Shown: positions 1 through 64,000, numbered from the stretch's first letter. The stretch is 64,000 nucleotides of DNA from an uncultured delta proteobacterium (GCA_963816145.1 CAWFJP010000017.1:64001-128000); one strand, 5' to 3'. Numbers and translations are program-made. Notes: generated from the letters alone by a model not told the origin.

Positions 1-35
1 ATCCCCAATCGAAACGGATTTTTGTCCTTAGGCAT

Positions 36-605
36 TTGCATGAACGGCTCGACAAAGTGACCGCCAAGGATATTATCGAGGTGGACGAATCGGGGCGCGC
101 GGTGAGCGGAAAACTTGAGCCGCCCAAAGAGGTGTTTCTGCACGCGGCCATCTACCGCAAACGGCAAGATGTCCATGCCGTCGTCTACTCGCATCCCCTC
201 TATTCGACGATTCTCGGCGTGCTCGGCAAACCGATCCTGCCGCTGCTTGCCAATTGCACGTTTATCAAGTCGGGCATTCGGCTCTTCGACGTGCCGCGAT
301 ACATCGGCTCCGCCGAGGTGGCCGAGCTCATGATCAAGGCACTCGACTCTTCGGTGGCCTTGTTGCTGCGCGGCAGCGGACTCGTGACCGTGGCGGAAAA
401 TATTCAGGAAGCGACGCTGTTATCCATCCTCATCGAAAAGTCGGCGAAGATCCAGTATATGGCTTCGGCGATCGGTGAGCCCAGGGCGATTGTTGCCGAC
501 GAAATGCCCGGCAAGTTCGGCAGTATGCCGACGCATTTTTTTGAATCCACCTGGGGCCATTATGTCTCGAAATCAAAACCGCCGGCACAGCGCGCTTCTG
601 CTTAG
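36..605 (+). CDS. Class II aldolase/adducin family protein (true start probably upstream of window)
   Basis: Motif 'HAAIYRKRQDVHAVVYSHP' and 'LLLRGSGLVTVA'; some metal-ligand His appear substituted. Confidence 0.8.
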   Translation: MHERLDKVTAKDIIEVDESGRAVSGKLEPPKEVFLHAAIYRKRQDVHAVVYSHPLYSTILGVLGKPILPLLANCTFIKSGIRLFDVPRYIGSAEVAELMIKALDSSVALLLRGSGLVTVAENIQEATLLSILIEKSAKIQYMASAIGEPRAIVADEMPGKFGSMPTHFFESTWGHYVSKSKPPAQRASA

Positions 606-1091
606 TTTGCGCGTCGACGCCGGGTGATTGCGAACTCAGGTTCGGGGCGAGTTATACGGTTTGAACTGACCCCGGACTCGATTCGGGGGGTTGAATGGCT
701 TGAACGTATTGAACCAGCCCCAGGGAGAGCAATGGTCCACAAGTTCGACACGATCGTAGCGAAGGCGAGCAAAGTGCATCACTGCAAGACCTGACCGCGG
801 CTTCCGGCCGTTTCGGGTTGCAGGGCCATGTTGAATCCGAATATAAATTTATCATTAACCCCGCCTCTTGAGGCGGACACAACTAAATGGGGGGTTCCAA
901 AAGGGGACGAGCATCCCCTTTGCAATATTGAAATTGGCGGCGGGGTTAAATCCCCGGCCGCGAAGTGGTTTCGTTGAATGATCGATTCGCTCGAAGCGCC
1001 TTCGGATTTGAGGCACTCTTAATCGTGGACCGCTTTCGTCCCGGAAGATCCGGTCCTGAAGGGCTAGGCATGATGACGCGAGGAGGATCTC

Positions 1092-2630
1092 ATGAACCGG
1101 AAAAAATCGGCAGTGACCCGGAGAGATTTTCTCAAGCAGAGCGCAGCCGTCGGTTTAGGGATGCTGGCCGGACGGCATCTTGTTGGATCGGCTTGGGCCG
1201 CCTCCAAAGAGCGTGTCACCATTCTCAGCTCCAGCGTCACCGATACGCTCAATCCCTACAATCATAGCGGCAGCCTCATCTATGGAATGTGGCAGCACAT
1301 CTTCGAGCCCTTGGTTGAGGTCACCTATAACCCGGTGCGCTACACCGGAGTCTTGGCCGAGTCATGGGAATTCCAGGGGAAGAACTGGGTCTTTCGCCTG
1401 CGCAAAGCCATTCGCTTTCACGACGGCGCTCCGTTTACCGCCAAGGACGTTATTTTTTCCGTCAACCGTATGAGGACGGACAAGAACAGCCTGCAAGGAA
1501 CCAACTTCAACGATGTTGTCGAGATGCAGGCTCCGGATGACTATACCGTGGTTTTTGTCTTGAAGCGGCCCAATGCGGTTTTTCTCGACCGAGTGGAAAA
1601 CCGCTTCATCGTCAGCAAAGCGGCCAACGATAAGTACGGCGACGAGATGGACCAACATGAGATCGGCACCGGCGCGTATAAGTTCGTGAGCTTTCAGCGC
1701 GGCGGCAATTTTGTCATGACGCGCAACGATGACTACTGGGGCGCGAAACCGGAGATCAAGGAAGTGATCTTCAAGAAGGTGACCGAGGACGCCGCGCGAG
1801 TCGCCGCGCTGGAATCGGGTCAGGCCGACGTTATCAACAATGTGCCGGTGCACGAAGTGGCGCGCTTGGAACGCAGTCCAAGGGCGAGAATAGAGAAGGT
1901 GGAAGGGCTCAGAATGTTCTTTCTCGTCTTGAACCCCGCGTTTAAGCCCTTCGACAACAAGCTCGTCCGTCAGGCGGTCAACTATTCGGTGGACGCGCCG
2001 GCGATCGTCAAGAATATCTTTGACGGCGGCGGCTATGTGCTCAACGGTCCAGTGGGCTCCAACGTCATCGGCTACGATCCGACTCACAAACGCTATCCCT
2101 ATGATCCGAAAAAATCGCGCGAACTTCTGGCCAAGGCAGGTTATCCCGGAGGTGTTGCCGTCAAGCTTTATTTATCCTCCGGCCGTTTCGCCCAGGATCG
2201 GGAAGCCTGCCAGGTGGTCGCCGCCCAGATGGAAAAGGGTGGATTCAAGGTCGAGGTAGTCTCACAGGAGTGGGCGATTTTCTGGGGCACCACCGGCGTC
2301 AACGGCGGCAAGCTGCCTTTTTACTACATCGGCAGAGGCAGCCTGGTCGACGCCGATACTCTTTACGACCAATATTTTCGCACCGGGACTTCCAAGCGAG
2401 TAGCCTACAGCAATCCCGAGTTCGATAAGCTGGTCGAAGAGGAACAGGCTACCGCGGATAACAAAAAACGTATTGCCGTCCTGCAGCAAGCCGGAAAAAT
2501 TCTCATGGAGGACGTGCCGTTCGTACCGCTCTACAATCTGGCGGATTTCTACGGCGCCGCGCGCAACATCCTCTGGAGCGCCCGGCCCGACGAAAAGATT
2601 TGCAGCTGGGACATGAAAATCAAATCGTGA
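1092..2630 (+). CDS. ABC transporter substrate-binding protein, family 5 (DppA/OppA-like), Tat-exported
   Basis: Tat motif TRRDFLK; 'LAESWE...FRLRK..RFHDG..FTAKDV.FS'; 'GTGAYKF'; AGGAGG RBS. Confidence 0.9.
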   Translation: MNRKKSAVTRRDFLKQSAAVGLGMLAGRHLVGSAWAASKERVTILSSSVTDTLNPYNHSGSLIYGMWQHIFEPLVEVTYNPVRYTGVLAESWEFQGKNWVFRLRKAIRFHDGAPFTAKDVIFSVNRMRTDKNSLQGTNFNDVVEMQAPDDYTVVFVLKRPNAVFLDRVENRFIVSKAANDKYGDEMDQHEIGTGAYKFVSFQRGGNFVMTRNDDYWGAKPEIKEVIFKKVTEDAARVAALESGQADVINNVPVHEVARLERSPRARIEKVEGLRMFFLVLNPAFKPFDNKLVRQAVNYSVDAPAIVKNIFDGGGYVLNGPVGSNVIGYDPTHKRYPYDPKKSRELLAKAGYPGGVAVKLYLSSGRFAQDREACQVVAAQMEKGGFKVEVVSQEWAIFWGTTGVNGGKLPFYYIGRGSLVDADTLYDQYFRTGTSKRVAYSNPEFDKLVEEEQATADNKKRIAVLQQAGKILMEDVPFVPLYNLADFYGAARNILWSARPDEKICSWDMKIKS

Positions 2631-2904
2631 AACCTATTACGTTTCGTGCCGGCTGTGAAAGCGTCGGAAAATGTCTGACGGCTGTAGCGAGATGCCCGAT
2701 AGTCTGCTGATCCGGGGTAGCAGAGAGACTGTTGACTAACAGCGTAGCTCCGCAAAATACAGATTCGATCACGAATGGAAAGCACCGGCTTAATTTATCG
2801 GATGTGCCAAGGAAGCTGGCTCCTAGCCAATCTCAAATGGCTCGTGACGTCACCTGCCAGAGTGCCTCCATTGTGGTTTCATTTATCTACAAGGTAACCA
2901 CAAT

Positions 2905-3231
2905 ATGAAAAAATCCATTGCATCACGAAGCCAGCAGCCGCGGCGCCCCAAGGCGGACGTTGGTAGACCGACCATTGGGATTCGTGAGCTGAAGGCCAAA
3001 GCGTCAGCGATTATCGACGACGTGAAGAGCCGCCGGGTTTGCTATGCGGTGACCAAACGTGGAACCGTCGAAGCGCTGATTGTTCCGGTGGATGCCGGCG
3101 AACGGCTGCTTGGACAGGCCGATGTCGATAGCGGCTGGGATGCTTGGCAGACGTTGGTCGAGCAGCTCACCAAAGAGTCAGGCAAGAGAACCCGCTCCGC
3201 CGCTGTTGAGCTTGACCAGATGAGACGCTAG
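2905..3231 (+). CDS. Phd/YefM family antitoxin
   Basis: 'IGIRELKAKASAIIDDV...YAVTKRG' Phd signature; directly upstream of a PIN gene. Confidence 0.8.
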   Translation: MKKSIASRSQQPRRPKADVGRPTIGIRELKAKASAIIDDVKSRRVCYAVTKRGTVEALIVPVDAGERLLGQADVDSGWDAWQTLVEQLTKESGKRTRSAAVELDQMRR

Positions 3232-3232
3232 C

Positions 3233-3670
3233 GTGCGCTTGATCACAATCGATTCGAGCGTTTTTGTCAGCGCAGCGCGGCAAGGCGAGGTCGGCAACGC
3301 CGAGAGCGTTCGTTTCTTGAGTTGGGTACGAAGGTTTCGCCCGCGTTTATTCTTGCCGACGCTGGTGATTGCAGAAGTCGCCGCCGCGCTTAGCCGAACG
3401 GGCAGTGCCGCCGGGCCGGCCCAGCAATATGCGCTGGCAATCGGGCAGCTGCCCCATACGGTTATGGTGGCCTTAGATGAAGGTTTGGCCCGTCAAGCGG
3501 CTGAGCTCGCCGCACGGCACAAGCTGCGCGGAGTGGATTCGGTGTTTCTGGCTTCGGCTGCTTTGTTTGCTGCTGAGTTGGTAACTTTGGATCGCCTGCA
3601 ACTGGAGCGCGGCTCAGCCATAGTGCCAACCCTTTCTCCGGCCGACTTCCTCATGTCCGACAAGTCGTGA
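3233..3670 (+). CDS. vapC: VapC/PIN-domain toxin
   Basis: 'ITIDSSV', 'AEV', 'LRGVDSV', 'LVTLD' PIN acidic residues; 1 nt after antitoxin stop. Confidence 0.85.
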   Translation: MRLITIDSSVFVSAARQGEVGNAESVRFLSWVRRFRPRLFLPTLVIAEVAAALSRTGSAAGPAQQYALAIGQLPHTVMVALDEGLARQAAELAARHKLRGVDSVFLASAALFAAELVTLDRLQLERGSAIVPTLSPADFLMSDKS

Positions 3671-3750
3671 TTGTAGTGTCAGTGAGTTTGTCCAGGTGCG
3701 AAACATAGTCCACGAATTACCCCGGGGGCCCACTACCAGCGGAGAAACCC

Positions 3751-4077
3751 ATGAATCGTAAACGTAAACCAGCGCCATCCCGTAGCCACGAAGAGGCGAC
3801 GGTGGAGAGTTTTCGCGGCGACCCGGCATTTGCGGCGGAGTATTTGAACGCCATCCTTGAAGACGGCGATCAAGACGAATTTATGCTCGCGTTACGCCGA
3901 AAGTCCGAAGCTTTTGGCGGCGTGCAGCAGCTCGCCCGGAACGCGAGATTGAAGGCGAATACGCTTTACCGCACGCTTTCGTCCAAAGGCGATCCGGAAT
4001 TGAAGAGCTTGCGGGTGGTTCTACGGGCCATGGGAATGCAGCGCACATTCCGTCCACTGCGGAAAAAGGTCGCCTGA
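3751..4077 (+). CDS. Putative addiction-module antidote (HI1420-like XRE HTH)
   Basis: 'AAEYLNAILEDGD...LALR...GGVQQLA...LYRTLSSKGDPELKSL..VL.AMG'. Confidence 0.8.
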   Translation: MNRKRKPAPSRSHEEATVESFRGDPAFAAEYLNAILEDGDQDEFMLALRRKSEAFGGVQQLARNARLKANTLYRTLSSKGDPELKSLRVVLRAMGMQRTFRPLRKKVA

Positions 4078-4178
4078 GTTAAGATTCCGAAGTCAAATTC
4101 TCACCGGATGTGTCCATGGGTCTGATCGTGATAAGGTGACGCTCATGCTTGCCAAGAGAAGATCCAGGGAGGGAGCCG

Positions 4179-5246
4179 ATGAAGTCTCGTTCCACGTTCG
4201 TGATCGTTGCCGCAATCGCCGCCATGATCGCCGCTAGTCCGGCGCAGGCCGCAGGCCTGAAACAGGTCGCCGAAATATCGATTCCCGGTGATCCGATCAC
4301 CGACATCGGCATTATGGACATCGACCAAACGACCGGTCTCGGCTATCTCGCCGACAAGACCAACAAATCGGTTGTCGTCTTCGATACCAAGACCGACAAA
4401 TTCGTCGCGCGCATAGCGGGCTTCGTCGGGCAGTTGAAGGATGGCAACGCCTCGGGACCGAATGGTGTTGCCGCCGTCGGCGCCGAAGTGTGGGTGAGCG
4501 ACGGCGACAGCACGATCAAGATGATCGATACCAAGACCGGCAAGATCACGGCGACGTTCGCCACCGGCGGAACCAAGCGCGCCAACGGCATGGCCTTGGG
4601 CGAAAACATCGGCGTCGTCATCGTCGCCAATTCGAACGACGATCCGCCGTTCTTGAGCTTGATCTCGACTGCGCCCGATCACAAAATCCTGGCGAAGATC
4701 CCGATTCCGCAGTCCGGCGAGAACCTGGAGCGCTCCGCGTATCACGCGCCCAGCGGCATGTTCTACACAGCCATCCCGGTCTCACGCGCCGACGCCACCA
4801 AGGGTTTGTTGGCGCAGACCGACGGCAAAAACGGCAAGCTCGTGAAGCTGCACGAACTCGCAGGGTGTCATCCGCATAGTCTCTCCATGGTCTCGGACGC
4901 GACCATTTTCCTCGGTTGCAGCAGCGCCCACGGCCAGTCGCCCAAGCCCGGCGGTGACATGGCGATTTTCGATATCGCGGCCGGCAAGGTGGAAACAATT
5001 CTCACGGGATACGGCGGCAACGGCGGCTCGACGGTGAATCGCAAACTCGGCCAGTACTACCATTCCACCTCGGCTGGAACCTTGATGGTGGTCGACATCA
5101 AGACGAAAAACGGCCTGCAACAAATTCCGACGTCCAATGGCGCGCGCTCGCTCGGCGTGAGTCTCGCCAACAATCGCGTCTATGTGGCCACGACAGCGAA
5201 GGAGTTGGCCTGCCGTGGATGCATCGTGGTGTATGCGCCGGAGTAA
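4179..5246 (+). CDS. Secreted YncE-like beta-propeller protein
   Basis: Signal peptide ending AQA; repeated beta-blade motifs (YLAD..NKSVVVFD, VWVSDGDSTIKMID, RVYVA); GGGAGG RBS before ATG 4179. Confidence 0.65.
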   Translation: MKSRSTFVIVAAIAAMIAASPAQAAGLKQVAEISIPGDPITDIGIMDIDQTTGLGYLADKTNKSVVVFDTKTDKFVARIAGFVGQLKDGNASGPNGVAAVGAEVWVSDGDSTIKMIDTKTGKITATFATGGTKRANGMALGENIGVVIVANSNDDPPFLSLISTAPDHKILAKIPIPQSGENLERSAYHAPSGMFYTAIPVSRADATKGLLAQTDGKNGKLVKLHELAGCHPHSLSMVSDATIFLGCSSAHGQSPKPGGDMAIFDIAAGKVETILTGYGGNGGSTVNRKLGQYYHSTSAGTLMVVDIKTKNGLQQIPTSNGARSLGVSLANNRVYVATTAKELACRGCIVVYAPE

Positions 5247-5556
5247 GGAAGACTACGAGCAGTGATTGCGGATTGTGTCTCTCAGAAATCAGACAGCAGA
5301 AAGGCGAAAAATCGAATTATGGAAACAAGTGTGAACGAGTCGAACAAAATAACTCAATACTCAGGCACGACCCCAATGCCCCGCCCTAAATTGACGGCTA
5401 AATGAGATTGACAGATCCCGGGACGTGTCGGTCAAAGGTTTGACCGCAAAACTGGGTTCCTGACAATGACTCTGAGGGATGAATCGCTTCGACGAGGAAC
5501 CGCGACAAGGCACAGGGGTAAAGGGAGAACGGGTAGCGCTGCTTGCCTCCAAGGCC

Positions 5557-5584
5557 TTGACAAACAACCCTCCGTACTTAAATT
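5557..5584 (+). promoter_or_regulatory. Possible sigma70 promoter upstream of htpG
   Basis: TTGACA-N16-TAAATT. Confidence 0.35.
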
Positions 5585-5821
5585 TTCGCGGAGTTCGGGG
5601 GCGCGAATGCGACCCCGCTTAGTAACAGGCATGGTTATGGAGGTACTGTTTGCCCCTTCTTATCGAATAGCCGGCGGTGTTGAAAGCTTTGCTGCGTATC
5701 GTCCGGGCGACGCTGGCGCCCCCAACGAGCCACAGCAACGGGTCGGCTTAATTCTGGTTCATATAGGCTAACTTCACTCCACGGCGCGTCCGACACAGCG
5801 CGCGCCTTTTCAGAATATTTT

Positions 5822-7729
5822 ATGACGACTGATACAACCCAAGAAACCCACGGCTTCCAGGCCGAAGTCAAACAACTCCTCAACCTGATGATTCACTCCT
5901 TGTATTCCAACAAGGAGATTTTTTTGCGCGAGCTGATTTCCAATGCCTCGGACGCGGCGGACAAGCTGCGTTTCGAAGCGCTTACCGACAACGCGCTGAT
6001 GGAAAACGATCCGGAGTTGAAAATCCGCGTCTCCTACGACCCGAAAGCGCGCACGGTGACCGTGACCGACAACGGCATCGGCATGTCGCGAGATGAAGTC
6101 ATCGCCAACATCGGCACCATCGCCAAATCCGGCACGCGCGAGTTTTTGACGAGTCTGACCGGCGACCAGCAAAAGGACGCCAACTTGATCGGCCAGTTCG
6201 GCGTGGGTTTTTATTCGTCCTTTGTGGTGGCCGACAAAGTGACCGTGGTGACGCGCCGCGCCGGGTTGACCAAAGAGCATGGCGTGCGCTGGGAATCCGA
6301 CGGCGGCGGCGAATACACGCTGGAAGTCGTCGAAAAAGAATCACGCGGCACCGAGGTCACGCTGCATTTGCGCGACGGCGAAGACGAGCTCGCCAACGGT
6401 AACCGGCTGCGCGGCATCATTCGCAAGTTCTCCGACCACATCACGCTGCCGATCGTGATGAAGGAAGAGGAATGGGACAAAGACAATTCGCGCTACCGCA
6501 CCACGGGAAAGGATCAAACCGTCAACCAGGCGAGCGCGTTGTGGGCGCGCTCGAAAAACGACATCACCGAAGAACAGTACCATGAGTTTTACAAGCATGT
6601 GGCGCACGACTTCGAAGCGCCCCTGGTTTACACTCACAACAAGGTCGAAGGCCGCAAGGAATACACGCAGCTCTTATATATCCCGGCGCGCGCGCCGTTC
6701 GATCTGTGGGACCGCGATCACCGGCGCGGCATCAAGCTCTACGTGCGGCGCGTGTTCATCATGGACGACGCCGAGCAATTGCTGCCAACCTATTTGCGCT
6801 TCGTGCGCGGCGTGATCGACTCGGCCGACCTGCCGCTCAATGTGTCGCGCGAAATCCTGCAGGAATCGAAAGACATCCAGGATATCCGCTCCGCCAACGT
6901 CAAGCGCGTGCTGTCGATGATCGAAGACCTCGCCGAGAAGGACAAGGAAAAATTTGCGACCTTCTGGAAGGAGTTCGGCAAAGTCATCAAAGAAGGCGTG
7001 GTGGAGGACTACGGCAACAGCGAGCGCATTGCCAAAGTGCTGCGCTTCGCGTCCACGCATACGGATACCGAGGCGCAGGAAGTCTCGCTCGCGGATTACG
7101 TTTCGCGCATGAAGCCCGAGCAGGAAAAAATCTATTACGTCACCGCGGAAACCTTTGCCGCCGCCAAGAACAGCCCGCACCTCGAAGTGTTTCGCAAAAA
7201 GGGCGTTGAAGTGCTGCTGATGTACGACCGTGTCGACGAATGGGTGACGCAGCATTTGATGGAGTTCGAAGGCAAAAAACTTCAGTCGGTGGCGAAAGGC
7301 CGTCTGGAATTGGGCAAGCTCGAAGACGAAGCCGAAAAAAAAGCCCAGGAAAAAGAAGAAAGCGAGTCCAAGCCCTTGCTCGAACGCATCAAAACATCCC
7401 TCGGCGAATCGGTCAAGGATGTGCGCGTGACGTTGCGGCTCACCGATTCACCGGCGTGTCTGGTGGCGGACGAGCATGACATGGGCGCGCACTACGAGCG
7501 GCTGCTCAAAGCCTCCGGCCAAAACCTGCCGGCGTCCAAGCCCATCCTTGAAATCAATCCGCAGCATCCCTTGGTGCTGCGTTTGAAGTATGAGCCCGAC
7601 GAGGCACGCTTTACCGATCTTGCCAAAGTGCTTTTCGATCAGTCGCTGCTCGCCGAAGGCGGCCAACTGGAAGACCCGGCCGGGTTTGTCAAGCGATTGA
7701 ATCAGTTGATGCTGGCTTTAGGTAACTGA
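5822..7729 (+). CDS. htpG: Molecular chaperone HtpG (Hsp90)
   Basis: '[33 protein letters not shown]', '[10 protein letters not shown]', '[11 protein letters not shown]', 'LEINP.HP'. Confidence 0.98.
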
Positions 7730-7868
7730 CTGGTGGTCGACACCAAACGATAAAGGGGTTGCAATAAATTCCGACGTCTAACGGCGCGCGCTCGCTTCAT
7801 CAAAATAGTTAAGTTGTAAAAGCCCGCGTCCGCTCGTTGGACCGATCGTCGGACCGAGACCGGGAGCA

Positions 7869-9392
7869 TCAGACCTTGTTCTTGGCGGGGGTCTCGGATC
7901 CGGCCGGCTTCCGCGACCGCGTCGACGCGCGCGCTGGGGGCTTCTTCGGGATCGCCTTTCGCGGCACACGCGCTGCCACAGGCGCGGCGGCCGCGACGCG
8001 GGCGCGCGGACGTCTTGGCTTGGTACGACCGGGGGGCTCGGCGGTCGTGTCGGTCGGCATCGGCTCGTCATTGAACCGATCCTCCTCGGCCCGCTCTTCC
8101 AGCTCGAATCGGTCGACAGCGTCGACGGGTTGCGTATCCAGCATGCCTAGGCGCCCGGCTTCCATCACTTCTTGGGATGGGGCGATTGCGGGCGACGGGC
8201 CGGTCTGCTGCAACGCCGGCCCCTTAAGCACGCGCAGGCCGCCTCGACGATCCCGCTCGAGTCGCACGAGGCCCTCGCGCTGACACGCGCGCAACAGATC
8301 GATCAGCCCCATGAAACCGTATCGGCGCTCGTCGAAGCCGCCCCGGGTGGCTCGTAAGAGCTGCTTGACGTTGCGCAAGTACATCGGCCACCGTGCCGCT
8401 GTAGCAGCGGTCAGGATCTGGCCCACCAGACGGACCCCGTCAGCCTGATCGCCCTTCGGGACGACGGGTGCCTCGATCGGGGCGAGCTGAGACACCTCCT
8501 CCACGGCCTCGGCCAACACCGCCCGCGGCTCGGTCTCTGCCTCGGGCGCAGCCGCGCGACCCTCGTCGCGCGTCTCTGCGACGGCGACGGGCCGGCTCGC
8601 CACGACCGCGGTCGAAGACTCGCTCTCGTCGAACTTCTCGTTGAGCTCGACCATGACGCTTCGACCGGTGTGCTTGAGCTGGGCGAGACCCGATTGCGCG
8701 AGCTTCTCGACGAAATCGAGGAATGACGACGCACCATAAGTCCGCTCGGAGAAAGTCGAGTCGAGCTGGAGCAGCGTGCTCTTGAGCAGGCCGATCTGCG
8801 GCGAGACTTCCCGCTCGGACAGAATTTTCAGCGCGCGTCGCACGATGGGGAAGGCCTGCGCGATGGGCGCGGTGGCGGCGGACGTCACCGGGCGGTCGCC
8901 CTTGGCGACCGAGCGGCGGCCGCGCGTCAGGTTCTCATAGGCGATGAACTCGTGGCAGTTGCGCTGGAGGATGGTGCTGGTGAACGCCCTGCCACCGACG
9001 ACGAAAACTTTCTTGTCGTATTGCTTGAGCTTCTCGACCAGCGAGAGGAAGTCGCTGTCGCCGCCAACGATCACGTACGCGTTGATATGCGGGTGCGTGA
9101 AGGCCATTTCGAGGGCATCGAGCGCCAGATTGATGTCGGCGCCGTTCTTGTCGCCGCCGGGCGTCAAGTTGCGCTGCACCAGGCGGATGGCGTGTTGGGT
9201 GAGGTGGCGACTGTACTCGCCCGCGCGCGTCCAGTCGGCGTAAGCGATCTTGGTGACCACCTCGCCGCGCTCCTTCAAGGCGTCGAGGATGGCGCCGACG
9301 TCGAAATTCTCACCAAGCGTCGATTTGACGCCAATCTCGATGTTGTCGAAGTCGATGAACACAGCGATGTTAAGACGGTCCTGATGGGGCAA
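7869..9392 (-). CDS. NYN (LabA/DUF88) nuclease domain protein with two LOTUS/OST-HTH domains and a basic tail
   Basis: 'AVFIDFDNI', 'KNGADI.LALDA', 'GGDSDF..LV.KL'; LOTUS motifs 'FSERTYGASSF' and 'FDERRYGFMGL'. Confidence 0.85.
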   Translation of the reverse strand: MPHQDRLNIAVFIDFDNIEIGVKSTLGENFDVGAILDALKERGEVVTKIAYADWTRAGEYSRHLTQHAIRLVQRNLTPGGDKNGADINLALDALEMAFTHPHINAYVIVGGDSDFLSLVEKLKQYDKKVFVVGGRAFTSTILQRNCHEFIAYENLTRGRRSVAKGDRPVTSAATAPIAQAFPIVRRALKILSEREVSPQIGLLKSTLLQLDSTFSERTYGASSFLDFVEKLAQSGLAQLKHTGRSVMVELNEKFDESESSTAVVASRPVAVAETRDEGRAAAPEAETEPRAVLAEAVEEVSQLAPIEAPVVPKGDQADGVRLVGQILTAATAARWPMYLRNVKQLLRATRGGFDERRYGFMGLIDLLRACQREGLVRLERDRRGGLRVLKGPALQQTGPSPAIAPSQEVMEAGRLGMLDTQPVDAVDRFELEERAEEDRFNDEPMPTDTTAEPPGRTKPRRPRARVAAAAPVAARVPRKAIPKKPPARASTRSRKPAGSETPAKNKV

Positions 9393-9827
9393 TGGAATTT
9401 CCTTTCGAGCTTCTACTCTATGCCGAGAGCGGCGCGGGCGCTTCGGTAGGGGGCAGAATCACACGCGTGAACCGGCCCCGCTGCATGATCTCTCCGCCCT
9501 TTCCGCCGCTCCCGGTCGGTCACCCGGTGCCATCTATCGGAACTTTGAGCCACTTGGCTTATGACTGGAGATTTATCGCTCGACAAGAGAGAATTCAATC
9601 ATCAAAGAATTGACTGGAATTCGCGGAAAAAGTCACGCGGTCCGGCCGCGACTTCGAAGTGCAGGACGCTGCCGAGTTCGAGTTTACAACGCTCCAATCT
9701 TGAAAGTGGTTAGTGCTCATCTCGTTTGAAGATGAAGCGTCCTTGGCGATGACAGTGGGCGAAGAATCAAATATCAAACGACCAAAGCCTGACACCATGC
9801 CCGTGCGCTGACAGAGTGTTCCAGATT

Positions 9828-9850
9828 TGCTGCGATACTAGACCTGACCC
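9828..9850 (-). repeat. GGGTC(A/G)GGTCTAG-type repeat; left border of defence island, inverted relative to 16816-16838
   Basis: Reverse complement gggtcaggtctagtatcgcagca matches gggtcgggtctagcatcgtagca at 20/23. Confidence 0.7.
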
Positions 9851-10198
9851 TAGGCGCTTTCCGGGCGGCGCTGCGGTCGGAGGGGGCGCGAAGTGTTCCA
9901 GATCGCATCGCTCGCTCTGGCAAACGGTTGTCGCCCGTCCCCAAAAGGGCGCCGAACTTTATTTTGGCACCTGAAAAATTCCGAATCCGCGAAGTCGGGC
10001 TAGTAGAGCATAAATAGCGAGCGCGCCTGCAGAGGTTGGGTTTCGTGCTCGACTTTATCTAGGTTTGTCCGAGGCCAGTCTCGTTGGTTCCCGTCAAGAA
10101 AAGACCCCTTATTCTGCTTCGACCATCTTGACGCAACGCATCACAGCTACATATATCTAGCATTGGCAATAAACCTTTATATATTAATATCTTATAAA

Positions 10199-10252
10199 AT
10201 GTTCCCTAAATACATCGATATATTTGACTTAGAATAGGGAACATATTATATT
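10199..10252 (+). promoter_or_regulatory. sigma70 promoter (TTGACT-N17-TATATT) of higB with 10-bp operator inverted repeat; likely leaderless mRNA
   Basis: -35 at 10224-10229, -10 at 10247-10252, ATG at 10258; ATGTTCCCTA (10199) / TAGGGAACAT (10235) perfect IR. Confidence 0.7.
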
Positions 10253-10257
10253 AGGCA

Positions 10258-10548
10258 ATGCGGATCGTCGCAAAGAAGACTCTGCGCGAATTTTGGGAGC
10301 GCTGTCCGGACGCTGAAGATCCCCTCTTGGCGTGGTTTCGCGAAGTTGAAAAGGAAGATTGGAGCAAGCCGTCGCAGGTAAAAGATAAATATAGAAGTGC
10401 AAGTTTTGTCGGGGATCGCATTGTGTTCAATATCAAAGGAAATGATTACAGGCTCGTTGTGAAAATAAATTATCCGTACCGGGTTGTTTATGTGCGTTTC
10501 ATCGGCACGCATAAAGAATACGATGAGATCGACGTTGAGGAGGTGTGA
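10258..10548 (+). CDS. higB: HigB family mRNA interferase toxin
   Basis: 'MRIVAKKTLREFW...W..P..VK..Y..AS.VG.RIVFNIKGN.YRLVV.I.Y....VY.RFIGTH.EYD.I'. Confidence 0.92.
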   Translation: MRIVAKKTLREFWERCPDAEDPLLAWFREVEKEDWSKPSQVKDKYRSASFVGDRIVFNIKGNDYRLVVKINYPYRVVYVRFIGTHKEYDEIDVEEV

Positions 10549-10549
10549 G

Positions 10550-11776
10550 ATGAACAATATTCGAGCAATTCGAAGCGAAGCAGATTACGACGCCGCGCTC
10601 GCGCGTATCGATGCCCTTATGGACGCCGAGAGTGGTACCCCCGAGGGCGAAGAACTCGACGTGCTTACTGACCTTGTTGAACTTTATGAGGCGAAGCATG
10701 TTCCCATGGGTTTTCCGAGGCCGCTTGAAGCAATCCGCTTTCGCATGGAGCAGGCAGACCTTTCACCACGTGATCTTGTTCCGTTCATGGGCAGCCGTGC
10801 AAAAGTCTCCGAGGTGTTGTCCGGCAAGCGCCCACTCACCATGCAGATGGCTCGCGCCCTGCACGCCAATCTCGGCATTCCCGCTGATGTGCTGTTACAG
10901 CAACCGGGTGGTGAGTTGCATTCGGCGCTTGAAGGTACCGAGTGGCACCGCTTTCCATTGGCGGAAATGGCAAAACGTGGATGGATCGAAAAGCGTCGCA
11001 ATCTTGACACTCTTGCCGAAGAAATCATGCGGGATCTGATTGGTCGGGCGGGAGGCGAATATGTTTTGCCTGCAGCGTTCTTTCGGAAGAATGATCACGC
11101 CCGCATCAACGCGAAAACGGACCCATACTCTCTCAAAGTTTGGTGCTGGGAAGTGCTAGCGCGAGCGAATGCCCATAAGCTGCCTGTCAGCTTTAAACCC
11201 GGCACGGTCGATCTCACTTTTCTGCGGAAAGTGGCCACATTGAGCTGGTCGCAAGACGGTCCCCGACTCGCCCAAGAGTTCCTCGCTAACCACGGTATTC
11301 ATCTCGTGTATCTTGAGCATTTACCGCGTACGCACCTCGACGGCGCGGCTCTTCAACTCGCCGACGGCACACCCGTTATTGGACTGACCTTGCGCTACGA
11401 TCGGCTCGACAACTTCTGGTTCTGCTTGCTGCACGAACTTTCTCATATCGGCCGCCATATGAACGAGACGAAGAATGAAGCGTTCGTCGATGATCTGAGT
11501 CTTCGTGACGTGCAAGGCGCGCGACGTGATCCACGAGAAACCGAAGCGGATGAGTGGGCCGAGAATGGTCTCATTCCAGAAGACATATGGAATACGAGCA
11601 AGGTAAAGGACAAGCCAACGCCGCTGGCCGTTATGGAACTAGCCCAGCGGCTCGGCATTCACCCCGCCATCATTGCCGGTCGCATCCGCCACGAGACACG
11701 GAACTTTCGCCTGCTGTCCCATTTTGTGGGGACAGGCACGCTACGAAAACAGTTTCTTAAAGGCGGAGAGCAATGA
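10550..11776 (+). CDS. higA: HigA antitoxin-XRE HTH fused to ImmA/IrrE (DUF955) Zn metallopeptidase
   Basis: N-term 'IRSEADYDAAL...L..L.ELYE..H.P'; HTH 'GSRAKVSEVLSGKR.LT'; 'RYDRLDNFWFCLLHELSH' HExxH and 'ETEADEWA'; GAGGAGG RBS before ATG 10550. Confidence 0.88.
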   Translation: MNNIRAIRSEADYDAALARIDALMDAESGTPEGEELDVLTDLVELYEAKHVPMGFPRPLEAIRFRMEQADLSPRDLVPFMGSRAKVSEVLSGKRPLTMQMARALHANLGIPADVLLQQPGGELHSALEGTEWHRFPLAEMAKRGWIEKRRNLDTLAEEIMRDLIGRAGGEYVLPAAFFRKNDHARINAKTDPYSLKVWCWEVLARANAHKLPVSFKPGTVDLTFLRKVATLSWSQDGPRLAQEFLANHGIHLVYLEHLPRTHLDGAALQLADGTPVIGLTLRYDRLDNFWFCLLHELSHIGRHMNETKNEAFVDDLSLRDVQGARRDPRETEADEWAENGLIPEDIWNTSKVKDKPTPLAVMELAQRLGIHPAIIAGRIRHETRNFRLLSHFVGTGTLRKQFLKGGEQ

Positions 11777-11952
11777 TTTTTTAGCTCCAACATCACAATG
11801 TACGATGTTAAAACATGGCTAATCTTGAGGGGCGTGAGAGACGCAAGTATCGAACGAAGGACTCGACGTGCGCAGAGTTATCTAGAGTTGTAGGATCGAC
11901 TTGAAAGCTAAAGGCGGACCTGAACTCATTTTTGACTGTGGAGGAAGAAGAC

Positions 11953-13509
11953 ATGGCTACACGCACATGGGACAAAGACCGAGCCTCGAAGCGCATCGAT
12001 GCACGCATCGCGGAGCTTCCGATCGGCGACATTGAAATCAAGAAGTTCGTACGCGAGACGGACTTGACCAGTCTCCCGCGGAACGTGGCGTACCGCCTTC
12101 ACGGCGTCCACCTCTATGCCGACATTCTCAATCTGGCGGACATGCTTCACGTAACCGAGGTGGAAGGCGAGACTTGCCACCGGCGGACGCTCCGATTTCT
12201 GAACCTGCATTACCGAGCCGTCCATCGGACGCTTCAGCGGGTGGACGCCATCTTTGTTGACTTTCACAACCAGCGCCTGCACTCCGTGATCGCGAAGCCG
12301 TACGACTCGGAGGTCGATCGCATTCACAAGGCCGTCGCCGTGGCGCAGTTGATCATCGACGTGCTCGCGCAGACCGGCGAGGACGCGGACCATCCTGCCG
12401 CGAAGGTCAGAGTTGGGATCGACACCGGTGAAGCCCTCGCTGTGAACAATGGACGCCGAGGCCATCGGGAACCCCTGTTTCTGGGGGAGCCAGCGAATCA
12501 CGCTGCCAAGCGCGCGTCAGGCGGGAAAGGGACGGGGATCTATCTGACGAGCAAAGCCCGGGAGACGCTCGGTCTGAAGCGCGTTGATAACGAAGATGCA
12601 ACGGCGCTCACAACCGAAGAAATCGCGGCGTCGCAAGACGAGGCTGCTCTGGATGTCACGGCCGACGATATCGTGAAGGAATGGCGCGAGGATCTCAAGA
12701 ATAGCCCAATCGGCGCATTCGGCTTCAGCGGCCATACGCCGCCCTTCAGGACGCTCGACATCGAAGAACTGTCAGTAAAGAACTCGCGGCGTCAGGATGC
12801 GGCTACGGTCTATTCCGATATCGACGGCTTCACCGCCTACGTCACCAAGAACATCACCACTGACACCGCTTCGAAGCATGTCGTGCGCGCGCTCCACGTT
12901 CTGCGCAGTGAACTGGACGCTGTGCTTCACACCGACTTCGCCGGCCGCAAGGTGCGGTTTATCGGGGACTGTGTTCATGGGCTGCTGGTGGAAGGTACGG
13001 CGCAGACGTCGGATGCGATCGAAACAATCAGCAACATGACTCTGTGCGCCGGAGGCATGCGCAGCAGCTTCGAGCTCGCGCTGTCAAAGCTGAAAGCCAA
13101 TGGCACCGACGCGTCAGAGCTCGGGTTGGCAATCGGGTTCGAGTACGGGCCAATGAACGTGACCCGGCTTGGCATCAAGAGCGAGCTCGTGCGCTGCTCG
13201 GCGAGCCGAGGTGTTGTTGCCGCCGAACGAGAACAATCCCGCTGCTCGGGGACGGAGACGGCGATCGGGCCCATTGCGTACGATAGTAGCAATGATGCGG
13301 CGCGCACCGCGTTTGGGAAATCGCGGAAGCGATCCGGGCTGACCTACGACGTCGCTGTCAACGAGCTGGCCGACAAGGGCGATGCGGTCGCGAAGGCTGC
13401 CCGTGCCATGGGGACGGCCGGGTCGCTGAAACCCGCGACTTCGGCACCTTCCGCTTTCAGCTTCCCGAATCGACCGACGGGTCCCGCGAAGCCGGACGGT
13501 TTCGCATGA
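11953..13509 (+). CDS. Tandem-domain class III nucleotide cyclase (PycC-like)
   Basis: Domain 1 'HLYADILN...RVGIDTG...FLGEPANHAAK'; domain 2 'VYSDIDGFT...VRFIGDCV...AIGFEYG'; C-terminal FPNRPTGPAKPDGFA; GGAGGAAG RBS. Confidence 0.85.
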   Translation: MATRTWDKDRASKRIDARIAELPIGDIEIKKFVRETDLTSLPRNVAYRLHGVHLYADILNLADMLHVTEVEGETCHRRTLRFLNLHYRAVHRTLQRVDAIFVDFHNQRLHSVIAKPYDSEVDRIHKAVAVAQLIIDVLAQTGEDADHPAAKVRVGIDTGEALAVNNGRRGHREPLFLGEPANHAAKRASGGKGTGIYLTSKARETLGLKRVDNEDATALTTEEIAASQDEAALDVTADDIVKEWREDLKNSPIGAFGFSGHTPPFRTLDIEELSVKNSRRQDAATVYSDIDGFTAYVTKNITTDTASKHVVRALHVLRSELDAVLHTDFAGRKVRFIGDCVHGLLVEGTAQTSDAIETISNMTLCAGGMRSSFELALSKLKANGTDASELGLAIGFEYGPMNVTRLGIKSELVRCSASRGVVAAEREQSRCSGTETAIGPIAYDSSNDAARTAFGKSRKRSGLTYDVAVNELADKGDAVAKAARAMGTAGSLKPATSAPSAFSFPNRPTGPAKPDGFA

Positions 13510-15293
13510 TCTGGTACTTCCAAGACAGCGCGCGCAGCAAACGGGAGCGGGAGGCGATCGAACGGCTCGCATCGCAGGTTCCCTGGATGACACCGCGTGG
13601 GCTCAGGATCGACGGCTCGTTGCGTCTGATCTGGGACATTGATATCTCGACTGGCGAGCGTACATACCCGGTGTCCTTGCGGTACCCGAACCACTTTCCG
13701 TACTCCCCGCCCGTGGTGCTGCCGCGCGGGGACTCGGACCGATGGTCGTCACATCAGTATGGGCCAGGCGGTGAATTGTGCCTCGAGTACGGTCCGGACA
13801 ACTGGCATCCGGAGATCACCGGCGCCGACATGGTCGTGAGTGCCTTTCGACTCTTGCAAGGCGAAAGCCCGACCAGCGAGGAGACCGCTGTCGCCTCTCG
13901 TCACAAGATCACGCTCGGGCAGTACGTCCGAAACAGGTTTTCGAGATTCGTGATCACGCGGGCTGCGGTCGAACTCTTCGCGACTCTCGACGAGGGTGTA
14001 GCAGTCTTGGGCAAGGCGGTAGGCGCCTTGCGCGAAGAGTCGTGGGTCACCGCTATCAGTTCTGTCTCACTGCCTAGCGGTGAGACTTGGATCGAGCCGG
14101 AGATGCCAGAGCCATTTCGCACTGAAGGATGGGAACGGGATATCGCCGGCTTCAAGTGGCCGGAGGACGTTCGGCTACCGTCAGCGAAGACCCCGGCCGA
14201 CTTGCGCGCAGTGACCGCCGAGCGCGGCTTGGCGATTCCAAAGGTGTCACACGTCCTGCTCTTTCAGGGATCGAGCGTACACGTTTATGGCCTCGGCGAT
14301 GAGGACGGCCAGGTTTGGCGCCCAGTTGTAATTATGCCTCCCCCTCCATCGACACGGCTCGACACCGATCATGCGGTTCTAGCGGAGCGAAAAATCGGCG
14401 TTGTCGGATGCGGGTCCATGGGCAGCAAGATTGCCGTGATATTGGCCCGTTCTGGAGCGAAGAGATTTTTCCTGGTCGACGATGACATCATGCTGCCTGA
14501 CAATCTCGTGCGCCACGACTTGGATTGGCGGGAGATCGGAACTCATAAAGCCGACGGCGTTGCCCGCCGAATTCAGCTCGTCAATCCTGGAGCGATTTGC
14601 GAAAAGCGCCGGCATCGTCTGGGCGGACAGGAATCCAGCGGAAGCGTCGAGACCCTAATTGAGAGTCTCGCCGAGTGCGACATGCTAATCGATGCAACCG
14701 CAAATCCGATCGCTTTCAATTATTTGTGCGCGGCTGTCGCGGTCGCCAAGACGACCCTCGTCTGGGCCGAGGTGTTCGGCGGGGGCTTTGGTGGACTCAT
14801 AGCTCGCCACCGTCCTGGCCATGAACCTGATCCGGCCTCGATGCGCCGGACCATCGAGGCCTGGTGCGCTGATCAAGGCAAGCCGATCCCTCGATCGACG
14901 ACCGATTATGGCGGCGCAGAAGAAGCGGCTCTGATCGCCGACGACGCAGACGTGACTACAATTGCGGCACATGCCGCGCGGCTTGCGATCGACACACTCA
15001 TCTCACGGACGCCCTCAACTTTTCCGCACTCGGTTTACCTTGTCGGCCTCGCAAAGCAGTGGATATTCGACGCACCATTTGACACATATCCCATAGACGT
15101 TGGGCAACCGATGACCTCCGAGGCATCGACACCAGCGAATTCTGAAGAAAGGGCCGCTGAAGTTGCGAGGATCGTCCAGTTGCTAGCGGATCACCAGGAT
15201 GCAGGTACTTTTGCCGGCTCAGATAACCAAACGGATACGGGAGGAACTCCGACGAGCCAAGACTCAGGAGATCGGGGGGCTGCTGATGGGTGA
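13506..15293 (+). CDS. E2-E1 (ThiF) fusion protein, Cap2-like
   Basis: E2 'YPNHFPYSPP...HQYGPGGELCL'; ThiF 'VVGCGSMGSKIA..LARSG...LVDDD......NLVRH'; ATGA overlap with cyclase stop. Confidence 0.88.
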   Translation: MIWYFQDSARSKREREAIERLASQVPWMTPRGLRIDGSLRLIWDIDISTGERTYPVSLRYPNHFPYSPPVVLPRGDSDRWSSHQYGPGGELCLEYGPDNWHPEITGADMVVSAFRLLQGESPTSEETAVASRHKITLGQYVRNRFSRFVITRAAVELFATLDEGVAVLGKAVGALREESWVTAISSVSLPSGETWIEPEMPEPFRTEGWERDIAGFKWPEDVRLPSAKTPADLRAVTAERGLAIPKVSHVLLFQGSSVHVYGLGDEDGQVWRPVVIMPPPPSTRLDTDHAVLAERKIGVVGCGSMGSKIAVILARSGAKRFFLVDDDIMLPDNLVRHDLDWREIGTHKADGVARRIQLVNPGAICEKRRHRLGGQESSGSVETLIESLAECDMLIDATANPIAFNYLCAAVAVAKTTLVWAEVFGGGFGGLIARHRPGHEPDPASMRRTIEAWCADQGKPIPRSTTDYGGAEEAALIADDADVTTIAAHAARLAIDTLISRTPSTFPHSVYLVGLAKQWIFDAPFDTYPIDVGQPMTSEASTPANSEERAAEVARIVQLLADHQDAGTFAGSDNQTDTGGTPTSQDSGDRGAADG

Positions 15294-15714
15294 GCACGTC
15301 TGTGACGAGCTGTTCCGAGTCGTCGATATTTCGGTTCAGCGGTCGGGAGGATCGCAGGTCCATTTCGTACGCGACGCGTCCAGCCATGCCACTCAGCTGC
15401 AGGCGTTCTTTGCGCGTACGGGCAATGATTTCACGCGCTTCAATTACCTCGGCGAGTGGCATTCGCATCCGACGTTTGCGCCGGCTCCCAGTTCGACCGA
15501 CTTCGATTCCATGCAATCGATCGTCGACAATCCGGACGTTGGTGTGAATTTTTTGATACTCCTAGTGTTCAAGCTGGCTAGCCGAAAGAGACTGGCAGGA
15601 ACCGCAACAGTGTTCAGGCCGCATCAGCCATGGACGAGTGTGGTTGTTATGACCGAAGAGAACGGAACGGGCTCGCGTCTTGAGCGCGCGCTGCCTTCGT
15701 GGCTGCGAGGATAG
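15199..15714 (+). CDS. JAB/JAMM isopeptidase, Cap3-like
   Basis: 'EIGGLLMG...YLGEWHSHP......PSSTD' JAMM motif; overlaps 3' end of E2-E1 gene. Confidence 0.9.
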   Translation: MQVLLPAQITKRIREELRRAKTQEIGGLLMGEHVCDELFRVVDISVQRSGGSQVHFVRDASSHATQLQAFFARTGNDFTRFNYLGEWHSHPTFAPAPSSTDFDSMQSIVDNPDVGVNFLILLVFKLASRKRLAGTATVFRPHQPWTSVVVMTEENGTGSRLERALPSWLRG

Positions 15715-15846
15715 TTCACGCGTTGAGCATTCACCCACTCGGTGTTGGCAATCGCCGCGCGAGCACTGTCCTGGGGATTACGGTCTCTGTAAACCGAAGA
15801 CATGGCAGTACGATGATTTTCGCGTTCGTAGCAGAAGAGGATTTCC

Positions 15847-16755
15847 ATGAAAGAGCGTTTTGAGGGTGGCACCGGCCGCGGGTTGCTTCTCGATGTACTT
15901 CAGAAGCAGGACATCGTCCGAAACGACAAGTCGCTCGCCGAAGCGCTTGCCGAGGGAGGAGAGATCGTTCAATTCGACGGCGGCGCGGACATCGTTCGAC
16001 AGGACGGCGCTGACAACGATGTCTTCTTCTTGCTCGCCGGCGATGCGAACGTGCTGGTTAACGATCGCTTTGTCGGGACGCGGACGGAAGGGACGTGTAT
16101 CGGCGAGATGGCCGCTCTCGATGCCGCCGCGCGGCGTTCCTCGACCGTTCGCGCAAATTCGGTTGTCGTGGCGTTGAAGGTTCCGGAACCGGCTTTTCGG
16201 GCAGCGTGTGAGGCGCATCCCCTTGTGTTCAAGGCTCTCTCCCAGCTCGTCTCTCATCGTCTGAGACAACGTTCAGCGTTCGTTCAGCCGCCGAATCCAC
16301 AGCCAGTGCTCTTCATCGGCAGTTCCACTGAGGCACTTTCAATCGCGAACGAATTGCAGGCTGGTTTCAAGTACGACAAGTTCAACGCGATTATCTGGAA
16401 GGACGGAGTGTTCGGGCCCGGCGGCGTCGCCTTTGATTCCCTCGCGCAGATTGCCGGCGGCTCAGATTTTGCCGCCTTCATCATTTCGCCAGACGACACA
16501 GTCATCAGCCGCGAGGCAGAGAAACTGGCCCCTCGTGACAATGTGATCTTCGAGCTTGGCCTCTTCATGGGCGTGCTCGACCGACAGCGCGTCTTCTTGA
16601 TTCGCGAGCACGATGCCGATGTGAAGATTCCTTCGGACCTGCTCGGCATTACACAGGTGACCTACGTCCTGAAGAAGGGCGGCGACCTCACGACGGCGCT
16701 CGGTCCCGTATGCACTGAGCTGCGCAAAGCAATCGCCACGCACGGCGTTCGCTGA
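15847..16755 (+). CDS. Cyclic-nucleotide-binding (CRP-type) domain + TIR NADase effector (PycTIR-like)
   Basis: cNMP domain 'IVRQD..DNDVFFLLAG...GTCIGEMA......RSSTVRA'; TIR 'FIGSSTEAL...DFA.FI..PDD...PRDNVIFELGLFMG...KIPSDLLG'. Confidence 0.9.
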   Translation: MKERFEGGTGRGLLLDVLQKQDIVRNDKSLAEALAEGGEIVQFDGGADIVRQDGADNDVFFLLAGDANVLVNDRFVGTRTEGTCIGEMAALDAAARRSSTVRANSVVVALKVPEPAFRAACEAHPLVFKALSQLVSHRLRQRSAFVQPPNPQPVLFIGSSTEALSIANELQAGFKYDKFNAIIWKDGVFGPGGVAFDSLAQIAGGSDFAAFIISPDDTVISREAEKLAPRDNVIFELGLFMGVLDRQRVFLIREHDADVKIPSDLLGITQVTYVLKKGGDLTTALGPVCTELRKAIATHGVR

Positions 16756-16806
16756 GCGAGAAACGGCGACCCAAAGGGATCGTGTCGGCTTTTTGAAATT
16801 TCAGTG

Positions 16807-17518
16807 AAATTTCAGGGGTCGGGTCTAGCATCGTAGCATTCAGGCTACTACGCGTTGAGTCTGGGAACACAGAAATGGAACACAGTGTCAGGCTTTGGTT
16901 ATTTGTTTATGAGTCCCCCGCCGAACAGATGAGTTAAAATTATCTAAGAACCCAAAGCCCGAAACTATTGTCTATTCCACTATCGTCTATTGCACGAACC
17001 GCAGACATTTCGCGCACCCCTTTGGGAGGACGAAGGTCTAGCGCTAGCTCACCGGCTCCGCCACGAAGATCGGAATCACCCGGGTCGTTCGAGTCTGATA
17101 CTCCGAATACGGCGGATAGGCCGCCACGGCGGCTTTCCACAGGCGTTCTCGCTCCGCCGTGTCGGTGACCTCGCGCACCCGCATCTTCCGCACCACTGCC
17201 AGATCGCGAAGCTCCACTAGCGGATTGGCACGCAGGTTGTAGACCCAAACCGGATTCTTGGGCGCTCCGCCCGTCGACCCGACCAGCACATAGTTGGTGC
17301 CGTCCTTGACACGCATCAGCGGCGTCTTGCGAATGGCTCCGGTCTTGTTGCCTGTGTGAGTGACGATGATGACCGGCAATCCGGTATCGCGCAGCGTGTT
17401 GCCTTCGGCGCCGCCCGTACGCTCGTAGAGTTCGACCTGCTCGCGCACCCAATCTCTCGGGCTCGGGATGTATTCAGCCATGGGCTAATCTCCTCGACAT
17501 GGTTACTCGGCTCCGGGG
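16807..17518. repeat. Direct repeat copy 1 (~710 bp) containing nitroreductase gene
   Basis: Near-identical to 18605-19316 at constant offset 1798. Confidence 0.95.
17044..17481 (-). CDS. Deazaflavin (F420)-dependent nitroreductase family (Ddn-like), copy 1
   Basis: 'T.TGNKTGAIRKTPL...Y.LVGS.GGAPKNP.W.YNL.ANP...YQ.RT.R.IP.F'. Confidence 0.9.
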   Translation of the reverse strand: MAEYIPSPRDWVREQVELYERTGGAEGNTLRDTGLPVIIVTHTGNKTGAIRKTPLMRVKDGTNYVLVGSTGGAPKNPVWVYNLRANPLVELRDLAVVRKMRVREVTDTAERERLWKAAVAAYPPYSEYQTRTTRVIPIFVAEPVS

Positions 17519-17560
17519 ATACTTGGGCACAGTCGCGGGTGTCAGGCTTTGATTCTTTGC

Positions 17561-17962
17561 TCAAGTATTGGCTAAAACCGTCAGTAAGTCGGTTTTTGAA
17601 AAATCTTCCCCCTTGAAGAGCAACGGCAGACCGGTGGCCTTGGCTAGCGCGTAAGAAAAACAATCTCCGTAGTTGAGCCCCGCGCTGTTTCTGCCTTTGC
17701 CATAGCGGGAATAGGCTGCTCGCGCGAGCTCGAGATGCTGCGCGGTGAAGTTTTCGATTTGTATACCGGCGTCTTGGATCATCCGGTCGACGATCTGCGC
17801 GGCCCTGGCGCCGTGCCGATTGAGCATCACGATGTGCAATTCGAGCAGACTCGCCGCGGAAATGAGCGGGGCATCCGCCTCAGCGATCGCTTCTGCGTAT
17901 ACCGCCGCATCGGGCTCCCGGTCGAGGATCGCGATGAGCGCAGAAGTATCGACGACGATCAT
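17561..17962 (-). CDS. vapC: VapC/PIN toxin
   Basis: 'MIVVDTSALIAIL..E', 'LNYGDCFSYALAK....PLLFKGEDF'. Confidence 0.92.
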   Translation of the reverse strand: MIVVDTSALIAILDREPDAAVYAEAIAEADAPLISAASLLELHIVMLNRHGARAAQIVDRMIQDAGIQIENFTAQHLELARAAYSRYGKGRNSAGLNYGDCFSYALAKATGLPLLFKGEDFSKTDLLTVLANT

Positions 17963-18210
17963 CGCGGCAAACCGCTGTCGTCGTAAAGCATCTCTTCGGC
18001 CGATCGTTCATCGATCACAGGCAACCGGCTGCATTGGTCACCCAACTTCAGGAGTTTCGCTGCGAGCGCTTTCCGATTCCGTTGACGCCGCAAGCGTTCC
18101 AGGCGCTCGGTGACCGCGTTGTCCACAGCCTCGGCGATTGTCTCGCCCGTGATGCGCGCCAATTGCTTGGCTCGACGGTGCGTATCGTCGCTCTTTATGT
18201 TCATGCCCAT
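17959..18210 (-). CDS. vapB: VapB antitoxin (Rv0623-like RHH)
   Basis: 'MNIKS....RRAKQLARITGET..EAV..AV.ERL...LYDDSGLP'; 4-nt overlap with vapC. Confidence 0.88.
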   Translation of the reverse strand: MGMNIKSDDTHRRAKQLARITGETIAEAVDNAVTERLERLRRQRNRKALAAKLLKLGDQCSRLPVIDERSAEEMLYDDSGLPR

Positions 18211-18604
18211 GCTGAAGATCCCCTAAAGGTATACTTTTGTCGATCTTATACCCCGGCCCGGTTTTGCACAACAGAGCGGCCGAGGTGCTGGGAGCCAGAT
18301 ATGGGTCACAGATCGGGATCAGGGCTATACTTTTGCTATTGATTGCGTGTTCTCTCGTTCCCTTCCCATGACTCGGCTAGCATACTCATCTATGCGGTCG
18401 CAGCGGGCTATGCGCTTTCCAAGGCCAACTCATCGGGCAACCGCTTGCTCGACGGCGGTATCCTTAAAGAAGCCCGGGTTGTTGCCTACCGATCTCTGCG
18501 CGACACACGGCGCGCTATACGGTTCCGGTGTCCCCGCTGTTCGGTGGCGACTTTAGAGATGATTTTGCCGTCGAGGGTCGGAAAGCCATAGAAAACTAAT
18601 TGGT

Positions 18605-19316
18605 AAATTTCAGGGGTCGGGTCTAGCATCGTAGCATTCAGGCTACTACGCGTTGAGTGTGGGAACACAGAAATGGAACACAGTGTCAGGCTTTGGTTAT
18701 TTGTTTATGAGTCCCCCGCCGAACAGGTGAGGTAAAATTATCTAAGAACCCAAAGCCCGAAACTATTGTCTATTCCACTATCGTCTATTGCACGAACCGC
18801 AGACATTTCGCGCACCCCTTTGGGAGGACGAAGGTCTAGCGCTAGCTCACCGGCTCCGCCACGAAGATCGGAATCACCCGGGTCGTTCGAGTCTGATACT
18901 CCGAATACGGCGGATAGGCCGCCACGGCAGCTTTCCACAGGCGTTCTCGCTCCGCCGTGTCGCTGACCTCGCGCACCCGCATCTTCCGCACCACTGCCAG
19001 ATCGCGAAGCTCCACTAGCGGATTGGCACGCAGGTTGTAGACCCAAACCGGATTCTTGGGCGCTCCGCCCGTCGACCCGACCAGCACATAGTTGGTGCCG
19101 TCCTTGACACGCATCAGCGGCGTCTTGCGAATGGCTCCGGTCTTGTTGCCTGTGTGAGTAACGATGATGACCGGCAATCCGGTATCGCGCAGCGTGTTGC
19201 CTTCGGCGCCGCCCGTACGCTCGTAGAGTTCGACCTGCTCGCGCACCCAATCTCTCGGGCTCGGAATGTATTCAGCCATTGGCTTGTCTCCTCGACATCG
19301 TTATTCGGCTCCGGGG
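18605..19316. repeat. Direct repeat copy 2 (~710 bp)
   Basis: Near-identical to 16807-17518. Confidence 0.95.
18842..19279 (-). CDS. Deazaflavin-dependent nitroreductase family, copy 2
   Basis: Identical to copy 1 protein except T->S (REVTD/REVSD). Confidence 0.9.
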   Translation of the reverse strand: MAEYIPSPRDWVREQVELYERTGGAEGNTLRDTGLPVIIVTHTGNKTGAIRKTPLMRVKDGTNYVLVGSTGGAPKNPVWVYNLRANPLVELRDLAVVRKMRVREVSDTAERERLWKAAVAAYPPYSEYQTRTTRVIPIFVAEPVS

Positions 19317-19706
19317 TTAATTGCGGGGTCAACCAGCACAACTGCTCGGTTTCACCACAGAAGATAGCATAAAAAGCGTCGGTTCAGGGCTTAGACGGGC
19401 TTTTTCGACCCGGAAATCGGCTTGTTAAGATAAAAAACCAATGCCCCGGAAGGAAATCGAGGTCCATACTTTTAATCCTAGACTGTCTTGCTTCTCCTTC
19501 GGATACGGTCTCGATGGGGATATAGCTGACGAACTTGACAGACTCGGTCTCACCGTTATCAGCGGAACCGTCCCGTTAACCGGGTGTGGTGCTCGTGTCC
19601 GGTGTTAGGGTAAGGCATGAGTTATCGACTAATTGTCGAAGCATCATAGTCAGCGTGAGAGCAATGAACTCAAGAACAAATCTTGCTAGTCCGTGCTTTT
19701 GCAATT

Positions 19707-20768
19707 TCAACGAAGCTGGAAAATCTCGTTCCACAGCTTCTCGTACTTGGGATAATTCTTGGTATCGTCCGCCGAAAGCATATAAGTTTTCGCCGGAAGA
19801 ATTTTCTCCACCGGCTCCACCTTCGGGTGGGCGGGTGTCTCGCCTGCCTGAGCGAATACCTTCTGCCCCTCTTCACTGATAAGCCAGCGGGCCCAAAGTA
19901 AACCCGCGTTGGGATTGGGAGCGCCTTTAAGCAAGGTCACGCTGCCGCCGATACGGCCGACGCCTTCAGTCATCATGATCTGTAGCGGCGCGCCTTTTTT
20001 CTGTAGCGGTGGAATATGATGGGCGTAGCAGGTCACACAAACATCCGCCTGTCCGGCTGTCAGCAGTTCGGCAAGTTGCGAGTGGCCCTTGAAAAATTCA
20101 GGTTTGTTGGACGCGATCTTCTTGAATATCTCGATAGCTTTGTCGTCGCTCTGGTACTTGTACTTCGCGAGACCCAACAAAACCGGAAAATCCCTCGGTT
20201 CAGCGCTCAGCCGGTTGGCCCATTTCGCGTCACCGAAGTCTTCAAATGTTCTCGGCTCGTCGCCTTTTTTGACCCGACTCGTATTCCACGCGGCAATGAA
20301 ATATTCGGTGTCGGTGCCCACCCAGTCGGGGCCTTTCAAGGCCGCAGGATAGGCGCCAGCCTCCGGCAAGTTGAGATCGAGCAACAGCCCTTGTTCGCGC
20401 GCCTGAGCCACATAGTTCAGTGTACCGCTCATAACATCGCCGAGGGTTTTACCGCCGCGCGCTTCGGCGATGGCGCGCGCCACGAGCTTGTCGGCCGTGG
20501 CGTTTACATGATTCACCTTGATTCCCGGGAAGCGCTTTTCGAAGGCAGGAAAGACAATTTGTTCGGTATTGGTCGACGCGGCGGCATAGACCACCACGCG
20601 ACCTTCCGCTTTTGCTCTTTGATATAAGGAGTCAAGGGACTCGCCTTTGCCCCCAACCGGCGCACCGGCAGCAGCCGCCAAGCTCATGGGAGCGTGCAGC
20701 GCAGCCCAAAAGATGCTGAGAGCCACAGCGACACAAACTCGCGCGCAGACGCCTATTGGTAATCCCAT
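19707..20768 (-). CDS. ABC transporter substrate-binding protein (Fe3+/polyamine-type family)
   Basis: Signal-like N-term; 'AKAEGRVVVY...FEKRFPGIKV', 'APNPNAGLLW..WL.S.EGQ'. Confidence 0.85.
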   Translation of the reverse strand: MGLPIGVCARVCVAVALSIFWAALHAPMSLAAAAGAPVGGKGESLDSLYQRAKAEGRVVVYAAASTNTEQIVFPAFEKRFPGIKVNHVNATADKLVARAIAEARGGKTLGDVMSGTLNYVAQAREQGLLLDLNLPEAGAYPAALKGPDWVGTDTEYFIAAWNTSRVKKGDEPRTFEDFGDAKWANRLSAEPRDFPVLLGLAKYKYQSDDKAIEIFKKIASNKPEFFKGHSQLAELLTAGQADVCVTCYAHHIPPLQKKGAPLQIMMTEGVGRIGGSVTLLKGAPNPNAGLLWARWLISEEGQKVFAQAGETPAHPKVEPVEKILPAKTYMLSADDTKNYPKYEKLWNEIFQLR

Positions 20769-21048
20769 CGCTTTCCCCTTTCGCCGAGACCCGGTAAACA
20801 TTCGAACACGTCCCACACAAATAAGCCAACGTTAGAAATGTTCAAGCCGTTCAATCGCTTCTATACCCGCCAGGGTCATACTTTTATAACTTGACTATCT
20901 TATCTCTCGGCGATGGTAGACTTGGCACGGGAAATAGGGTCACCTCAGCCTGACCCTAAGACGTGCTAAGACGCCTTGCTCTCAACCATAAGTGGTCGGC
21001 GAGCGGCAAGCGCGAATATTGAGATCGGCGGGAATTTATCTGATGTTC

Positions 21049-22059
21049 TCACATCCTGATTTTTGTTTGCCGATATTTTAACGGCGTTGCGCCGGTCCAG
21101 CGTTTAAACGCGCGGTTGAAGGCGCTGACTTCTGAATAACCCAATAGAAAGGCGATTTGTGTGAGCGTGTGGTCTCGGTCTTTTAGATAGTTTATGGCAA
21201 ACCGGCGACGGGTATCTCCCATCAGCTTTTTGAAACCCGGTCCGCGTTCCTTCAAGCGTCGCTCTAATGTGCGCTGGCTCAACGCCAATTTCTTGGCAAC
21301 CCGTTTTAGCGTCGGCTCCCCCTCGCGCATCGCTTCGGCAATGGTTTTTCGCACCGCGGCGAGCAGCTTGTCTTCTCTCGGGACATCAGCGAGTACGTGT
21401 TCCAAATATCGCTGCAGAATTCGATAAAGTCGTTTGTCCGCCGCCGGTACGTGCCGATCAAGGAACTCGCGCTCGACAACCAGCGCGTTGGTCGGACAGC
21501 CGAAAAGTACCGGCGCGCGAAATATCCTACTATGTTCCTGAACCTGAGTTGGCGAATGATGCGCGAAATGGACTTCCCGTGGAGTCCAATCGCTTCCGGC
21601 CACCAAGCGAGCCGTATTTAGCATCACCGCCATACTGTATTCGTTATGTTGGCGCGGCGAATCCAATCCCAGGTCGGTGAAGCGATAACGAATATAGACC
21701 CGCTCTCCCGCCACCTCCAATGATGTGGTCACGTCCTGGTTGTGCACTTTGAAATAGCGCGACCCATTTTCGATGCCGGCTAAGATCGTCGGCGAGTTGA
21801 TCACGACGTAGGCCAAAGGACCTATATTCTTAGGATCGAAGCGCTCACCGAAGTGAAGTCCGAAGTCATCATCACCCGTTTGCCGCGCTGTCTCTTCCAG
21901 CAGCCGAGCGAAAGTGGCGCTGGGGACGAATGCCTCCGGATTGTCAAGCACAACGCGATCCAGGCCGACGGCGGCGAGGATCGGATCGGGACTCTTTCCT
22001 GCCGCGGTGACGGTTTCAAGCCAACCGCTCATCGCAGCTACGGAGATCATCGATTCCAT
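21049..22059 (-). CDS. AraC family transcriptional regulator
   Basis: C-term 'LALSQRTLERRL..G', 'IAFLLGYSEVSAFNRAFKRWTG.TP..YR'. Confidence 0.92.
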   Translation of the reverse strand: MESMISVAAMSGWLETVTAAGKSPDPILAAVGLDRVVLDNPEAFVPSATFARLLEETARQTGDDDFGLHFGERFDPKNIGPLAYVVINSPTILAGIENGSRYFKVHNQDVTTSLEVAGERVYIRYRFTDLGLDSPRQHNEYSMAVMLNTARLVAGSDWTPREVHFAHHSPTQVQEHSRIFRAPVLFGCPTNALVVEREFLDRHVPAADKRLYRILQRYLEHVLADVPREDKLLAAVRKTIAEAMREGEPTLKRVAKKLALSQRTLERRLKERGPGFKKLMGDTRRRFAINYLKDRDHTLTQIAFLLGYSEVSAFNRAFKRWTGATPLKYRQTKIRM

Positions 22060-22516
22060 ACTTAACCCGAAGTTGTCTCTGTTTAACGCCGTCGCACAGC
22101 GATTGTCAATTCTTCGGCGCCGATTGCCGAGACCGCGATGGAAGAGACGAATAAACTACCTACAGATTCATCCAATTCGGCAGGCGGTTGGTCGTTGCCG
22201 CGCGCCGAGCTGAACCATATTGCTTGCGCCAAGAAGCGCGCCCCGGTTAAGTCAATGCGGCTTTTTCGCTCACCGCTGCGAGCGACCGCTGCTGTCAATT
22301 TCTTGTCGTCTACTATCAAGACAATTGGTGCGCTCGGACTTATCTTTGATCGAGCACAAGATGGCCCTCTTCGAACCCATGTAAAGTGAAATATCCGGGC
22401 CCAAAACCGATCCAATACGGGCCCGTTTCAGGGCCAATACGGGTCAAATCGAAAGAAGGTGAAAACCTGGCGTAAACTGCCAAAGCTGCACGTTGCCAAA
22501 TAACTTATGACGAGGA

Positions 22517-22906
22517 TTGATGGATTACCAGATTAAAATTCTTAGAGGACTTGATCGGGATAATTATGTGATCATGTTCATACGCGGCTCGATGGATATT
22601 GCCGCATTTCGGCACGTCCTCGACAAACTCGCCGAGGCCACGCAGACTTTTCTCGATTGCAAAATTCTTGTCGATTTTCAGGATTCCAAATGCCAGTTTT
22701 TGCCGTCTGACGTTAGGGAAATCGCGCTTACGTTTGATATTGCCGCGTGGCCGCACAGTAACAAAATTGCCTTGATCTCGTCGCCGGATATGGAACAGTA
22801 TCACCACCTGGGGATTTTAGGCGATTGTCTTTTAGATATGAAAATTGATGTCAGCGTGTTTTACGAAATGCGCGATGCCATTAGCTGGTTGGCCCGAGGC
22901 GGCTGA
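22517..22906 (+). CDS. Hypothetical protein, STAS/SpoIIAA-like
   Basis: 'KILVDF', 'KIALI', C-term 'VF....DA..WL' pattern; GAGGA RBS. Confidence 0.5.
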   Translation: MMDYQIKILRGLDRDNYVIMFIRGSMDIAAFRHVLDKLAEATQTFLDCKILVDFQDSKCQFLPSDVREIALTFDIAAWPHSNKIALISSPDMEQYHHLGILGDCLLDMKIDVSVFYEMRDAISWLARGG

Positions 22907-23277
22907 AATTCTAGCAACAAAACGAGCGTCAAATTTTGGAATTGGGGTCGGGGTTGGGGTAATCCTCAGGTCTCAGACCCTCACCCTTCGTATCGGTCTA
23001 ACCATCCCGTGCGGGTCGCCTTTGGGGTCGAGCCTTAGTGTTGACTTATTTTCCGTTGCCTTGGCTACGGCTTTCAGTCGCAAGACGCGCTTGTGGCATA
23101 ATTCAAACTAACTTAACCGTGAGCGGGTTGTATGAGTCGATCTACATGTTTCGGTCCACTGCCTCTTCGCGCCTCATAAACATCGCGTGAATTTCATCGC
23201 CGGTGCGCGGGCTACTAAGCGTAGGTTGGCGGTCGATTGATTGACGATTCTCACCGTCCGGTCACTCAGCAAAAATA

Positions 23278-23450
23278 CCTAGCCGGCTTGATTCCCGGCC
23301 ACTTGGTCAGTTGCGAACGCGAACGCCGTGACGGGCTCGCTAAGACCCCTCGACGGATAGACTCCAACAACTTTCAACTTGCTCTCGCAGCCCGCCCTTT
23401 CGACGAAGGTTTTTAAAAAGAGCCTTGATCGATCGACCTCCTTAGTCAAG
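23278..23450 (-). pseudogene. Fragment: copy of the 3' end of the cyclase gene at 25923-27173
   Basis: First ~62 nt identical to 25922 onward (includes stop codon), then diverged. Confidence 0.85.
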
Positions 23451-23778
23451 AAAGTGAACAGGTTCAGTGATCAGGGTCATACTTTTATGACTTAATTATC
23501 TTCACGACTGCGGTGGCAGATTTGCCGCAATTGCCGATCGTCCCACTTTGACTCCCATATTTGTTTCATTCTCTCACCACGACGGGCTTAGCGTCATACA
23601 ATCCGTTCACCCTCTTTTCTATGCCGGGTCCATCGATCAATCGGCTCCACCAATCGCTACTAACATGCGACGCGTCGGCCTTTCAATCATAACGTAGTCC
23701 GCTTTTCTCCTTCCACGGAACACGATCGAGAACGACTCCTGTCCATGTTTTCTCTGTCGAATTTGTTTTATAGATGTC

Positions 23779-24828
23779 TTGCGAGCAAAACTGAGACCTT
23801 CACCCATTGGGATTTCCCGCGGCGCAGTTCCGTCACTGCGGGCCGGTCGGGATGAAATAAAAAATCGAGTGGAACCAGGAACGATTTACAATCGCAGCGG
23901 CATTACGTTAATCGTCGCCGGATTTTTAATTGCCACTATTTTAGGTTACTTGGACTCCCGCGAAATCGACTTTCCATTTGCGGCGCGCTTCATCTCGATG
24001 GCCATGATCCTCGGCGGGGCATTTCTCTGTTGGCGCGGCCGCCAGTATCGGGCGCAGGCGAGTGCCGGCAATATTTTCGGCGATGCGAAACCGGACGTCC
24101 TTTATCTAAGAGCGTTCGAAGCCGATAGGTCGGTTTTGAGGTATGTCGCTTGGTCTTTTTTATTGCCGCGTTTAGTTTCCGGGCTCATTACCGAGGAGGA
24201 ACAGCTGCGCGACGTTTTGCGGCCGTTTGGCGATCTGGTCGCCATCGGCAGACCGGGCGAGAAGCTGCCCACACCTGGCGCAGCTCGATTGTATGCGTCG
24301 GACGCCGAGTGGCAGTCAGTCGTCAGCGATCAGATGCGCTCTGCTGCGCTGGTTGTGATTCGCGCCGGCCGAGGCCGGGGTCTGCTGTGGGAGCTCAAGC
24401 AGGCGTTTGCAAACCTCGATCCGACCAAGCTGTTGATCCTGGTTCTGAAAATGAAGCGCAAGGATTACGCCGCGTTTAGAGAAGAGATGAGTAAAATGCT
24501 CGGCGTTAGCTTTCCCGAGTTTCATGGCTTCTCAGGGTTCGGTCGAGTATCCGGCTTCGTCCGCTTCGCCGCCGACTGGACGCCCGAGATGCTGCGCTTA
24601 TACGCGCCCCACTTGAGGCGGACGATTTACAAGCCGTACCAGCCGCTTTTTCACTTCACCTTGAAACCGGTCTTCAAAGACTTCGGCTTGGAGTGGCAGA
24701 CGCCTCCCGTATCGATTTTAAGCGTCATCGTGAAGTTGGTCTATGCGGGATTTGCGCTGCTGCTCTTCCTTGCCGGGCTTATGGTTATGGATAATCTATT
24801 CTCGCTTCATTGGTTTGATGATGTTTAA
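23779..24828 (+). CDS. Hypothetical membrane protein with conserved soluble alpha/beta domain (start uncertain)
   Basis: TM segments at both ends; 'VLYLRAF..D', 'EEQL', 'AIGRPGE.LP..GA.R', 'GLLWEL'. Confidence 0.65.
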   Translation: MRAKLRPSPIGISRGAVPSLRAGRDEIKNRVEPGTIYNRSGITLIVAGFLIATILGYLDSREIDFPFAARFISMAMILGGAFLCWRGRQYRAQASAGNIFGDAKPDVLYLRAFEADRSVLRYVAWSFLLPRLVSGLITEEEQLRDVLRPFGDLVAIGRPGEKLPTPGAARLYASDAEWQSVVSDQMRSAALVVIRAGRGRGLLWELKQAFANLDPTKLLILVLKMKRKDYAAFREEMSKMLGVSFPEFHGFSGFGRVSGFVRFAADWTPEMLRLYAPHLRRTIYKPYQPLFHFTLKPVFKDFGLEWQTPPVSILSVIVKLVYAGFALLLFLAGLMVMDNLFSLHWFDDV

Positions 24829-25099
24829 CCATTTGCCGATGCGAAACGAACACTGAGCCCTAGGCGGGTCCCACATTGCGACATTCGTCCGTGATCGGAT
24901 CGCCACGAACGTAACGAAGCAATTCCACAAGTCCGCCATCCCGATCGCATAGGATCCCCTTGTAGCGTCCGCGGTTAAATGGTCCCGTCACGGCGGATCT
25001 TGTTGCCGCGACGCACGCAAAAAATAACGTTGTAATTCCTGAAAACTTCGGTTACCACGAGTCACCAACAAAAAAAACCCAATCGTAAGGAGAATCGTC

Positions 25100-25852
25100 A
25101 TGCAATCAAGAACCATCGGGGCTGCCGGCGGGGAATCTCAGGATTTAAGTCGGCGCACTTTTCTCAGGCTGACCAGCGGCGCGGCGCTGACCGGAGTTTT
25201 TGGCGTGAACTTGTCCGCAAGCTTGGTCTACGCCGACGCGTTGGGCAAAGAAAAACGCGACAAGATGACGCCGGATGAGATCCTGGCGGCGTTCAAGCGC
25301 GGCAACAAGAATTTCAGCAAAGGCCTCAAGACCTCGCGCAACTATCTCAGCGAACAGAAAGCCACCGCCAAAGGACAGTATCCGTTGGCGGTCGTCCTGA
25401 GCTGCATCGACTCGCGCGCGCCTGCCGAAACGATCATGGATCTCGGCATCGGCGATATCTTCAACGCCCGCGTCGCCGGCAACATCGCCAACGACGACAT
25501 CCTGGGCAGCATGGAATTTTCCTGCAAGCTGGCGGGGGCGAAAGTCGTCCTGGTGATGGGGCACAGCGCTTGCGGTGCGATCAAGGGTGCCATCGATAAC
25601 GCCGAGCTGGGCAACCTGACCGGTCTGCTCGCGAAGATCAAACCGGCGGTGAAAGCGACCCAATTCAAAGGCGAATTATCTGCGAAGAACGCCGCCTACG
25701 TCGACGCCGTGGCGCAAAAAAACGTCGAGTTGACGATCGCCGACATTCGCAAGAGGAGTCCGGTACTGGCAGAGCTTGAGTCCAAAGGCACGATCAAGAT
25801 CGCCGGGGCGATGTACAACCTCGAAACCGCGATGTTGAACTTTCTCGCCTGA
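25100..25852 (+). CDS. Beta-class carbonic anhydrase, Tat-exported
   Basis: 'SRRTFL' Tat; 'LSCIDSR', 'RVAGN', 'GHSACGA' Zn ligands. Confidence 0.93.
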   Translation: MQSRTIGAAGGESQDLSRRTFLRLTSGAALTGVFGVNLSASLVYADALGKEKRDKMTPDEILAAFKRGNKNFSKGLKTSRNYLSEQKATAKGQYPLAVVLSCIDSRAPAETIMDLGIGDIFNARVAGNIANDDILGSMEFSCKLAGAKVVLVMGHSACGAIKGAIDNAELGNLTGLLAKIKPAVKATQFKGELSAKNAAYVDAVAQKNVELTIADIRKRSPVLAELESKGTIKIAGAMYNLETAMLNFLA

Positions 25853-25922
25853 TGCGAGGCGATCGAGCGCAAACAAGCAGGTGGGCCTTTTTTAACAGCC
25901 TGAAAACATTTGACCGTTCTTC

Positions 25923-27173
25923 CTAGCCGGCTTGATTCCCGGCCACTTGGTCAGTTGCGAACGCGAACGCCGTGACGGGCTCGTTAAGGCCTTTCAACGG
26001 ATAGGATCCGACATCTTCCAGCTTGCTTTCGCAGCCCGCCCTTTCGACGAAGGCCTTGGAAAATAGCACCGATCGTTTGAGCGCCTTGGTCAAGGCTTCG
26101 AGCCGCGACGCGATATTGACCGCCGGCCCGATCACCGTAAAGTCGAGGCGATTGCGCGATCCGATATTGCCATACATGACCTCGCCGACATGCACGCCGA
26201 TGCCGTAGCCCAATGCATCGCGCCCCGCCAAAAGGTTTTGCTCGTTTAACCTTGCTAGTGCCGTTTGCGCTTCGCCGATCGCTCGCAATAGATCGCCGCA
26301 GGCAGTCGGATTGCTCAGAGGAAATATCGCCAGAAGGCCGTCGCCCATGAACTTCAGGATCTCGCCGCCGTTGCGCACAATCGGCTCCGTCATCGCGTCG
26401 AAGTAGCCGTTTAGAATATCGATGACTTCATCCCGCGGCCGAAGGTTTGACAAGGCGGTGAAGTTGCGCAGATCGCAGATAATAATCGCGGCATCGACCG
26501 TCGCGCCGCTGCCGCGGGTGGTGGCGCCGTCAAGGATTTTTTCGCTGGCATGGGGGCCGACATAGGTTTCCAAGAGAGTCCGGGCAAGCTGGTTTTTCAA
26601 GCGAATTTCGCTGACCAGAGCAAGAACGGGGAGAATCTCGGCGAGGACCGCGACGTGATCGTCGTCGAATCCGCCCGCTGCCTCGGTTGCGAAAGTAACC
26701 AGATGGCGCTTGCCCAGTGTATGGTCGAGAGGCCAGGCGATGTAGTCGGTAAGCCCCTCGGCGCGCAGCTCCTCGCACAGCGGATGACTCAAGATTTCCA
26801 CTGCGCCGCTTTGCAGCCGCTGCCTGATCTCATTGGCGCCTTCGATGATCGTCCGCAGCGGGCTCTTCAAGAACTCCGCGGTCGCCTCGACGTGATAGCC
26901 GACGGTTTGTATTTCAGCGGCGTGCATGCCGCTGCGCCAAATGATCCGGGCGCCGAGCCATTGAGGATGATGGGTGCGAAAGTGCAGGCTCGCCCTGGCC
27001 ACCGGCACGCCGGCAACTCTCAGCCGGCGGCACAGTTCGACAAAGATCTTGTCGATAACCGGTTCATCGTGGGTTCCCGACATCAGCCAATCGAGAATCT
27101 GCCCGCCCCGAACCTGCGAAGCGCGAGATTTTTCATCAAGGGAAGCGCTGTGGTTATCCAACGAGAATTCCAT
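25923..27173 (-). CDS. Class III adenylate/guanylate cyclase with N-terminal GAF-like region
   Basis: 'CDLRNFT', 'ILKFMGDG', 'DFTVIGPAVNIASRLE'. Confidence 0.92.
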   Translation of the reverse strand: MEFSLDNHSASLDEKSRASQVRGGQILDWLMSGTHDEPVIDKIFVELCRRLRVAGVPVARASLHFRTHHPQWLGARIIWRSGMHAAEIQTVGYHVEATAEFLKSPLRTIIEGANEIRQRLQSGAVEILSHPLCEELRAEGLTDYIAWPLDHTLGKRHLVTFATEAAGGFDDDHVAVLAEILPVLALVSEIRLKNQLARTLLETYVGPHASEKILDGATTRGSGATVDAAIIICDLRNFTALSNLRPRDEVIDILNGYFDAMTEPIVRNGGEILKFMGDGLLAIFPLSNPTACGDLLRAIGEAQTALARLNEQNLLAGRDALGYGIGVHVGEVMYGNIGSRNRLDFTVIGPAVNIASRLEALTKALKRSVLFSKAFVERAGCESKLEDVGSYPLKGLNEPVTAFAFATDQVAGNQAG

Positions 27174-27316
27174 TTCACCACACTTTACCGTCGCAAATCG
27201 AAGACTGCCACACCCGGACGCGGCGAAGGATTTGACGCGCGGACGCCTGATTTCGAATCGCTAATCTTGCCTGATTCCAGGCAGGGGTGATCTGGGCCTC
27301 GACCCTGCCTGCTAGC

Positions 27317-28072
27317 TTACGCCTGAGGTCTGGAGCGGCCGAGCCAGTCCGCGAAACGCGTCGGACCGATGCGCGGGTTTTCGCCGGGGGGGAGCGATTG
27401 ATCGTTCAACTCTAGGCCGAAGTAGCGTGCGTGGACATCTGCGACCACCTGACGTGGATCCTGGGTTGCGATCAGGAATCTTCCGACGAGTTTGTCGAGC
27501 GGCACTGGTTCGGGACCGGCCAACTCGACCATGCCGTTCAACGGCGCACCGACGACGACGTCGACCAGAGCGGCAGCGACGTCATCCGACACGATGGGCT
27601 GGAAAAGCGCAGGTGGCAGCCGGACCGTTTGACCGTCGGTCGCCGATTGGGCGATGCCGCCGACGAACTCGAAAAACTGCGTTGCGCGGACGATCGTATA
27701 GGGAACCGGGGAGGCTTTGATCAGGTTTTCTTGGGCCATCTTGGCGCGAAAGTAACCACTCGCAAGCAGGCGCTCGGCGCCGACGACCGACAGCGCCACA
27801 TGATGTCCCACGCCGGCCGCCGATTCTGCGGCAAGGAGGTTATGAGTCGACGTCTCGAAGAACTCTAAAACTGCGTTGTCCTCCCACGAAGGCGAGTTGG
27901 CCACGTCGACGACCACCTGCGCGCCGGTCATCGCTTCCGCCAGTCCCTTGCCAGTGAGAGTATCGACACCCGAGGAGCGTGACGCCGCCACTACGTCATG
28001 GCCAAGCTGACGAAGGTTCTTCACCAGCTTTGTGCCGATGATCCCGTTGCCGCCGATAACCACAATCTTCAT
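27317..28072 (-). CDS. NmrA-like/atypical SDR oxidoreductase
   Basis: 'MKIVVIGGNGIIG', 'YFRAK..QE', 'RATQFFEF'. Confidence 0.88.
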   Translation of the reverse strand: MKIVVIGGNGIIGTKLVKNLRQLGHDVVAASRSSGVDTLTGKGLAEAMTGAQVVVDVANSPSWEDNAVLEFFETSTHNLLAAESAAGVGHHVALSVVGAERLLASGYFRAKMAQENLIKASPVPYTIVRATQFFEFVGGIAQSATDGQTVRLPPALFQPIVSDDVAAALVDVVVGAPLNGMVELAGPEPVPLDKLVGRFLIATQDPRQVVADVHARYFGLELNDQSLPPGENPRIGPTRFADWLGRSRPQA

Positions 28073-28194
28073 GTCGAACCTTCTAGCTCCGTTAAATTAT
28101 GGCGTCACATCGTGCATTGGGATAAAGCTGCGCTGACAAAATCTGCCCCGAGGATTTCTCGCTTACTATTGCCTATTGCCTGGTGCCGGTCTCC

Positions 28195-29226
28195 CTACTT
28201 CGACTCGAGTATCTGTTTCACTCGATTTACGACGGCGGGCTCGATTTCATACACTCCGTTCACCATCTTTTCTATTCCGGCTCCATCGATCGGGTCGATC
28301 TCGAGCTTGGCCTTTTCCGCCTCGGCGAGAAACTGCGGATCTTTGAGAGTGCTGATGAAAGCTCTTTGCAGTGTGCGCAAGCGCTGCTCGGGCACTTGCG
28401 GCGGCAGCGAATAAAGCCTCTGCTTGCCGTAAAGCTCGGCGGCGATGCGCAGGAGTTTTTTCCCTTCGTCGCTCTTGGCGAAATCGATGGCGAGCGGAAC
28501 ACCCTTCAACTCGGGATGCGGCTCGAGCGGCATCTGGAGAACCACATGAACCTGTTTGGCCTTCAGTGCGTTGGCCCAGGTCACTTTCGCCGATTGCCAG
28601 CTCAGTGTGCAGCTGCCGTCGAGTTCCCCTGTCTCTGCGGCGATTCTGATGTCTGCGGTACCCTTGTAGCCCTCGATGACCTGCACGGGAAATTCCGCGG
28701 CGGCGGCGAGCAGCTTGGTGTCGTCGGTGCCGCTGGTGCCGGGGCCATTGCCTCCCAGTTTGACTCGGGTTTTGGCCTTGCGCCAATCCTCTGCGCTCCT
28801 GATGCCACTACGTTCGGTCGTAATGCACACCATCGCATCCGCCGTCGGCATGCCGAGCCAGCCAAATTTGCGCCCCTCGAATTGCACCGCAGGGTTGCCC
28901 AGCATGTGCTGCATAATCAGCGGGCCGGACCAATTGCCGATCACCGTGCCGTCGCGGGGCGCGCTGTTGTAGATGTAGTTCGCCGCAATCAGCATGCCCG
29001 CACCCGGCATATTTTGCACGACAGCGGCCGGTTTGCCGGGGATGTATTGAGCGATATGGCGGCCGATCAGCCTGGTGTACGTGTCATAACCGCCGCCGGC
29101 GGAACCACCGACAATGAACTGGACGGTTTTGCCTTTGTAGAACTCTTCGACCGAAGCCGCCCGCGCCGAGACCGGCAATACCGAAAGAATGATCGTGAGC
29201 AACAGTACGTGGAAAGCTTGCGCCAT
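28195..29226 (-). CDS. Tripartite tricarboxylate transporter substrate-binding protein (TctC/Bug), paralog 1
   Basis: 'FYKGKT...VGGSAGGGYD...R', 'VVQNMPGAG', 'APRDGT', 'GYKGT......GE'. Confidence 0.9.
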   Translation of the reverse strand: MAQAFHVLLLTIILSVLPVSARAASVEEFYKGKTVQFIVGGSAGGGYDTYTRLIGRHIAQYIPGKPAAVVQNMPGAGMLIAANYIYNSAPRDGTVIGNWSGPLIMQHMLGNPAVQFEGRKFGWLGMPTADAMVCITTERSGIRSAEDWRKAKTRVKLGGNGPGTSGTDDTKLLAAAAEFPVQVIEGYKGTADIRIAAETGELDGSCTLSWQSAKVTWANALKAKQVHVVLQMPLEPHPELKGVPLAIDFAKSDEGKKLLRIAAELYGKQRLYSLPPQVPEQRLRTLQRAFISTLKDPQFLAEAEKAKLEIDPIDGAGIEKMVNGVYEIEPAVVNRVKQILESK

Positions 29227-29260
29227 TCGCCGCCTCCTGATGGTTGGGCTATCGTCGCGG

Positions 29261-29290
29261 AACGTAGTTTGTCCGCTAGGCGCATGTCAA
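29261..29290 (-). promoter_or_regulatory. Putative promoter TTGACA-N18-TACGTT, conserved with 45604-45633
   Basis: Same motif and spacing upstream of both TctC paralogs. Confidence 0.55.
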
Positions 29291-29673
29291 GCGGTAAAAC
29301 GCTGCGCCAAGCGTCCATCATTCGATCGTTTCATGCCGCGAGAAATTTCCGCGGCGCGGAACTGCCCGGCACATCCGCATGGTCTTGAACGATCGGAATG
29401 TCGAGTCTAAGCAGCCAAAGGCGCCACCCTGGTCTTGCGATCACACTTCTCTCAATTCCAGATGCGATCCAATATCAGCCGGCAAACATAGCTATTCCGC
29501 TGCGAGTAGGGCTGACGCCGCGAATTTAGCAACGGCATAGTGTTCAATCATCGCAGCGGCAACGTGGTTAAATCTTTCTCATGGGTCGAATTGATTGGGT
29601 CGTGTCTTGGATTGCGACAATTGTGTGATTGCAGGACCTGGCACGTTAACCTGGCCCAGCGCACTTAAAGGCG

Positions 29674-30933
29674 TTACCGGCCGAACAGCCCTTTCAAGAC
29701 GTTGATGCCTTCCTTCAGCAGGTCACCCGCCGGGATTCCACGTTGGGCAGTATCGCCTTCTGGTTGTGCGCCCGCGCTGTCGCTGCCAAGCCCGCGTCCG
29801 CGCGGCGCGCCGGCCATACTCCCTTCGCCGAGGATCGCCGCTGCAGTGGACTTCAAACGTATCTTGGCGGTCCATTCCTGGTTCCACTCGACCTTGGGAT
29901 CCTGCGGCCGCGGCGGATGGACGAAATTGGCTTCTTCGCCATAGGCGATAAAACGCACGAATGCCGCAGGCGCAGCGGCAACGAACTGCGCCGGCACGAT
30001 GCATTCGGTGGTTGCGCTCGGCAATACCACCTTCTCTGTCACCAGGCGCGCTACCTCGCCCGGCGCCAGCCAGGTCATCAGTTGATCGCCGAACTCGCGG
30101 CTGTTGCTCGAACTCCAGAACACGATATCTTCAGTGCCCTCCTTGCTGCCCATCGCGGATGCATAGTAGCCATGCGCGTTGCCAACGCCGTTCCACGACA
30201 GCTTGATGCCGCTGCCGGACTTGACCATCGCCAGAATCACGGGTTCCATGAAATCGTATTTGTCGGCTAGCGCAAACCGGATGTCCGGCGAGTAGTTGCC
30301 CTTGACCATGTGCTCGCCGCGCAGGCTGGCATCACGGGGCACGCGCTGGCTGTCGCGCTGGTTTGGCCAGTCGCCGTAGGTGCGGCTTCGCGAAGGCGAC
30401 GGACCGCGCTGCACGTTGACGCGACGGCTGGTCAGACCCTGCGGCACTTCGCCCTGGGTCATGCGCGCAAAATCAACGACGTAAGGCTGTCCCGGCCCGG
30501 CCTGCTCGCCGCAACCCCAGTAGATCAGCATGCGTCCGCGCGGTTTCTCGAAGTTCTCGGGCATGCCGTCTTCGCGCGGCTCGGGGCGACGCGCCTGCTG
30601 CGGCGTTTCCAGCGGCAGGCTGGCGCCCATCTTGAGTCCCGTGGGAATCTCATGCGATGCCGCCGGCGCGCCGCTCGCGCTGCGCTGTGACCCCAGTTCC
30701 AGCAGCATCGAGCGGTTCGCGCCGCCCTCCATGCCGCCGCCGAGCATCATGCGGCCGATGTCCATCGCAGGCATGCCGCCGCCGCTGCCCATGCCGCCCA
30801 TCGGCAGGCCGCTCGTGGTATCGATGCTCATCCAGTACGTGGCGACCGGTGGTGTCACTTTCTGCTGCTGGGTCAGCGCGGTGGCCGGTAATGCAGCCAG
30901 CGCCAGAATGGCAAGACGAATCGGGGTTTTCAC
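29674..30933 (-). CDS. Secreted hypothetical protein
   Basis: Long GC-rich ORF; signal peptide after GTG with GAAGGAG RBS; Gly/Met-rich linker. Confidence 0.7.
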   Translation of the reverse strand: MKTPIRLAILALAALPATALTQQQKVTPPVATYWMSIDTTSGLPMGGMGSGGGMPAMDIGRMMLGGGMEGGANRSMLLELGSQRSASGAPAASHEIPTGLKMGASLPLETPQQARRPEPREDGMPENFEKPRGRMLIYWGCGEQAGPGQPYVVDFARMTQGEVPQGLTSRRVNVQRGPSPSRSRTYGDWPNQRDSQRVPRDASLRGEHMVKGNYSPDIRFALADKYDFMEPVILAMVKSGSGIKLSWNGVGNAHGYYASAMGSKEGTEDIVFWSSSNSREFGDQLMTWLAPGEVARLVTEKVVLPSATTECIVPAQFVAAAPAAFVRFIAYGEEANFVHPPRPQDPKVEWNQEWTAKIRLKSTAAAILGEGSMAGAPRGRGLGSDSAGAQPEGDTAQRGIPAGDLLKEGINVLKGLFGR

Positions 30934-31087
30934 TTCATGCTCCTTCGGTTGCAAGATTGCTTGGGGACGCGCTCAGGGATACGCATTCTCGGCGCGGCCG
31001 GTGATTAGAAAATGGAAGTAACCGCTGATGAACAGGTTATGGTCGATGATCGGGTCGCGTCTTGCATTGCATAAACCTGTATTGACA

Positions 31088-31345
31088 AATCTTATCCCCA
31101 GGATTTCTCGCTCACTTTTGCCTGCTGCCTATCGTCCTACTTCGCCTCGAGTATCTGTATCACTCGACTCACGACGGCGGGCTCGATTTCATAAACGCCG
31201 TTCACCATCTTTTCTATGAGACCTGTGGGGACGCTGTCAAGCCGGGAAAGCAGGACAAGCCTTCTAGCTCGCCGCGAATGTCGGCAGCCATCCGCCGAGA
31301 GGACTGAGACCAATGAGATCGCGCTGCGTCGATGCGCGGCCCGGC
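31088..31345 (-). pseudogene. Chimeric scar: 3' end of a TctC gene joined to 3' end of the ATP-grasp gene
   Basis: 31137-31215 matches 28195-28275 and 44538-44615; 31245-31345 matches ~40768-40865. Confidence 0.8.
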
Positions 31346-31446
31346 TCACAGCGAACCGGCTAATCGTCAGCCGAGGCATCGATTTCTCGAACTATTGGCG
31401 ATAATAGTGGCGTTAAGAATTGACGGACAAGCAAGGAGTGAAAACT

Positions 31447-31866
31447 ATGGCTACTCGATTTACCGGAGGCTGCCTTTGCGGTCGGGTGCGCTACGAATGT
31501 ACCGCCGAGCCGTTTTTTATGGGTAATTGCCACTGCCGCGATTGCCAAAAGGCCGGCGGCGGTGCGTACGAACCTGACATCGGACTGCCGGCCGCGGCGC
31601 TCAATATCACGGGGGCGGTTAAGTATTACGACACCAAAGCCGACAGTGGCAACACCTTGAGCCGCGGTTTTTGTCCCGAGTGCGGTGCGAGTTTGTTCGG
31701 CAAGACCAGCGCTATGCCGGATCTCGCGATGATCACGGCGGGGAGCCTCGACGACCCGAGCTTGTATAAGCCGACCTTGGACATTTTCACATCCAGCGCC
31801 CAGCCGTGGGATCACATGAATCCGGCGCTGGCCAAATTTCCCAAAATGCCGCCGATAGGAAGCTAG
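31447..31866 (+). CDS. GFA/CENP-V family Zn-binding protein
   Basis: 'GGCLCG.VRY', 'CHCRDCQK', 'FCPECG'. Confidence 0.92.
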   Translation: MATRFTGGCLCGRVRYECTAEPFFMGNCHCRDCQKAGGGAYEPDIGLPAAALNITGAVKYYDTKADSGNTLSRGFCPECGASLFGKTSAMPDLAMITAGSLDDPSLYKPTLDIFTSSAQPWDHMNPALAKFPKMPPIGS

Positions 31867-31935
31867 GCCGGTGCCGTCGACGCTGCACTGTAATGCTTAA
31901 ATTCGCCGCGAATCGAAGTTCCGCGTTGTGTTTGA

Positions 31936-31969
31936 TTGAACGATTTAAACGGAGCAAAGCGGTTGAACG
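31936..31969 (+). repeat. 34-bp TTGAAC-rich repeat, inverted partner at 33209-33242
   Basis: ttgaacgatttaaacggagcaaagcggttgaacg vs reverse complement of 33209-33242, 33/34. Confidence 0.85.
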
Positions 31970-32028
31970 GTTTGAACGACTTAAACTGGCCGCCGCATTG
32001 AACCACCGGCCGGAGAGGTAAATACATT

Positions 32029-33135
32029 ATGACGCTCATCATCAATAACCAAGAAGTGGAACAGCTCCTCACCATGGAGGACACCCTTGCGGCGCTCGAA
32101 CAATCTTATTTGCAGCTCGCCGCCCAGGAGGCGGTCTGCCGGCCGCGCATCGACATCCGTATTCCGACCAGCGATCCGGCGCGGAACTACCAGTGGGGCA
32201 CCATGGAGGGAGGATCGACCGCCGGCTACTTCGCCATCCGCATGAAGTCCGACATCATTTATGAAAAAGACTACAATGGTATCGTCACGCAGGAAAAATA
32301 CTGCATGCGGCCCGGCCTTTACTGCGGCCTGATCCTGCTGACCTCGGTAGAGAACGCCGAGCCGCTGGCGTTCATCAACGACGGCTACCTGCAGCACATG
32401 CGGGTCGGCGCCGACGGCGGCATCGGCGTGAAGTACCTGGCGAACCAAGACGCGGAGGTGGTCGGCATGCTCGGCGCCGGCGGCATGGCGCGCACGCATA
32501 TGGAAGCGTTCACGCGCGTGCGCAAAATCGACAAGCTGCAGGTGTTCAGCCCGACGCGCGCAAGCCGCGAGCGCTTCGGCCGCGAGATGGCGGAGAAATA
32601 CAATATCGAGGTAAAAGTCTGCAGCCGTCCCGAAGAGGTCTACAAAGGCGCGCATATCCTGGCCGCCCTCACCGATTCCGCGGTCGAAGTGACCGACGGC
32701 TCACTGCTCGAAAAAGGCACCCATATCGTCGTGGTCGGCGGCACCGGCAAACCGGACGCCGAAAGCCTGAAGCGGGTCGACGTCTACCTGCGCTTCGGCG
32801 ACACGCCGGCGCCCACCGGCCATCCCGAGCTCGCCACCGACGCCGAGCATGTCGGCTACGAGGCGCGCCCACAGCAACCGAAGTATGGCGACGGCCGCCG
32901 CGACCGGCGCAAGCACGGCAACACCCTGCCGGATCGCCGCGTCACGCTTGCTGACCTGGTTAACGGCAAGGTGAAAGGGCGTAGCTCGCCGGATCAGATT
33001 ACTTACTCCGAGCGCGGCAATCTGCAGGGCGCCCAGTTCCACGCGGTGGCGGGCAAGGTCTACGAGCTCGCCAAGCAAGCCGGCGTCGGCCGCGAGATTC
33101 CCACCGAATGGTTTCTGCAGGACATTCGCGATTGA
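32029..33135 (+). CDS. Ornithine cyclodeaminase/mu-crystallin family protein
   Basis: 'YLQHMRVGA...G..YLA', 'GMLGAGGMA.TH', 'VFSPT', 'GAQFHAVA..VY'. Confidence 0.88.
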   Translation: MTLIINNQEVEQLLTMEDTLAALEQSYLQLAAQEAVCRPRIDIRIPTSDPARNYQWGTMEGGSTAGYFAIRMKSDIIYEKDYNGIVTQEKYCMRPGLYCGLILLTSVENAEPLAFINDGYLQHMRVGADGGIGVKYLANQDAEVVGMLGAGGMARTHMEAFTRVRKIDKLQVFSPTRASRERFGREMAEKYNIEVKVCSRPEEVYKGAHILAALTDSAVEVTDGSLLEKGTHIVVVGGTGKPDAESLKRVDVYLRFGDTPAPTGHPELATDAEHVGYEARPQQPKYGDGRRDRRKHGNTLPDRRVTLADLVNGKVKGRSSPDQITYSERGNLQGAQFHAVAGKVYELAKQAGVGREIPTEWFLQDIRD

Positions 33136-33208
33136 GCGGCTTTGTCTCAAAAATAACGCCCGTTCCAAAGGTTCCAGTCGTTCCACCCGGGAGTAAACGC
33201 GTTTAAAA

Positions 33209-33242
33209 CGTTCAACCGCTTTGCTCCGTTCAAATCGTTCAA
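33209..33242 (-). repeat. Inverted partner of 31936-31969
   Basis: cgttcaaccgctttgctccgttcaaatcgttcaa. Confidence 0.85.
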
Positions 33243-33943
33243 AACGTTAGAAGACGAAGAGAACTGCGAGCCGCGTTCGGGTCACAGACTTCGACAACTC
33301 GACCTGGCTTTTCGCTGCGAAGAAGTTGCAGGGGTCGCGTTAATCTTGCCGGATTCAGATTCGCGGCACCAAAAGAACGTCTCGGGCGGTGGCCGCTTCA
33401 TTAACGAAAGCAACACAAACACTGGGAAATTCACCACAGAAAATCGTCAGCTAGCGGGAGCTCGGCCTAGTCGAGGTGCAAAGTTTTTCGAGCAAGGAAA
33501 TACCGCTCGCCGATCTTTGGCTTGCCATCACGCCGGTGTTTTCCGAGTTGCGCTGTCAGAGCCTTGCCCGCTCAAGGTCTTTATGCCAGAAACCAACCCA
33601 TGCCGTAGATCAATAACGGCAGCAGCGCGATGAAGACGATCACTGCGACGCCAATTGCGGCGATCCTAGCAAGTCGCGGCAAGCCTTGCATTTAGCCCAC
33701 CTCCCACCTGGCTTCGATGGATAGATCAGCTGATCGAGCGCCCGGTCGACTGGGTTATTTTTGGACTTGAACAGCTTTCGCGCAGCCTCAACATAATCGA
33801 ATTTCCGTACGACCAACTTACGGCGCCGCAAAAGCCGGTGGCGACAAAAAATCTATTTTAGGTTCTTAACAAAATGCATCGGCCGAGCCGTCGTAACGGA
33901 GTGCGCGCAGCGCATTTGTCGCCTAACAATTCTCGGGTTCGAT

Positions 33944-34290
33944 ATGCAGAAATCGCAAGAAGCATGCCACTATAAAAATCCATCAATTCTCCGATCTCCA
34001 TCCACCGGGATGTTGCCAACGAATGACGACTTTATGAAAGTCGTCAGCAATGGCATCCGCTGGACCGGGATAGTGGGACGCGGTGGCCTAACCGAATCCG
34101 AGCGCCGCGCCGTGGTTCAATTTCTCAGAACTTCTTCGCCGCGCTTCGCCAACGATATTTTACAATCGCCCATTATCGTTTCGCCCGAACCGGCGCGCAG
34201 TCGAGGACTGGTCGCCTAAGGACGCCGGTTATACCGAGATTCGGACTGCCCTAAGTGTCATGGCGAGCGCGGCGATGGTAAAGGCATTCC
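33944..34290 (+). pseudogene. c-type cytochrome remnant with in-frame TAA
   Basis: 'LRS..TG.LPT..D....V..GI..TG....LTE.ER.AVV.F' then TAA (34217) followed in frame by GRRLY...CPKCHGERGDGKG. Confidence 0.7.
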
Positions 34291-34722
34291 GCGCGAGATG
34301 CTCGGCGAAGAACAACCAACCGAGGTTAACAACTGTTACTCGCAGCAAAATCCTTTTTTTACGATTGCGGAATCCAGAAATGAATCAGGCTTGGCAAAAC
34401 AAGTCGCCGTTCGCACTGTGGCAGAAAGGAAACTAGGCGAGGCAGGATGTCACAGTTGCTCGCTCGAGTCGCGCATTATTGCAAAAAAACTGCTCATCAC
34501 TTTTTGGCACGACCTATGCTCACTTTCTCGGTTGGAATGACCCATTTTAGCGGGATTTGCAAAATGCGCCGTTTCCACTAGACGCTTGATCCGATACGGC
34601 CCGCGACGGTAAAGTCGGTGCCGGAGAACTGTTGCTAATGGCCTAATTCATAACCACCGTATTTGTAGAAGTGAATCGTCGTACAGTTCGTCGTTAATTA
34701 GGCTCTAAAAGAGTTTCTCTGG

Positions 34723-35556
34723 ATGAATGCCATGACAAACGATTTAGAAGAGGGAGTTTCACTATTCTATAATAAAGTGGCGTGGAAAACAGAAGGAGGA
34801 ATCACTGAAGCCGCCAGAAGATGGGAGGATCTAAGAGAGCATGCCAGGGCGTATGTAAGCCAATCTCGATTAAGAGTTTTACGTCACATACCCGAAAGCG
34901 GCGTAAATATACTCGATATGGGATCTGGACCCATACAGTTTAATGAGTATTTGGAGTATTCGAGGAATTTTGAGAAGAGGTATTGTGTTGATTTATCTTT
35001 GGGAGCTTTAGAAGATGCCAGGCGGAAGATCGGCGATCACGGTGTGTTTTTGCACGGCAGTTTTTTCGATATTCCTCTGGAAGACAACTTCTTTGATTGC
35101 ACAGTGAGCCTCCTTACTATCTTTAATATCGATAAGAACAAACAGGAGGAGGCGGTGCGAAAATTGCTCAGAGTAACCAAGCCAGGAAAACCAGTGATTA
35201 TTGTATATAGAAATCCAAATACAATTATTTCCTTCCTAAGATTGCCTATTCGCGTGCTCCGAAAAGCACAAACTGCCTTTACGAAGTGGAATAGAATGCC
35301 AAGGCGGGAAGACGGCTCGACCTTATATTATTACGTACACGCTATTGAATGGTGGAATAGGTTTAGTGATATTGCGACCGTAAAGATGTTGCCATGGCGT
35401 TCCTTTGATTCAAATCTTCAGAAAGCATTAATACCAAACAACAAACTTGGCAGTAAGATGTTTGATTTATTGTTTGCACTCGAAGGACGCTTTCCTGTGT
35501 TTTTTGTGAAACATTTTGAATATTGCATGATCATACTTACCAAAAGAGTAAGCTAA
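34723..35556 (+). CDS. Class I SAM-dependent methyltransferase (AT-rich)
   Basis: 'ILDMGSG', 'VDLS', 'PLEDNFFD', 'LRVTKPG'. Confidence 0.85.
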   Translation: MNAMTNDLEEGVSLFYNKVAWKTEGGITEAARRWEDLREHARAYVSQSRLRVLRHIPESGVNILDMGSGPIQFNEYLEYSRNFEKRYCVDLSLGALEDARRKIGDHGVFLHGSFFDIPLEDNFFDCTVSLLTIFNIDKNKQEEAVRKLLRVTKPGKPVIIVYRNPNTIISFLRLPIRVLRKAQTAFTKWNRMPRREDGSTLYYYVHAIEWWNRFSDIATVKMLPWRSFDSNLQKALIPNNKLGSKMFDLLFALEGRFPVFFVKHFEYCMIILTKRVS

Positions 35557-35682
35557 GACGCCGTACGTGCGCGCTGTGCAGCGACCGTCTATAGCGGCAT
35601 ATAAGCTTCGTCGTTTGCTGATGCTCCGTTGGCATTCATTCCCTGTACAACGTCCCTTCTATTTAGGTAAGATTGTGTCCCA

Positions 35683-37647
35683 ATGGCCGTAAGCTTAAAC
35701 GAACATATACGGGCCAAGTGCTTTCATCCGAATGGCGCGTTTGTTGAGTTCGAGAAGGACGAAGTCGAAACATCGATTCCCGAGCGGTTCGAGAATATTG
35801 TAAGGCGACATCCAGATCGGTTGGCGGTTAGGACAAAAGAACATGCAAGAACTTATGACGAACTGAACAAAGAGGCTAATCGGGTCGCTCGAGCCATTTT
35901 GGAGCAGCGGGATGAGGAAGCGCAGCCTGTCGGCCTTTTGCTCGATCATGACGCGCCGGTCATCGCGGCGTTGCTGGGGGCATTGAAAGCCGGTAAGTTT
36001 TACGTGCCGTTGGACCCTTCAAGTCCCCAAAGCAGGCTTGGATATATGCTGAAAGATTCAGATGCGCGTCTGCTTGTCACCAACGGGCGAAATCTTTCGT
36101 TGGCCCGCCAACTGGCTCAGAATAGCTTTCAAATTATCAACATCGATGAGCTTGACTCTAGTCTTTCAAGCGGCAATCTGGGCCTGTCGATTTCATCGAA
36201 GAGAATTGCCTGCATTCTCTACACGTCAGGTTCGACCGGACAACCCAAGGGAGTCCTCCAGAATCATCAAAATGTGTTGCACTTCACTATGACCTACACG
36301 AACGACCTGCATATCTGCACAGACGATCGACTGGCACTTCTACATTACACTAGCGTTTCTGCTTCCATGAGAAATTTATTTGGCGCCTTGCTCAATGGTG
36401 CCGCTATCTTTCCCCTGGACTTTCGGATGATGGGGATGAGTCATCTTATCGCCTGGCTGATAGAGCAAGAAATTACCATCTATCATTCTACCCCAACAAT
36501 GTTTCGCCATTTTGTGGAGTCTGTGGCGGGGATGGATCAGTTTCCTAAACTTCGTTTGATCATTTTATCGGGCGAAGCAGCCACTAAAAGTGACGCGATG
36601 GGTTATCAAGCAAATTTCTCCCCCCACTGTGTCTTCGTGAATATGTGGGGCGCGACTGAGACCGGCTTTGTCAGCCAGTACTTCATTGACAAAGAATCCG
36701 TGATATCGAGTCATACGGTGCCCATTGGCTACGCGATCCAGGATAAGCAAATTCTTTTGCTCGACGAGAGTGGCACCGCAATTGGTTTCAACGAGATTGG
36801 CGAAATCGCCATCAGGAGCCGCTACCTATCCCCTGGATATTGGAGAAGACCTGCTGCGGACCGAGCGGCATTCTTGTCCAATCCATGTGAAGCGGTTGAC
36901 CGGATCTATCGAACAGGGGACCTGGGCCGCATGTTACAAGATGGCTGTGTACTATATCGTGAGCGTAAAGATTTTCAGGTAAAAATCCGTGGTAACCGAG
37001 TAGACCTTGCTGAGGCCGAAGCGGCGCTGCTCGAGCATCCTCTTATTAAAGAAGGTGTCATTGTGGCAAGGGAGGACCCACTCGGAAATAGTCGTTTGGT
37101 GGCCTACGTGACCTCCAACAGAAATTCTGCACCTAACGTTAGCGAGCTGCGAGACTTCTTAAAGGAAAAGCTTCCCGACTACATGATCCCTTCAGCGTTT
37201 GTCTTGCTCGATGCTCTACCTCATACTCCTAATGCTAAGATCGATCGCAACGCCCTTCCCGCGCCGGGGCAAACCAGACCCAAGCTCCAAGTTGCTTTTT
37301 TGCCACCCGCCACTCCCACGGAGCAAACTCTGGTTCAGGTCTGGGCAGATGTTCTCAAGCTCGATCAGGTAGGTGTCGACGACAATTTTTTCGACCTCGG
37401 CGGCAATTCTCTTTTAGCGTCGCAGGTCATCTCGAGGGTAATCAAGACGTTCACCATAGAGCTCCCTATGGCTTTACTGTTTGATTCGCCCACTGTAGCG
37501 AAGATGGCCGTTGTGATCGACGATCATCAGGGGAAATTTCTAGGTGAAAAGGAGTTAGCGAACATCCTGGATGAATTGGAATCGCTGCCGGATGAAAAGG
37601 CGAACAGCTTACTGCGAAGATTGAAACCAAAAAATGAATTATCCTGA
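35683..37647 (+). CDS. Stand-alone NRPS-like adenylation-thiolation (A-T) protein
   Basis: 'YTSGSTGQPKGV', 'YRTGDLG', 'QVKIRG', 'NAKIDR'; carrier 'FFDLGGNSL'. Confidence 0.92.
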   Translation: MAVSLNEHIRAKCFHPNGAFVEFEKDEVETSIPERFENIVRRHPDRLAVRTKEHARTYDELNKEANRVARAILEQRDEEAQPVGLLLDHDAPVIAALLGALKAGKFYVPLDPSSPQSRLGYMLKDSDARLLVTNGRNLSLARQLAQNSFQIINIDELDSSLSSGNLGLSISSKRIACILYTSGSTGQPKGVLQNHQNVLHFTMTYTNDLHICTDDRLALLHYTSVSASMRNLFGALLNGAAIFPLDFRMMGMSHLIAWLIEQEITIYHSTPTMFRHFVESVAGMDQFPKLRLIILSGEAATKSDAMGYQANFSPHCVFVNMWGATETGFVSQYFIDKESVISSHTVPIGYAIQDKQILLLDESGTAIGFNEIGEIAIRSRYLSPGYWRRPAADRAAFLSNPCEAVDRIYRTGDLGRMLQDGCVLYRERKDFQVKIRGNRVDLAEAEAALLEHPLIKEGVIVAREDPLGNSRLVAYVTSNRNSAPNVSELRDFLKEKLPDYMIPSAFVLLDALPHTPNAKIDRNALPAPGQTRPKLQVAFLPPATPTEQTLVQVWADVLKLDQVGVDDNFFDLGGNSLLASQVISRVIKTFTIELPMALLFDSPTVAKMAVVIDDHQGKFLGEKELANILDELESLPDEKANSLLRRLKPKNELS

Positions 37648-37761
37648 GTGTCGCTTAGTCTATGGAAGTCATCAATAATTTCAAACAAACCAAACCTGCA
37701 CGTGATAGTAGGCTGTGAGGCGATAGCGTTTTGCACAAGCGTTTAGGTGCGGCGTTATTCT

Positions 37762-38090
37762 CTAACATTTTTCCGTAAAAACCTCCGCCGCGTTCGTTGG
37801 CGAGTCGCACCAAGCTTTCGCAAACTGCCGGGGTCGAAATCGTTCAACAACCTCCGTTAGTTCCTCCGCTTCCACTTTCCCCCAAAGACCATCGCTACAC
37901 AGCAGCATCTGATCGCCGCTTTGTAGCTGACTCGATGTGATAACGACGTCGGTCTCGGGTTGTACTCCTAGGGCCTGGAGGATGACGTTCCTAGGCGGAT
38001 GAGTTTTCGCCTCATGGAAACTTAACTGGCCCATGGCGACCATTTGGGCAACCAAGCTCTGATCCTTAGTCAATTGAGTAAGGTTACCAT
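37762..38090 (-). pseudogene. C-terminal fragment of PP2C-type Ser/Thr phosphatase
   Basis: 'QLTKDQSLV...RNVILQALG...GD..LLCSDGL'; N-terminus absent, replaced by a GGGGTC repeat at ~38106. Confidence 0.75.
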
Positions 38091-38268
38091 CGGGATCGGG
38101 TTGATGGGGTCGCGTCTTACAGTGCAATGCATTATGGGGAAGAAAATGTACTGGGAGTCTTTTTTCGCCTCCTGCGATTGATTGCTCACCGGTGCGGGGC
38201 TATAGCTCCCATCAGAGAAGAAGGATGGTTAATTTGCCGATCCATAAGCGGTCCGGGATAGATCCATC

Positions 38269-38925
38269 ATGAGAGAGACGAAAGGTCACAGGGTACTTAT
38301 CCTGTTAGCGGCGGGGTTGCTATTCGCGGCAAGCGGGTGCGCCGTCAAAAGAATCGTCAGCCAGTGGAGCAATCCCGACTACGCGAACGCAGCGCGGGTT
38401 TTTAAAAAGATCATGGTGGTCGGAGCCATTGAACAAGAAGCCATCCGGCGCAACCTTGAAGATCGGTTTGTCGCCGCGCTGCGCGCGGCCGGCGTCGATG
38501 CATTGCCAAGTTACCGGCTCGTCGCAGACCCTGGAAAAGATATCGAGGGGAGTGTCAAAGCGGCCGTGCAAAGCGCCGGCGCCGACGGCGTGCTCGTCAC
38601 TCGGTTAATACGAGTTGAGCAGCGCACCGATGCGAGCCCAGGCGATTTCCCGCCCAACTTCGGATTTGGCTATTATAATTGGTACTATCCGGGATGGTAC
38701 GGCGCCGGCTTCTACACGCCGCCAAGCTACTATCAGTATCCGGTATATTACTCCGAGACCACGCTGTCTGACGCAACCAGGAATGAGATTGTCTGGACCG
38801 GCACGGTCCGCACCATCGACCCGGAGAACGCCAATGAGGCGATTGCAGAGTACGTCGCCACGGTTGTCACCGCGCTGAAGGACAATCAATTGCTACCCGG
38901 GACATCGCCGCGAGGCGGCTTGTAG
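38269..38925 (+). CDS. Putative lipoprotein (DUF4136-like)
   Basis: Lipobox 'AASGC'; Tyr/Gly-rich loop; 'IVWTG'. Confidence 0.65.
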   Translation: MRETKGHRVLILLAAGLLFAASGCAVKRIVSQWSNPDYANAARVFKKIMVVGAIEQEAIRRNLEDRFVAALRAAGVDALPSYRLVADPGKDIEGSVKAAVQSAGADGVLVTRLIRVEQRTDASPGDFPPNFGFGYYNWYYPGWYGAGFYTPPSYYQYPVYYSETTLSDATRNEIVWTGTVRTIDPENANEAIAEYVATVVTALKDNQLLPGTSPRGGL

Positions 38926-39196
38926 GTACTTCATCCTATGCAGGCAGTCGTGGAATAACTTCCTGCTGACGGAGAGTAAATGCACGGGGGAGTCTTTTCT
39001 CGCCTCTGAGTTACACTCTCTTTATCCAAGCAAAATTTATCGGAGGGACGATGCTCTGCCAATCCTTTAGTTCAGCGTTGATGGGGTCTCGTCTTCCACT
39101 GCAATAAATGTATGAGCGCAATTCCCGGCCTGGACTCGGCGTCCGCACTCGGACTCGCAACTCTTGTTACGCATAAGATTGCGCATACGACGGCCT

Positions 39197-40489
39197 TTAG
39201 GCCTGCTTATGCCGTATGCCGGCAAGATCCTCCGCGCGCAGCCGGTAGCGTATGACGTTGCCCTCATGCAGACCGTGAAACTCCTGGCCAACGTAGCTGA
39301 CGACCCGCTTACGGTCCGCATCCGGGATGCCTGCCTCGACGGCCATGGCCATGACGTTTTCAGGACGGAAATCTTTCCAGTCAAGCACCCAGCTGCGCAC
39401 AGCCTCGCGGACGAAATCGCGATAGACCAATGCCGCCTTTTCCGGTGTATCGACTTCGGCCCGGAACACTTTGTAGTTCTGCGCCGAAGCCAGATATGCG
39501 TCGATGTAAACCCCTCGTAACAGGGAAACGTTGTTCAACTCGTAAACGCCAATAAGACCGTCGATATACTCGCCGTCGTTCATGGTGAGAAACGAGAGCG
39601 GCGCGAGGTCGGCTTTCAACAACGGAACATTGGACACAATGCGCGAAGTTCGCTTGTTCACATCCTCGAACGCCTGCAAATAGGGGATGTGAACCAGCAG
39701 GAAGAAGGACTGCTCGAACGGGTCCGTGATTGCCGTGGCTTTTTGAACAAGGATGTCAAACTCCTCCTCGATCGCGAACCGGTCGTCAAGCGGGCTGTAG
39801 CTTGAATGGGAAATGCCGACGGTCATGCGGCGCAGCCGTCCCGCCATGGCCGGGTCGGCAAGAAGGCCGTCGGCGAGCAGTGCGTGAATATTGCATAGAT
39901 CGCTGCGGCCGATCGTTATCTGGGCGAGATTGTCGACGACATATTGGATGGCTTCCTTGTGATTGAGGATCATGACCGCTTCCTTGCGGTCCTTGCCGGA
40001 GGCTTCTTCCCCGAAGCGGATCATCCGCTCGGTTTGAAGAATATTGTAGGTGTTCCCTTCCATGCGCGATGAGGCCCAGGAAAGGTCCACGAGAAGCTTT
40101 TAAAGTATACGACGCGCATATGTGCCGGCAGGAACCGGCAGCGGCTGTTGCCGTCCGGCCTCGTGCAACCGCTGCTGGTCATTCCCGCTGAGATAGAACG
40201 TCTTGTTCGGGAGATCGCGATCGACAAATTCCTTCGAGTAGGTCACCAGCCTTCGGCGGTTATAGGGCGTTTGCACATGAGCGCGCACGACGGCCGGACC
40301 TGCTAGGCTGTAGCCGGTGGCGCGGGCTTTGCCCGAAACCTCAAGCTTGCCTTCATCGATAAGTTTCTTAAGGGCGCGCCAGATCGTTGGCGGGCTTACG
40401 TCGGGAGCGACGTGCTGCCGGATATCATCGCGGCCCGCGCCGGGATGCGCTGCAATGTAGTCCAGTAAAGCTTGGTTATTGAGTGCCAT
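39197..40489 (-). pseudogene. Fic family protein with N-terminal HTH, interrupted by in-frame TAA at 40100-40102
   Basis: Reads ...YARRIL*KLLVDLSWASSRMEGNTY in one frame; Fic-like motif 'YLQAFEDVNKRTSR'. Confidence 0.85.
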
Positions 40490-40694
40490 GAAACGATCCG
40501 TTGAAACTATGAAACGATTATGTCTTTAAAATATAAGAAATTTTCTCATATTCAATATATCGTTTCATACATTGTGAAACGATATACAAAACTGCCTTGC
40601 AACCAAACAGGTCCAGGCGTGAAACGATTAAATCCCCGCCAATAAAGGAAAATCCGTTATCTTTAGCGAATCGTTGCAGATACTCTGAAACGAT
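40489..40694. promoter_or_regulatory. Array of six TGAAACGAT sites including a perfect 12-bp inverted repeat upstream of Fic gene
   Basis: Sites at 40489, 40510, 40559 (inverted), 40575, 40620, 40686; TATATCGTTTCA-N7-TGAAACGATATA. Confidence 0.7.
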
Positions 40695-40786
40695 TTTTCA
40701 GAATGAGATATCACGTGGACATCACCAAAAATCAGGACAACTCTGGCTGAGTAATTCAGTCAAGCTGGGAAAGCAGGACAAACCTT

Positions 40787-42022
40787 CTACCTCGCCTCGA
40801 ATGTCGGCAGCCAGCCGCCGGGAGGATTGAGATCGATGAGATCGCGCTGCTTCGATGCGCGGCCCGAGATCAGGTAGCGCTCGCCGCGATAGGACCAGAC
40901 TCGAAGATCGGTCCAGAGTGGCGCTTCGCTATCATTACCTGCTGAGACCAGAACAGGTTTCGGCACCGTTTTCTGGGCAACATAGGAGGGCTTCTTGCGC
41001 AGCAGTTGGCGTAAACGGCCTTTGCCGACTTGGGAGCTAGCGAGCACGCCGTGGCCAGCGAAGCCCTGCGCGGGTTTGAAGAAAAAAGCCGCTTTGCTGG
41101 CGACAATCGCGTCGAGATTCTCCGCTTTCAGAAGATATGTCTCCGGCACATGGGCGCTAAGCACGGCTCGTTCATCGGGAGTAATCCCGATCTCCCGGTC
41201 CCAATGCGGTAGGGAAAGAAACTCAAGCAAGCGCTTGTCGCTCCGCGTCGCGTAGCTAAACGGATTGGGCGCGACGTAGACTTTGCCGCTTAGATATGCG
41301 GCGCGCAGCGGCGCAAAGATTTCGCCATCCCAGAAAAAGTCAGTGGCGCGGTTAATGACAAAAACCACCGGCGCGTCGCCCAAGAGAAGCGCCTTTCCAT
41401 CCCAGCGCAACTCGTCAGGCGCCGCAATTTCCGCGCGCCGGCCGCGTTTGCGCAACAGCTCGCGGAGCAGCAATAATTCCTGATAGAATTTTCCCCCGGC
41501 GAGCGCCGCCGAGGTCTCGACAATCAAGAACAGGCCCTGCGGTTTTGCGCCGGAAAACTCTCCGCTCTCACGGTCGATAAATCCAGCCACGCGGTTTGCA
41601 ATTGCGTCAACCGTCGGCGGCGGCAAGACGGTTGAGGCATTCGTGAGATCGGACAATTCGTAGAAAAACCGGTTGATCAGAGCGGCGTAGAGAAACCCTG
41701 AACCGTTGTCATTGCACTCGATAAGCTGCCAGCCTTGTTCCGGCGAGAGGTGGAAATCCCAAGCGGTAAAAAAGCAGATCTCCCGACGTTGCGCGCGGGC
41801 GATCTCGGGCGCCTTCGCGGTGACCCGCCATAGCCAGGCGGCACTGGTTGTTATGCGGTCGAACAGTCGAATGAACTCATCGATTTGAACCAGTGTTGTG
41901 TGCGGAATCAGTTGGGCGAAGGGAACCACGGAAAACTCTTGCGGCACCTCGGGCATTCCGGACGCCGAAAGCGCACTGAAAAATTCAGCTTTTGGAAAAC
42001 TCGTCCGCTGAATTGTCGGCAT
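40787..42022 (-). CDS. Circularly permuted ATP-grasp/glutathione-synthetase-like ligase
   Basis: 'DFHL......LIECNDNG.G', 'INRATDF', 'PNP......SDKR', 'FFKP..G..G.G', 'DLR'. Confidence 0.7.
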   Translation of the reverse strand: MPTIQRTSFPKAEFFSALSASGMPEVPQEFSVVPFAQLIPHTTLVQIDEFIRLFDRITTSAAWLWRVTAKAPEIARAQRREICFFTAWDFHLSPEQGWQLIECNDNGSGFLYAALINRFFYELSDLTNASTVLPPPTVDAIANRVAGFIDRESGEFSGAKPQGLFLIVETSAALAGGKFYQELLLLRELLRKRGRRAEIAAPDELRWDGKALLLGDAPVVFVINRATDFFWDGEIFAPLRAAYLSGKVYVAPNPFSYATRSDKRLLEFLSLPHWDREIGITPDERAVLSAHVPETYLLKAENLDAIVASKAAFFFKPAQGFAGHGVLASSQVGKGRLRQLLRKKPSYVAQKTVPKPVLVSAGNDSEAPLWTDLRVWSYRGERYLISGRASKQRDLIDLNPPGGWLPTFEAR

Positions 42023-42267
42023 ATGGGCTAGTTTGAGGTCTTAAATCGTCACAGCTCTCGGTAAGGATACCTTCGTGACCATCTCTTGCCATCAACAACG
42101 CTCGCGCAATCGTGCGCACGAGAGGCGGAGAATTTCCCGAGGTGCAGACTCAAACGATCAATCGTCGAGTCCCCGGTCGAATGATCTGACCCTAACAAAC
42201 TCCGTGGATTTCATCCCGTGCAAGCCAGACCCGCCGTTACCCTGTCCTTACCGGAAAACAGTTATGT

Positions 42268-44250
42268 TCATTTGCTCGGAATTTTCGCTACTACTTCGCC
42301 ACTCAGCCGCTTGGTCTCCTCCTCCGTAAGCGATTCCAATTCAGTCAAGATTTCGTTCATCTTTGTCCCGTCGAGAGTTTGTCCCCAAGAGTCGGTAATC
42401 ACCACCGCCATTTCTGCAACCGTCGGAGTTCGAAATAAAGATCGAACAGACATTTCTAACTCAAATTCCTTGATGACCTGAGAGACAATTTGAATGGCCA
42501 GAAGAGAATGTCCCCCCAATTCGAAAAAGTTGTCGTGGATACCTACGTGCGCGAGGCCGATAGCATCAGCCCAAATTCTTGCCAGGGTCTCCTCGACGGG
42601 GGTGCGAGGAGCTACATAATCGACTCGCAATTCCGAGCACCGCTGCTCGGGCTCGGGCAGGGCACGACGATCTACCTTGCCGTTGGAAGTCAGCGGCATC
42701 GCGTCGAGCACGACAAACGCTGAAGGAATCATGTGCTCCGGCAATTTCTCGGCCAACGCGCGCCGTAGTGAACTTATACTAGGCGCCGGCTTACCGGCGG
42801 GTACGAGGTAGGCAATAAGGCGGATATCGATTCCCTGGCGTTGTGTCACCACAACAGCCTCTCTGATCCCGTCAACCGCCCGCAACGCGGTCTCCACCTC
42901 GCCGATTTCCAACCGGTTGCCGCGAATTTTTACTTGAAAATCTTTTCGTCCGGCGTGGTAAAGCAAGCCGTCGGGAAGCATGATTCCGCGATCTCCAGAG
43001 AGAAATGTGCGTTCCTCTCCGCCATCGGTGCGAAATTTATCCCGCGTGAGATCCGGCTGGCGCCAGTATCCCGGAGAGATATAACGGCTTCTGATGGCAA
43101 TTTCTCCTGTTTGACCAAAGCCAAGCGGCTGCCCGTTATCATCGAGGACAAGAATCTCGGTGCCGTCGCAAGGGTAGCCAAGCGGAATAATCTCATCGGT
43201 GATTTTTGTTTGCTTGTCGATATAGTAGCAAGCGACACTCCCGGTCTCGGTCGAGGCAAACCAGTTGACGAAAATGCACTCTGGAGAAAAATACTTTTTA
43301 TAAAGCTCCACGTCGGTTTGACGGACCGGTTCATTGCCCACCCTGACAACCCGTAGTGCCGGGAACTGTTCGTTCCCATTGAGAGCCGTTGCAAAACTGC
43401 AAAAGACGCTGGCGCCCGAGATAAATAGGGTAATGCCCTCTGTGATAAGCCAGTTGGCCAGATCCGCAAGCCCATCCTCGGGAATATTCCAAGGGTAAAG
43501 AGCCGCGCCCGCCGCCAACGCACTTATGACGATTTTCATTCCCTGACCGCCGGTGCAGGTACCGAGAAGTGTCAATCGGTCATCCGGCTGGATGCGAAGA
43601 TTATTGACATAAGCCATTACGCTATGAAGCGCGTTTCGGTGGGTCTGAGCAACTCCCTTCGGCTGTCCGGTTGAGCCGGAGGTGTATAGGATAAAAGCGA
43701 TTGTTTCCGGTGCTACGGTGAGTTCGATATTGTCATCGGCCAAACTCGCGTCCAGTTCGTCGATGTTAATTACCCGCGCCGTTCTATCGGCTAACTGATT
43801 GGCTTCGGAAACATAGTTGCTATTCGTTACGATTAACCCGCTTCCCGAGTCGGCAAAGATATTGCGGCTCCTTGCTGGTGGGCTCGTGGAATCGAGGGGC
43901 ACACAGCACTTACCGGCTTTCATGACTCCGATGATCGAAGCGATCATATCGGCATCATGTCCGAGCAGTAGAGCGATGGGCTCCGCTTCATTGCCACGCT
44001 GCGATAGCAGCGCACGCGCGATACGATTGGCGATCGTATTAAGATCACCGTAGCTGAGTCGTCGGCCCTTAACGCGGACGGCAACCCGATCATGGTCATG
44101 TGCAACCTGTCGCTCGAAATGAGCTGGGATCGACTGCTCGATTTCACTTTTTGTGAATTCAATAAACTTGCCGGCGGGATGAAAACATTTCGCTCGAATG
44201 GCTTCCTGCTCCGGCGGCAGCTTATATTTATTGGGGATTAAATCGGTCAT
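42268..44250 (-). CDS. Stand-alone NRPS-like A-T protein, paralog of 35683-37647
   Basis: 'YTSGSTGQPKGV', 'QVKIRGNRLE', 'NGKVDR'; carrier 'FFELGGHSL'; shared 'IRAKCFHP' leader. Confidence 0.92.
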   Translation of the reverse strand: MTDLIPNKYKLPPEQEAIRAKCFHPAGKFIEFTKSEIEQSIPAHFERQVAHDHDRVAVRVKGRRLSYGDLNTIANRIARALLSQRGNEAEPIALLLGHDADMIASIIGVMKAGKCCVPLDSTSPPARSRNIFADSGSGLIVTNSNYVSEANQLADRTARVINIDELDASLADDNIELTVAPETIAFILYTSGSTGQPKGVAQTHRNALHSVMAYVNNLRIQPDDRLTLLGTCTGGQGMKIVISALAAGAALYPWNIPEDGLADLANWLITEGITLFISGASVFCSFATALNGNEQFPALRVVRVGNEPVRQTDVELYKKYFSPECIFVNWFASTETGSVACYYIDKQTKITDEIIPLGYPCDGTEILVLDDNGQPLGFGQTGEIAIRSRYISPGYWRQPDLTRDKFRTDGGEERTFLSGDRGIMLPDGLLYHAGRKDFQVKIRGNRLEIGEVETALRAVDGIREAVVVTQRQGIDIRLIAYLVPAGKPAPSISSLRRALAEKLPEHMIPSAFVVLDAMPLTSNGKVDRRALPEPEQRCSELRVDYVAPRTPVEETLARIWADAIGLAHVGIHDNFFELGGHSLLAIQIVSQVIKEFELEMSVRSLFRTPTVAEMAVVITDSWGQTLDGTKMNEILTELESLTEEETKRLSGEVVAKIPSK

Positions 44251-44359
44251 TTGATTTGTTTGCGCATCTCAGCAAACGGCTGGCGCAATTGTGAGGCAAT
44301 TCTGAGGGTCAGACATCTATGACTCGAAAATCAGATCACGCTTCCAAGCTCACATCTCG

Positions 44360-44497
44360 TAAAAGCGCACTGTGGTATGAACGAGCAGATTTCGCTTGCT
44401 CTCCTAACTGATATCGTTCCGTTTAAGGAAAATGTCGACCGCGCCGTAGAGGAGGTCCCCGTCCGGGAAAGTCGAACGATAAACCCAACACTGGTCG
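44360..44497 (-). pseudogene. Degenerate copy of the 3' end of amidohydrolase gene (53519-53657)
   Basis: Collinear match, e.g. gtaaaagcgc...ttcgcttgctctcct...taaacccaacactggtcg. Confidence 0.8.
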
Positions 44498-44537
44498 TTT
44501 CTATTGCCAAAATGGTTATTGCCTGCTGCCATTCGCA

Positions 44538-45569
44538 CTACTTTGCCTCGAGTATCTGTTTCACTCGACTCACCACCGCGGGCTCGATTTCATACAAGCC
44601 GTTCACCATCTTTTCGATGCCGGGTCCATCGATCGGGTCGATTTCGAGCTTGGCCTTTTCCGCCTCGGCCATAAACTGAGGATCCGCCAGAGTGCTGACG
44701 AAAGCTTTTTGCAGTGTTCGTAGGCGCTGTTCGGGCACTTGCGGCGGGAGCGAATAGAGTCTCTGCTTGCCGTAAAGCTCGGCGGCGATGCGCAGGAGTT
44801 TTTTCCCCTCGTCGGTCTTGGCGTAATCGATGGCGAGCGGGACACCCTTGAGCTCGGGATGAGGCTCGAGCATCGTCTGGAGCACGACATGGATCTGTTT
44901 GGCCTTGAGCGCGTTGGCCCAGGTCACCTTCGCCGATTGCCAGCCAAAGGCGCAGGTACCGTCGACTTCGCCGGTTTCCGCGGCAATCCTGATGTCGGCG
45001 GTGCCCTTGTAGCCCTCGATCAACTGCAGCGGGAAATCCGTCGCGGCGGCTAGCAACTTGGTATCGTCGGTGCCGCTGGTGCCGGGGCCGATCGCTCCGA
45101 GCTTGACCCGTGTTTTGGCCTTACGCCAATCCTCCGCAGTTCTGATCCCGCTGCGTTCGGTCGTGATGCACACTAGCGCATCCGCCGTCGGCATGCCGAG
45201 CCAGCCAAACTTGCGTCCCTCGAATAGCACCGCCGGGTTGCCCATCATGTGCTGCAAAATCAGCGGGCCGGACCAATGGCCGATCACCGTGCCATCGCGG
45301 GGAGCACTGTTATAGGTATAATTCGCCGCGATAAGCATCGCCGCTCCAGGCATGTTCTGAACGACAGTAGCCGGTTTGCCCGGAACGAATTGCGGGAAGT
45401 GGCGCGCGATCAGTCTGGTGTAGGTATCGTAGCCGCCGCCGGCGGTGCCGCCGACGACCCACTGGATGGTTTTGCCTTTGTAGAAGTCCTCGACCGTGGC
45501 CGCTCGCGCCGAGACCGACAATACCGAGATAATGATCGGCAGCAAAAATACGTCGAGCGCTTTAACCAT
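44538..45569 (-). CDS. TctC/Bug substrate-binding protein, paralog 2
   Basis: Highly similar to 28195-29226 over the full 343 aa. Confidence 0.9.
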   Translation of the reverse strand: MVKALDVFLLPIIISVLSVSARAATVEDFYKGKTIQWVVGGTAGGGYDTYTRLIARHFPQFVPGKPATVVQNMPGAAMLIAANYTYNSAPRDGTVIGHWSGPLILQHMMGNPAVLFEGRKFGWLGMPTADALVCITTERSGIRTAEDWRKAKTRVKLGAIGPGTSGTDDTKLLAAATDFPLQLIEGYKGTADIRIAAETGEVDGTCAFGWQSAKVTWANALKAKQIHVVLQTMLEPHPELKGVPLAIDYAKTDEGKKLLRIAAELYGKQRLYSLPPQVPEQRLRTLQKAFVSTLADPQFMAEAEKAKLEIDPIDGPGIEKMVNGLYEIEPAVVSRVKQILEAK

Positions 45570-45951
45570 GCGCCACCTCCTTACGGATCGGCTATCGTCG
45601 CGGAACGTAGTTTGTTCGCTAGGCTCATGTCAAGGGTCCAGACGCTGCGTCGGGGACAACGACGCGAATTTGGATATTGCTCGCGCCCAGACCGCAAAGA
45701 TAACAATTTATTTATTTCCGTTCCTTTGCGTGCTTTGCGCGAGATGGTCCGATTTTCGGTTGACGCGGTACCTTGCCGTGTTATGCCAGTTGCTAAGAAC
45801 AGTAAACAACCATATCTTCAGAAAAGAAATTACCGACACGTAGGCAGAGCGCGGTTCGACCTGATTCGTTTTGCAATTCCGTCCTTGTCTTCATTCGAGC
45901 CACGATGACTACCATTGAGAGGCTCCGCCGTACCTGCACCGGAAGCTAAGC

Positions 45952-47268
45952 ATGAACGATACTCTTGTCACTGAGAAATCAGTCAAAAAGCGGCAACCGT
46001 TTTTTTTCGGCTGGTACATGGTCGCCGCGAGTGTCGTTACCAACACGATCTTCTCCGCCGCCTATTTCCAGGGCTTCGGCGTTCTCATCATCCCGATAGA
46101 ACGGACCTTCGGCTGGGACCGCTGGGTCGTTTCAGCCGCTATGTCGTTGCGCCAGTTGGAATCCGGCATTATCAGTCCCGCTGTCGGATTTCTGTTGGAC
46201 CGCTTCAGCGCGCGTAGATTGATTTTCTGGAGCGCGGTAATCTCGGGCGTCGGCTTCATCGGCCTCGGCTTCACTACCGGCATCGTCACGTTTTTTCTCT
46301 GCTTCGTGATCATTTCCCTGGGCGCATCAGGGGTCAGCCACGCGGTTACCTGGCCGGTGATCATCTCCCGCTGGTTTCGCCGCAACCGCGGCCTGGCCAC
46401 GGGGCTGGCGGTAACCGGTCCCATCTTCGGCTCGCCCATCGTTATACTAAACACGCAGATCGAGGAGGCGTACGGCTGGCGCGTCGTCCTGTTCGGCTAC
46501 GGCGCCCTGGTCTTAGTCGGCGTCACGCTGCTCAGCATGCTGGTACGTGACCGGCCGGAGCCCTATGGTTTGCGGCCAGATGGCGACCCGCCCGAGGAGA
46601 GCGCTTCGACGAAACGTCCCACCAGCTCATCGCTGCGCGGCACAGACGGCGGGCTCACGCTCCGCGCGGTGTTCCGCACCAAGGAGTTCTGGCTATTCAC
46701 GAGCTACTTGTCGGGGACCTTCGCCGTAAACTCCGCCTTTCAAATCCACATGATTCCCTACTTCCAGCAAGACATCGGATTTACCGCGGCCTGGGCGGCC
46801 GTGGTCATGTCCATCGTCTTCATCATCAGCGGTATTGGCCGCATCGGCGGCGGCTATCTGCTCGACAGGATGGACTATCGCGCCGTCCTGGCGGCGGTCG
46901 CCGCGATGATGGGCATCGCCCTCTTGTACCTTCAGGTGGTGGCGGTCAAAACGGTCTGGGCCACATTGCCCTTCGCGCTGATGTTCGGCGTCAGCTTCGG
47001 CTGCCTGGTGCCCATGCGCGGTGCCGTCGGCAGCATTATGTTCGGTACCCGGGCGATTGGCAAAGTGTTGGGCATACTCCAGGGAGGGCCGATCGCGGCG
47101 GGAGTCATCGGCCCCTTCGTCATGGGTATAATCTTCGACCTGCACGGCAACTACTCCGCGGCGATCTGGGGACTCATCGTCACCAGCGCCCTCATGGTGC
47201 CGCTGTCCCTGGCCATGGCCTCGCCCACCGAGTTGGCCACGCGTATCGCACAGCAGCAGCGGATTTGA
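45952..47268 (+). CDS. MFS transporter
   Basis: ~12 hydrophobic segments; 'G.LLDRF..R', 'WF...RGLA.G'. Confidence 0.9.
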   Translation: MNDTLVTEKSVKKRQPFFFGWYMVAASVVTNTIFSAAYFQGFGVLIIPIERTFGWDRWVVSAAMSLRQLESGIISPAVGFLLDRFSARRLIFWSAVISGVGFIGLGFTTGIVTFFLCFVIISLGASGVSHAVTWPVIISRWFRRNRGLATGLAVTGPIFGSPIVILNTQIEEAYGWRVVLFGYGALVLVGVTLLSMLVRDRPEPYGLRPDGDPPEESASTKRPTSSSLRGTDGGLTLRAVFRTKEFWLFTSYLSGTFAVNSAFQIHMIPYFQQDIGFTAAWAAVVMSIVFIISGIGRIGGGYLLDRMDYRAVLAAVAAMMGIALLYLQVVAVKTVWATLPFALMFGVSFGCLVPMRGAVGSIMFGTRAIGKVLGILQGGPIAAGVIGPFVMGIIFDLHGNYSAAIWGLIVTSALMVPLSLAMASPTELATRIAQQQRI

Positions 47269-47269
47269 C

Positions 47270-47443
47270 CAGGCTGCAGAAAAAGACCTATATGCTTCGT
47301 TGCGCCTCAACCGCCTCGGTCGAATTCGTGGTCGCGTAGCGTGTTCGCGCTCGTGTGGGTTTCACGGTCACGTTCACGGTCCATGGGCGCCTCGCCTCTG
47401 GATCTTATTGAGCAGCCTGCAAGAGTTTTCAGCAAACTGCTAG
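47270..47443. mobile_element. MITE-like element with IS-type ends
   Basis: caggctgcagaaaaag ... tgagcagcctg inverted ends plus ttttcagcaaactgctag; non-coding. Confidence 0.45.
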
Positions 47444-47651
47444 GTGTTTCCCACCTGGAGAAAAGACATATGGTCATTAGCTGGACGGTCAAGTAGGCAT
47501 GGATCTTCGCGCTGTTGATGGGGTCGCGTTATGCATTGCAATAAATGTGTGATCGCAAGACCTGGCCAGAAATCTGTTTACGAAATTTGCTTTAATAAAA
47601 AATCCACTGGTCTGTATACTCACAAGTCAGACTAACTCGCACCATGCCACC

Positions 47652-47665
47652 TTGACAGTTGTCAA
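47652..47665. promoter_or_regulatory. FNR/CRP-family-like palindrome TTGAC-N4-GTCAA
   Basis: ttgacagttgtcaa ~30 nt upstream of methyltransferase ATG. Confidence 0.35.
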
Positions 47666-47694
47666 ATTCGTCCAGATGCGCGAGATTATCAGCT

Positions 47695-48749
47695 ATGACA
47701 ACCATCAACCAAAATCGCACACGGACGAATGCCGCCCTTGATCCCTCATCTATCCTGCAAACCGCTTTCGGTTTTTGGCATTCCAAAGTCCTGCTCACGG
47801 CCGTCGAGTTCGGCGTGTTCACGAAACTCGCCGGTCGCCGTCTCACCGGCGCAGAGCTTGGCGCGGAATTGCAATTCCACCCGCGCGCGATCGCGGATTT
47901 TTTTGATGCTCTCGTCGCGATGAAGTTTCTCGGCCGCGAAGGTGACGGCTCGCAGGCGAGGTATTTCAACACGCCCGAAGGCTTATTGTTCCTCGACGAG
48001 GCCAGCCCGCGTTACATCGGGGGCTGGCTGGCGATGTGCAACGCGCGGCTCTTCAAATTCTGGAACGATCTCCCAGAGGCGTTGCGGACGGGCCGAGCGC
48101 AGAACGAGATCAAGCATGGCCAGAAGGGCATGTTTGAAGAACTCTACTCGGATCTACCCCGACTGGAGCAATTCATGGGCGCGATGACAGGCCTCTCGCG
48201 GATCAACTTCGAGGCGTTCGCGGACAAATTTGACTTCGCGAAGTTCCAAACCCTCTGCGACGTCGGCGGCGCCACCGGCCTGCTGAGCGTTGAAGTCGCA
48301 AAGAAACACTCGCACCTCAAATGCACCAGCTTCGACCTGCCAGTGGTCGAACCCATTGCGAAGAATCACATAGCCGCCGCCGGGTTGGAGAACCGCGTCG
48401 TCACGGCATCCGGTGATTTCTTCAAAGACCCACTGCCGAAGGCCGACGTCATCACGATGGGCATGATTCTGCACGACTGGAATCTGGAGAAAAAGATGCA
48501 TCTCATCCGCTCCGCGTACGATGCTTTGCCGCCCGGCGGCGCGCTGGTAGCCATTGAAGCGCTGATTGACGACGCCCGCCGCGAGAACGTCCAGGGGTTG
48601 TTGATGTCGCTCAACATGCTCATCGAATTCGGCGACGCCTTTGATTATTCCGGCGCGGACTTCCGCAAGTGGTGTGGGAGGTCGGTTTCAAACACTTCGA
48701 AGTCATCCATCTCGCCGGCCCATCGAGTGCCGCGGTAGCCTACAAGTAG
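47695..48749 (+). CDS. O-methyltransferase (dimerisation + Methyltransf_2) with a C-terminal frameshift near 48677
   Basis: 'DVGGATG', 'FDLP', 'GDFF', 'ILHDW'; typical ending EVGFKHFEVIHLAGPSSAAVAYK* lies in a shifted frame. Confidence 0.85.
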
Positions 48750-48979
48750 CCGGAAACGATCCTATGTCGGAATAAAATCACGGCAAGGGAATGTTGATGG
48801 GGTCGAGTTGATGGATCGCGCCTTGCACTGCAACAAATGTATGATCCTAAACCCCGGCCGCAAGTCCTGGATGAGATCTAACAAACTTTCGGCGACACTG
48901 ATCCTGCGAAACTTGAAGCGTCGTTCAGTTCAATCGGTGTCCGTCGTCAGTTCTGCAAGACGATCGAGATTTACTGCTG

Positions 48980-50010
48980 AAATGGCCGCCGTTCCCCCGG
49001 AGACCAAGCCGCTAGCGGGGCTGTGGGAAGTCCAACGGGAAGTGGTGTTAAAGGCAAGCCGCAAGGAAGAACCTAAGCAGGCCACCATCGACCAGGACGC
49101 CACGGTGATCGAGAGCCACAAAGAACAGAGCCGCATGACGTATTTGGGCGAGCGTGGGTATCAGCCGGTGATCAACTACTGGGTGGAGCAGGACTTGATT
49201 TTGGCCGACGAGTTTCGCGATGGCAATGTGCCGGCGGGGATGGATTGCCTGAGTTCGTTTATGCGCACCATCCGGGCACTGCCTGCGAGCATCGAGACGC
49301 TTTACTTTCGTTCCGACAGTGCGGCCTACCAGCACAAGCTGTTAGATGCGATGCGCGATGGGATAGAACTTTATGGCAAGCAAGTGCCAGTCTATTTTGC
49401 CATCAGCGCCGATGTCAGCGAGGCGCTTCGGGGAAAGATCGTCTCATTATCGGACTCCGCGTGGAAACCGTTGAGGAGACTGACCGAGAAGGGATGGATC
49501 GAAGGCAGAAAAGAGTGGGCCGAGGTCGAGTTTATCCCCTCGGATGCATCGGTGAAGAAGGCCATGAAGCCGGACCGCTATTTAGCGATCCGAGTCAGGC
49601 CCTGGCAGACCGAGCTATTTTCAGACGGCAACAGCTATCACTACTACGCGGTGGTCACCAACCGTTGGGAGATCGAGGGCGAGGAACTGTTGCGCTGGCA
49701 GCGCGAGCGCTGTGGGAGTGTGGAGAAGGTCCATGATGCATTGAAGAACGATCTGGCGGGAGGGGTAATGCCGTGCGGGAGGTATTACGCCAACGCGGCG
49801 TGGTGGCGACTCAACTGTCTTTGCTACAACGTGATCTCGATCATGAAGCGCAAGGGGCTGCCGCAAAGCTTTTGGCCGGTGCGGATGAAGGCTCTGAGGT
49901 TTCATTTGATCGGGGTAGCCGGCAAGGTGGTCTCGCACGCGCGCATGACGTTTCTGAAAATCACCGAAGGGCTGATTGGCTATCGGCAGGCGAGAAGCCA
50001 GTGGATTGAC
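48980..50010 (+). mobile_element. IS1380-family transposase, N-terminally truncated
   Basis: 'TIDQDATVIES.K', 'GYQP', 'FRDGNVPA', 'RSDSAAY', 'R...E..HD.LKND.....MP.G...ANAAWW'. Confidence 0.85.
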
Positions 50011-50153
50011 CTTCTTGACAAGATCTTGGCAACTGGCGAATATTTCAATCGGTTGTTTTTTGTGGAATCGGAAAGAAAAAATTTGGAATTCGGCCGGTCA
50101 TTCGGCAAAAGACTTAAATGTAAGTCCTCATCTCCTCGTCTCGCGGGGGTCGC

Positions 50154-50636
50154 ATGTCAGAAAAATCAAAGCCAGTGGCCGTGACCGCAGCCGAGGCGCC
50201 GGCGCGAACTAAGCCATCTGTCTATCCTGAGCCTTTCGCGTCGCGCATGGTGGGCAGAGAGAAGCGCCCCCTCGGCGATCTCTTTGGCCTGACAAACTTT
50301 GGCGTCAACCTCACGCGCTTGGCTCCTAACGCAGCTTCGGCCCTTCGCCATGCTCACACCAAGCAAGACGAGTTTGTTTATATCCTCCAAGGCCGGCCAA
50401 CACTCCACACCGATGAAGGTCGAACCCGGCTCTCTCCTGGAATGTGCGCAGGTTTCAAGGCAGGCACAGGCAATGGTCACCGCTTGGTCAATGAAACCGC
50501 AGAAGAGGTTGTCTACCTCGAAGTCGGCGACCGAACGCCGGGGGACCAAGGAACCTATCCCGATGACGATCTCAAAGCCTTGCTCGTTGAGGGAAAGTGG
50601 AAGTTCGTCCACAGAGATGGCACGGCCTATGTGTGA
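50154..50636 (+). CDS. Cupin domain protein
   Basis: 'LGDLFGLTNFGVN...L.P...SALRH.H..QDEF.YIL.G', 'GH.LVN'. Confidence 0.88.
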   Translation: MSEKSKPVAVTAAEAPARTKPSVYPEPFASRMVGREKRPLGDLFGLTNFGVNLTRLAPNAASALRHAHTKQDEFVYILQGRPTLHTDEGRTRLSPGMCAGFKAGTGNGHRLVNETAEEVVYLEVGDRTPGDQGTYPDDDLKALLVEGKWKFVHRDGTAYV

Positions 50637-50768
50637 GGCAATTGCTCAACATCTACTGAATTCTAATCCTGTGTTGGTGCGGCCGGACCGCCAGCACCGC
50701 GCTTTGGTAAAGGTTGTGCTGAACCGCCGCACAACGCCACGTTATGCGTCACACGATGAGGCGACCTG

Positions 50769-51200
50769 ATGACGGTACCCGTGTGGATGCTGGTGGGATT
50801 CGCCGCTTGGACTATGCTGTTGTTGCTCGCCACGGTTGGGGTCTACCGTTGGAGTCGGATTCTGACGGGACGTGTGCCGATACGCAGCTTCCGCGCTGAT
50901 CAGGTTGAGGGAGCAGATTGGTATAAGCGCGCTATGCGGGCACACGCCAACTGCGTCGAAAACCTGCCGGTTTTTGGCGCCATTGTTTTCGGCCTGTACG
51001 TCGGCAACGTGACCAGCGCCTTTGTCGATGCGCTGGCAGTCGCGGTGCTAGTTGCCCGCATCATGCAATCGCTGGTGCACGTATGTTTCGTTCAGACCAA
51101 CTCCGTGACATCCGTACGCTTCGGGTTTTTTTTCGTGCAGATCGTCAGCTTTCTGTGGTTGACTGGGATCCTGCTGACCCAAATGAGTGGAAGCGCATAA
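50769..51200 (+). CDS. MAPEG family membrane protein
   Basis: 'RAMRAHANCVENLPVF', 'ARI'; TM helices. Confidence 0.85.
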   Translation: MTVPVWMLVGFAAWTMLLLLATVGVYRWSRILTGRVPIRSFRADQVEGADWYKRAMRAHANCVENLPVFGAIVFGLYVGNVTSAFVDALAVAVLVARIMQSLVHVCFVQTNSVTSVRFGFFFVQIVSFLWLTGILLTQMSGSA

Positions 51201-51222
51201 CAACCGGTTCCAGCGGGCCGTG

Positions 51223-52335
51223 ATGGATATGGATAAACTATTCGGCAACATTATTTTCCGCCAGCTGTTCGACGCGACGTCGTCGACCTATACCTACGTG
51301 GTGGGCGACCCGCAAAGTCTGCAGGCCGTAATCATCGACACAGTCTTCGAGCAGCACTTCCGCGATCGCGCGCTGCTGGAGGAACTCGGCTTGAAGCTGC
51401 TCGCAGTACTCGACACGCACTGTCACGCCGACCATGTGACCGGCGCGTGGTTGATGCAACAGGCGACCGGCTGCCGGATCGGCATTTCGAAGCGCTACGG
51501 GGCCGCCGTGCAGGGGGCGGACCTGCGATTCGATCATGGCGATCGGGTGGCCTTCGGGGAACGCTATTTGGAAGTGCGCGCGACGCCCGGCCACACCGAC
51601 GGCTGCGTCACCTACGTGACCGATGACCACCACATGGCGTTCACCGGCGACTGTCTGCTGATCCGCGGCGCTGGCCGCTGCGATTTCCAGCAGGGCAACG
51701 CCGGCACACTCTACCGCTCGATCACCGAGCAGATCTTCAGTCTGCCGGACGACTCGCTGATTTTTCCCGGCCACGACTACAGTGGCCGCACTATGTCTTC
51801 GGTGGGCGAGGAGCGAGCGCACAATCCGCGCATCGGCGGCGCTGCCGATGAGCGCGACTTTGTCGGCTTCATGGAAAACCTCAACCTGCCGCATCCCAAG
51901 CAGATTGACGTCGCCGTGCCGGCCAATCTGCGCTGCGGCAAGCCGGAGAATGAAACAGTGCCACGACCGGCCGACTGGGGGCCGGTGCGGCGGAGCTACG
52001 CGGGGCTGCTCGAGATCGACCCGGAGTGGGTCGCCGAGCATATCACGGAAGTCCATGTGCTCGACGTGCGCCAACCCGAAGAACTGGCGGACAAGCTGGG
52101 CCGCATCGCCACGGCTCAATGTGTCCCGTTAAACCAACTGAGAGACCGCCTGGCGGAAATTCCCAAGGACAGGCCGGTGATTCCGGTGTGCCACGCAGGG
52201 ATGCGTTCCGGCCAGGCCACGGTCATCCTTCGCGATGCCGGGTTTCCTCGGGTAGCCAACCTGCATGGCGGCATGCTTTTGTGGCAGCAGATGGGGCTGC
52301 CGGTAGTGCGTAGCACAGGTCCTTTATCTGAGTAG
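51223..52335 (+). CDS. Persulfide dioxygenase (ETHE1-like MBL fold) fused to rhodanese
   Basis: 'FRQLFD..SSTYTY', 'THCHADHVTG', 'TPGHT.GC', 'GRCDFQ', 'PGHDY'; rhodanese 'LDVR', 'CHAGMRS', 'L.GG...W'. Confidence 0.9.
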   Translation: MDMDKLFGNIIFRQLFDATSSTYTYVVGDPQSLQAVIIDTVFEQHFRDRALLEELGLKLLAVLDTHCHADHVTGAWLMQQATGCRIGISKRYGAAVQGADLRFDHGDRVAFGERYLEVRATPGHTDGCVTYVTDDHHMAFTGDCLLIRGAGRCDFQQGNAGTLYRSITEQIFSLPDDSLIFPGHDYSGRTMSSVGEERAHNPRIGGAADERDFVGFMENLNLPHPKQIDVAVPANLRCGKPENETVPRPADWGPVRRSYAGLLEIDPEWVAEHITEVHVLDVRQPEELADKLGRIATAQCVPLNQLRDRLAEIPKDRPVIPVCHAGMRSGQATVILRDAGFPRVANLHGGMLLWQQMGLPVVRSTGPLSE

Positions 52336-52398
52336 AGAAATCTATCGGAAGTCTTTTCTTTTTTTGCGCCGGAAGTAAAAAGAGTTCCCCGTTCTTTT

Positions 52399-53391
52399 CT
52401 AGCGGCGCAGGTTCGCCGATTTCAGCACTTGCGGATTTACGACGTCAATCGGAGTACCGGCAGCATAAGCGACGATCTGGTCGAAAATGTCCGAAAATTG
52501 GACCTCGTACTCTTCTCGTGTGACATAGCCGATATGCGGCGTGCACACCACGTTATCCATAGCGAACAGTGGATAACTAAGGTCGAGAACCGGCTCCTGT
52601 TCATAGACATCGATGGCGGCCAAAGCGGGCCGACCGGCTTTGAGAGCGGCAATCAACGCGCCGGGCTGGATCAGACCAGCGCGACTGGTATTGACCAACA
52701 AAGCGGTCGATTTCATGCAGGCAAGGTCCTGGTCCGTCACGATGCCGCGGGTTGCTTCGACCAGTCGCATGTGGAGCGAGAGCACGTCACACTCCGAAAA
52801 GAACTGCTCCTTGCTGCGCGCCGCCGCGTACCCGTCGCTGCGCGCCCGGTTGAGCGAAACCTCCCGCCCCCAAACCAGGATATTCATCCCGAAAGCTTTG
52901 CCGTAACCCGCGACGACGCTGCCGATCCTACCGTACCCGTAAATTCCGAGGGTTTTGTCGCGCAGCCCATTGCCGACGCCAATCTGCCACTTTCCCGCCT
53001 TGAGCGCCGACATCTGTTGCGGCACCTGGCGCATCGCCGCAAGTACCAACGCCCATGTAAGTTCCGCCGCGGCATAAGACGGCGTACCGGCGTGCTGACT
53101 CGACGAAACAACCACTCCCAATTGCGTGCAGGCATCGACATCGATGTGCGGGTAGACGCTGCGTTGGCTTATCAGCCGGAGTTTGTCCAGTCGTTGAAGC
53201 AGCTCCTGGCGGATCGCGGTGCGCTCACGTATCAGTACCAGCACCTCGGTGTCCTGCAATCGTTCGGCAAGCGCGTCTACTTCCTGGACGTGGTCATTCC
53301 AAATTCTGATCTCGTGACCCTCCAGCTTCTTGTAGCATTCGAGCGTGCGGAGAGTGTCGTGATAATCGTCAAGAATGGAAATCTTCATCAT
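52399..53391 (-). CDS. D-isomer-specific 2-hydroxyacid dehydrogenase
   Basis: 'GYGRIG', 'VNTSRA', 'DVY.QEP', 'TPHIGY'. Confidence 0.92.
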
Positions 53392-53509
53392 GCGCTCCAG
53401 AAGGGCCAATGGACGTTAGTTTTGGGGCAGCCAAATCGTAAGCCGGTAACGTCCGAGCGCATTGGACCCCCTAGACTAACCGCATCCCTACACCATCACC
53501 TTTACACTT

Positions 53510-54643
53510 TTAGAGTCCGTAAAAGCGCGCTGTGTTATCGACGAGCAGCTTTCGCTTGCTCTCCTCGCTGATATCGTCTCGTTTGAGGAAGACATCGACG
53601 GCGCCGTAGAGGCGGTCCCCGTGCGGGATATCGGAACCGTAAACCCAACACTGGTCGCCGAACTCTTCGATAGCGAACGGCAGTAGTTTCTCATCGACCT
53701 CGAAGCCGAAGTAAATCTGTCCGCGCTCGATATATTCTTTGGGCCAATGCTTGCCGGTGTAACCCCTGTGAAAATCAACTCCGGCGCGCGCGCCGGGGAA
53801 ACCGCTATATTCTTCGATTCGCTCGACCAAAGCGGGCACCCACGAGCAACCGGCTTCGAGAAACGCAATCCGCAAGTTCGGGTAGCGATCGGCGATCCCT
53901 TTGGAGATCACACGGTGAAATGCGAACTGCACGGTCAGCCAAAACGATATCGCCGTCTTATCATGGTGCGTGTCGTTGACCTGGCCGAGCGCGCGAAAAC
54001 TGTGGCCGGTATGGACCGCCACCGGAAGCCCGGTGTCGTTGGCCGCGGCCCAAATCGGCTCCATGGGCGGGTCGTCGATGCGCACGTCTCCGGTGACGCC
54101 GAGAAGCATCACACCTACAGCTCCCAGCTTCTTGCCGCGCTCGATTTCACGAACCGATGCCTGCGGATCGATGGGATCGATAACCGTGACCCACTTGAGG
54201 CGTTCGGGGCATTGGCTGGTCAGGTCGGCGACCCAGCTGTTGTAGGCGCACATCATCGCCACGGCCAATTCCCGATCGTAGGTGATCGGGTAGGAGAGAA
54301 ACATCGTCGGATAGATCACTTGAAGCGCGGTGTTCTCGCGGTCCAATTGTTCTAGGCGCGCTTTGACCGAGCGCATTTCCGCGCTTTCGACCGGGTCATG
54401 GGGACTGATTCCCGGCGTAACCTTCGCCGCGACGCCGTTCCTGCTGAGCGGAAAGCCGGCTTGCTGATAGGGCCCGCTGCGCACCGGAAAAGAGCGGGTA
54501 TCGATCATCCAATACAGCGGGCCGTCCGGTCCGGTCTCTAGAATCGTCGGTCTGCGATCCTTCAATCTAGGATCCCAGTATTTGTCCGAGAACGTAACTT
54601 CGGATTCCGATACATGCCCGTCCGCGTCCCACGCCTTAATCAT
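53510..54643 (-). CDS. Amidohydrolase family 2 protein
   Basis: 'DADGH', 'QVIYPT', 'AYN.W', 'VH', 'FLEAG..W', 'GSDIPH.D'. Confidence 0.88.
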   Translation of the reverse strand: MIKAWDADGHVSESEVTFSDKYWDPRLKDRRPTILETGPDGPLYWMIDTRSFPVRSGPYQQAGFPLSRNGVAAKVTPGISPHDPVESAEMRSVKARLEQLDRENTALQVIYPTMFLSYPITYDRELAVAMMCAYNSWVADLTSQCPERLKWVTVIDPIDPQASVREIERGKKLGAVGVMLLGVTGDVRIDDPPMEPIWAAANDTGLPVAVHTGHSFRALGQVNDTHHDKTAISFWLTVQFAFHRVISKGIADRYPNLRIAFLEAGCSWVPALVERIEEYSGFPGARAGVDFHRGYTGKHWPKEYIERGQIYFGFEVDEKLLPFAIEEFGDQCWVYGSDIPHGDRLYGAVDVFLKRDDISEESKRKLLVDNTARFYGL

Positions 54644-54737
54644 GTGCACCTCTTTGTCCAAACTGAACTTATGGTTCCGTCGGGGTCAAGCGCGCATGGG
54701 TGAATTGGAACCCATTTTCGACGACGGATACCTTTTC

Positions 54738-55646
54738 CTACGCTTTTACCTTCGGCAGCACTTTCTCGCCAAACAAATCCAATTGCCGCGGATTTGGATC
54801 GGCGACGCCGATGATCAGAGTGTCGAGGCCTTTGCTGAGGAAGTATTGGATCTTCTCGACGCATTGATCGGCGCTGCCGACGATGGAGACCGGCTCGACG
54901 GCGGTTCTGATACGGCCGTAGTAGCGCATAGTGTAGTCCTCGACGATTTTCACCGCTTTGGCTTTGTCGTCGTTGATCGCCATGAAGGCGAGACTCGCTT
55001 TGGAAATCTCGTTGGGATTTCTCCCGGCGGCGGCGGCGTAGCTGGCGATCTTGTCCCAGGTGACGTGAAAGTCGGCAATGGCAGCGCTGCCGGAGATAAA
55101 TCCGTTGGCCCAGGTGCCGGCGCGTTTTAGCGCGGCTTCGGCGCTGCCGCCGGTCCACAGCGGCGGATGGGGCTTTTGAATCGGACGCGGCCCGACGCTC
55201 AGGTTTTCAACGTTAAAAAATCTTCCTTTGTGCGTGACGTTGTCTTCGGTCCACAGCCGTTTCATCAATTGCACTTGCTCGACCGCTCGAGTGCCGCGAT
55301 GTTCGTAGGGAATCTCGACGGCTTTGTAGTCGCTGTCACGGCTGCCGAAGCCTAGGCCGATGGTGACGCGGCCGTTGGAAATAAAGTCCAACGTCGAAAT
55401 AATCTTAGCGAGGTGCGCCGGATGGCGCGTGTTGCCGAGTAAGACCGAGGTGCCGAGTCGAATCTTCTGCGTTGCACCGGCGGCGGCGGCAAGTATGGTC
55501 AGCGGTTCAAGATTGTCATAGGCGATGCGGTCGATGGTCCACATCGAGTCGCAGCCCATGGCTTCACACTTTTTGGCGAAGTTGACGACGTTTTCCGGTT
55601 TGGTGAGCGGTGCAGGATTGACCCAGGCGAGTCCGATTTTGGCCAT
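54738..55646 (-). CDS. LLM-class (luciferase-like) flavin/F420-dependent oxidoreductase
   Basis: 'DSMW..D', 'T..IRLGT.VL', 'TLD.IS.GR...G.G.G', 'P.P.Q.PHPP'. Confidence 0.9.
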   Translation of the reverse strand: MAKIGLAWVNPAPLTKPENVVNFAKKCEAMGCDSMWTIDRIAYDNLEPLTILAAAAGATQKIRLGTSVLLGNTRHPAHLAKIISTLDFISNGRVTIGLGFGSRDSDYKAVEIPYEHRGTRAVEQVQLMKRLWTEDNVTHKGRFFNVENLSVGPRPIQKPHPPLWTGGSAEAALKRAGTWANGFISGSAAIADFHVTWDKIASYAAAAGRNPNEISKASLAFMAINDDKAKAVKIVEDYTMRYYGRIRTAVEPVSIVGSADQCVEKIQYFLSKGLDTLIIGVADPNPRQLDLFGEKVLPKVKA

Positions 55647-55785
55647 AGTGTTGTCCTTTCAGATTGACCGTCGAGTCAAAATAGACCAGTCGATCGACCC
55701 TTTTCAAGGATGATCGTCTGCGATATACGACACAGCATAGAAAATAGAAATCGAATCCCGACGCAAACCTAGGAGGAACGAAGTT

Positions 55786-56217
55786 ATGGATGCTTTTACT
55801 TATAAGCTCAAGACGCCAAAGATCACCGGCGGGAGAAGCCACATTCCGCTCGCCGACACGGAATTAATGTCGGTCGGCATTAACTATTATGCCGTTGGCC
55901 GTCAAAACAAACTTCATGCCCATTTTGGCGAGGATCATACCTTCGTCGTATTGGACGGCCAGGCAACCTTCTACAACAAAGACCATCAGCCGACCGTGCT
56001 TAACAAAGGCGAGGCGATCATGTTGCCAGTGGGTTGCCTTTACTACTTTGGAAATTCCGGTGACAAGCCGTTGGCGCTGTTGCGGGTGAGTGCGCTCAAG
56101 GGCAAGCCAGAATTCACCCGTGTAGACGCTGAAGGTAACAAGAGAACTGAAGTGGAAGACAAGTACATCACGGTGGACGGCGAGCCGATCCCTGGGCAGT
56201 TCTGGGAACTGACGTGA
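55786..56217 (+). CDS. Cupin domain protein (tandem copy 1)
   Basis: 'LHAH..EDH.F.VL.G...F'. Confidence 0.8.
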   Translation: MDAFTYKLKTPKITGGRSHIPLADTELMSVGINYYAVGRQNKLHAHFGEDHTFVVLDGQATFYNKDHQPTVLNKGEAIMLPVGCLYYFGNSGDKPLALLRVSALKGKPEFTRVDAEGNKRTEVEDKYITVDGEPIPGQFWELT

Positions 56218-56265
56218 TGGCTGTTAGAATCATCGGTTAACGGACAAGCGAAGGAGACTATCGAT

Positions 56266-56700
56266 ATGCAGGCGTCGACATTTAAGCTGAAAACCAATCT
56301 TCTCACCGGCGGCCGCAGCCACACGCCGCTTGCGAAATCCGGCGGCCTGACCATGGGACTTAACTTTTACTCACCGGGTCGAAAGAATAAGCTCCACACC
56401 CATCCCGGTGAGGATCACGCTTTTGTCGTCATCGAGGGGCAGGCGACGTTTTACGACAAGGACAATAAACCCACGGTGCTCAACAAGGGCGAAGGCATCA
56501 TGCTGCCCGACGGCTACTACTATTACTTCGAGAGCACCGGCACGGTACCGCTGGCGATCCTGCGCTCGAGCGCGGCGCGCAAAGACCGACCGGCGGTACT
56601 GCGCGTCGACGTCAAAGGCGACAAGCGCATGGAGGAGGAAGAAGGTTTCGCTGTAGCCGACGGCGAAGCGATCGAGGGGCAGTATTGGGAAATGAAATAG
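56266..56700 (+). CDS. Cupin domain protein (tandem copy 2)
   Basis: 'LHTH..EDH.F.VI.G'; collinear paralog of preceding gene. Confidence 0.8.
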   Translation: MQASTFKLKTNLLTGGRSHTPLAKSGGLTMGLNFYSPGRKNKLHTHPGEDHAFVVIEGQATFYDKDNKPTVLNKGEGIMLPDGYYYYFESTGTVPLAILRSSAARKDRPAVLRVDVKGDKRMEEEEGFAVADGEAIEGQYWEMK

Positions 56701-56827
56701 ACGATTAGTTGCCCTGCGCACCGAAGCTGATCGAATTACATAGAAAAGATTACTTGCCGCACGAGCCGTCGCGCCGGAAGTCGACAACTGATACAACATC
56801 AATATTCACTGGAGTTTTAGGTGAGAG

Positions 56828-57976
56828 ATGAAAATTACCGACGTAAAAACCATTCGGCTGCGCGCGGCAATACCGACCGCAGGACAGGTGTTCAGCCGCT
56901 CCGGCGTGAGAAACACACGGTCGACGACGTTGATCAAAGTAGAAACCGATGACGCCATTTACGGTCTCGGCTCAGCTTCCGGCAATGGTGAACTGATTGA
57001 ATTCATTGTTGCACGCGTGCTGAAGCCGATGCTGGTCGGCATGGATCCGACCGAGATCGACGAGATTTGGGACACCGCATATGTCCGCGGCGGTCATAAA
57101 GAGTTCGGCACCCGCGGCATCGGCGTCGTGGCGCTGAGCGGTGTTGATGTCGCGCTGTGGGATATTCTCGGAAAGGTGCGCGGCGTACCGCTTTATCAAC
57201 TGCTAGGCGGCAAAGTGCGCGACAAAGTGCCGGTGTACGCCACCGCACTTTACCCGGAAGAACCGTCGAAGGTTGCCCGCAGGGCGCGCGACTTTGCCGA
57301 TCAAGGATTTCACGGCGTTAAAATCAAAGTAGGCTTCGATCTCGATCAAGATATCCGTATCGTCCGTGCGGTGCGCCAAGAACTTGGCAAAGATTTCATT
57401 GTCATGACCGATGCCAATCAAGGCTACAGCATCGATGTCGGTATTAAAGCAGCGCAAGCGTTCGCCGATGCCGGAGCATTTTGGTTGGAGGAACCGCTCT
57501 TTGTCGAAGATATTGCCGGACACTCGATTCTGCGCGAACGCGGCAATACGCCCATCGCCGTCGGCGAGAATCTGCATATGACTTATGCCTTTGAGAATTT
57601 TATCCTGCGCGGTGCGGTGGATTTCATCCAACCGGATGTCGCGCGAGCCGGCGGCATCACCGAAATTTGCAAAATCACTGCGCTAGCGGCAAAGCACCAC
57701 GTGCCGGTGTCGTTTCACACCTGGGGCGATGCCGTGGCGCTGGCGGCGAGCGTGCATCTTTCCGCGGCGTTGCAGGACTGCATCGTCATGGAGCTCGACT
57801 ATACTTACAATCCGCTGCGCGATGAGCTGCTCAAGGAGCCGGTGAAATTCGACAAGGGCTTTCTCATCCCGCCCGACAAGCCGGGCTTGGGCATCGACCT
57901 CGATCCGACGGCGGTGCAAAAATTTGCCTTTGCCGGTGGTGAGGATCTGACCATCCGGCAAAAGACGTTGCACTGA
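56828..57976 (+). CDS. Mandelate racemase/muconate lactonizing (enolase superfamily) enzyme
   Basis: 'D.ALWDI.GK..G.PLY.LLGG', 'KIKVG', 'DAN', 'EEP', 'GE', 'QPD....GG'. Confidence 0.92.
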   Translation: MKITDVKTIRLRAAIPTAGQVFSRSGVRNTRSTTLIKVETDDAIYGLGSASGNGELIEFIVARVLKPMLVGMDPTEIDEIWDTAYVRGGHKEFGTRGIGVVALSGVDVALWDILGKVRGVPLYQLLGGKVRDKVPVYATALYPEEPSKVARRARDFADQGFHGVKIKVGFDLDQDIRIVRAVRQELGKDFIVMTDANQGYSIDVGIKAAQAFADAGAFWLEEPLFVEDIAGHSILRERGNTPIAVGENLHMTYAFENFILRGAVDFIQPDVARAGGITEICKITALAAKHHVPVSFHTWGDAVALAASVHLSAALQDCIVMELDYTYNPLRDELLKEPVKFDKGFLIPPDKPGLGIDLDPTAVQKFAFAGGEDLTIRQKTLH

Positions 57977-58196
57977 TAAGCGGTGGCGCCTGCAATTCTG
58001 ACAGCGGCGTAGCTTTTTCGCCGCACACTTCTGTTCTGTAGTTGAAACCTCCTCCCGGATGCAGGCTGCGTGAAACGCAGTCTGCTGGTTATATTGGTAT
58101 TTTTTCGCATTATCACGCCCAATTCTGTCGACGCTTCGGTGGCATGCGACTTGCCCTCTTCAAGGCGATGTTTATCTGTAGCCCGAGGAGGGAAAC

Positions 58197-59846
58197 ATGA
58201 TCGCAACAGCTCGCCGGCAGTTGTCACTTTGCGGCCGTCCGGTTATCGCAACTCTGATTCTCATCGTATTTCTTCTTGGTAACCTGTCCCCGGCTCTGGC
58301 GATGAACGCTACGCGCGGCGGTTCGCTGCCCCAGCCGCTGCCGTTGTTTCCAGCCGACAACTGGTGGAATCTCGATATCAGCAGTTGGCCGGTGGATTCT
58401 AACTCGGCAAATTACATTTCATTCATCAATAATGGGGGAACGCGCAAGCTGCATCCAGACTTCGGTGGCGATTGCGGAACGAATTGCATCTATGGCATGC
58501 CCTACGCAGTGGTGACCAATGTTACCAGCACGGATCTGAAGCCGGTGCAATTTCAATATTGGGATGAGAGCGATGGCGTGAATCTTTCCACCGGAGCGAG
58601 CATACCGTTTTATCCGATTCCACCAGAAGCGGCGACGCAAGATCGATGGATTGAGGGTGGCGCGCCGGGAAACGTCGATCTACGCAGCAGTGAGGATCGG
58701 CATCTGCTGATCGTCGACAAAGATCGCAATCACCTCTACGAGTTGTACAATCTCTTCTACAACACGACCCAGTCACAATGGTACGCCGGCTCCGGGGCGT
58801 TTTTCGATATGAATACCAACAACCGAAGGCCCGATGGTTGGACCTCGGCGGATGCTGCAGGTTTGGCGATTCTCCCTGGACTGGTCCGTTACGACGAAGC
58901 CTACGATCCGACGATAACCGAGATTAAGCATGCTCTGCGGGTCACCGTGCGGGCGACCAATGGTTACGTCTATCCGGCATCCCATCGCGCCGGCTCCACT
59001 GCCGGTGCGTTGCCCATGGGCGCTCGCTTGCGGTTGAAGAACACCGTCGATGTCGCGCAGCGCACCAACGATCCTAACGTGCAGAGAATCTTTCGCGCCA
59101 TGCAGCGTTACGGTTTGATCGTCGCGGACAACGGTTCGGACATGTATATCACAGGAACCTACGATACTCGCTGGAGCAATGACATTCTGAACCCGGCATT
59201 CGCTAACCTGACCGCTAGCGATTTCGAAGTCATCCAACTCGGTTTCAATCCGGCGCTCACAGTTGGCGCTCTTTCTACAGTAACGGTCACGCCTTCGTCT
59301 GTGACTGGCGGAGCCTCGATGACAGGAACGGTTACGCTAACCGGTGCGGCGGCGGCGGGCGGTATCGCCGTAAACCTAGCTAGCAGCATCGCAGCTGCCC
59401 AAGTACCGGCATCGATTACGATTCCAGCAAGTGCGAGCTCGGCGAATTTTACGGTAACAACTTCGTCGGTCAGCACCCTTACCGCGGGAAATATTTCCGC
59501 AAGCTACAACTCCGTGACAAAGTCGGCAGCGATAAGTGTACTACCGCCGGCATCGGCGAGTCTGGCTTCCTTAGCGCTCAATCCGACCACAGTCACCGGC
59601 GGCGCCTCTTCGACCGGGACAGTAACGCTCACTGCACCGGCGCCTTCCGGGGGCGTCGTTGTAAACTTATCGAGCAGCAATCCGAACCGTGCACCGGTGC
59701 CGCCCAATGTGACGATTCCTTATGGTAGCTCAACCGCTAATTTTACGATCACGACAACCAAAGGGAGCCGGAAAATTACCGCAAAAATCACGGCAAAGCA
59801 GGGTGGCGTTATCAAGACCGCAACTCTGACGATTAACCGCCGCTAA
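58197..59846 (+). CDS. Secreted protein: conserved uncharacterised domain + two Ig-like repeats
   Basis: Signal peptide; 'FPADNWWN', 'DRH', 'WTSADAAGL...PGL', 'YG.IVADNG'; two Thr/Ser-rich repeats 'VTGGAS.TGTVTLT'. Confidence 0.75.
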   Translation: MIATARRQLSLCGRPVIATLILIVFLLGNLSPALAMNATRGGSLPQPLPLFPADNWWNLDISSWPVDSNSANYISFINNGGTRKLHPDFGGDCGTNCIYGMPYAVVTNVTSTDLKPVQFQYWDESDGVNLSTGASIPFYPIPPEAATQDRWIEGGAPGNVDLRSSEDRHLLIVDKDRNHLYELYNLFYNTTQSQWYAGSGAFFDMNTNNRRPDGWTSADAAGLAILPGLVRYDEAYDPTITEIKHALRVTVRATNGYVYPASHRAGSTAGALPMGARLRLKNTVDVAQRTNDPNVQRIFRAMQRYGLIVADNGSDMYITGTYDTRWSNDILNPAFANLTASDFEVIQLGFNPALTVGALSTVTVTPSSVTGGASMTGTVTLTGAAAAGGIAVNLASSIAAAQVPASITIPASASSANFTVTTSSVSTLTAGNISASYNSVTKSAAISVLPPASASLASLALNPTTVTGGASSTGTVTLTAPAPSGGVVVNLSSSNPNRAPVPPNVTIPYGSSTANFTITTTKGSRKITAKITAKQGGVIKTATLTINRR

Positions 59847-59934
59847 CCAAGACGACTCTCGCGCCGTCTCACCTGTCTCTGTTCAGTAAACTGTGACGAC
59901 AGCGGACACCGCGCTGACGACGTTATGTCGCAAG

Positions 59935-60012
59935 TGTCATTCTGAGGCGAAGCCGAAGAATCTCCTCGTCGTGGCTGAAAACACCAGATCCCTCGCTGCG
60001 CTCGGGATGACA
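59935..60012. repeat. REP-like palindromic element (TGTCATTCTGAG...CTCGGGATGACA)
   Basis: Imperfect terminal inverted repeat in intergenic region. Confidence 0.65.
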
Positions 60013-60502
60013 ATGTGGAGCATTTGCCCGTTGCGACAAGCTCCCTCAGCGACCAAGAGCACCCTAAGATTTTCGTTGTCGCGGTGATTCCAACTTCGAC
60101 CTGTTGAAATTCGTGTGTTAACTTCTGCACGCCGATTACAGCGAACCCGCGGCGATCGCGTTTCATTCTGGAGAAAAGCAGATGGCACAGTTGTCGGTGA
60201 TGATCGCATTTATAGCGTTGCCATTAACGGTTTACGGTTAGAGCAAGCCAACGTGTTTCTTCTTCATATCTCAATCAAGCTTAGGATGACGTTGATTTTA
60301 TCTCCAGGAAGACTTGGATTTAGCGCGCAAGCATAACCTAAATACACTAGGGCTTGATGATCCCGTTAAATTCGCGCGGTAATTCAAGCCGGACTGGGCG
60401 AAGATATATGTATTTCGTGAGTATCGGAAAGAACTCCTAAGAAATTCGTCGCTTCACTCTCGGTTGTCTTGCCTCGGAGAGCTGTTAAGATTATCCGGCT
60501 CC

Positions 60503-61876
60503 ATGTACCAGGAAGACACCATAGCCGCGATCGCCACGCCGCCAGGTGAGGGTGGTCTTGCCGTTGTCCGAGTCAGCGGCCCCGATGCGGAAAAAATCGC
60601 CCTAAGAATTTTTACCCGGCCGCAAAGCCGCAATGGGACACTCCGTTCGCACACCCTCTACCACGGGCGGATCACCGATCCCAAAGACGCGCAGCCGATC
60701 GATGAAGTGCTGCTGGCGATCATGCGCAAGCCGCGCAGCTACACTGGCGAGGATATTGTCGAAGTACACTGTCATGGCGGCAATTTCCTGGTCAGACAAA
60801 TCCTTGCGCTAATCCTTACTCAAGGTGCCCGGCAAGCGGAGCCGGGCGAATTCACCAAGCGGGCTTTTCTCAATGGCCGTGTCGACCTCGCCCAGGCGGA
60901 AGCGGTGCTCGACCTCATTCGCGCCAGGACTGCGAAGGGCGCGCAGCTCGCTCTAAATCAGGCCGGGGGCGAGTTATCTAAGTATGTTGGCGAGCTCCGC
61001 GAGGAGCTGCTCGATATCCTAGTGCAGGTCGAGGCGGCGATCGATTTCCCGGAGGAAGAAATCGAGCTGTTGCAACGCCACCATCTGATTCAAACAGTCA
61101 GCGTCTTGGTTAAGAAAATAAGCGATATTTCAAATAGTTATGAATGGGGCAGATTGTTTCGCGAAGGTGCTAAAGTATGCATTTGCGGCCGTCCCAATGT
61201 CGGCAAGTCGAGTTTGTTGAACGCATTGCTTGGCAGCGACAGAGTTATCGTCACGCCAATTCCCGGCACCACCAGGGATGTGATCGAAGAGTCGCTGACG
61301 TTGAACGGTCTGCCAATTGTAATCTGGGATACCGCTGGGATAAGAGAATCGCAAGACCAAGTCGAGCAGTTGGGCATAGAGCTTTCGCGTCAACATTTGG
61401 AAAAAGCGGACGCTTTGATCGTCGTGATCGACGGGTCTGTAGAATTGACTCCAGAGGATCGGGCGCTATTGAATATCGCCATATCCAAAAAAACTGTTAT
61501 TGCGGTAAATAAAATTGATTTGCCATTGGTTGTCGACCTACAATCGCTCGCCCTGGACCAAGAGGCTCGAATCTTAACGACCTCGGCGCGGTCCGGAATT
61601 GGGATCGATTCGCTTAAAAAAACCTTGCGTGAACTCATCCTCGGTTGCATGCTCGAGCCATCGATAACGATAACTAACTTACGCCATCGTAGCGAGCTTG
61701 TGCGGAGCGCCAACGGGCTGACACGAGCCGTTGAAACCCTAAGCCAAGGACTGCCGCCTGAGTTGGCGGCGATTGATCTGAACGACGCCCGCGAAGCCCT
61801 TGAAGAAATTATTGGCGTAGTTAGCAACGATCATATTTTAGAACGGATTTTTATGCAATTTTGTATTGGTAAATAA
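60503..61876 (+). CDS. mnmE: tRNA modification GTPase MnmE (TrmE)
   Basis: 'DTIAAIAT..G.GG...VR.SG', 'SYTGED.VE..CHG', 'G.PNVGKSS', 'GTTRD', 'DTAG', terminal 'FCIGK'. Confidence 0.98.
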   Translation: MYQEDTIAAIATPPGEGGLAVVRVSGPDAEKIALRIFTRPQSRNGTLRSHTLYHGRITDPKDAQPIDEVLLAIMRKPRSYTGEDIVEVHCHGGNFLVRQILALILTQGARQAEPGEFTKRAFLNGRVDLAQAEAVLDLIRARTAKGAQLALNQAGGELSKYVGELREELLDILVQVEAAIDFPEEEIELLQRHHLIQTVSVLVKKISDISNSYEWGRLFREGAKVCICGRPNVGKSSLLNALLGSDRVIVTPIPGTTRDVIEESLTLNGLPIVIWDTAGIRESQDQVEQLGIELSRQHLEKADALIVVIDGSVELTPEDRALLNIAISKKTVIAVNKIDLPLVVDLQSLALDQEARILTTSARSGIGIDSLKKTLRELILGCMLEPSITITNLRHRSELVRSANGLTRAVETLSQGLPPELAAIDLNDAREALEEIIGVVSNDHILERIFMQFCIGK

Positions 61877-61923
61877 AGGGCTAATTATTTTTATTACTGA
61901 TAAAATTATGGTTAATTCGATTC

Positions 61924-61939
61924 TGTTTCACGTGAAACC
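61924..61939. promoter_or_regulatory. parS site
   Basis: TGTTTCACGTGAAACC, 15/16 to consensus TGTTTCACGTGAAACA. Confidence 0.85.
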
Positions 61940-63814
61940 ATGAATTATAATTTAACATTCGAGGTAATTGTTGTAGGTGCCGGACATGCGGGAATTGAGG
62001 CTTGCTTGGCAGCAGCTCGGATGGGCTGCAACACCCTAATGATGACCCTCAATCTCGATCACATCGGCCAAATGTCATGTAACCCGGCAATTGGCGGAAT
62101 TGGCAAAGGTCACCTGGTTAAGGAAATCGACGCGCTAGGTGGCGAGATGGCAAGAGCGATTGATGAGACTGGTATCCAGTTCCGCATTCTCAACACCAAG
62201 AAGGGACCGGCGGTGCGCGCATCGAGGGCTCAAGCTGACAAGGCGCTCTATCGAATGCGCATGAAGAGAGTGCTTGAGAACTGCCCGGGACTGACGCTTA
62301 GACAAGCGAGCGTCGAGGCGCTGATTGTCGAGAATGGCGAGATCAAAGGAGTCGAGACCCAAATTGGCGAACGGTTTTATGGCCGGAAGGTGATTCTGAC
62401 AACCGGCACATTTCTCAAAGGGCTAATCCACATTGGCGATCGGAATTATTCGGCAGGGCGCGCTGGCGATTTTGCCGTCCATGGGCTAAGCGAGTCTTTG
62501 ACCAACCTTGGATTCAAGGTTGGCCGGCTAAAGACGGGCACCTGTCCACGTCTTGATAGCAGAACCATCGATTATTCCGAGCTAGCGGTTCAAGACGGCG
62601 ATCAACCGCCCCAACCATTCTCATTTTCGAGCGTTGGCGTAGTTCAACGCCAGGTTCCTTGCCACATCACTTACACCAACCCGCGCACCCATGAGATCAT
62701 CCGCAGCGCAATGCACCGCTCGCCGATGTATTCGGGCGTAATCAAGAGCCGCGGTCCGCGGTATTGCCCCTCTATTGAAGATAAGATCCATCGCTTCGCA
62801 GACAAGGATAGGCACCAAATTTTTCTCGAACCGGAAGGTTTGGACACGGTGGAGGTCTATCCAAACGGTCTTTCTACGAGCTTGCCCTTGGACGTCCAAG
62901 TCGAAATGGTCCATTCAATCAAAGGCCTTGAGCAGGCAGAAATCATGCGTCACGGCTATGCCATAGAGTATGATTACTTTGAACCCACACAACTTTATCC
63001 CAGTTTGGAAACTAAACTAGTTAAGGGGCTCTACCATGCCGGTCAGATCAATGGCACGACTGGCTACGAAGAAGCCGCTGCTCAGGGGATTATGGCTGGG
63101 ATCAACGCCGTACTAAGTCTGCGTGGCGAGGAACCTTTAGTCTTCTCGCGCGACCAAGCTTACATTGGAGTCCTAATCGACGACCTGGTCACGAAGGGCA
63201 CCGACAGCGAGCCTTATCGAATGTTTACTTCGCGCGCAGAGTATCGGCTATTATTGCGTGAGGACAACGCCGACTTACGGCTTAGCGAAGCCGGCCATAA
63301 GATCGGATTGACGAGGGAATCCGAATACCACCGGTTCCTAGAGAAAAAATCAGCCATCAATGATTTAGTTGGTTACCTGGAGGGTAGTCAATTAATTCCA
63401 GATAGCCAAACCAACTCACGACTTGAGGCTATTGGCAAAATGCCGCTAAAAAATTCCACTAAATTGAGTCAATTATTACGTAGACCAGAAATTTCCCTTT
63501 CAGATATACGAGTTATATTTCCTGAGATTGTAAAGTATTCACGCGACGTAGACTCACAGGTGGAAGTGCAAATCAAATATCAGGGTTATGTTAACCGCCA
63601 GAATGATATCGTCGAAAGATTTCAGAAAATGGAATATGTTAGGCTTCCGGATGACATCGACTATACACAGATCAGCGGCATATCCCGGGAAGTCTGTGAG
63701 AAGTTGATTCGAATCAAACCTCGCTCACTTGGCCAAGCTTCAAGAATTTCCGGCATTACGCCGGCCGCGCTTACATTGCTGTCGTTTTATCTAAAAAAGC
63801 AAAGGAGCGCATAA
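61940..63814 (+). CDS. mnmG: tRNA uridine 5-carboxymethylaminomethyl modification enzyme MnmG (GidA)
   Basis: 'VVGAGHAG.EA', 'MSCNPAIGG..KG', 'GPRYCPSIEDK', 'AGQINGTTGYEEAAAQG', 'YRMFTSRAEYR'. Confidence 0.98.
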   Translation: MNYNLTFEVIVVGAGHAGIEACLAAARMGCNTLMMTLNLDHIGQMSCNPAIGGIGKGHLVKEIDALGGEMARAIDETGIQFRILNTKKGPAVRASRAQADKALYRMRMKRVLENCPGLTLRQASVEALIVENGEIKGVETQIGERFYGRKVILTTGTFLKGLIHIGDRNYSAGRAGDFAVHGLSESLTNLGFKVGRLKTGTCPRLDSRTIDYSELAVQDGDQPPQPFSFSSVGVVQRQVPCHITYTNPRTHEIIRSAMHRSPMYSGVIKSRGPRYCPSIEDKIHRFADKDRHQIFLEPEGLDTVEVYPNGLSTSLPLDVQVEMVHSIKGLEQAEIMRHGYAIEYDYFEPTQLYPSLETKLVKGLYHAGQINGTTGYEEAAAQGIMAGINAVLSLRGEEPLVFSRDQAYIGVLIDDLVTKGTDSEPYRMFTSRAEYRLLLREDNADLRLSEAGHKIGLTRESEYHRFLEKKSAINDLVGYLEGSQLIPDSQTNSRLEAIGKMPLKNSTKLSQLLRRPEISLSDIRVIFPEIVKYSRDVDSQVEVQIKYQGYVNRQNDIVERFQKMEYVRLPDDIDYTQISGISREVCEKLIRIKPRSLGQASRISGITPAALTLLSFYLKKQRSA

Positions 63815-63945
63815 ATCCATGCGTCAATTTACCCTACTGAAATCGTACTGGCCGGAATTCTTTCAACTCCAGTCAATTGAGATCGGTTAGAAGCGCCATC
63901 TCAAAATTCGACCGTTTGTTCGCCAAGCCCCATATCAGGTGACTT

Positions 63946-63961
63946 TGTTTCACGTGAAACG
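63946..63961. promoter_or_regulatory. parS site
   Basis: TGTTTCACGTGAAACG, 15/16 to consensus. Confidence 0.85.
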
Positions 63962-64000
63962 GGAAATAATTCTTTTAATTGCAAAATCTTTGTGATATTA

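Follow-up and report, generated by a model that had tools for sequence, protein, structure and literature searches.

The window, a 64,000-nucleotide stretch of DNA from an uncultured delta proteobacterium, carries four intact, co-directional genes at 11953-16755 that probably constitute a type II Pycsar abortive-infection cassette, in which, judging from sequence comparison and from analogy with CBASS, the cyclase would be primed by ligation and the effector would destroy NAD+.

Gene layout and domain content

All four open reading frames were found on the plus strand at the places given in the original prediction, in the order cyclase, E2-E1, JAB and cNMP-binding TIR:

11953-13509, plus strand: cyclase gene (clade-A PycC), 518 aa counted from the ATG
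13506-15293, plus strand: E2-E1 fusion gene (Cap2-like), 595 aa
15199-15714, plus strand: JAB/JAMM isopeptidase gene (Cap3-like), 171 aa
15847-16755, plus strand: cNMP-binding TIR gene (PycTIR-type effector), 302 aa
11939-16766, plus strand: whole cassette, the transferable unit, 4.83 kb, delimited by the limits of blastn homology

The predicted overlaps are real: an ATGA stop/start overlap joins the cyclase and E2-E1 genes, and 95 nt of the 5' end of the JAB gene lie within the E2-E1 reading frame, while 132 nt separate the JAB gene from the TIR gene. The cyclase reading frame can be extended to a TTG at 11932; the starts of homologues and of the shared ribosome-binding site fall at 11939-11953. 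A search of 11500-17100 for a sigma-70-like promoter found none. Toxin-antitoxin pairs are present in the flanks of the cassette.

The idea that a Pycsar cyclase and TIR effector are here combined with a CBASS-type E2-E1/JAB module is borne out by domain identities and by intact catalytic motifs. PADLOC, which had been suggested as a check, has models that cover all four proteins end to end, and Pfam assigns Guanylate_cyc (two stretches), ThiF, Prok-JAB, and CAP12-PCTIR_TIR with cNMP_binding; these assignments are far beyond chance. No CD-NTase model, whether of PADLOC or of Pfam, matched any of the four proteins. The original caution that such operons might have been noticed before was well placed, as exactly this architecture (a Pycsar-type cyclase, E2/E1, JAB and a CNBD-TIR effector) is named "Type II Pycsar" in a passage of the Chambers et al. 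2024 preprint and described as "Pycsar-like-4" in a passage of the Chakravarti et al. 2026 preprint, both of these accounts being bioinformatic or in passing. The cassette is thus a further example of a published architecture and not a new kind of system. Our literature search found no experimental study of any E2-E1/JAB Pycsar.

The two-domain cyclase

The cyclase matches the PADLOC PycC model PDLC00762 over its full length (714 bits, E 3e-215) and the PDB entry 6YII (PaPycC) over aligned residues 3-492 (588 bits, E 1.8e-175), and the two stretches matched by Guanylate_cyc correspond to two tandem class III cyclase domains. It is therefore a clade-A PycC, by both its place in the class III PycC clade and its two domains. 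The original prediction overstated how open the double-domain version is: cyclases of two domains are those of clade A, for which a crystal structure exists (6YII) and which are described as cUMP generators. According to passages in Hou et al. 2024 (PMC11224242), which summarise the first description of clade-A Pycsar by Tal et al. 2021, clade-A enzymes carry two cyclase domains in succession, and cUMP is made from UTP by clades A-D; likewise, a passage in PMC12489823 gives PaPycC as a cUMP generator and PaPycTIR as a cUMP effector.

The clade-A Pycsar of PaPycC and PaPycTIR resembles the window in its two-domain PycC, the window's cyclase being ~57% identical (tblastn) to that of a Pseudomonas veronii locus (L039), whose sequence agrees with the 6YII chain in the stretches that were compared by eye, and also in having an effector of the cNMP-binding TIR type. 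It differs in that the P. veronii cyclase gene is followed by a gene for an E2-only protein (Pfam E2-ntca and E2-Crich), with neither E1 nor JAB, and in that the TIRs of short-form cyclases have Asn at position 143, where the window's has Ser.

Both metal-binding aspartates (D289 and D339) sit in the C-terminal domain of the cyclase, where Y287, D289, D291, G292, F293, T294, I337, G338, D339 and C340 are invariant in 25/25 long-form homologues, i.e. those linked to E2-E1. The N-terminal domain has lost one metal-binding aspartate and has Y55, D57, D103, R108, N182 and K186 invariant in the same 25; Y55/D103/R108 resemble the uracil-reading Y50/D94/R97 of BcPycC, and the Asn/Lys pair (N182, K186) is kept as well. 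A clade-A PycC is a single chain that imitates a cyclase dimer. The protein ends in a flexible Pro/Ala-rich tail of ~45 aa terminating in -GFA, of which G516 and F517 are again invariant in 25/25.

The E2-E1 and JAB enzymes

The E2-E1 protein matches the PADLOC E1-E2 model PDLC00855 over its full length (654 bits, E 7e-197; next model 100 bits), and in Pfam it matches ThiF and, weakly, UQ_con. Like Cap2, it joins an N-terminal E2 (about residues 50-137) to a C-terminal E1 adenylation domain (E1/ThiF, about residues 290-440) in a single protein. The best PDB match of its family profile is the E1 domain of Cap2 (7TSQ/7TO3, E 2e-18), with residues 290-419 aligning to residues 373-497 of the 600 of Cap2, an equivalent place in a chain of similar length, and the E2 region of the profile matches UBE2K (E 7e-5). 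Invariant in the family are H83, Q84 and C92 of the E2 part and, among the nucleotide-binding/adenylation residues of the E1 part, G301, C302, G303, D325, D327, N333, R336 and K348. The only candidate for an E1 catalytic cysteine, C454, is present in 19/25 homologues and is W, S or F in the other six; its counterpart in Cap2 is reported, in a passage of the Ledvina preprint, to be dispensable in vitro. As in Cap3, the JAB/JAMM peptidase has an intact metal site (motif HxHx7Sx2D), in which E24, H88, H90, S98/S99 and D101 are invariant in 28 sequences, and it matches PADLOC JAB PDLC00893 over residues 1-154 (207 bits) as well as Pfam Prok-JAB.

With type II CBASS (Ledvina et al., Jenson et al. 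2023) the window's cassette shares the ~600-aa E2-linker-E1 fusion, a JAMM peptidase gene overlapping the end of the E2-E1 gene, and a signalling enzyme whose disordered tail ends in a conserved C-terminus of small residues. The signalling enzyme itself differs, being a CD-NTase in CBASS and in the window a class III cyclase, of unrelated fold and predicted to make a mononucleotide, and the candidate E1 cysteine is kept in only part of the window's family. In addition, the window's E2-E1 and JAB are of distant subfamilies: PADLOC's second-best E1-E2 model falls to 100 bits from the 654 of the best, JAB reaches 43 bits with the NCBIfam Cap3 model, whose cutoff is 200, and 6A-MBL cap2_3, the best NCBIfam match for both proteins, also scores far below cutoff, so that the two are only remotely related to the CBASS proteins and are not their orthologues. 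A Cap2/Cap3 module on a tail-bearing signalling enzyme that is not a CD-NTase is likewise seen in Thoeris with Cap2/Cap3 and in 6A-MBL, although there a TIR or an MBL stands where the window has a class III cyclase.

The cyclase tail and the predicted ligation

The neighbourhoods of cyclase homologues were surveyed in 80 fetched genome loci, in which 73 cyclase sequences are complete. The window's order of cyclase, E2-E1 and JAB recurred in 29 of the 80, and two more had cyclase followed by E2-E1. Among the 31 E2-E1-linked cyclases, 29 end in -GFA and one in -GFS, the sole exception (L057) looking frameshifted, whereas none of the 49 cyclases not followed by E2-E1 has such an end. When only complete sequences are counted, a -GF[A/S] end is found in 30/30 cyclases with E2-E1 versus 0/43 others; the short-form cyclases carry a (V/I)RP(Y/H) motif in their tail in place of -GFA. 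Tail and accessory genes also change together in the off-clade cases, namely a long form within the short clade (L056) and a short form within the long clade (L019), although with only 2-3 independent switches significance is out of reach (sign test p 0.5). This -GF[A/S] tail rule is new here; neither it, nor the other tail found with the E2-only form, nor the frequent presence of a clade-B cyclase (see below) appears in the passages on Type II Pycsar and Pycsar-like-4 in Chambers et al. and Chakravarti et al.

Since the -GF[A/S] end tracks E2-E1, the cyclase is likely the ligation substrate, as in type II CBASS, where the E. cloacae CD-NTase (CdnD) adenylated by Cap2 ends in ...GRFA and type II CD-NTases in general have a disordered tail and a conserved C-terminus (passages in the Ledvina preprint). 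The original proposal that a class III cyclase takes the place of the CD-NTase as the ligated enzyme is thereby favoured, covariation and analogy being the grounds for it. By that analogy, the E1 half of E2-E1 would adenylate the C-terminal alanine of the cyclase, the acyl group would move to the E2 cysteine C92, and ligation of the cyclase C-terminus to a target would prime the enzyme, while the JAB peptidase would hold the system back by cleaving cyclase conjugates. Upon infection the cyclase would then produce a 3',5'-cyclic mononucleotide, most probably cUMP, whose binding to the cNMP-binding domain of the effector would cause TIR domains to assemble and NAD+ to be destroyed, stopping phage growth.

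The effector and the signal nucleotide

As in other Pycsar systems, the adjacent effector joins a cyclic-nucleotide sensor to a TIR in one 302-aa protein, with an N-terminal cNMP-binding domain and a C-terminal TIR that is predicted to be an NADase (Pfam cNMP_binding, and CAP12-PCTIR_TIR at 101 bits). It matches the PADLOC TIR effector and PycTIR models (343 and 313 bits, respectively), and its nearest solved relatives are cUMP-binding PycTIRs (8JSJ, NpPycTIR, 146 bits; also 8JSK, the PsPycTIR CNBD). The phosphate/ribose-binding residues and the TIR glutamate are kept (G86, E87, R97, S98, R138 and Glu236).

Position 143, on the other hand, is Ser in the window's effector and Asn in cUMP-reading PycTIRs. 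In PsPycTIR N143 is the uracil reader, N143S and N143A mutants lose the cUMP response, and the position equals that of the adenine-reading S128 of E. coli CRP. One may therefore consider that the architecture and its control by ligation are as proposed, with a messenger that is a purine (cAMP, less likely cGMP) or cCMP. Ser is moreover a stable trait of the subfamily (Ser in 73 of 116 full-length homologues, Asn in only 6), and passages of the Chakravarti et al. 2026 preprint report AlphaFold3 ligand scores that favour ATP for the E2-associated Pycsar-like-4 cyclases and show that a sister branch uses cGMP, although the ATP preference is a modelling score. We nevertheless think such a messenger unlikely, in view of the partners of these TIRs. 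Among 71 metagenome loci that have related TIRs and enough sequence downstream, 54 place a clade-B PycC immediately after the TIR, and 55/56 of the clade-B cyclases beside such TIRs keep Y50/D94/R97 regardless of position 143, those next to Ser/Gly/Thr-type TIRs just as the partners of Asn-type ones. In L002 a cyclase that shares 90% identity with the window's is paired with an Asn-type TIR, an effector swap that would be easiest if the signal were shared, and clade A is described as cUMP-producing in the passages of PMC11224242 and PMC12489823 cited above. Because Ser-subfamily TIRs, to which the window's effector belongs, usually pair with clade-B cyclases in which the UTP-reading residues are retained, cUMP appears to be the likeliest signal.

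The cassette thus resembles clade-B Pycsar (BcPycC, PDB 7R65, with PycTIR) in that its TIR comes from a subfamily usually found directly upstream of clade-B cyclases, but its own cyclase is of clade A and the window holds no clade-B cyclase. A search of the host genome (99.5% complete) for a clade-B PycC also found none, which leaves the clade-A enzyme as the only candidate source of the signal.

Mobility, relatives and a second cyclase

When the window was compared by blastn with all fetched loci, L001 was 91% identical at the nucleotide level over 4843 nt, corresponding exactly to 11939-16766, with unrelated flanks on either side, and the homology of L081-L083 likewise stopped at 16766. The window's flanking genes were absent beside its relatives, the one exception being L143 with its HigB/HTH-M78 pair. 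The cassette is thus a 4.83 kb mobile unit, an observation that is new here.

In L001, whose cyclase is 96% identical to the window's, a clade-B PycC starts 21 nt after the TIR stop codon, and homology with the window ends 11 nt after that codon, so the window's form may be a reduced derivative. Taken further, this would make the cassette a remnant of a five-gene, two-cyclase locus, in which the clade-B cyclase made the TIR signal while the clade-A protein, with E2-E1 and JAB, served as a sensor or regulator open to ligation; with the clade-B gene gone, the TIR would be orphaned or the system inactive. A clade-B cyclase lies within 6 kb in 30 of the 80 clade-A loci (16/31 long form and 14/49 short form), and its absence from the host genome would fit such a loss. 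The depositors of 6YII, moreover, reportedly called it an ATP-binding cyclase-like protein and detected no cyclase activity. We regard such decay as quite unlikely, since none of the four genes is disrupted and their catalytic residues are invariant, the two metal aspartates of the cyclase among them, and 15/31 long-form loci have no clade-B gene within their available flanks. The four-gene form also recurs in L082/L083 at 61-91% protein identity, and its persistence despite divergence there (E2-E1 61%, JAB 71%) argues for maintenance by selection. Passages in PMC11224242 and PMC12489823, for their part, credit PaPycC with uridylate cyclase activity.

Soil bacteria commonly possess class III cyclases, ThiF-like enzymes and cNMP-binding domains, and one could imagine a housekeeping cyclic-nucleotide signalling module, with no role in immunity, whose neighbours, an E1-like adenylyltransferase and a metalloprotease, are there by chance. 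For an immune cassette, such as we propose, speak the movement of the four genes as one unit into unrelated contexts, an effector of CAP12/Pycsar type and the toxin-antitoxin pairs nearby, and we consider the housekeeping explanation very improbable. Full-length E2-E1 was matched in only one of 401 sampled genomes of the phylum, the window's own, while the gene order is repeated across Acidobacteriota, Alphaproteobacteria and Betaproteobacteria.

Gene layout and domain content

Window 11953-16755 contains four open reading frames, all on the plus strand, and the ORF listing confirmed the originally predicted order, with its ATGA junction and its JAB overlap.

Genes of the cassette (window coordinates)
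11953 start, plus strand: cyclase (gene 1), 518 aa, PycC
start at the cyclase stop, plus strand: E2-E1 fusion (gene 2), ATGA junction
15199 start, plus strand: JAB peptidase (gene 3), beginning 95 nt ahead of the gene 2 stop
start after a 132-nt gap, plus strand: TIR effector (gene 4), with its own AGAGGA site

The TGA stop of the cyclase and the ATG of gene 2 have two bases in common (ATGA). For gene 1 the ORF lister gives a TTG start at 11932, and the ATG at 11953 has an upstream GGAGGA ribosome-binding site; we took the latter as the start, since both the homologous cyclases and the PDB relative start at or just before 11953, as does the nucleotide homology to L001 (a related genome locus). 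Several relatives have the gene 2 stop 15-20 codons earlier, so that the final ~30 residues of the window's E2-E1 protein are a non-conserved extension. Searches found no promoter-like site in 11500-17100, no Rfam family, and no tRNA in window 1-30000. PADLOC-DB v2.0.0 models cover all four proteins end to end and, together with Pfam and PDB matches, they indicate that the prediction of a Pycsar cyclase and TIR effector combined with a CBASS-type E2-E1/JAB module was right in kind.

The PADLOC PycC model matches gene 1 over its full length (714 bits), with two Guanylate_cyc stretches, and residues 3-492 align to PDB 6YII (588 bits, E 1.8e-175). This structure is PaPycC, a cyclase of Pycsar clade A, the clade with two consecutive cyclase domains; clades A-D are reported to convert UTP to cUMP (Hou et al. 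2024, PMC11224242). Across 25 cyclases that are followed by E2-E1 (the long form), the C-terminal domain keeps Y287, D289, D291, G292, F293, T294, I337, G338, D339 and C340, which make up, on motif reading, both metal-aspartate motifs of a class III cyclase. In the N-terminal domain of the same 25, Y55, D57, D103, R108, N182 and K186 are kept, with His replacing the second aspartate. We therefore read the two-domain cyclase, from its motifs, as a probable pseudo-heterodimer with a single active site. When the halves were compared by BLASTP with a clade-B (single-domain) cyclase, the N-terminal half gave one short match (41 aa, E 2e-6) and the C-terminal half no significant match; the roles suggested for the two halves thus come from motif reading and conservation, pairwise BLAST being too weak for confirmation.

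Gene 2 scores 654 bits with its best PADLOC E1-E2 model, versus 100 for the runner-up, and contains a ThiF domain; an E2 signature is present but weak. A profile of 25 gene 2 homologues has as its top PDB match the E1 domain of Enterobacter cloacae Cap2 (E 2e-18), at the same relative position in the 600-aa chain, and its residues 50-137 match canonical E2 enzymes. Invariant in these homologues are H83, Q84 and C92, as well as G301, C302, G303, D325, D327, N333, R336 and K348 for adenylation. C454 (window 14865-14867), the one cysteine that could plausibly be catalytic in E1, gives way to Trp, Ser or Phe in six of the same 25 homologues, while the E2 cysteine never varies, and this hints that the acyl group may pass straight from the adenylate to the E2 cysteine. 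The E1 cysteine of Cap2 is reported to be dispensable in vitro (Ledvina preprint). Gene 3 encodes a Prok-JAB protein whose JAMM motif is invariant. Since the NCBIfam equivalogs for Cap3 and for the 6A-MBL Cap2/3 fusion were matched far below cutoff, these accessory proteins are distantly related to their CBASS counterparts.

The cyclase tail and the E2-E1/JAB module

An E2-E1-anchored survey of 401 sampled genomes of the phylum returned a single full-length match, the window's own, with the E1 part only in three others; the cassette is rare in the phylum. No relative was encoded in the viral contig collection. Because of this scarcity, we took the cyclase as the anchor for co-occurrence and, in a separate survey, the TIR protein. 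A one-genome-per-species scan gave 80 loci with cyclase homologues of 35-96% identity, whose neighbourhoods were surveyed by tblastn with the four window proteins. As the original prediction had expected of such a survey, E2-E1 and JAB genes recur, directly behind the cyclase, in 29 of the 80 loci. Two more have E2-E1 alone (L008, cut by a contig end, and L006, with a truncated gene), and 49 have neither, counting L080, a weak partial match, among them.

The C-terminus of the cyclase follows this division. Among the 31 cyclases adjoining E2-E1, 29 end in -GFA, one in -GFS (L016) and one, which looks frameshifted, in an unrelated sequence (L057); none of the remaining 49 has a -GF[A/S] end. In a set of 73 complete sequences, from which truncated or interrupted loci (L015, L055, L057, L058, L059, L060, L061 and L068) were left out, the tail is present in 30/30 cyclases with E2-E1 versus 0/43 others. 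On a maximum-likelihood cyclase tree built minus the last 40 residues, tail and E2-E1 presence change three times each. The long form falls essentially into one clade, apart from a gain in L056 and a loss in L019, and in both of these the tail has changed to match. The two independent contrasts that sit on well-supported branches agree, with a sign test p of 0.5, as two pairs cannot reach significance.

This tail rule supports the cyclase as the putative substrate of ligation. The tail resembles that of type II CBASS, where CD-NTases carry a disordered extension with a conserved end, ...GRFA in the E. cloacae enzyme that is adenylated by Cap2 (Ledvina preprint), and the same tail logic has been described for Thoeris TIR proteins adjoining Cap2/Cap3 (2025 preprint). 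All long-form cyclases terminate right after -GF[A/S], so trimming of a precursor would be unneeded, which makes deconjugation the likeliest role of the JAB protein.

Cyclases lacking E2-E1 and JAB (the short form) are followed by a protein of 257-278 aa, again with a stop/start overlap.

E2-only proteins behind clade-A cyclases
L025:7524-8360: E2-only protein
L039:7539-8312: E2-only protein, with Pfam E2-ntca and E2-Crich

The tails of these cyclases carry a (V/I)RP(Y/H) motif 3-10 residues ahead of a variable C-terminus. PaPycC itself is of the short form; the cyclase of L039 (Pseudomonas veronii) reads the same as the 6YII chain in the stretches compared by eye. Long and short clade-A forms thus parallel the full and "short" type II CBASS systems. 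Upstream of the short-form locus L025 lie two divergently oriented genes (L025:4246-5858, minus strand) that resemble, on visual inspection alone, genes for a nucleotidyltransferase and a WYL-type regulator, a pairing that the 2026 Chakravarti preprint mentions for these systems.

Mobility of the cassette and the second cyclase

Aligned by blastn, the window and L001 are 91% identical over 4843 nt, exactly across 11939-16766, and homology to three further comparison loci (L081-L083) stops at the same right-hand base, 16766. The flanks of the window and of its relatives are unrelated. These sharp ends between unrelated flanks indicate that the four genes move as a unit of 4.83 kb. Protein identity also varies from module to module: identity to the window is 91% for the cyclase, 61% for E2-E1, 71% for JAB and 90% for TIR in L083, and 90%, 75%, 56% and 43%, respectively, in L002, another cyclase-homologue locus, differences sharp enough to show recombination within the cassette. 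The four-gene form was seen again in L082 and L083, probably the same population assembled twice.

In L001 (L001:9908-11522) a clade-B PycC gene begins 21 nt past the TIR stop, which brings the locus to five genes, two of them for cyclases. A clade-B cyclase lies within 6 kb in 30 of the 80 clade-A loci (16/31 of the long form and 14/49 of the short form), and in these cases two cyclases may feed one TIR effector. No clade-B cyclase was found in the 64-kb window, and the host genome (7.8 Mb, 99.5% complete, 6.7% contamination) gave only weak generic class III matches (E ~6e-4), which leaves the clade-A enzyme as the only possible source of the signal. Being compact and having the sole cyclase in its genome, the cassette lends itself to cleaner tests than do the numerous relatives with a second, clade-B cyclase.

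The effector and its messenger

Gene 4 combines a cNMP-binding domain with a TIR domain of the CAP12/Pycsar type; among solved structures, NpPycTIR and PsPycTIR are closest to it. In PsPycTIR, N143 reads the uracil and R138 stacks it, N143A and N143S mutants lose the cUMP response, and position 143 equals the adenine-reading S128 of CRP (Hou et al. 2024, PMC11224242). The window protein aligns with PsPycTIR over 1-146 without gaps and has G86, E87, A89, R97, S98 and R138, with Ser at 143 (window 16273-16275). In genome loci, 61 of 62 TIR proteins adjoining clade-A cyclases have Asn143. We also counted the closest homologues of the window's TIR protein in a large protein collection (120 listed, four under 280 aa left out). 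Among these 116 listed, full-length homologues, position 143 is Ser in 73, Ala in 16, Gly in 7, Glu in 7, Asn in 6, Thr in 3, Val in 3 and Leu in 1, so that Ser143 is a trait of a large subfamily.

Our first reading, that Ser143 marks a changed signal, was dropped as the leading view when the partners of such effectors were considered. Of 80 metagenome loci fetched around TIR relatives, 71 have at least 300 nt downstream, and in 54 of these a cyclase of ~232 aa directly follows the TIR gene. Nine of ten sampled downstream proteins match PADLOC PycC models (eight match PDLC00766 with 303-344 bits, and one is a truncated cyclase with 72 bits), the tenth being an E2 protein; one of the sampled cyclases scores 192 bits with BcPycC of clade B (PDB 7R65). 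The BcPycC residues assigned to UTP recognition, Y50, D94 and R97 (Hou et al., PMC11224242; Chakravarti et al.), are kept in 55 of 56 TIR-linked cyclases, irrespective of which residue (Asn, Ser, Gly, Thr or Glu) stands at position 143 of the partner TIR. Ser-, Gly- and Thr-type TIR proteins thus pair with clade-B cyclases whose UTP-type residues are unchanged. The L002 cyclase, 90% identical to the window's, is partnered with an Asn-type TIR that is only 43% identical to the window's. Judging from these pairings, effector genes are swapped across the systems of clades A and B and across the Asn and Ser types, for which a shared messenger is the simplest explanation. That this messenger is cUMP, the reported product of clades A and B, seems to us somewhat probable, even though the N143S data for PsPycTIR and the AlphaFold3 ligand scores, which favour ATP for the E2-associated subclade (Chakravarti preprint, 2026), point the other way. 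On the alternative suggested by those two observations, E2-associated two-domain cyclases would use ATP and Ser143 effectors would read adenine as CRP does, making this a ligation-primed cAMP immune pathway. We consider this quite unlikely in view of the unchanged UTP-type residues of the clade-B partners; if true, cAMP would serve both as a housekeeping messenger and as an alarm against phage, held silent by ubiquitin-like control of the cyclase. cUMP remains our preferred candidate.

Relation to described systems

The suspicion that this architecture had already been noted bioinformatically was borne out by two preprints and by PADLOC-DB. Chambers et al. (bioRxiv 2024) name "Type II Pycsar" in their discussion and group it with type II CBASS and MBL systems, in all of which a fused E2-E1 is said to attach the signalling enzyme to as yet unknown targets; a literature search found no other work with the phrase. 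In Chakravarti et al. (bioRxiv 2026) a "Pycsar-like-4" subclade is defined by E2-like proteins, sometimes E1-fused, plus JAB peptidases, and its ligation-based regulation is suggested. Some of the patterns given here may already be contained in the supplementary tables of the 2026 preprint. The window cassette is thus an example of a known, bioinformatically described kind of system and not a new system. What is added here is the tail rule, the alternative E2-only tail, the frequent second cyclase that the window is missing, and the unusual effector subfamily. Our literature search found no experimental work on the E2-E1/JAB form of Pycsar, which does not establish absence from print.

To our knowledge, cGAS-like enzymes are the only immune signalling enzymes for which ubiquitin-like priming has been demonstrated. 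By analogy, the same E2-E1/JAB module would here serve a class III cyclase, the fold of which is unrelated to theirs. The strict pairing of -GFA with E2-E1/JAB offers a simple genetic handle, of three residues, on whether the module serves any tail-bearing enzyme.

Flanking genes

Two overlapping genes lie shortly upstream of the cassette and on its strand (10258-11776), one for a HigB toxin and the other for a protein of 408-430 aa that carries an IrrE/M78 peptidase domain. A role of this HigB/HTH-M78 pair in regulating the operon, in the manner of CapH/CapP, was considered and rejected, since the pair is absent beside relatives except for a distant copy at the comparison locus L143, and cassette homology begins 14 nt before the start codon.

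Other features flanking the cassette (window coordinates)
7869-9392, minus strand: 507-aa protein with an NYN nuclease and an OST-HTH/LOTUS domain, then a long Pro/Ala/Arg-rich tail
16807-17525 and 18605-19323: 719-nt direct repeat
17561-17962: PIN toxin of a VapBC pair
17959-18210: Rv0623-like antitoxin of the same pair

The direct repeat begins 41 nt past the cassette end, and its copies, 98% identical with 14 mismatches, flank the VapBC pair; each copy carries a minus-strand gene for an F420H2-dependent quinone reductase.
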